DNA from: a virus
Taxonomy: Duplodnaviria; Caudoviricetes
Direction: 5' to 3' (one strand)
IMG/VR virus record: IMGVR_UViG_3300025654_000042
Coordinates: 1-27,048 of that record
DNA length: 27,048 bases
How positions within the stretch are numbered: position 1 is the first letter of the stretch; each line of letters starts with the position of its first letter. Both the position numbers and the translations under genes were made by a program. Below the pieces are notes generated by a model. It searched no databases, was not told where the DNA came from, and saw nothing but the letters and a program-made list of their open reading frames with translations. Of the stretch, positions 1 to 27,048 are shown one piece after another.

Positions 1-3000
1 AGATCTGCTTTCAACTTTGTCGTCGATTGCGTTGATAGCCGCTATTGCTTCTTCGTTTAATTTCTTTTCAGCCGCTCTCTGAGCTCTATTGGCTTCTCTT
101 ACCTTAGCGATCTTAGGCTCAAGCTCTTTTTTTACCTCCTTATCTAAAGAGTACTTTCTTTTGCTTTTGTCTGCTTTAGGCCGTACTATCTTTTCTTTTT
201 TTACTGGCTCAGCAGCTGGGCTTGTGGGAGTGCTTTCCGTAACAGGCGCTACTCCAGCATCTAAAGCAGCCTCTGCTAAATCGTATTCTTTTTGAGCATC
301 TTCTACAGCCTTCTTTAACGAAGGATCATACTGATCTAGGTTGTACAAATCTTCGGCATCGTCTAAAGCCTCTTCCGCTTTGTCAAACCTTTCTTGTAAT
401 CTTGACGATGATTTATTTGTTTTGGTAGCCTTTGTTCCTTCGTCTTTTATAAGTTTACCTTTTATTCCAGCTGCTCCTTTTTGAATCTTCTTACTAGCTT
501 TACCCTTCTTTATTGATCGGTTGTACTCTTTTACAAAATCAAATACGCTTTTACCATCATCTAAAGTAATATCTTTGTTTACGCTTAAAAGTCTTTTAAC
601 TCCGTCTATTAATTTGCCGATGTTCCCCTGATTGGATTTTACTTTCCCGTCAAGCATAGCTTCACTAAGCATAGTGATTAGCTCCTCGTTATAGTTGTTT
701 GAGTTTTCTCCAAAATCTCTGGCAGCTTGTGCTCTTCTAGCCTCAAACTCGCCGTTAGAATCCATTCCTAAACTTTTGTAATACTCGTTTAAAGATTTAC
801 CAACTGCAGCAGTGTTTCCGGCGTCGTTCTTTAATGTATTTTTTAAATACCTATGTAATAGCTCGTGAGCTGCCGTATTTATCCTACCATCTTTTATGGC
901 CGCTGCCTTGTTCACCAGTATAACATCACTGCCGTCTTTCATGCCGATTATAACTCCGTACGCGGTCTTATCTATATCGGTATCCTCAGCCCCGTCAACT
1001 TTAAGTTGTTCTATACGGTCGTCAATTTCTTGTTGAGTATCGTAGGCCTCCAACTCAGAACCAAGATCTAAAGCTTTGTTTATTTTTTTAGCTGTTTCAA
1101 CATCCTTAGTAGCTGCTTCTTCCACAAACTTAGCGGCTTTACCGGTTTTGTTAGCAGCCTTTATTTTTTCGTCTAGTATTTTTATTGCGGCATCGTTATC
1201 TCCTCTAAAAGCGGGATCTAGATTTTTGTTCTTTTCTATTAAATCTTGCTTCTCAATCAACAATTGTAGTTCTGCGCCAGATACATTAGCAGGAGAATTT
1301 TTTAATGCGGTAGTCATTTTATTAGCAAAACTTATAGCCTCGTCTATTTTAGCTATATCCTCTGCTTTTATTCCACTCCCAGGCTTTTTTTGCTCTTTTA
1401 GCATAGCCCTTTTTTGTTCATGCAAAGTACCTAAGGCAATATTCATTTGCCACTCAGCTACGTTTGTAAAATTGTCATAAGTGTTGATCGCTGTCTTGGT
1501 AGCCCCTACTCCACTTAAAGGGCCACTTATTAACATGGTACTTAAGAGTATCTTTTTATTTTCAACCCACCATTGATCTCCTAAAAATTCACTGTTAGCG
1601 ATAGCAAATGCACCGTTTAGCGCTCTTTCCCCAATGCTTTCAGTTAATTCCTCCAGGTACTCCATGCTTACGCCTCCTAGTAGCTTTGCTCCACCCCCAA
1701 ATACCGCTTTTTTTATAGCTGCGTTTTGAAGATTTCCAGGCAACTTACTTATAGATGTAAGTATTGATTTGCTAGGTGTTATCATTTTGATGTCTGGGTA
1801 AATCATTTGGATAGCCGCAGTCATTAAAGACTGTTGCGCAGAATATATTGTAGCCGTGTTTTTATCCATTCCAGCATCCAAAGCATTAGCGTAGTTGCTC
1901 ATAGTAACAGCTTCTACTGTTGCTTTTGCCGTAATAAACTCTATGTTATCTTTTGATAATATTTTTTTAAATTTATTAGTCTTGCTGGTTACATCGCCTA
2001 TTGCCTTGTAGTAATTATCTACCTGACCCTGCTTTGCTTTTCTCATTAGCTGCAAAGTAAATCCAACTCCATCTCCAGCTAAAGCAAATATTTCCGAGCC
2101 ATCTTGTTCCCAAAAACTTTTACCATTTTCAAATACGGTACTGGCTTCAACGCCTAGCTGGTCGTAAGACATGTTGTTTTTTACAGTATCAAAAAACGCA
2201 TCGTATACATTGTACTTCTCAGTATCTCCTTCTATTAGCCCTTGGCCAAAAGATCCCATTTTTGCCATTGCAACAGTAGGCAATCCAATTTCGCCCTCCA
2301 CCGCTAACTGAAAAGTGCTTTGTAAAAAAGAATTTAATCCTTTAGCAAACCCACCTAGCTCAGCGCTACTTTCCTTTTTGTAGTCCTCTATTATATCGCT
2401 TTTCTTAAAAGCATTGCCTATTGTATTGGCAGCTAAATCTATTTTATACGCTCCAGCTAATGTAGTTTGGTCTGTTTTTAGCTTTTCAAATTGTGTCTCA
2501 GCCTCTGTTTGCCTTCTATCAAATCCAGCTATTATGCTGTTTATCTGTTTACCTAATATATTTATCTGATCAATTTCAGATTGATCTAGCTCTCTGTTTG
2601 ACTTTGTGCCCTTTATTTTTTTTATTTGTGCGTTTAGCTTGGCTATTTGCTGAGTAGCGTCGTTTGAATCCTTAACAAGGTTTTCATTTAGGTTAGTTGC
2701 TTGATATGCGTTATCTTTAGACGCTTTTTTGTATGCGTTTACGCGAGCTTCTTTTAATAGATTTTCTTTTACCTCTAACGTTGCTGTGTTGTAATTTAGC
2801 CTACCTTTTAGTACTTTATCTTCAGATATAATTTTAGCCACTTCGCTATAAACGGCTTGATCGTATTTTAAAACTTGGTCTGGCTGAGTATCTTTAGAAA
2901 AACCAAAGGACTCATTTACCATTCTAGAAGCCATAGCCAGCATAGGAACATCTTTTAAAATGCCCTTTTCAGTTGCTACACTATAGCTGTTTGTATCCTC

Positions 3001-3708
3001 TACTACTTTTTTCATAGCAGTGTACACTTCTTTTTGCTCCGGGCTAAGGCCTGCTTCCGCTACCTCTTTGTCACTACCGGCGGGCATCTGCTCGATTGCA
3101 AACATACGTTCCGTTTCAGACTCCTGCAGCCTTGCTTGTAGTTGGGCTTCTCTTTTAGCTAACTCTTTATAATCCGGGCTTGCTGAAAAAGTATTACTTA
3201 AAGTGTTTTGCACTTCCCTTAGCTCTTCCTCTATTCCGTTCCTTTCTATAGGATCAGATACCCACGGATCAAAGGTTGTGCCAGCGTCCTTTTCTTCTTC
3301 AGGAATAGCTTCGTTAAGAGCTTTGTACTCTTTTTCTGTAACTTCTTTGCCATTAAATGTAAACGGCACTTCTCCTCCTAAATCAATTTCTTGATCATCA
3401 ATTGGTGGAAATCCTTGAAATTCCGAAGAACCATCTTCCCGCGGTAATTCCGTACCGTCTTGTGCTACAGTTTCCGACGCTGCATCCGCACGCTCTACAG
3501 GGCCTTGTGTAAAATCTTCTTTCGGAGTATTAGCTTCAATACTTTTTAGTATAGGATCTTCTTCTTTTTCTTTTTCTTTTTTTTCTTCGTAATCAAGACT
3601 CACTCTTTCTATACTATATCCTTTAGCTTCAGCATTGCTAAGCCCTGCTTCTCTTTCTTCAGGAGAGTTAAAAACAACTAGTTCTTTGTTTATAAGGTAT
3701 TTAAACAT
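1..3708 (-). CDS. Giant internal virion/ejection protein with zincin-like metallopeptidase domain (3'-truncated by window edge, >1236 aa)
   Basis: ATG at 3708 (MFKYLINKELVVFNSPEEREAG...) follows an A-rich leader. The frame was open in every segment I translated, down to base 1 (...AINAIDDKVESRS). Its absence from the ORF track fits an ORF with no stop in the window. It contains Gly/Ala-rich amphipathic segments (~1500-2340, e.g. LGGVSMEYLEELTESIG, ILLSTMLISGPLSGVGA) and DVILVNK...NTAAHELLH (853-867) followed by YNEELITMLSE (EE at 682-687). It is the last and largest gene after the tail genes. Confidence 0.8.
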   Translation of the reverse strand, partial: MFKYLINKELVVFNSPEEREAGLSNAEAKGYSIERVSLDYEEKKEKEKEEDPILKSIEANTPKEDFTQGPVERADAASETVAQDGTELPREDGSSEFQGFPPIDDQEIDLGGEVPFTFNGKEVTEKEYKALNEAIPEEEKDAGTTFDPWVSDPIERNGIEEELREVQNTLSNTFSASPDYKELAKREAQLQARLQESETERMFAIEQMPAGSDKEVAEAGLSPEQKEVYTAMKKVVEDTNSYSVATEKGILKDVPMLAMASRMVNESFGFSKDTQPDQVLKYDQAVYSEVAKIISEDKVLKGRLNYNTATLEVKENLLKEARVNAYKKASKDNAYQATNLNENLVKDSNDATQQIAKLNAQIKKIKGTKSNRELDQSEIDQINILGKQINSIIAGFDRRQTEAETQFEKLKTDQTTLAGAYKIDLAANTIGNAFKKSDIIEDYKKESSAELGGFAKGLNSFLQSTFQLAVEGEIGLPTVAMAKMGSFGQGLIEGDTEKYNVYDAFFDTVKNNMSYDQLGVEASTVFENGKSFWEQDGSEIFALAGDGVGFTLQLMRKAKQGQVDNYYKAIGDVTSKTNKFKKILSKDNIEFITAKATVEAVTMSNYANALDAGMDKNTATIYSAQQSLMTAAIQMIYPDIKMITPSKSILTSISKLPGNLQNAAIKKAVFGGGAKLLGGVSMEYLEELTESIGERALNGAFAIANSEFLGDQWWVENKKILLSTMLISGPLSGVGATKTAINTYDNFTNVAEWQMNIALGTLHEQKRAMLKEQKKPGSGIKAEDIAKIDEAISFANKMTTALKNSPANVSGAELQLLIEKQDLIEKNKNLDPAFRGDNDAAIKILDEKIKAANKTGKAAKFVEEAATKDVETAKKINKALDLGSELEAYDTQQEIDDRIEQLKVDGAEDTDIDKTAYGVIIGMKDGSDVILVNKAAAIKDGRINTAAHELLHRYLKNTLKNDAGNTAAVGKSLNEYYKSLGMDSNGEFEARRAQAARDFGENSNNYNEELITMLSEAMLDGKVKSNQGNIGKLIDGVKRLLSVNKDITLDDGKSVFDFVKEYNRSIKKGKASKKIQKGAAGIKGKLIKDEGTKATKTNKSSSRLQERFDKAEEALDDAEDLYNLDQYDPSLKKAVEDAQKEYDLAEAALDAGVAPVTESTPTSPAAEPVKKEKIVRPKADKSKRKYSLDKEVKKELEPKIAKVREANRAQRAAEKKLNEEAIAAINAIDDKVESRS

Positions 3709-3726
3709 ATTGTATTTTTTTAAATT

Positions 3727-5313
3727 TTATTCTTTTGTTGTTATATCAAGTAAGCCTTGTACTAAAACGTCTAATTTTTTTCCACTCAAGCCTGTTTTAT
3801 TTCTAATAAAATTCTCTGCTTCCTCGGGTTTTTTAAGATCATAGCCTTTATATTTTGGGTTATCGCCACCGGTTAACTCTTTTCCAAATTGCACAATGTA
3901 ATCGTTAGTTAATCTTAAATTTCCTACGTACTTGGAACTAGTCCCTTTAGCAATTTGAGCACCTTCACCTAATGCAGCTAGCTTAATTATTCCCGCTATT
4001 TTCTCCTGTTTAGTTTCAAGCGCTTTTATACTAGAAAGCCCAGTAGCATATTTGTTATACGTTTCGCTTAGTTTTACTTCTTTTTTAGAGTCTGTAGAAC
4101 TAACTTTTCTGCCTTGTATTGTTCTATAGTATTCATCTCCGTCTTTTTTAAGGTTTGCTATAGATAGGAATTGGGCCTCAGCTGAATCCACTACATACTG
4201 TTTTTTTGCGGCTTTTATATCAGCTTCCGTTGCATTAGGATTTTTTTTCTTGTATTCAGCCCCCCCTATGTTATTATACGCAACTTTATCAAATCCACCT
4301 CTTTCTAAGTCCTTCATCCAAACATTTTTCTTATAAGCTTGTGGGCCAAAAGATTCTATTTTTTCAAAAACGCTATCTAATACTTCGGTTTTTAAATTGT
4401 TTACCGCTTCTTTATTAAATGGCTGCCTGTAAGTGTAGTATCCGCTGGTATTTATACCCATAGGGACAGGCTCTAATTTAGTTCCAGGGGTAACTGTTTC
4501 CGTACCTATTCCTGTAGGAGTGGTAGATATCATTCTAGGATCTAAAACGTTCTTGCCCGCAGCATCGGGTATTTGCATGCCTTTGGCTATAGCTCCCTGC
4601 ATGTCTGTAGTGGTATTATCTTTTCTGTGATAGTAAAGATTACCTGAGATAGAATTCCAAGTATCTATGCTTATGTAGGCATCGTCCCCTCCTGGCCTTG
4701 TTATTTTAACGCCTTTGTCGCTAAACCCAATATGGTAACCCTTTAAACCGCCAATCGCATAAACAGCATCCTCTGCCAGCTCCCCGTTGTCTGCTACACC
4801 TTCAATAGTTATAGGTATAAAAGCCGTGTCTCTATCCCTTTGCTCCTCTGTCATGTCTATAACAGCCCCGGCATCTGCTCTAGCACCTATGATTCCTGAT
4901 GCAAACTCGTTAACACGGGCTATATTTTTTTGATTATCTTCGAGCCTTTTTAAATAATCCGGTCCGTAAGCACCGTTTATTCTTTCAAGCTCTAGGTTTT
5001 TAGCTACATCCATATATCCGTTCATTTGCTGAACAGTAAAATCATTAAGCCCTTCTAAATCACCATCGAGCTTTTTAGCCCACGCAGCTTGATCCGCATA
5101 AGAGTCTTTTATTGCTTTCGATGTTTGAAAAATACGCCTATCTTCTTTAGCCTGTTTTTTTTCTGCTTCAAGCTTGGCTTTAGCCTCTTCTTTTTCTTTT
5201 CTAGCCTGACCTGCAATTATACCTTTAGATATATTCTGCGCTCCCGCAGCTATTGCTTGTCCTAGCACTAGTCCAGATTTATCGTCAATTATTTTTGGTT
5301 GTCTATAGCTCAT
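3727..5313 (-). CDS. Probable internal virion/ejection protein (528 aa)
   Basis: Long ORF with an N-terminal Gly/Ala amphipathic helix (GLVLGQAIAAGAQNISKGIIAG) followed by a charged coiled coil. It lies between the small and giant candidate ejection genes. Function is inferred from position. Confidence 0.55.
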   Translation of the reverse strand: MSYRQPKIIDDKSGLVLGQAIAAGAQNISKGIIAGQARKEKEEAKAKLEAEKKQAKEDRRIFQTSKAIKDSYADQAAWAKKLDGDLEGLNDFTVQQMNGYMDVAKNLELERINGAYGPDYLKRLEDNQKNIARVNEFASGIIGARADAGAVIDMTEEQRDRDTAFIPITIEGVADNGELAEDAVYAIGGLKGYHIGFSDKGVKITRPGGDDAYISIDTWNSISGNLYYHRKDNTTTDMQGAIAKGMQIPDAAGKNVLDPRMISTTPTGIGTETVTPGTKLEPVPMGINTSGYYTYRQPFNKEAVNNLKTEVLDSVFEKIESFGPQAYKKNVWMKDLERGGFDKVAYNNIGGAEYKKKNPNATEADIKAAKKQYVVDSAEAQFLSIANLKKDGDEYYRTIQGRKVSSTDSKKEVKLSETYNKYATGLSSIKALETKQEKIAGIIKLAALGEGAQIAKGTSSKYVGNLRLTNDYIVQFGKELTGGDNPKYKGYDLKKPEEAENFIRNKTGLSGKKLDVLVQGLLDITTKE

Positions 5314-5316
5314 GTT

Positions 5317-6123
5317 TTAAAATTCAAATTTAAACTTAGAATAGCCTTCAGTAGTTGGAGTAGGCGGTATTGTAAAATTCCCGAGGCTAGTTGGCGCGCC
5401 GGGATCGAATGCCCCAGAAGATAACCCCGCTCCTATAACACTAGTAACACCGCTTATCATGCCAGCCATTGATTGCGCCCCCGCCATATTCGCATTTGCT
5501 GCATTTTGGTTGGCTTGGTCGATACCTCCTTGCATTCTATCTAATGTAGCCATATCTCTTTGCTCTTGCGCGCCAAACATAAATTGCTTTCCTGCCGCTT
5601 CAGCATTTTGTATTCTGGCTTCTTCACTCATTTCCATTTGCGTAAGCTGCATTTCTTTAGCTTGTAAAGCTTGTTCTCCTTGAGCTCTTAACTTTTCGTT
5701 AGCGGCTTCTTGTTGCTCTATGTTAGCCGCAACTTCTTTCTTGCTTTGCTTAGCTGCCTGAGCTAGCGCTGTGGCACCTCCCGCGCTCGCACCTGTTGCT
5801 TGTAACACATCTAGTGTATTTGCTAAGGCAATATCTGTTTGCTCCATCTGGATCTCCGCAGCGCTTGTGGCAACACCTAGGTTAGCAAAAGGGTTGCTAA
5901 GATCGGCTCTCATTTCGTCTACTAAACCAGATAAAGATGTTACTCCAGAATAAGGGTTTATAACCGCTTGTCTGTTTTGCTCAAACAAAGCCATTTGACG
6001 TGAAATTCTATCTCTTTCTGCTTGGGCTGCTCGGGCTTGTTTTTTTGCTGAGCTACTGCCCATAATTCCCCCGGCTATGCTTCCTATTGCGCCTATTGCG
6101 GCGGCTGCTAATGGTAATGGCAT
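5317..6123 (-). CDS. Probable small ejection (DNA-pilot-like) protein (268 aa)
   Basis: Hydrophobic Gly/Ala N-terminus (MPLPLAAAAIGAIGSIAGGIMG), long Ala/Gln-rich coiled coil and a second hydrophobic segment near the C-terminus (GMISGVTSVIGAGLSSG). This architecture is typical of T7 gp14/P22 gp7-like proteins. It sits directly after the nozzle genes. Confidence 0.65.
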   Translation of the reverse strand: MPLPLAAAAIGAIGSIAGGIMGSSSAKKQARAAQAERDRISRQMALFEQNRQAVINPYSGVTSLSGLVDEMRADLSNPFANLGVATSAAEIQMEQTDIALANTLDVLQATGASAGGATALAQAAKQSKKEVAANIEQQEAANEKLRAQGEQALQAKEMQLTQMEMSEEARIQNAEAAGKQFMFGAQEQRDMATLDRMQGGIDQANQNAANANMAGAQSMAGMISGVTSVIGAGLSSGAFDPGAPTSLGNFTIPPTPTTEGYSKFKFEF

Positions 6124-6135
6124 ATCTTTATTTTA

Positions 6136-7722
6136 TTATGATGATTGTACAAATCCTGTGCTTACGGCAAACAATTCTTTTTTACCGACGTTGCTATTAT
6201 TTATTGACATTGTTACTTCTCCGAAGAATCCTTTTACACCTGATGATGAGCTACCCCATACAACCTCACCGTTTTGAGAGGGTGTACCATTAACTAGATC
6301 GGCGTAGTATTTATCTTCCTTTAACTTAAACCTGTTTATTAATAACGAGTTTTGCATTTGTTCCAATGTAGTAACAAAAACTGAACTTGTTATAGGTAGC
6401 GTTGTGTCTGTGTTTGTTTTAAAACTATCCATTTTCCATCCGCTGTCTCCCTCATAATTTATTGTTTGGAAGTTTTTAACCATAGATGGTGCTCCATTAA
6501 ATACGAAAGTTACATTGGAGTTGTTTTGGTCTCCGTAAAACACTCCTCTGGCCTTCGTATTCGGCGCTAATGTGTAGTGTCTGTATATTTTTCCTGTGTA
6601 AGCGGTAAAGTACTCATTGTTAAGACTAATAATTTGATTAGGTGCGTAGTCAAAAAAGCTAGTCCACCCTTTAGATATTTCGTCAAATGCTAGTGTTTCG
6701 TATTTTTTCGGCTCTCCTAGTATGCTGGGTTGAGGTATCGACAATGTGTACTGTTTATTGTGAGCATCCCACCCACCTATTATATTATCCGTTGCTGTAG
6801 ATAGCTTATCTCTAAAAAAGTCGGTCATACCGTAAGCAGATATAACAGTAATGCCGTCCATAGACAACCTGCAAACAACATTTTGATCTCTGTCTGTAAA
6901 GTATTTTCTATATCCGTTTACAGCAAATGATTCTGGATCTGTGCTTATTCCGTATTCTCCAGCATAAGCTACATTCTGCCCTATAACTAAAGGCCTACTA
7001 GTAATACTTGCATTACCTTCCGCAGAGTATATTGCGTCTTTGTCAATTAAAGATTTACTTACTTTATTTTCTTGGAAAATAATTAGGTTAGTGTCTTCGG
7101 CATATAACCTTTGTATTGAGCCATTAGCTGGATCAATTGTTCTTGTTATGTCCTCTCCAACCGAAAATTGATTTGTTTGGTTAATACCTGTTCTTGAATT
7201 GAATACGCCTGAATGTATAAGCGAACTAAACTTGTGTGATTGATTAGGTTCGTCTTCTACTAAATAAGCCTTAACCCCATAATCAACCGATGTATTATTA
7301 TACCCTCCTCTAATTCTAGATTCTTCTATAAGCCAGTCATTGTTATTGTCTCCGGTGTACGCTTGAGGTATACTATCAAAGTTTATTATTTTACCTAGCA
7401 CTACATTTTGGGGCAAAGAAGGGCCTAGAGGTGACGGCGGATCGCTAGCTAATACAAATTCCGTGCCTAAAGCATTTCTGGAAACTATATGGCTTTTGTA
7501 TATCACAGGATTACCGCCAATATTCCATATAATTGTAGTTTCTTGTCCTACATTCATTACATCTGCTGTCTGTGCCGCTACCGTTATAGTTCTTGTAGCT
7601 GGATCAAAAGCTGTAACACTAGGGGAAACTCCGCTAACAAGAGTAGGCTCAACGTCTGCAATGCTTTTAATCTTTTTTAACCAAAAAGTATTAAAGTATT
7701 TTAATTCTATAACTTTTGCCAT
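6136..7722 (-). CDS. Tail stabilization/nozzle (muzzle) protein, C-terminal part (528 aa)
   Basis: Beta-propeller-like motifs typical of the C-terminal half of P22 gp10-like/crAss-like stabilization proteins (GEYGISTDPESFA, YFTDRDQNVVCRLSMDGITVIS, IIGGWDAHNKQY, TLAFDEISKGWTSFFDY, KNFQTINYEG), ending KKELFAVSTGFVQSS. Confidence 0.75.
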   Translation of the reverse strand: MAKVIELKYFNTFWLKKIKSIADVEPTLVSGVSPSVTAFDPATRTITVAAQTADVMNVGQETTIIWNIGGNPVIYKSHIVSRNALGTEFVLASDPPSPLGPSLPQNVVLGKIINFDSIPQAYTGDNNNDWLIEESRIRGGYNNTSVDYGVKAYLVEDEPNQSHKFSSLIHSGVFNSRTGINQTNQFSVGEDITRTIDPANGSIQRLYAEDTNLIIFQENKVSKSLIDKDAIYSAEGNASITSRPLVIGQNVAYAGEYGISTDPESFAVNGYRKYFTDRDQNVVCRLSMDGITVISAYGMTDFFRDKLSTATDNIIGGWDAHNKQYTLSIPQPSILGEPKKYETLAFDEISKGWTSFFDYAPNQIISLNNEYFTAYTGKIYRHYTLAPNTKARGVFYGDQNNSNVTFVFNGAPSMVKNFQTINYEGDSGWKMDSFKTNTDTTLPITSSVFVTTLEQMQNSLLINRFKLKEDKYYADLVNGTPSQNGEVVWGSSSSGVKGFFGEVTMSINNSNVGKKELFAVSTGFVQSS

Positions 7723-7727
7723 CTATA

Positions 7728-10700
7728 TTAGTTTTTATGTACTCTTAAAGTACCTAGCGTTCTGTTAAATACCGTGTTTGACGTAGTCTGTCTAGCGCTA
7801 ACGCCTGTAACACCTGCATTTATTAATTTTTTGCCATTGTTCGTACCATATCCAACAACCCATTGTACTTCTACGTCAGTAGCGGGCGATGGTCCGGGTG
7901 GAGCAAGGGGGTATGCTGGTAATGGCGGATCATTGAATGTAGTCCAAGAAGTTAAGGTGGAACCAATTGCTCTTACTAAAGTTGTATTTATATACGGCAA
8001 TGAAGGAATGTAAGGAGTAAAATTAGTTGCGTCTGTATAAAACTCATTAACGTAATCACCATAGGGGCTTCTGGCATAAATAAATCCAGCTCCTGCTGCG
8101 TTGTAGGCTGTTGAATTATTACTTTCAGTAGATCTTCTGTATTGAAACAAATCTCCTACAGCTCCATTTTCGGTTACAGCATTTTTACCTTGCCATGGCA
8201 CACAAGTAGGATATTCTAAATCGTCAGCTGCTGCCCAAAATCTAACTATTCCATTTGCCTTTGTGTTTGGTATTAATTGCTGAATGGTATCTACAAGTAT
8301 TGCGTATTCTATTCCGGCAGAGCCCGCCACAACAGACCCTGTTATATTAAAGTCTTCATAATTAAAAGCTCTTATTGTTTGCAACCACACGTCATCAGGT
8401 CCGTAGTCTAAAACCAAATTATTTCTTGGTGTAACTACAGTAACGCCACCTACATCAGTAATCAGATCCTGTATTACTTGAGGCCCATCAAATGTAGGGC
8501 TTGTTAAAGCTTCTGAAGATCCAACTCTATTTTGCTCAAGGTTTCTAGGTATAAGTTGCCAAGTAGTTTCTCCTAAGGCTCTATAATAAAAATTAATTTT
8601 AGGGGTGTAAAACAAGTTTATATTGTTTGTAGATCCATTCCAAGGCGAAAAAGTATTTAAACTGAAAGAAATAGTGCCTTTTCTATGGCAATCTGTGCCG
8701 ATCCTATAATTAACGGTGTTCATGTCTTCGTCAACATCGGGATTAGGAATGCCATTATCAAAAAACACGCTGTTGTCTGTATCGCTTTGCGTCAAATCTG
8801 TTGCGGACATATAGTAAACACAACTAACTTTTTGGCCATTATTAAATGGGCCCACAACGCCAGTAGCTGCATCAATAACAGTATTAGCAGGTGGGGAGGC
8901 AGGTGTAATTACACAAGAAGTACTTAATGCGCCTGGGTTAACAGCCGTAGGCTCTAATCTTATTTGAACATCCTGTTCAGCATATAACGAGGTGTATCCG
9001 TTTGCAGCATTAACTGAGTTAATGGCGTTTGCATCAGAAAGCCTAACTGTTATATTAAAAATTCCCAAAGGATTACCTGTAAACTCTGTAGCAATGCCAG
9101 CCTCTACAGGAGTTGCTTGTGTAAGTTCTCCGCTATTGGGGTCCATAACCCAGTTATCAGGAATATCAGACCCAGTAAAAGTGTATATTAGTTGTTCTCT
9201 TGCGTTGTCACCAGTTAAAGCAGTGCCGTTAACCGCGGACGCCCAATCAGATGCGGGTATTAAAACCTTGTTACTTATAGTCTTAACTTTGTCAGCTATA
9301 ACACCAAAGCTAGGCTGAAGATTTTTTAAAGCCCCTTCGCCTTCTGTTTGGCCTCCTATGGTTAAATCGCTTGTATCTCCCTCTGCGGTTGTTACACGTA
9401 TTACAAAAGTATAAACGTCTGTTATGTTGCTGCCTTGTAAAAAAACTATGCCACTGTCCTCGTATTGTAATTGAAATTTACCTTCGTTAACGCTTCCAAT
9501 AACTCCAGTGTTTAAACTAAAAGAAGAATCCGCGTCAGCTCCTAACCCATTTTTAACTGAAATCAATTCAGCAGAAGTAGGGGAAACGTAAGTTCCTCCT
9601 TGGTTATTTAATGGTTCAAACCAAGCGCTAACTGCTGTGCCGCTAGTAATTGTTTCGTCAAAAGTCCATCCAATAGCTGTAAACCCTACTGCTCCGCTAT
9701 TACTTGAAGCTAGTTCAGCGTTTAAGTCTACTATTAATCCCTCGGAACTTGTTTCCCAATACAACTCAAGAAAGGATTCAACGGGAGCTGTTTCGTATAT
9801 TGCAAGATAAGGTACCATATTGTACGGGGCTCCTGTACTGGCTGTGTTGATATTAGTCGCTCCTATGGATTTTTCTGTTGTTGATATTCTAGCTATTAAC
9901 GGGTTCGTGTCAATTTGATAGAATACTAGGTTACCATTTCTAGGCTTAGATCCGGAGTCACCGGACAGCTGAACATATTGCATATCTAAATCACCCGCGG
10001 TTGCAATAGTCGTGGCCATGTGATCAACTGCATTTTTGCCTGTGTAGCTAAGCCTTGGATAGTATTGCTGATTATAAGCCGCAGCATCCCCTATCATGGT
10101 GTTTGTTACTCTACCATATAAGGTTACAGAGCTTCTATATTGCTTCTGATCGGGCCCTACTTCAACTAAATCTCTAGGTATTTTTTGTATATTATCATTA
10201 AATAGTACGGTGTGCGCTGTCAAATTTAATTCGTCTCCAGGAAAAGGGCCATTTTCTTCGCCGTCACTACTTTGTCCAGGGTAACCATTTAGTATTCCAG
10301 GCAAATATACATTGTAATATTCTTGCTCTGTTTGCTTAACAACAATTTTATAACTGTACCAGCCTAAATCATTAAGGGTATACACGAATTTTAAATCCGG
10401 ATCTCCTGCGGGTAAGTTGTCTGTTCTTAAGTAAATATCATTTACTTGTCCGTCAGTTGTTACTTCATAGATAGATCCCGCGGTGTTAACTACGTTAGTT
10501 ACTTTAACAAAATCTTTATAAGCACCTCTCATGTAGTTTCCTCTATCTACTATAGGAATATTAGTATTGTTAGGGAATGCTGTGTCATCTAAAGTAAATG
10601 TATACGTATTGCCTAATATAGTTGGGGGCGTGCCGGTAAATCCTGCGGCTACCGCAAAGCCTTCGCCTGTAGAAGAATCCTGTTGGTTTATTGCGTATAA

Positions 10701-12437
10701 GCCAGGGGTTCCTGTAGCTGAATCTATCTCCGATGTTATAGGCTCATTTACAAGAACTTGAATAGCGTCTCCGAACCAAGACAACACGTCTGTATCACCT
10801 GCGTTTAAATCATAGGGGCTATATATGGTTGATCCTGAATAAAAACTACCGTTACTTTCTAGTCCTAAATCCACTGAGGACAATATAACCGGAGACTGCC
10901 TTCCAAACTTGTCTGCTAAAACAAATCCAACCTGGTAATTCCTGTTTCTTTTAACAGAACTATTAGGATACTCAATGAAGTTGTTGTATATTCCGGTAGT
11001 TGCTTTGTTAGCTATCCTACAATTATAATTTATATTGTTAGGGGGTGTTTGTTTGTCTACGAAGTTTCCGTATATAATTCTATTTCCTGAAGACTCTTGA
11101 GCTAACGCTCTTACAGGTACTTTATCGTATACTCTTACTGTCTGAGCTTCCGGTAATGTTCTATAGGGCTTTCTTGATTGGTACTCGTAGGTATAGGTGT
11201 TGTTAACACCACTAGCCCCAGATATTTCACCTGCTGTAATGCTTTCTAAAACCTTAACTACAGTACCATCACTTTCTCTAAATAATATTTCTAATTCACT
11301 AATTTTGTAATCGGATACTATCTTATTAGCAGAAGAAGGAAGCGGTATCACAAGCCCGATGTTTTGTATCGAATTTTCCATAAATCCAACTATAGTAGAC
11401 TGGTAGGCCGCGTTTTCATCCCCATTAAGGAAGTATCCGTTTTGTTTTGGTACATAAGCTATCTGAGTAAATGGAGCCATTAAAGAGTACTCATTGTCAT
11501 CAAACTTAAATCGGTAACTAAATCTTACAAACTTATCTTCTAAATAATCTGGATCCCCAGGCCATTGATTGTCGTCATTTTTATTGCTCATTGTTGATTT
11601 TATGAGCGATACATATTGCCCTACGGTTGGAGCTGTATTTAATGCGGGGGATACAGTTATTATTGTTGTATTAGGGGCAACAAAAGAGTTAGTAATACTA
11701 ACAACCTTAGAGTAATTAGTACCTGTTGTTGGAGGTGAAGATTCTAAACAAACGGCAGTAGCTTCTATAAGAGATAGTAGCTCTGTTCTTTTATGGCCGC
11801 TTATTTCAAACACCGTAGTAGTAGCTCCTGCTAAAACTTGTAGATCAGCTCTGTTGTATAATTTAATAGTTTGATACGGATTGTATTTTGCTACGGATAT
11901 TTGGTGTTCCTCGCTGTAGTAATCTTCTCCTGCTGCTACTCCTCCTGGCTCAAAAGCCCTAGCTAAGTCAACATTGATTTTTCTAGGTTGATTTCTGTTG
12001 TCTGTCCAAAACAAGAGATTTTCAAGTAAGTTTATACCTACTATCCTGTTGGTAGTTGAAAAATTTAAAAATTCGCCTTGCACAAGCCTAATGTATTGCC
12101 CTGTTGCATTATTATATGAATATATATAATGCTTTGAAGTAGATGGGGCATTAGTGGGGTTGGCTATATCGGGATCTTCATAGTCCGTTAAGAACACGAA
12201 TAATCTATCTGTAGAGTTATCTGCCTCAATACCTATTATAGTTAAACCGTTGCCTATGTCTGTTCCGGTAACTAAATTGTTACCAATTATGTTTTCTAAG
12301 GCACCTACATCGTTATCTTCGGATCTACCAACTGATATATTCCGAGCATCTCTATATTCGCCGTTAGGCAATATTCTATCATCAAGATCTTTATTCATCT
12401 TGGATTTTAGAAATGTGTTTTTGATTTCTTGTGCCAT
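7728..12437 (-). CDS. Tail stabilization/nozzle protein, N-terminal part with long beta-rich C-terminal extension (1569 aa)
   Basis: N-terminus KMNKDLDDRILPNGEYRDARNI, plus LLFWTDNRNQPRKIN, FVRFSYRFKFDDNEYS, GNRIIYGNF and YQVGFVLADKFGRQSPV. These motifs characterise Bacteroidota podophage stabilization proteins. The last ~650 aa are Thr/Gly/Val-rich and Ig/cadherin-like. Confidence 0.75.
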   Translation of the reverse strand: MAQEIKNTFLKSKMNKDLDDRILPNGEYRDARNISVGRSEDNDVGALENIIGNNLVTGTDIGNGLTIIGIEADNSTDRLFVFLTDYEDPDIANPTNAPSTSKHYIYSYNNATGQYIRLVQGEFLNFSTTNRIVGINLLENLLFWTDNRNQPRKINVDLARAFEPGGVAAGEDYYSEEHQISVAKYNPYQTIKLYNRADLQVLAGATTTVFEISGHKRTELLSLIEATAVCLESSPPTTGTNYSKVVSITNSFVAPNTTIITVSPALNTAPTVGQYVSLIKSTMSNKNDDNQWPGDPDYLEDKFVRFSYRFKFDDNEYSLMAPFTQIAYVPKQNGYFLNGDENAAYQSTIVGFMENSIQNIGLVIPLPSSANKIVSDYKISELEILFRESDGTVVKVLESITAGEISGASGVNNTYTYEYQSRKPYRTLPEAQTVRVYDKVPVRALAQESSGNRIIYGNFVDKQTPPNNINYNCRIANKATTGIYNNFIEYPNSSVKRNRNYQVGFVLADKFGRQSPVILSSVDLGLESNGSFYSGSTIYSPYDLNAGDTDVLSWFGDAIQVLVNEPITSEIDSATGTPGLYAINQQDSSTGEGFAVAAGFTGTPPTILGNTYTFTLDDTAFPNNTNIPIVDRGNYMRGAYKDFVKVTNVVNTAGSIYEVTTDGQVNDIYLRTDNLPAGDPDLKFVYTLNDLGWYSYKIVVKQTEQEYYNVYLPGILNGYPGQSSDGEENGPFPGDELNLTAHTVLFNDNIQKIPRDLVEVGPDQKQYRSSVTLYGRVTNTMIGDAAAYNQQYYPRLSYTGKNAVDHMATTIATAGDLDMQYVQLSGDSGSKPRNGNLVFYQIDTNPLIARISTTEKSIGATNINTASTGAPYNMVPYLAIYETAPVESFLELYWETSSEGLIVDLNAELASSNSGAVGFTAIGWTFDETITSGTAVSAWFEPLNNQGGTYVSPTSAELISVKNGLGADADSSFSLNTGVIGSVNEGKFQLQYEDSGIVFLQGSNITDVYTFVIRVTTAEGDTSDLTIGGQTEGEGALKNLQPSFGVIADKVKTISNKVLIPASDWASAVNGTALTGDNAREQLIYTFTGSDIPDNWVMDPNSGELTQATPVEAGIATEFTGNPLGIFNITVRLSDANAINSVNAANGYTSLYAEQDVQIRLEPTAVNPGALSTSCVITPASPPANTVIDAATGVVGPFNNGQKVSCVYYMSATDLTQSDTDNSVFFDNGIPNPDVDEDMNTVNYRIGTDCHRKGTISFSLNTFSPWNGSTNNINLFYTPKINFYYRALGETTWQLIPRNLEQNRVGSSEALTSPTFDGPQVIQDLITDVGGVTVVTPRNNLVLDYGPDDVWLQTIRAFNYEDFNITGSVVAGSAGIEYAILVDTIQQLIPNTKANGIVRFWAAADDLEYPTCVPWQGKNAVTENGAVGDLFQYRRSTESNNSTAYNAAGAGFIYARSPYGDYVNEFYTDATNFTPYIPSLPYINTTLVRAIGSTLTSWTTFNDPPLPAYPLAPPGPSPATDVEVQWVVGYGTNNGKKLINAGVTGVSARQTTSNTVFNRTLGTLRVHKN

Positions 12438-12441
12438 TAAA

Positions 12442-13650
12442 TTATGATTTTATCCATTTAGATTTACCTCTCATTACCTGTACTATCTCTGATAGTTTAA
12501 TGTTGGATAATCTTATTTTAGCATTTCTTAGTTTAGCAGATCTGTCTTTCTTTAAACGTTGTATAACGTACTCAGGTTGATTAATTCTGCTCGCTAATAT
12601 AGAATATAGTATGTGTGCATATAATGCATCCTCGGCCATCTTAGGTATCCTAGAATCCAAATCATACGCTAATCCGTCTGATATGTAGTCAAGTATTATT
12701 AATCGGTCTTTTAAGTTGGAAGAAAAAGCTATTGTACCATCTCTTTCATTCATATTAAACCAACCATTTCTTTGCGAATTCTGTGGATCGTTACCGTATC
12801 TTTGCCCGTAAAATGGATTACCTGTTAAGTAACTACCGTAAGCCCAGTAATCGTCAAATGTTATATTGCCATTTAATAATCTGTCATTAGCCTCGCCCCA
12901 TCTTTCGTTTGTAATAGAAGTACCCTCTAAAAGATCGCCAGTATTATCCATAGTGTAATCCCCTGCTTCATCCTGCAGCGGCACTTCGTATGGGCTACTG
13001 GTTAAATTGTTTGCTGGATATATTGGGTGTCTTACACCTAGTTGATCTATATATGCTAAGCTAACGTAGTTTACGTAGTCTTGTGGTATTGTAACACCTA
13101 GGCTAGGTGGAATAGTTATTTCTTGCGACTTAACGCTTTTTAAAGTATCGTAACTAAATTCTTGCAATCCTCTTTTAGCATGAAATATTACATCTGTTCT
13201 TTTAACATCGCCTATTAATTTATGCTCACCAACGTAGGTCGCAATAAATCCGTTAATAACATCGTTTAAAGAAGTGTAGGCGTAGCTTCCGTAGTTTTCT
13301 TGCACTGCATCCCCGAGAGCATCTTCATTTCCAAAGTTTCCGCCATCTAAAGATTTTAGTTGTACTACAATATGCTTTCTTAATGTATTTGTTCCTGTAA
13401 AAGTTATTGTATTTCCTGCAACAGTATATGGCCCCGCGAATTCATCATAGTTCCCGGCTAAGCCATCGGCACTAGTGTAAACAACAAAGTTAGTTAATGT
13501 AGCGTTAACCGAATCGTATATTAGATCAGTATTAAATGTAGTTGTTACGGAATCACCTATGACAGGAGGATCCGATATAAGAAATCGCTGTGCTCCAGCG
13601 TAATATTGTTCATTAGTTTCGGTTATTAAACCACCATTAGGTATCGGCAT
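12442..13650 (-). CDS. Tail ring/head-tail connector structural protein (402 aa)
   Basis: Position between capsid and nozzle genes. Motifs SLNDVINGFI, VIFHAKRGLQEFSYD, IPQDYVNYV, ILDYISDG and IPKMAEDALYAHI resemble tail tubular/ring proteins. Confidence 0.6.
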   Translation of the reverse strand: MPIPNGGLITETNEQYYAGAQRFLISDPPVIGDSVTTTFNTDLIYDSVNATLTNFVVYTSADGLAGNYDEFAGPYTVAGNTITFTGTNTLRKHIVVQLKSLDGGNFGNEDALGDAVQENYGSYAYTSLNDVINGFIATYVGEHKLIGDVKRTDVIFHAKRGLQEFSYDTLKSVKSQEITIPPSLGVTIPQDYVNYVSLAYIDQLGVRHPIYPANNLTSSPYEVPLQDEAGDYTMDNTGDLLEGTSITNERWGEANDRLLNGNITFDDYWAYGSYLTGNPFYGQRYGNDPQNSQRNGWFNMNERDGTIAFSSNLKDRLIILDYISDGLAYDLDSRIPKMAEDALYAHILYSILASRINQPEYVIQRLKKDRSAKLRNAKIRLSNIKLSEIVQVMRGKSKWIKS

Positions 13651-13653
13651 ATC

Positions 13654-14571
13654 TTACATTATTGAGCGTTGATTTTCTTGTTGCACTTGTTGTGCCGCTA
13701 TCTGTACTATTGATGGGTCTCTTATAACGACACCCGAGTAGAGTAATATCTTTAAGATAATATTTGCCTGCTCTGTTTTTGATAGCTCAAAATTAACTGA
13801 GTTAGTAGCATTGTATTGGTAGTAGTTTTGCCCAGATGGAATTGTGAAGTTCCATATAACATCTACAGGTTTTCTTAAATAGCTAACACTTATATCCGAT
13901 GTAATAGTTTTCGGGTATAAGTATAATTTACTGTCCTCATATAGATATATAGGATATGTTTTTGTTGGGGCTATTAAAGGGTTGCTGTTTAAGTATAGAA
14001 GCTCGTTTCGCTGAGATAGCTGCGCTTCTTTTGAATCTTGATATATAACTGTACCGAGTCTGTAAAAGTCCTCTGGGGTCGCCGTAACGACTATAGCGTC
14101 GTTTAAAGCTGGTATACTGTTAAATATTATGTTAGCTCCACTGATTGTGTAAGCCGTAGTAGATACACCGTTTATTGTAACAGCTATTACGCTAGTTTGC
14201 AATTGCGAAGATGTTATCGATGTAAAAGGAAACGATATTGCAACTCCGTCACCTGTAAGTGTCTGCGCCGCAGCGCCCAACCCTGAGGTTGTTGGTAAAG
14301 TAAAGTACCCGCCTGTTGGTACGTAAGTTGCGTTACCGTATGTTTTAAATACAGATATGTTGTGATCAACATTTTTAATGCGATCGCCATACTCCGTATC
14401 ATTATCTGGTCTACGTAATTGTTGATTAAGCGTATCAAAATAGCTCTCGAATATTTCTAATTGTACTTGCGTTGCAACTTTATTGAATTCATCCGGAGAT
14501 AAGTTACCTCTCTGTTCTTTATTCAGAATAAGTAACACTGTTTTATAAACTATATCTACATTTACTGCCAT
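13654..14571 (-). CDS. Tail tubular/adaptor ring protein (305 aa)
   Basis: Helical N-terminus (LILNKEQRGNLSPDEFN), plus LYLYP..I..SYLRKP..V.W and a helical C-terminus, typical of adaptor/gatekeeper ring proteins. Contains an internal small beta-sandwich insertion. Confidence 0.6.
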   Translation of the reverse strand: MAVNVDIVYKTVLLILNKEQRGNLSPDEFNKVATQVQLEIFESYFDTLNQQLRRPDNDTEYGDRIKNVDHNISVFKTYGNATYVPTGGYFTLPTTSGLGAAAQTLTGDGVAISFPFTSITSSQLQTSVIAVTINGVSTTAYTISGANIIFNSIPALNDAIVVTATPEDFYRLGTVIYQDSKEAQLSQRNELLYLNSNPLIAPTKTYPIYLYEDSKLYLYPKTITSDISVSYLRKPVDVIWNFTIPSGQNYYQYNATNSVNFELSKTEQANIILKILLYSGVVIRDPSIVQIAAQQVQQENQRSIM

Positions 14572-14592
14572 TTTTTTGTTTTATTATAAATA

Positions 14593-14622
14593 TTAACCGG
14601 CCCCAGTGATGAAGCCGGCTAA
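14593..14622 (-). terminator. GC-rich stem-loop (terminator or 5'-UTR hairpin)
   Basis: Minus strand TTAGCCGGCTTC-ATCACT-GGGGCCGGTTAA forms a 12-bp stem using three G-U pairs that work only on the minus-strand RNA. It is followed by TATTTAT, a weak U tract. Confidence 0.5.
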
Positions 14623-14641
14623 AATTAATTCACCATCTATA

Positions 14642-14671
14642 ATATAATCACATAGTTTTTTTAAAAACTAC
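14642..14671 (-). promoter_or_regulatory. Conserved 30-bp intergenic motif, copy 1 (candidate phage late promoter)
   Basis: Minus strand GTAGTTTTTAAAAAAACTATGTGATTATAT is 26/30 identical to 24988-25017. It lies upstream of the tail gene block. Confidence 0.6.
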
Positions 14672-15537
14672 TAATTAAACTTTTTTTCTATAGATCTAAA
14701 CACTTCGCCACCTTCGTCGGTCTTAAAGTAAGCTGCCATTGCAGAGTAAGGATTTTCATCAAAAGGCACATTCATAAGCTTTCTGCCATTAGATGCCCAA
14801 GAAAATGTTCTTTGATCTTGTGACAAAGCTAATATACCTGCTTCGGTTGCTTTGATTGCTGTGTTACGTAATCCAACGTTTTCATCTTGAGCTAATTCTA
14901 AGAACAACTCAGGGTTTGCATTTGCAAACAACCTTAGGTCTCTTTTAATTTCCTTAGATGATAACTGGTTTACTGCACTACCCATTTCTACTCGAAGGAT
15001 TGCCTCAGCGTCGTCAATATCCATTTCTCTTGCAAATACCGCTGCATCTGTTTGTAAATCAAGCATTTCTAAATCGTCGTATGCTTCTTCTACTGGATCA
15101 AACTCCTCGTATATTCTACCTTTTAAAGGGTGATACAAAGATAACAGCTTTTGTAAGTTTTGTTTTTCTTTAGGTACTCTTAAGTCCCCATTCATAAACA
15201 TAATATGTCCCATTGTCGCTTCTCCCTTTTGGTCTTCTTTAAACGGCGAATCGTGGTTGGTTGCATATCTAATTTCTTTTTGCTTACCTGTTTTAGGATC
15301 AAAATAAAGTAAAGCGTGCTTCCGCGTATGCTTACCTGGTATTGTTAAAGTTAAAGGAGTATGTCTACCTGATAAGTAATATATCCTATCTTTAATTTCC
15401 CATTCTGGTTTAGCTGGTTCCAGTTCTTCTTTAACTGGTATAACCTTTTTTTCTATTGTTTCGGTCGGTACAACTACTTGTTCTACAACTTCTACTTCTT
15501 TTGTAGCCTTCTTAGCTACTGGTTTTTTATTTGCCAT
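14671..15537 (-). CDS. Conserved hypothetical protein downstream of major capsid gene (288 aa)
   Basis: Clean ORF with an AT-rich leader and a Lys/Glu/Val/Pro-rich flexible N-terminus followed by a globular/helical region. It occupies the slot directly after the MCP. Confidence 0.6.
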   Translation of the reverse strand: MANKKPVAKKATKEVEVVEQVVVPTETIEKKVIPVKEELEPAKPEWEIKDRIYYLSGRHTPLTLTIPGKHTRKHALLYFDPKTGKQKEIRYATNHDSPFKEDQKGEATMGHIMFMNGDLRVPKEKQNLQKLLSLYHPLKGRIYEEFDPVEEAYDDLEMLDLQTDAAVFAREMDIDDAEAILRVEMGSAVNQLSSKEIKRDLRLFANANPELFLELAQDENVGLRNTAIKATEAGILALSQDQRTFSWASNGRKLMNVPFDENPYSAMAAYFKTDEGGEVFRSIEKKFN

Positions 15538-15560
15538 AATATAATATAATTTAATAGTTT

Positions 15561-15605
15561 AAAAGTAATAATTACCCCCGTTGATATAACGAGGGTAACA
15601 ATTAC
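15561..15605 (-). terminator. Rho-independent terminator after major capsid gene
   Basis: Minus strand GTAAT-TG-TTACCCTCGTT-ATATC-AACGGGGGTAA-TT-ATTAC-TTTT: an 11-bp core stem (one G-U) plus a 5-bp extension and a T tract, 13 nt after the MCP stop. Confidence 0.7.
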
Positions 15606-15618
15606 ATAATTTGAATCC

Positions 15619-17079
15619 TTAGATTCCTCTGAATAATACAAAGTTGTTAGCAGCTTGAGTAATCAAACATCTTTCAGATAGGAAGTTTACTTCCATTGCA
15701 TCAAGAGTCGAGTTACTTGCTCCACCAACAGATCCAGTTAACCAAGACTTCATTCTACGGTCATCAGTTTGAGAAGCTCTATATCGTACGTGACAGAATG
15801 GACGTCTGATATTTGTTCCTAATACTTGATCGTAAACAGTTGAAGTTCCAGCTGGCACTAATACACCTTCGATTGAATTAACTCCGTTGATTGCTCCACG
15901 AGTAGATGCATCATTTAAGTATTTCCAATCTGTTTTGTAAAAGTCATAAGATCCTCTACGGAATCCAGTGAATCCTAAGTTTAAAGCCATTTCAGAAGAG
16001 TTCTCGAATAAACCGTAAGCGGTTCCTCCTTGTGCTCCTCCAGAAATTGCAGCTAGCATATCATCAAAGTCCAAAGAAGTTTGACGTTGTAAAAACAACA
16101 TGTTCTCTTCAATAGCTCCCTGGGTATCAAGGTTCTTAAGGATAGCGTCGAATTCTGTTAATCCGTTAGCAGCAGTAAACCCAGTCTCTACGTTTCCTCT
16201 TGATTGGATCGCAGCGAACATACCTTCTGTTCCTGGCTGTGTTAATGGATTTAAAGCAGACGCATTTAATTCTCCTTCTACCATTGCCATTTCTAAGTAA
16301 TCTTCAAAACGTAAACGTGTTTCAGACTCAGCTTTTAGGTACCATAGGTATCCATCAGTTCCGTCTTCAGTTGCTACATTCACCCATCCGATCTGTGCAG
16401 TATCTGATCCAGATACAACATACTGATCTCTAATGATAATTGGTGAGTTTGAAAATTGCGTTAGTACAGGGTCTATACTGTTTCTCACAGCAGAGTTACC
16501 TGCTCCAACAGCAGCAATAGTTGTTCCTTTAGAATAATCAGATCCGTAAACGAATACTTTTAATCCTGTCGCAGCAAAGCCTTGAGCAGTTAAAGTAGTT
16601 CCCGCAAAAGGTTGAATAGTAATTGTTCCAGCTGCACCTAGTACAGAAGCTGTAACAATACCTTTAGCTTCTAATCCAGTAGCTGGATCTAAAACAACAA
16701 CCGTGTCATTTACAGAAATTACATTTTGTACTCCTGCAACTGCCCCTGGGTTTACCGTAATAACAGATAATGTTCCCGCGCCATTTGCTTGAGACACTCC
16801 TGCATAAGAAATATGTAAACGGTTTTGTTCAGACCAAATAACTTGATCAGATGTCATTGGCATTTCAGCGCCAACCATTTTTAAAAATCCAGATAACGTT
16901 CTGTTTCCATAACGCTCTACTTCTGCTTCGTAGATTTCTGGTAAATACTGCTGCGCAAAGTCAGCGAAATTTGCTGGAACGGCTCCTCCGCCATTGTTGT
17001 TCCATTGTAGGTAATTTGTCGCAAGTAATTGCGGCGTTTGTGATGGGACTAAACTCCCAAACTGTGGTAATAAACTCAT
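15619..17079 (-). CDS. Major capsid protein (486 aa)
   Basis: Follows portal and scaffold and is followed by a terminator. HK97-type elements (VIWSEQNRL, FSNSPIIIRDQYVVSGSD, RFEDYLEMAMVEGE, GTEGMFAAIQSRGN, LGFTGFRRGSYDF, EVNFLSERCL) with a beta-rich insertion. Codon use is strongly T/A-ending. Confidence 0.85.
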   Translation of the reverse strand: MSLLPQFGSLVPSQTPQLLATNYLQWNNNGGGAVPANFADFAQQYLPEIYEAEVERYGNRTLSGFLKMVGAEMPMTSDQVIWSEQNRLHISYAGVSQANGAGTLSVITVNPGAVAGVQNVISVNDTVVVLDPATGLEAKGIVTASVLGAAGTITIQPFAGTTLTAQGFAATGLKVFVYGSDYSKGTTIAAVGAGNSAVRNSIDPVLTQFSNSPIIIRDQYVVSGSDTAQIGWVNVATEDGTDGYLWYLKAESETRLRFEDYLEMAMVEGELNASALNPLTQPGTEGMFAAIQSRGNVETGFTAANGLTEFDAILKNLDTQGAIEENMLFLQRQTSLDFDDMLAAISGGAQGGTAYGLFENSSEMALNLGFTGFRRGSYDFYKTDWKYLNDASTRGAINGVNSIEGVLVPAGTSTVYDQVLGTNIRRPFCHVRYRASQTDDRRMKSWLTGSVGGASNSTLDAMEVNFLSERCLITQAANNFVLFRGI

Positions 17080-17084
17080 AATTA

Positions 17085-18209
17085 TTAGTTGTTAAACTTT
17101 TTAATTTTTAATTTTGATGAGTCCGCTCCAGAAACTGATTTCACTTTGTATGCTCCAAACTTGGCTCCGTCCATAGGCGCAGCTTTTCTTGCTCCACTTG
17201 AAGGGTTATTAGACTTGTTTACAACATCTCTAATAGCGTCGGCTTTACCTTGCTCGTAAAAGTGATTTGCCATTTTATCGGCATTTGCACCTGCATACAA
17301 TGCTTTGTGATACCCCGCGGTATCCTCAATCGTACCATCTTTTCCAAGGAACTTTCCTATAAAATTACTGATGTCTGATTGTTTTTCTGCTACCTGTGAT
17401 GGGTTTTGTACGCCATATCTAAATTTTTTATCGCCCAATGTAAAATCGAAACCTTCGAAATTTTCATTAAGTAACTCATTAGTCTTGGCTTTAAACTTAT
17501 CGTGGTTAGCGACGTTTCTTTCCTGGTCCTCTTTATATCGATTAAAAAAGTCCGATGCTTTAGCTTGGTCCTCAGTAAGTGTTGGCGAATTCAACTTGAT
17601 TTCGTCGTAGTACTTATCCTTGGTCTCCTTTAAAAACGTACGGGCTTTTGCAACCTCCTCTTTATATGCGAGTTTTTTTCTACGGATATCTCGCTCCTCG
17701 TCTAGGTCTTCGTCAAATGCAAAGTTGTCCTCGATCATAAACTCGATTTCTTCTGCACTTAAGTGGGACTTAGTGTTTTTGTAATATTCTTTTACTAATA
17801 CGTCGCGATCTACATCGTCGTAGTTAGTGTTTAGTCTTAAGTAATCTTGCATGGTTCCTCCGGTCTCACGCATAAAATCAACTAACTTTGTAACATTTTC
17901 AGGCAACTCAGGTTGCGCTACAGCTGGCTTTACTTCTTCTTTTTGCTTACTTTCTTCGGTAACTTCTGTGATGACTTGCTCGGGTACTTCTCCGACCAGC
18001 GTCGGGCTATCTCCGGCTGATTCATCCACATCCACTTCTTCTGTGCTTGGCTTTTGAACGGCATCTTTTTCTTCTTTAGGTATTACTACTCTAGTTACAT
18101 TACTTGGAATGTCTATCAGTGGCTCTTTGTTCCTGGCCGCTATTTGCTCCTCAGTAAGCTTTGGTTTTGTTTGGATCTTAAAAGATCCTTCTGTTTTTAC
18201 TTCACTCAT
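17085..18209 (-). CDS. Probable capsid scaffolding/assembly protein (374 aa)
   Basis: Lies between portal and MCP. Very acidic disordered N-terminus, helical core, and C-terminal FYEQGKADA motif with a basic tail. Confidence 0.7.
   Translation of the reverse strand: MSEVKTEGSFKIQTKPKLTEEQIAARNKEPLIDIPSNVTRVVIPKEEKDAVQKPSTEEVDVDESAGDSPTLVGEVPEQVITEVTEESKQKEEVKPAVAQPELPENVTKLVDFMRETGGTMQDYLRLNTNYDDVDRDVLVKEYYKNTKSHLSAEEIEFMIEDNFAFDEDLDEERDIRRKKLAYKEEVAKARTFLKETKDKYYDEIKLNSPTLTEDQAKASDFFNRYKEDQERNVANHDKFKAKTNELLNENFEGFDFTLGDKKFRYGVQNPSQVAEKQSDISNFIGKFLGKDGTIEDTAGYHKALYAGANADKMANHFYEQGKADAIRDVVNKSNNPSSGARKAAPMDGAKFGAYKVKSVSGADSSKLKIKKFNN
17930..18064 (-). CDS. Overprinted 44-aa basic peptide in +1 frame of scaffold gene
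   Basis: Hand translation gives MPFKSQAQKKWMWMNQPEIARRWSEKYPSKSSQKLPKKVSKKKK*. The leader is A-rich (CCTAAAGAAGAAAAAG-ATG). From recall, it resembles small stand-alone phage proteins of the MPFKS.AQ..WM.AN.PE.A.RW type. It is below the ORF-track length cutoff. Confidence 0.65.
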   Translation of the reverse strand: MPFKSQAQKKWMWMNQPEIARRWSEKYPSKSSQKLPKKVSKKKK

Positions 18210-18241
18210 GATATGATATTATATAATTATTAAATAGGTAC

Positions 18242-20653
18242 TTATTGCGGGTTGAACTGAGATAAATCAAATCCGCCTAGATTATCATTGCCGGCAGACT
18301 CAAAGTCTTTGGGTAACCCCTGTGTTTGCCTTTGCTCTATTAGCTGGCTTTGTTGCGATCCTTCTTTTTCAATTCTTTTATCTTTGCGATCTTCTATTTG
18401 CGCGTCTTTAGCTTTTATTTCTTGGGCTTTCATTTGCGCAAGCTTAAGATTGTATTGGAACTCTGTTGCCATTAACTCTTTTTTAATCTGTGCTTCGGTT
18501 TGCATTCTTTGCATTTCAAAGTTTGATTTAGCTTGTTCTATCGCTACTTTTTCTGCCGTCAACGCCTGTTGCTTTTGTACTTCAGCCATTGCGGCTTTCT
18601 CCGCGGACTCGGCGTTTGCCTGTGCTTGTGCTTGGATATTTTGCTGAACTAAAGCCTGCTCTCTTTCTTTTTTCTTTTTACGCTTAAGCTTTAGGAATTC
18701 GTTAGCTAACTTTAAGTTTTTAATCTGACTAATATCAATTGAATCCTCAATATCAATTTCTTTAGTTTGCAAAGCTATTTGAATATTCTTTTGCAGTTCC
18801 GCTTTTTCTTCGTCGTCTGGTTCCATCTCTAAAAATATACCAAAGTCATGAAGGTTAAGATTTTCAATCTCTTTTAGTGTTTCTACATTGAAAGTAGATA
18901 TACTATTCATTAAAGAGTTTTTAGTAAGAGGGAAGTTTAATACGTCATTTATTTTAAGCGATATGTTTTCGCAAGTACTTAATGCTAATTGTATGCTAGC
19001 GTCTTGTATATGTTTTGTAGCTGTATTAGAAGCGTTGGCTGCCATTTTTTGCAAGCCGACTAAGGCGTTGGGATCTGGCATAGCCCCGTCTCTGGCTTCA
19101 TTTAATCCAGTAACGTCTCTAATCATTTGCATATTATAGTTGTATGCAGTAATTAAGGATTGTATTTTAGATATACCGGAAGAGCTTGATAATTCTTGTA
19201 TAGGAACCTTGCCTCTGTTCATATCTCCGTCCTGTGTCATTGATCTACCAATAACAGAACCTGTTTGGAAGTACATGTTTAATGCTTCCGCTGGATTGTA
19301 ATTTGTACCGTTACCTAAATCAACCTCAGCTAATCCATCAACATCTAAGAATATTCCGTCAGGAACCATTCTAGACAACACCTGCTGTATTTTTAAATGT
19401 GTTAATTGTATTACATCAGCAAACCCAATGCACTTGCTTATAAGCGACTGTATCACTCCTTTGTACATTCTAGGAGCGGCTATAGAGTAACTCATCTCAA
19501 CTCTAGTTGTGTCTGCTAGCGGACGAGTCATATTTTCAGCCAACTTCCATTCTAGCATTATATCAGACCCAATAATTTTTGCCCCGCGATACAACACTTC
19601 AATTGATCTTGATACTCTTTCAAAATTATCATTTGCGGGAGGATTAAATTCACTAGTTTTTTCAATAGCTTTTTCTAATCCGTTATCTGTTTTCTTTATT
19701 TTAAATACTTGATCCGTGTAAGTCTTGTATTCAAAGTACATTACCTGAACGGTATTATAATCGTAGTTTTCAAAACCTCGTATCATTCTACGGTTACCTG
19801 GTGACTTTTGAATTCTTTCTAGCTCTTCGTCAGATATATGAGGAAATTCTTTTTTAAGTTCTGGTATAGTTATAGATTTAACTTCTCCTACATAATATAT
19901 ATCCCCAAAGTTGGGGTCCTCTGTATAAGACCACACGCAGTAAGCGGGATCTACGTAATCAATAACTATTCCTTCCGCAGGGTTAAACGATGTTTTAGTT
20001 ATACCTATCCCGATGTTAACTAAATCCTGGTTTACTCTTGCTCTAATTAAATCAAATTCATTAGTAGCCAATACCGTATTAATAGCTTCTTCCTCCGCAA
20101 TCTCTATAGCCGGTTTATACCTAAGCTGCATGTGTAAATCTCTTTCTTCCATTGATTGAGGAAGTTCTGAGTCGCTCATGCCCGATCTGCTAAGGTCCAT
20201 GGGTATAACAGAGCTAGCCTGCGCCCGGGCTTTTTGCGTTAGCATATCAAATAATATGTTTTCGGCATAATCCGTTCTTTTCTTTAAAGATTCAGGATCT
20301 TGCGAGTACGCTGATATATCGTATTGCTTTTGAGTAATACCGTTAGCCACGATGTTTGAAAACTTTGAAAGTATCGGAACTGGTTTCCAATCTAAATTCA
20401 AATAAGATAGATCACCATTGATAGCTAATTCATCTTTGTACTTCTGTACGCTTTGCTCTCCTCTAGCATATAGCCTAAGGTTATGAAAGTTATTCCAGTT
20501 TGATGCGTATCTATTCGAACCTGCTCCCCCGTAATTAAACCACTCTTGCTCAATAGCACGAGAAACCTGTAATCCGTACTCTAGCGTTGCTTTTTCAGCA
20601 TCACTTACTACCTGATCAGGAAATGGACTATTAGTATTTGTACTTACATTCAT
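18242..20653 (-). CDS. Portal protein (803 aa)
   Basis: Immediately after terL and the size of crAss-like portals. Motifs LNLDWKPVPILSKF, IVIDYVDPA, MIRDVTGLNEARDG, and a long Gln/Ala/Glu/Lys C-terminal coiled coil (barrel). Confidence 0.85.
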   Translation of the reverse strand: MNVSTNTNSPFPDQVVSDAEKATLEYGLQVSRAIEQEWFNYGGAGSNRYASNWNNFHNLRLYARGEQSVQKYKDELAINGDLSYLNLDWKPVPILSKFSNIVANGITQKQYDISAYSQDPESLKKRTDYAENILFDMLTQKARAQASSVIPMDLSRSGMSDSELPQSMEERDLHMQLRYKPAIEIAEEEAINTVLATNEFDLIRARVNQDLVNIGIGITKTSFNPAEGIVIDYVDPAYCVWSYTEDPNFGDIYYVGEVKSITIPELKKEFPHISDEELERIQKSPGNRRMIRGFENYDYNTVQVMYFEYKTYTDQVFKIKKTDNGLEKAIEKTSEFNPPANDNFERVSRSIEVLYRGAKIIGSDIMLEWKLAENMTRPLADTTRVEMSYSIAAPRMYKGVIQSLISKCIGFADVIQLTHLKIQQVLSRMVPDGIFLDVDGLAEVDLGNGTNYNPAEALNMYFQTGSVIGRSMTQDGDMNRGKVPIQELSSSSGISKIQSLITAYNYNMQMIRDVTGLNEARDGAMPDPNALVGLQKMAANASNTATKHIQDASIQLALSTCENISLKINDVLNFPLTKNSLMNSISTFNVETLKEIENLNLHDFGIFLEMEPDDEEKAELQKNIQIALQTKEIDIEDSIDISQIKNLKLANEFLKLKRKKKKEREQALVQQNIQAQAQANAESAEKAAMAEVQKQQALTAEKVAIEQAKSNFEMQRMQTEAQIKKELMATEFQYNLKLAQMKAQEIKAKDAQIEDRKDKRIEKEGSQQSQLIEQRQTQGLPKDFESAGNDNLGGFDLSQFNPQ

Positions 20654-22867
20654 CTATTGCATTATTTTTGAGGTGGTTCCTTTATTGTCGTATTTCTTAA
20701 ACCCTAAGGAGTATTTCTTTGTTGTTATAGCTCCCTTGGGACTATATCTATGTTTGTTGCATGCCATTAGTGCTAAGCCGGAGCTTATTGATGCATCATG
20801 CTTTGTCCTGTTGTTTATATCAAACTTGGCCCAGTCTTCTAATGTTCTTTGTAAATAAACATCACCGTACCCTTCTTTTGTTTGACCAACAAAGTCTTCT
20901 ATATAAGTTTCAATTGCCGAAGCGTGTGCTTGTTTAATATCTTCACTTGAGTTAGGTATACCACCTACTTCTCGTTCTGACACAGATAGCTTGTTGTAAG
21001 ATCTATCTGGTCTATTAATACTGAAGCCTCTGTATCCTCGACGCTTTAAATAGTAAAGCAATCTAGGTTTGTTATTTTCACATAATATTGGCATTCCGTA
21101 AAACACCATAGCCATCAGCACGTCTTCAAAAAACATTTCAGCGGTTGATGGTCTAGCTATATATTCTAAAAAGAAATGATTAGGGGGTGCGTCTTCCATT
21201 GAAAACTTAGTTAATCCATGAAGCGCTCCGTTAGAACCTCCACCACCAACAACACCACTAATATCGTAACTGTCACAACCAAAAGCTCCAATATGTTCGT
21301 TTCCAGGGTACTTGATACCATTCTTTATTATTATGTTATTTTGTTGTTCTTGATTAGGAACCCAAGTAATCCAAAATCTACCGTCTTTGTTTGGGTAGAA
21401 CATTACTCTTGTATCTTTAATACCGTTTTCCCATTGAAAGTTTCCCTTCGTAACCATTGTATTGTTTTTTAACTCGTCGTTATAATCTATCTGTTGGTAG
21501 ATCTTAGTCAAGTTAAATAACGATTGCTTAGACTCATCTCTAAAAGCATGTTGCTCTGTTCTTGGAAATTGACGATAGTATTCGTTCAATGCATCAGGAT
21601 CGTCTTTTAATCCTTCAACTTCATTTTCCCAATGATCAATGACGCCCTCATCAATAATGTCACCTTGAGGACCAAGAATGTCTTTCTTAGGTACGTCAAA
21701 AACCGGCCAACCGTGTTCATCAATGAATCCTTCATAGTTCCACTCCATTGGTATAAAAAGCTTATACAATCCGCTTTTTGTTTGCCCATTCTTATTTCTT
21801 TTTGTAACGTCTGAATCGTTATATAATTTTTTAAAGTTTTTACCTCCCTTGTCTAATGCATTTGAGGTTGAGCCCATCATACACTTACCGATAATGCGAC
21901 TACCTAATCTTAAACAAGTTTTTGTAACTCGCCAGTTGTTAAGTATGTTAGTAGGCCTTTCCCACTTACCGCTTTCGTCGTGTACTAATAGCTTTAGTTT
22001 TTCTCCATCGTAAGAGTTGTCCCCGGTGTTTTTCCAGTCGATCGTTGTGTCGAGACCTGTAATTTCCTGGAGTTTCTCGTTTGAATCGAGTTTCCTCCTT
22101 GTAAGCTTTGAGGCTGGTACTCTGTACGCAAGCTCTGTTTTCGGGCGGTCCATTCCGTCCTGTATTGGTTTAAAGAAGAATGGATAGTTAACCGATATCG
22201 GAACAACTTTGTCTGTAAACATCTTCTTTGCATCGGGTCCAGACTTGGACAATATGCCAAATCTAGCATCCGTAGATATTGTGCCTTGGTTAACGGTCTC
22301 TCCTGAGGCCATGAAAGAAAAGCCCGATCTTCTGTTCTTAAGGTAGCACATGCCATAGCTTCGTCTGTCTGCTTTGCAAGCTTCCCAAAAAAGATAGAAC
22401 AATCTGTTTGATTCTCTAAAGTCTGGGTGCCCAACGTCAATCTTGGACCACTGCAGGTACATGTAATGAGTACCAGTAATATAAGTAGGCTTGTCTTTGT
22501 TAATAAACCAAAAACCTTCTTCGCGCCTGTTAAACTCTGTGTCAATATATCCATACCACTTCTCTTTAAATGCAGTCGGATACTTTTCCCAATCCGCTTC
22601 GCTTTTGATTTTACTTAATTCTTTTGGGTATTCTTTTGGCGCCCACTTATTAATTCCCTTACTGAGTTTATCCTCTAGCAAAGGTAATGCAATATGTAAA
22701 TCACCAATAACATATATATCTCCTATCTTACCTGTTCTACTTATTACAACAAGATCGTATTCTTTGTCGTAACCATACTCCCATTTAGCGTAGCGATTCT
22801 TTTTCTTAATTGCTTGCGGCTTAACGTAGTCTTTGGCTATCCGGTATAATTCCTGTTGATATGCCAT
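20654..22867 (-). CDS. terL: Terminase large subunit (737 aa)
   Basis: Walker A-like YLKNRRSGFS, Walker B LLVHDESGKW, coupling motif MMGSTSN, YYRQFP..EQHAF, and an RNase H-like nuclease with FGCDSYD, LCENNK and HDASISSGLALMA. Adjacent to the portal. Confidence 0.92.
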   Translation of the reverse strand: MAYQQELYRIAKDYVKPQAIKKKNRYAKWEYGYDKEYDLVVISRTGKIGDIYVIGDLHIALPLLEDKLSKGINKWAPKEYPKELSKIKSEADWEKYPTAFKEKWYGYIDTEFNRREEGFWFINKDKPTYITGTHYMYLQWSKIDVGHPDFRESNRLFYLFWEACKADRRSYGMCYLKNRRSGFSFMASGETVNQGTISTDARFGILSKSGPDAKKMFTDKVVPISVNYPFFFKPIQDGMDRPKTELAYRVPASKLTRRKLDSNEKLQEITGLDTTIDWKNTGDNSYDGEKLKLLVHDESGKWERPTNILNNWRVTKTCLRLGSRIIGKCMMGSTSNALDKGGKNFKKLYNDSDVTKRNKNGQTKSGLYKLFIPMEWNYEGFIDEHGWPVFDVPKKDILGPQGDIIDEGVIDHWENEVEGLKDDPDALNEYYRQFPRTEQHAFRDESKQSLFNLTKIYQQIDYNDELKNNTMVTKGNFQWENGIKDTRVMFYPNKDGRFWITWVPNQEQQNNIIIKNGIKYPGNEHIGAFGCDSYDISGVVGGGGSNGALHGLTKFSMEDAPPNHFFLEYIARPSTAEMFFEDVLMAMVFYGMPILCENNKPRLLYYLKRRGYRGFSINRPDRSYNKLSVSEREVGGIPNSSEDIKQAHASAIETYIEDFVGQTKEGYGDVYLQRTLEDWAKFDINNRTKHDASISSGLALMACNKHRYSPKGAITTKKYSLGFKKYDNKGTTSKIMQ
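21994..22554 (-). CDS. Candidate overprinted lipoprotein/membrane-anchored protein in +1 frame of terL (186 aa)
   Basis: 561-nt nested ORF with ATG, basic n-region (KK..K), hydrophobic SLLILLVLIT, then C32-T-C34-SG. terL synonymous codons across this span avoid +1-frame stops. A is present at -6 and -11 to -13 of the start. Confidence 0.55.
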   Translation of the reverse strand: MDILTQSLTGAKKVFGLLTKTSLLILLVLITCTCSGPRLTLGTQTLENQTDCSIFFGKLAKQTDEAMACATLRTEDRAFLSWPQERPLTKAQYLRMLDLAYCPSLDPMQRRCLQTKLFRYRLTIHSSLNQYRTEWTARKQSLRTEYQPQSLQGGNSIQTRNSRKLQVSTQRSTGKTPGTTLTMEKN

Positions 22868-23139
22868 TATTTAGATCTCGATTCTGCAAACCCTTTAAAA
22901 GCAGGTTTAGTTGAAGCACTTGACGATTCGTTTATCATACTTTCCTCCTCCTGAATTCTTGTAAGAATTTCAAAGGCGTCAAATATACATAACTTTTTAG
23001 TAGCGGCAGCATTTTTAAGTCTGTCAGCTGAGATATCCTCTTCTGAGTCAACGATCTTTTCTTTTGCTACCTTTACTAATTCTTCAATCGCTAGTCGCCC
23101 AGCGGCTATTATATTCTTCTTCGTTTCTATCGAGTCCAT
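22867..23139 (-). CDS. Probable terminase small subunit (90 aa)
   Basis: Small helical protein directly upstream of terL and coupled to it by a TAATG stop/start overlap. Ends FKGFAESRSK. Function is inferred from position. Confidence 0.5.
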   Translation of the reverse strand: MDSIETKKNIIAAGRLAIEELVKVAKEKIVDSEEDISADRLKNAAATKKLCIFDAFEILTRIQEEESMINESSSASTKPAFKGFAESRSK

Positions 23140-23689
23140 ACTTTATAACAATATCATTTGATTTCATACAATACATAATCTGATTGTCTACAACAAATTC
23201 CCATTCGCTATTTGGTGTGAACCCAACTATGTCTCCTGGATTGATTCCAGACTCCTCTAAGGAGCTATTACCTATTTTAAGTATACCAATAAGATCAGCT
23301 ACTTTATCTGTGCTTAAAAGGTCTTTATTCTTGACAGGCGCAACAAAGCATCTATCTCCGAATGATTTCCAAGTATTTTTTCTTTTATACAAATACACTT
23401 GATCAACCGCACAAAAAAATAAGTCGTCTTTTAAGAAAGACCTACTGTTCTTTTTGATTCCTTTCATGTCGTAAAATACCCTGAACACATTGTGGTGTAC
23501 CATAATTAAATCACCTTTTCTTATAGGAGTTGCAAATGCAACTGGTGTTTCAACTACCTCAGCAATATTGTTAACATGCTTAAAGCTTTCTATAGAGCTA
23601 TTTGTTATAAGGGTATGCTCTCCAACCTTTACCTCGTTATCATACCTTTTGCCTACCGGCTTTATGATAAAGTCATATACACTCCGCAT
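23084..23689 (-). CDS. GroES-like co-chaperonin with two tandem domains (201 aa)
   Basis: Two GroES-like repeats: DFIIKP...IAEVVETP...IRKGDLIMV and DRCFVAPV...GILKIGN...GINPGDIVGF...EFVVDNQIMYCMKSNDI. Confidence 0.65.
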   Translation of the reverse strand: MRSVYDFIIKPVGKRYDNEVKVGEHTLITNSSIESFKHVNNIAEVVETPVAFATPIRKGDLIMVHHNVFRVFYDMKGIKKNSRSFLKDDLFFCAVDQVYLYKRKNTWKSFGDRCFVAPVKNKDLLSTDKVADLIGILKIGNSSLEESGINPGDIVGFTPNSEWEFVVDNQIMYCMKSNDIVIKYGLDRNEEEYNSRWATSD

Positions 23690-23916
23690 TAATATTCTAA
23701 GTCATATTCAACGGATATTGCCATGTTTGAATTAAATTTCTTCCATGGCATTATCTCGTCTACTTTTTTTATAAATATATTATAAGAATTATCAGACTCT
23801 TCAAATAGTATGTGAGAGATTTCGTGACCGCCGTAAACTGTCTGTTTAACAGAGTAATGCATTGCTTCGTTTTTATAGTCAGCCCCGATACTAATCTTTC
23901 TTATAATACTATCCAT
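23689..23916 (-). CDS. Hypothetical protein (75 aa)
   Basis: Clean small beta-rich ORF, coupled to the GroES-like gene by a TAATG overlap. Confidence 0.65.
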   Translation of the reverse strand: MDSIIRKISIGADYKNEAMHYSVKQTVYGGHEISHILFEESDNSYNIFIKKVDEIMPWKKFNSNMAISVEYDLEY

Positions 23917-23919
23917 AAC

Positions 23920-24177
23920 TTACTCTTTAATTTCTTCGTAAGTTCCGTCAGTGAGATTTATATTGATTGGTCCATAGTTTTCCTCAATACTTTTTTTCAT
24001 CTCATCCATGCCTTTTTCAAGCATGTTGACTTGGTAAATAGCTTTAGCTTTCTGTACCTCTAGTACACCAATGTTGGCTAGATAAGATTGCAGCTCCGTT
24101 TGAAGCTCTGTTACTCTTTCTAATTCTTCTTTGGTGATTGCTTTTGGAGTTACCTCCATTTCTTTTACTTTGCTCAT
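23920..24177 (-). CDS. Small coiled-coil protein (85 aa; start revised to MSKVKEM)
   Basis: ATG at 24177 follows an AT-rich leader (ATTAAATTAAATCAA-ATG) and removes the overlap implied by the track's 24264 start. Helical hairpin ending YGPININLTDGTY. Confidence 0.65.
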   Translation of the reverse strand: MSKVKEMEVTPKAITKEELERVTELQTELQSYLANIGVLEVQKAKAIYQVNMLEKGMDEMKKSIEENYGPININLTDGTYEEIKE

Positions 24178-24202
24178 TTGATTTAATTTAATTGTTAATT
24201 GT

Positions 24203-24616
24203 TTATTTATAAACTCTAAATTTTTCGCCTCTTCTTTTGTCTTGATTACTATTTGAAAAGTCAACTATTTTATTGCTTTTGTCAAAAGCTCTACCTTTGA
24301 ATCCTTTAGGAAGATTGCCGTAAGTAGAAGCACTAGCCATTGTGTTAGCGTTAGTTCCGCTCGTAAGGTTTCCTTTTTTACCGCTAGTAGATTGGCTTTG
24401 TGACCCAAAATCTATTGCGTTGCCAACTTGCTTTGACAACTTGTCCGCGGGAGAACCCGAAACCACATCTATACTAGATGTTTCCTTTGTTTCAGTATCA
24501 AAGGATTTAACTTTTTTCTTTTTCTTTTTGTCTCCTCCGTTTTGATATCCACCTGTAATTTCATCTACCATTTTATTGGTAACCGGTGCTCTTCCAAATT
24601 CTTGTTTGTATGCCAT
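24203..24616 (-). CDS. Basic low-complexity hypothetical protein (137 aa), possibly internal virion protein
   Basis: ATG with A-rich leader (AAACAAAAATT-ATG). Lys/Ser/Gly-rich with a KKKKKK run. Confidence 0.6.
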   Translation of the reverse strand: MAYKQEFGRAPVTNKMVDEITGGYQNGGDKKKKKKVKSFDTETKETSSIDVVSGSPADKLSKQVGNAIDFGSQSQSTSGKKGNLTSGTNANTMASASTYGNLPKGFKGRAFDKSNKIVDFSNSNQDKRRGEKFRVYK

Positions 24617-24626
24617 AATTTTTGTT

Positions 24627-24971
24627 TTAGTATAATCGTGTTAAAGCGTAAGTTCCGCGAACGTCGCCTGTGTATTTTGTAGAAATTGAATCCCTGGTTA
24701 TAAGTGTGTATTCTATTGTTACTCTGTACCCGTTGTCTGGGTTATGTAGCTTTGTTATAAAACTTGTTACTCCCTCATCAAATATTTCTTCGGTTATAAC
24801 ATCGTATTCTTCAAAAGAGGTATTAAAACATTGTAGTACCGCGTAATCTGACGCAAGTATTGTTTTTAAGTAATTGCTTCCTTCAGTTTTCCATATCCCG
24901 TTAAATGCTTCTTGAGCTGTTAATGTTAATGACGTTAAAACTAAACATAGTGTAATAAATAAATTTTTCAT
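24627..24971 (-). CDS. Secreted/periplasmic small beta protein with Sec signal peptide (114 aa)
   Basis: MKNLFITLCLVLTSLTLTA|QEAFNGIWK is an SPase I signal with Gln at +1. The GxW motif and alternating beta strands suggest a lipocalin-like barrel. Confidence 0.7.
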   Translation of the reverse strand: MKNLFITLCLVLTSLTLTAQEAFNGIWKTEGSNYLKTILASDYAVLQCFNTSFEEYDVITEEIFDEGVTSFITKLHNPDNGYRVTIEYTLITRDSISTKYTGDVRGTYALTRLY

Positions 24972-24987
24972 AAGATTTGATTTTATT

Positions 24988-25017
24988 ATATAATCACACG
25001 CTTTTTTGAAAAACTAC
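24988..25017 (-). promoter_or_regulatory. Conserved 30-bp intergenic motif, copy 2 (candidate phage late promoter)
   Basis: Minus strand GTAGTTTTTCAAAAAAGCGTGTGATTATAT is 26/30 identical to 14642-14671. It ends 16 nt before the ATG at 24971. Confidence 0.6.
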
Positions 25018-25025
25018 CTATTTTT

Positions 25026-25376
25026 TTAATCTATAGGCTCCGGAGGTACTTCTGCACCTCTTGGCCAACCCATAAAACTATGTGCTGCTGCATCCCCTGG
25101 GAACACTTCGTATGTTCCGAAATCAAGTAGGTCGCTAGACATTACATCATACGCCCACCCTGGGTAATAAACTGGTGGTGTTATCTCGTGACCATCAGGA
25201 CCGTAAGTTCCTGGTGTCTCAACCACCTTACCAATGTTTACTACTGCTGCTGTTCCGTTTGTAAACTGCATGGTTGTTACACCCTCTTCGGTTACCTCTT
25301 CCCATACCCCTTTGGATATTAGGATGTCTTTACCTTGTTGTTCTGTATCAAATACAGTCTTATAAATTTGCATCAT
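25026..25376 (-). CDS. Tail fibre-associated small acidic protein (116 aa)
   Basis: The start overlaps the fibre stop (ATGA). A small acidic protein directly after a fibre gene; a chaperone/accessory role is inferred from position. Confidence 0.55.
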   Translation of the reverse strand: MMQIYKTVFDTEQQGKDILISKGVWEEVTEEGVTTMQFTNGTAAVVNIGKVVETPGTYGPDGHEITPPVYYPGWAYDVMSSDLLDFGTYEVFPGDAAAHSFMGWPRGAEVPPEPID

Positions 25377-27048
25377 GTTGTTAATTTTATTAGTTCCGCA
25401 TCTGATAGTGCTTTTGTGTAAACTTGTATGTCTTTGGTGCTACCATAGAAAGGCGTTGCATTTGGAACACCGTTACCATACGCAAGCCGATTAAGTTCTA
25501 CCGGGGGTAACCCTGATGTATCCGTAGAAGCCTTAACCCCATTTAAAAATAAACTAAAATTGTTTTTTCTATATCGTAAAGCTACTTTATTAAAATCTGT
25601 AATATCTGCGGTAGAGGACAAGATAGCTACAGTAGAGCCACCACTACTAACAAAACAAGTGATTGTTCCTGTTGAGTTTGATGAAATTCCTATAATAACC
25701 CTATTACTTGTTGTTCCATTTGACAAAGCAATATACCTTGAATTAGAGTAAACATTTTCTGCATTTATCTCTACATACAATACCCCTTCCTCACTGTTTA
25801 TTTCTGGTGTTGCGTTTATACACGTTTCTTGGTTACGTGTAACCGTAGTTCCCGATGTTGGGATATACGAAGTTGCATAGGATTGCTGTTCTAATTGTGC
25901 GCCCCAAATGTAAACACCTTGAGCGCTAGTTGAATTGTATGCAGAGTATATCCTACAAGCCGTTATTGTTGTAGATGTAAAATTAAGTTCCAATCTAACC
26001 CAGCCATCAACAAGCGGTTGAGCTGAAAAGGATTCCGCAACTCCTGAAGATGCAGAGACAAAGCTGTTTGTTGAGAATGTATAAGTATATACTGCATTAA
26101 CAAATCCAGCTCCACCAATATCTGTACCTTGCACCCTCAATGATATTGTATCAGAAAGTTCTTTCTTTACGAAAAGACTATAAGATACATCTCCTGAAGC
26201 TGACAGACTCCGATTAATGTTAGCGAATGAGCTTACTCCATTTCCTGACAACAAGGTAGCCCCACTTGTTCCATCAGGGGAAGTAAAGCCACTTGTTAAA
26301 ACTATACTATTACCATTCCACTGCGTAAAATCCTCAGAATAAGGAACCAAATTCGTACTCTGCGGTTCTAGTAAAAATGCCTCTGCTCCCGTTGAGTAAT
26401 CTAATCTAGGAGTGTTAGTTGCAGTTATTACTTCCTTTATAGATACGTTGTCTATTGAGCCTATGAATATACCTCCCGTTGGTTGGACATAAACAGTATT
26501 GCCATTAGCAATATAATCTAATTCAAAATTTCCATCAGAAGATGCATCTATCCTAACGGATGATGTACCTGAACCCGTATAAACTCTTATAGTTCCACTA
26601 ACATAATTAGAAACGCTGAAAGATAGTCTATATCTACTTGAAACAGTTTGTTGTACAGGTTGATACGTAAAACTCGCTCCATTTATATTTAGTTTACTCC
26701 CCGAAACAGTATGTCCTACACCTAAAGTCCAACCCGTACTGCCATCACTAAAATCTCCATTAGTAACCAACTCTGGTCCTATCTCATTAGTACTTTTTAT
26801 TAACCCCTGTGCATCTACGTATGTAGCCTCAGAGCCTCTAGCAAATGTGAAATCAGTTGCTATCGTATCAAAGTCTAAACTAAATGTTGGATCAGTTGGT
26901 GTTGGGTAAGTAAGGTCAGCAAGTTCTTGGTCGCTTAAAGCCTCTTTCCAAACTGCAAGTGCTTTTGTTTTGCCGAAGAAAGAAGACGTGTTATTTGGTC
27001 TTTGAAATTCTAAAACATTCAACCCTATGGGCATAGTTGCATTTGTAT
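25373..27048 (-). CDS. Modular tail fibre/spike protein with carbohydrate-binding-like and LamG/ConA-like domains (5'-truncated)
   Basis: The frame stays open upstream of the track's Met (..TNATMPIG) to the window edge. Motifs FTFARGSEATYVD, ELVTNGDFSDG..GW...SIDNVSIKEV, PRLDY...LLEPQSTNL, WGAQLEQ.SYATSYIPT and a LamG-like C-terminus (FSLFLNG...IQVYTKALSDAEL). Confidence 0.75.
   Translation of the reverse strand, partial: TNATMPIGLNVLEFQRPNNTSSFFGKTKALAVWKEALSDQELADLTYPTPTDPTFSLDFDTIATDFTFARGSEATYVDAQGLIKSTNEIGPELVTNGDFSDGSTGWTLGVGHTVSGSKLNINGASFTYQPVQQTVSSRYRLSFSVSNYVSGTIRVYTGSGTSSVRIDASSDGNFELDYIANGNTVYVQPTGGIFIGSIDNVSIKEVITATNTPRLDYSTGAEAFLLEPQSTNLVPYSEDFTQWNGNSIVLTSGFTSPDGTSGATLLSGNGVSSFANINRSLSASGDVSYSLFVKKELSDTISLRVQGTDIGGAGFVNAVYTYTFSTNSFVSASSGVAESFSAQPLVDGWVRLELNFTSTTITACRIYSAYNSTSAQGVYIWGAQLEQQSYATSYIPTSGTTVTRNQETCINATPEINSEEGVLYVEINAENVYSNSRYIALSNGTTSNRVIIGISSNSTGTITCFVSSGGSTVAILSSTADITDFNKVALRYRKNNFSLFLNGVKASTDTSGLPPVELNRLAYGNGVPNATPFYGSTKDIQVYTKALSDAELIKLTT

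Follow-up and report, generated by a model that had tools for sequence, protein, structure and literature searches.

Evidence for a gene overprinted on terL in a phage lineage and encoding a lipoprotein-like leader

The terL locus and its nested reading frame

The DNA analyzed here (the window) is a stretch of 27,048 nucleotides from a marine phage, and its minus strand carries a head and packaging module made up of a GroES-like gene, a 90-aa gene, terL, the portal gene and structural genes. The terL gene (20654..22867, minus strand) encodes a terminase large subunit of 737 aa which matched phrog_6681 (E 7e-160). Annotated terminases matching TerL at 32–63% identity belonged to Elemovirus, Pachyviridae, Pervagoviridae and MW202828, with values of 63% for MW202828, 43% for Elemovirus, 38% and 35% for the Cellulophaga phages phi13:2 and phi38:1, and 32% for Tenacibaculum phage Gundel. 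Because TerL matches Elemovirus, the Cellulophaga and Tenacibaculum phages and MW202828, the host of the phage is probably a flavobacterium.

An earlier note on this DNA had described a 186-codon, ATG-started open reading frame in the +1 frame of terL. This nested frame was found at 21994..22554 on the minus strand, where it covers terL codons 105–291 and would encode a product of 186 aa. It spans the terL segment KNRRSGFS (22316..22339, minus strand) and its stop lies just ahead of LLVHDESG (21968..21991, minus strand). By motif we take these segments to be Walker A and Walker B, and on that assumption the coordinates agree with the description of a frame that covers the one and ends before the other. 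The predicted leader (residues 1–31; 22462..22554, minus strand) has a Lys-containing n-region and a hydrophobic core, LLILLVLI (residues 23–30; 22465..22488, minus strand), which derives from the T-ending codons of the run CCT ACT TAT ATT ACT GGT ACT CAT, present in terL as noted. The core is followed by Cys32-Thr33-Cys34 (22453..22461, minus strand), a candidate lipidation site, and by a mature part (residues 35–186; 21997..22452, minus strand) that is polar, basic and predicted to be disordered.

The frame is exceptionally long, as had been claimed: its stop-free stretch is 206 codons, compared with 81 for the next longest in the +1 and +2 frames of 20 window genes. Hand counts in the earlier note were also correct, in that all 15 terL Ile/Leu/Val codons standing before a purine end in T or C and 5 of the 11 standing before a pyrimidine end in A, and the span is indeed richer in GC than the remainder of terL (0.43 vs 0.367). 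Pfam and PHROG scans of the nested frame gave no match at E 0.1, and an atlas search gave at best 0.79, which is chance level. The 32 database "homologues" of the frame are what gene callers predicted from this very part of terL and were rejected as independent evidence. Contigs from four RNA runs cover the nested region and show no more than that it occurs in RNA libraries.

Selection on the second frame

When synonymous codons were shuffled within terL, only 2 of 20,000 shuffles reached the length of the nested stop-free stretch, and none of 20,000 draws from the codon usage of the window did so. We then compared 80 related terL loci (65–90% identity) together with the window. Over terL codons 110–245 there were no +1 stops in 53 of these 81 homologues, where 0.05 zero-stop sequences would be expected from each genome's own codon usage; three had one stop (all at codon 226) and 25 had 3–9 stops. 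The 53 open homologues thus had 0 stops against 271 expected, whereas the other 28 had 155 against 169.5 expected, a neutral count. Outside codons 110–245, observed and expected stops agreed (1290/1322 and 752/733). Codons of the form NTA were used in 0/399 cases before a purine and in 280/467 before a pyrimidine. No frame other than +1 was open, antisense frames included, and an antisense reading frame was rejected on these grounds. A larger non-redundant set of 174 loci, which takes in scans directed at one broken clade and one divergent clade, was divided into 86 open sequences, 12 that carried a stop or two and 76 that carried at least three.

The start codon followed the same division. 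With two duplicates and one partial row removed, an ATG at terL codons 104–110 with no later stop was present in 45/54 open or one-stop sequences but in only 4/24 broken relatives. Its position shifts among terL codons 105, 109 and 110; an independent ATG is retained in 53/54 open sequences, and it relocates where a stop arises at codon 108.

Each third position of a terL codon is the second position of a codon in the nested frame. At four-fold degenerate third positions in the leader the frequency of T was 0.81 in open sequences and 0.49 in broken ones (0.46 and 0.45 outside), and the leader is therefore driven toward Leu, Ile and Val; a T-rich run giving a Leu-rich leader is kept in the open relatives. 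In the tail the values were 0.26 in open and 0.50 in broken sequences, so that the tail is pushed away from the same residues. High T in the leader combined with low T in the tail reverses the pattern that stop avoidance by itself would produce, and this favours a real gene. The tail bias was seen in 50/51 open and 5/24 broken sequences, and was concordant in 8/8 hand-picked near pairs. Through selection on leader and tail third positions, GC content rises across the nested span in open sequences (0.405 inside vs 0.34 outside), unlike in broken relatives (0.345 vs 0.339).

The nested stop may fall anywhere from terL codon 192 to 325, giving products of 87–220 aa. Three genomes retain the leader and stop at codon 192, where their tail bias also ceases; elsewhere the stop lies between codons 226 and 325. 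The exact sequence of the tail is weakly held, selection acting on its polarity and not on its sequence. The tail has a pI of 10, although basic charge was rejected as a selected trait since K+R is the same in broken relatives and so is a by-product of the frame. No transmembrane or second hydrophobic segment was found in the mature part (best 15-residue hydropathy after residue 40, 0.45). An AlphaFold2 model placed its sole helix at residues 2–34 (low confidence, pLDDT 40); with no helix after residue 34 and a pLDDT under 50 there, the rest is predicted to be disordered.

Synonymous rates gave a mixed result. In close pairs, synonymous divergence inside versus outside the span was 0.29 vs 0.33 for open sequences and 0.33 vs 0.34 for broken ones. 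It was lower in the clade of the window (0.24–0.31 vs 0.44–0.48), as it was in a second set from that clade (0.13–0.18 vs 0.24–0.36) whose loci were picked by the nested frame and are thus biased. Over all open pairs, tail synonymous divergence was higher than in broken relatives. The reduction in synonymous variation that a second gene might impose is therefore found in the window's clade but not family-wide.

The frame has been lost repeatedly. About one homologue in three has it broken, as do all seven rows of a deep clade in the tree used for the 64-genome comparison below, and it is absent from 5/5 annotated relatives at 32–63% TerL identity. On the TerL tree, taken without an inferred root, open and broken states imply 11 changes, of which at least 8 are forced; recombination could add state changes. 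The simplest reading is an old overprint with many losses. As terL is older and more widespread, we infer that the gene was born by overprinting on it. The suggestion that the nested gene is genetically locked to the packaging motor was too strong, given the broken third, the changes of state and the five annotated relatives.

We regard it as practically certain that the nested frame is a real overprinted gene. The contrary view, that there is no second gene and that chance, GC content or a constraint at the RNA or DNA level keeps the frame open, draws on the lack of a family-wide synonymous drop, on the null Pfam and PHROG scans, and on the G at −3 before the nested ATG, a base unlike that of most window gene starts. 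It is barely credible beside a stop avoidance that is context- and frame-specific and bimodal across genomes, an openness coupled to start, leader and tail signals, and a tail bias that ends at the early codon-192 stop. It is likewise very improbable that a programmed +1 frameshift fuses the frame to the N-terminus of TerL and yields no separate protein: a GGT TTT TGG run at terL 118–120 could permit re-pairing, but this run is equally present in broken relatives, the independent ATG is kept and moves with the stop at codon 108, and the frame begins with the leader.

Candidate lipidation signals and a free lipoprotein of the endolysin region

The nested leader has the basic n-region and hydrophobic h-region of the Sec/SPII lipoprotein type. 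All six reported cysteines (32, 34, 52, 69, 102 and 112) are there, but not all of them are informative. Cys32, 69 and 112 are dictated by ATG-T in terL and are equally present in broken relatives, so their conservation was rejected as evidence for the gene. Two other residues are selected, namely Cys34 (42/51 open vs 4/24 broken) and Thr33 (46/51 vs 9/25). The consensus lipobox is given as [LVI][ASTVI][GAS]C (PMC6139136), and the LITC and TCTC of the window's clade fall outside it through the Thr at −1 of both Cys.

The strongest case for a lipoprotein is made by a divergent clade, in which the hydrophobic run lies about 12 codons further upstream (13/13 loci) and the former leader position has turned polar. 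The shifted leader ends in IGSC in 10/13 and in TGSC in 3/13 loci, and in 9/9 examined an ATG sets the Cys of [IT]GSC at residue 32. In this near-canonical lipobox the Ser at −1 fits the consensus, while the Gly at −2 is outside its strict form. The Cys itself is partly forced by terL (it is also found in the broken MW202828), but the preceding Ser and the hydrophobic run are chosen.

Sites for signal peptidase I also fit within the nested leader, with cleavage between T-C-S and G, C-N-G and Q, or S-C-A and T. I-T-C occurs at positions 31/33/34 in 14/86 open sequences, and Asn35 is accompanied by Gln37 in 12 of the 15 sequences that have Asn35. Bacteroidetes are described as usually carrying Gln after the signal-peptidase-I site, and the +2 sorting rule as failing in this phylum (PMC5837995). 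We detected no selection for Gln after the alternative site (18/51 open vs 8/25 broken), and Pro37 is common among the nested proteins. Judged from these sequence signals, the nested product is probably a lipoprotein.

Six-frame clustering of genomes identified the family most depleted where the nested frame is open, being present in 0/10 open and 8/11 broken genomes. This family, LP488, consists of free lipoproteins of 115–161 aa with a canonical lipobox, a conserved beta-hairpin motif, a Tyr/Trp-rich segment and an invariant VLAVTxEGDT motif, the last missing from the nested protein. Its database matches were hypothetical viral clusters only, and its AlphaFold2 model was of low confidence (pLDDT 50). 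LP488 and the nested protein showed no sequence similarity (E 24), although both have a leader with Cys and a polar, basic tail rich in Ser, Thr, Pro and Asn with a pI of about 10.

Where genomes were picked only for LP488, the nested frame was broken in 10/10 of a first set and in 7/9 of a second set with readable terL, one of them partial. The exceptions, the sister genomes G137 and G131, carry both genes; their free lipoprotein is divergent and their nested frame is shorter. A table of 64 genomes, in which LP-positive genomes counted at any completeness and LP-negative ones only at ≥70% (lower ones being dropped), held 29 with the nested gene only, 27 with the free gene only, 6 with neither and 2 with both (Fisher 4e-10); the genomes had been picked for LP488 or for X94, a neighboring gene described below, and most are incomplete. 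The two genes are therefore nearly mutually exclusive. Corrected for the tree, 8 supported independent pairs gave a mean of 5.3 in the same direction, 0 opposite and 2.7 without difference (median p about 0.06).

LP488 lies directly after the M15 endolysin gene in 6/11 loci, and in 3 of those 6 its other neighbor is a holin-like gene of GTA type (Pfam E 0.0015 and 0.05 in the two scanned, below cut-off). It is this gene position that suggests a possible role for LP488 in lysis. A family-blind scan for free canonical lipoproteins found one in 9/10 broken but 1/14 open near-complete genomes (p 7e-5), with thresholds fixed after three earlier scans and LP488 making up 7 of the 9 finds. One find, of 366 aa in G095, could be a substrate of signal peptidase I, and a 58-aa candidate in the open genome G115 was removed by the length filter. 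The genes around the endolysin of the complete broken genome G117 include another lipoprotein as well as spanin-like genes, and annotated relatives have genes near the endolysin that are spanin-like by layout, with no family match. The near-complete G003 has a broken frame, yet no lipoprotein was found in its scans. Through the near-exclusion with an endolysin-region lipoprotein, a lysis-linked envelope role for the nested gene gains support. The earlier proposal of a hidden envelope protein was partly upheld, in so far as there is a selected gene with a lipoprotein-like leader and a strengthened link to lysis; its lipidation is inferred.

Candidate roles and comparison with known systems

We tentatively read the nested product as an exported lipoprotein with a long polar disordered tail which would help to break the outer membrane at lysis in place of the free lipoprotein, and give this specific reading slightly less than an even chance. 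A lysis-stage role of some form, divided between action without a partner and action as an o-spanin, is on balance likely. The nested frame would be translated from late packaging mRNA, and its product lipidated at Cys32 or Cys34 and then transferred to the outer membrane. Most speculatively, the disordered basic tail could serve as a flexible tether, reaching the inner membrane after wall removal by the M15 endolysin, and in the window's clade it would do so without a dedicated i-spanin.

A classical o-spanin, the comparison drawn in the earlier note, is not supported: the nested gene lies outside any i-spanin gene, the C-terminus of its product is free to vary, and no i-spanin candidate was found in its closest near-complete relatives. 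A rival reading, which we consider unlikely, is that the product is nonetheless a genuine o-spanin and that its i-spanin partner, either X94 or an unrecognised inner-membrane protein, is encoded at a distance. X94 is a gene with transmembrane and coiled-coil segments in an i-spanin-like layout and a weak match to an Rz-like spanin PHROG (E 0.13). LP488, which the nested gene seemingly replaces, lies directly upstream of it in 7/8 genomes with an overlap of about 31 nt, and many open genomes have X94 but no free lipoprotein; pairs of spanins encoded far apart would moreover be missed, according to PMC6139136. However, X94 does not track the nested gene. As an obligate partner it was rejected when a first count of 6/6 open became 19 of 30 X94 genomes, which equals the base rate of 53/81. 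G112, the nearest near-complete relative of the window (97% identity over the nested frame, 91% complete), has lysis genes for an M15 endolysin (E 1e-20) and a GTA-type holin (E 2e-5) along with a 53-aa holin-like gene, and the scan found in it no X94, LP488 or other i-spanin candidate. G113 and G114 likewise have no X94, cassette or i-spanin candidate in the scan, and the nested frame is kept in all three. The nested C-terminus, at codon 192–325, also fits poorly with the lambda spanins, which are described as interacting via theirs (PMC6139136).

Two further readings leave the product exported but change what it does. It might go unlipidated and play an accessory part in the envelope, either as a periplasmic protein cleaved by signal peptidase I or as a signal anchor retained in the inner membrane. 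Pointing that way are the Thr that the main clade has ahead of both Cys (−1), the terL-forced Cys32, the fitting small-x-small sites, I-T-C in part of the open sequences and the company of Asn35 with Gln37; the [IT]GSC at residue 32 of the shifted clade, the lack of overall selection for Gln37, the frequent Pro37 and the canonical lipoprotein nature of the seemingly replaced gene point against it, and we hold it to be rather unlikely. T5 Llp and Cor are lipoproteins that block receptors or exclude superinfection. A lipoprotein of this sort, protecting progeny from debris by blocking superinfection or masking receptors and taking no part in lysis, would suit a gene that is dispensable and repeatedly lost, that would be expressed late, and that comes and goes while the lysis genes proper are present. 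Receptor blockers, however, need a specific surface, whereas this tail is selected for polarity and predicted to be disordered; the exchangeable free gene adjoins the endolysin; and no similarity to exclusion families of the Llp/Cor type was found (Pfam and PHROG at E 0.1, and the atlas). We judge this the more improbable of the two.

By the features tested, the nested protein lies outside the embedded o-spanin, u-spanin and disruptin classes. Like lambda Rz1 in Rz and T7 18.7 in 18.5, it is nested out of frame with a lipoprotein-type leader, and embedded o-spanins are also described as having a predicted unstructured mature part and a probable outer-membrane role (PMC6139136). It differs from them in its host gene, which is the terminase ATPase and not an i-spanin, and in its non-canonical lipobox, its length of 87–220 aa, its free C-terminus, the lack of similarity and the absence of a partner among those sought in the window's clade. 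The C-terminal transmembrane segment of u-spanins is absent. The phiKT gp28 disruptin is likewise cationic and is reported to disrupt the outer membrane independently of spanins, though as a 56-aa amphipathic helix (10.1101/515445); the nested protein has 186 aa, an export leader, a disordered tail and an unselected charge. In phiX174, where E lies on D, host third-position T likewise becomes second-position T and gives a Leu-rich membrane segment, but E is described as blocking wall synthesis from the inner membrane (PMC8227390). Unlike E, the nested gene encodes a leader followed by a Cys site and a long polar tail, and it belongs to a phage that carries an endolysin.

Reading frames nested in terL have a precedent in T7, whose terminase large subunit gene contains genes 19.2 and 19.3, both in its +1 frame. 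They differ in size (85 and 57 aa) and phage family, are annotated as hypothetical, and have no comparable leader-plus-Cys layout by eye. A listing-level search, mostly of literature open without subscription, found no published description of this gene. The present case is well supported: a long gene lies overprinted on the domain that is most conserved in an essential dsDNA-phage enzyme, and codon choice makes its gains of function legible, from the leader and its relocation to the hopping start codon, the length of the tail and its decay.

A broader proposal is that the gene, arisen de novo within the terminase ATPase domain, represents a partner-free outer-membrane lysis factor, a lipid-anchored disordered tether repeatedly swapped with unrelated free lipoproteins in an abundant family of marine Bacteroidota phages. 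We regard this as possible but doubtful. If true, it would stand as a class of its own beside two-component spanins, u-spanins and disruptins, and many "spanin-less" phages would hide an outer-membrane gene inside essential structural genes. A 2018 survey reported about 13% of phages to be without a spanin and described lipoproteins lacking a nearby partner (PMC6139136). A terL-hidden lipoprotein that is exchanged with a lysis-region lipoprotein offers a direct place to look. A practical consequence concerns terL as a standard marker for phages: over about 200 codons, the codon statistics of the gene are skewed here.

A second stop-free stretch in terL

Within the terminase large subunit gene (terL), a second stretch of the +1 frame was found at about codons 341–400 (window 21607–21789, minus strand), where 81 stop-free +1 codons contain an ATG-started ORF of 60 aa. 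In each of four cultured relatives, too, no other part of the +1 frame is stop-free for as long as the region matching these codons. Over terL codons 341–382, relatives with an open +1 frame across the nested 186-aa ORF carried 23 +1 stops (53.8 expected) and those in which that frame is broken carried 7 (27.9 expected), a deficit that is a weak signal because only about one stop is expected per sequence. Codons 341–400 may possibly hold a small second ORF, or be under some other constraint.

Genes upstream of terL

A GroES-like gene of 201 aa (window 23084–23689, minus strand; phrog_13932, E = 1.5e-22) is followed directly downstream by a 90-aa gene and then terL, and it occupies the same position in cultured relatives. 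A 114-aa protein (window 24627–24971, minus strand), whose signal peptide ends just before a Gln, had no match in Pfam or PHROG; it is also present in G112, G113 and G114, the nearest near-complete kin.

Envelope and lysis genes of relatives

Many relatives share a conserved envelope cassette (for example L092:9861–12774), comprising a signal-peptide protein of ~400 aa, the transmembrane and coiled-coil protein X94, an exported thioredoxin-fold protein (Pfam, E = 5e-7) and an M15 endolysin. This cassette is missing from the window's clade. In a broken-frame clade lacking LP488, the free lipoprotein of the endolysin region, the cassette protein of ~366 aa (L480:4430–5530 and L481:3952–5049) has a lipobox-like LVAC/IIAC leader at its N-terminus, a feature that sets it apart from its relatives. 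Gene runs were duplicated and terL was matched twice in the records of G001 (L086 and L089) and G139, so that these records apparently contain part of the genome more than once, perhaps through assembly overlap or the presence of two strains.

In the complete broken-frame genome G117, an M15-like endolysin is flanked by two spanin-like gene pairs (L644:17438–19463), one encoding an 86-aa transmembrane coil and a 120-aa lipoprotein, the other a 111-aa transmembrane coil and a 155-aa exported protein. The lysis genes of many relatives are surrounded by runs of small ORFs whose products are very basic, Lys/Arg-rich and Cys-containing (L087:3321–5773, L128, L188 and others).
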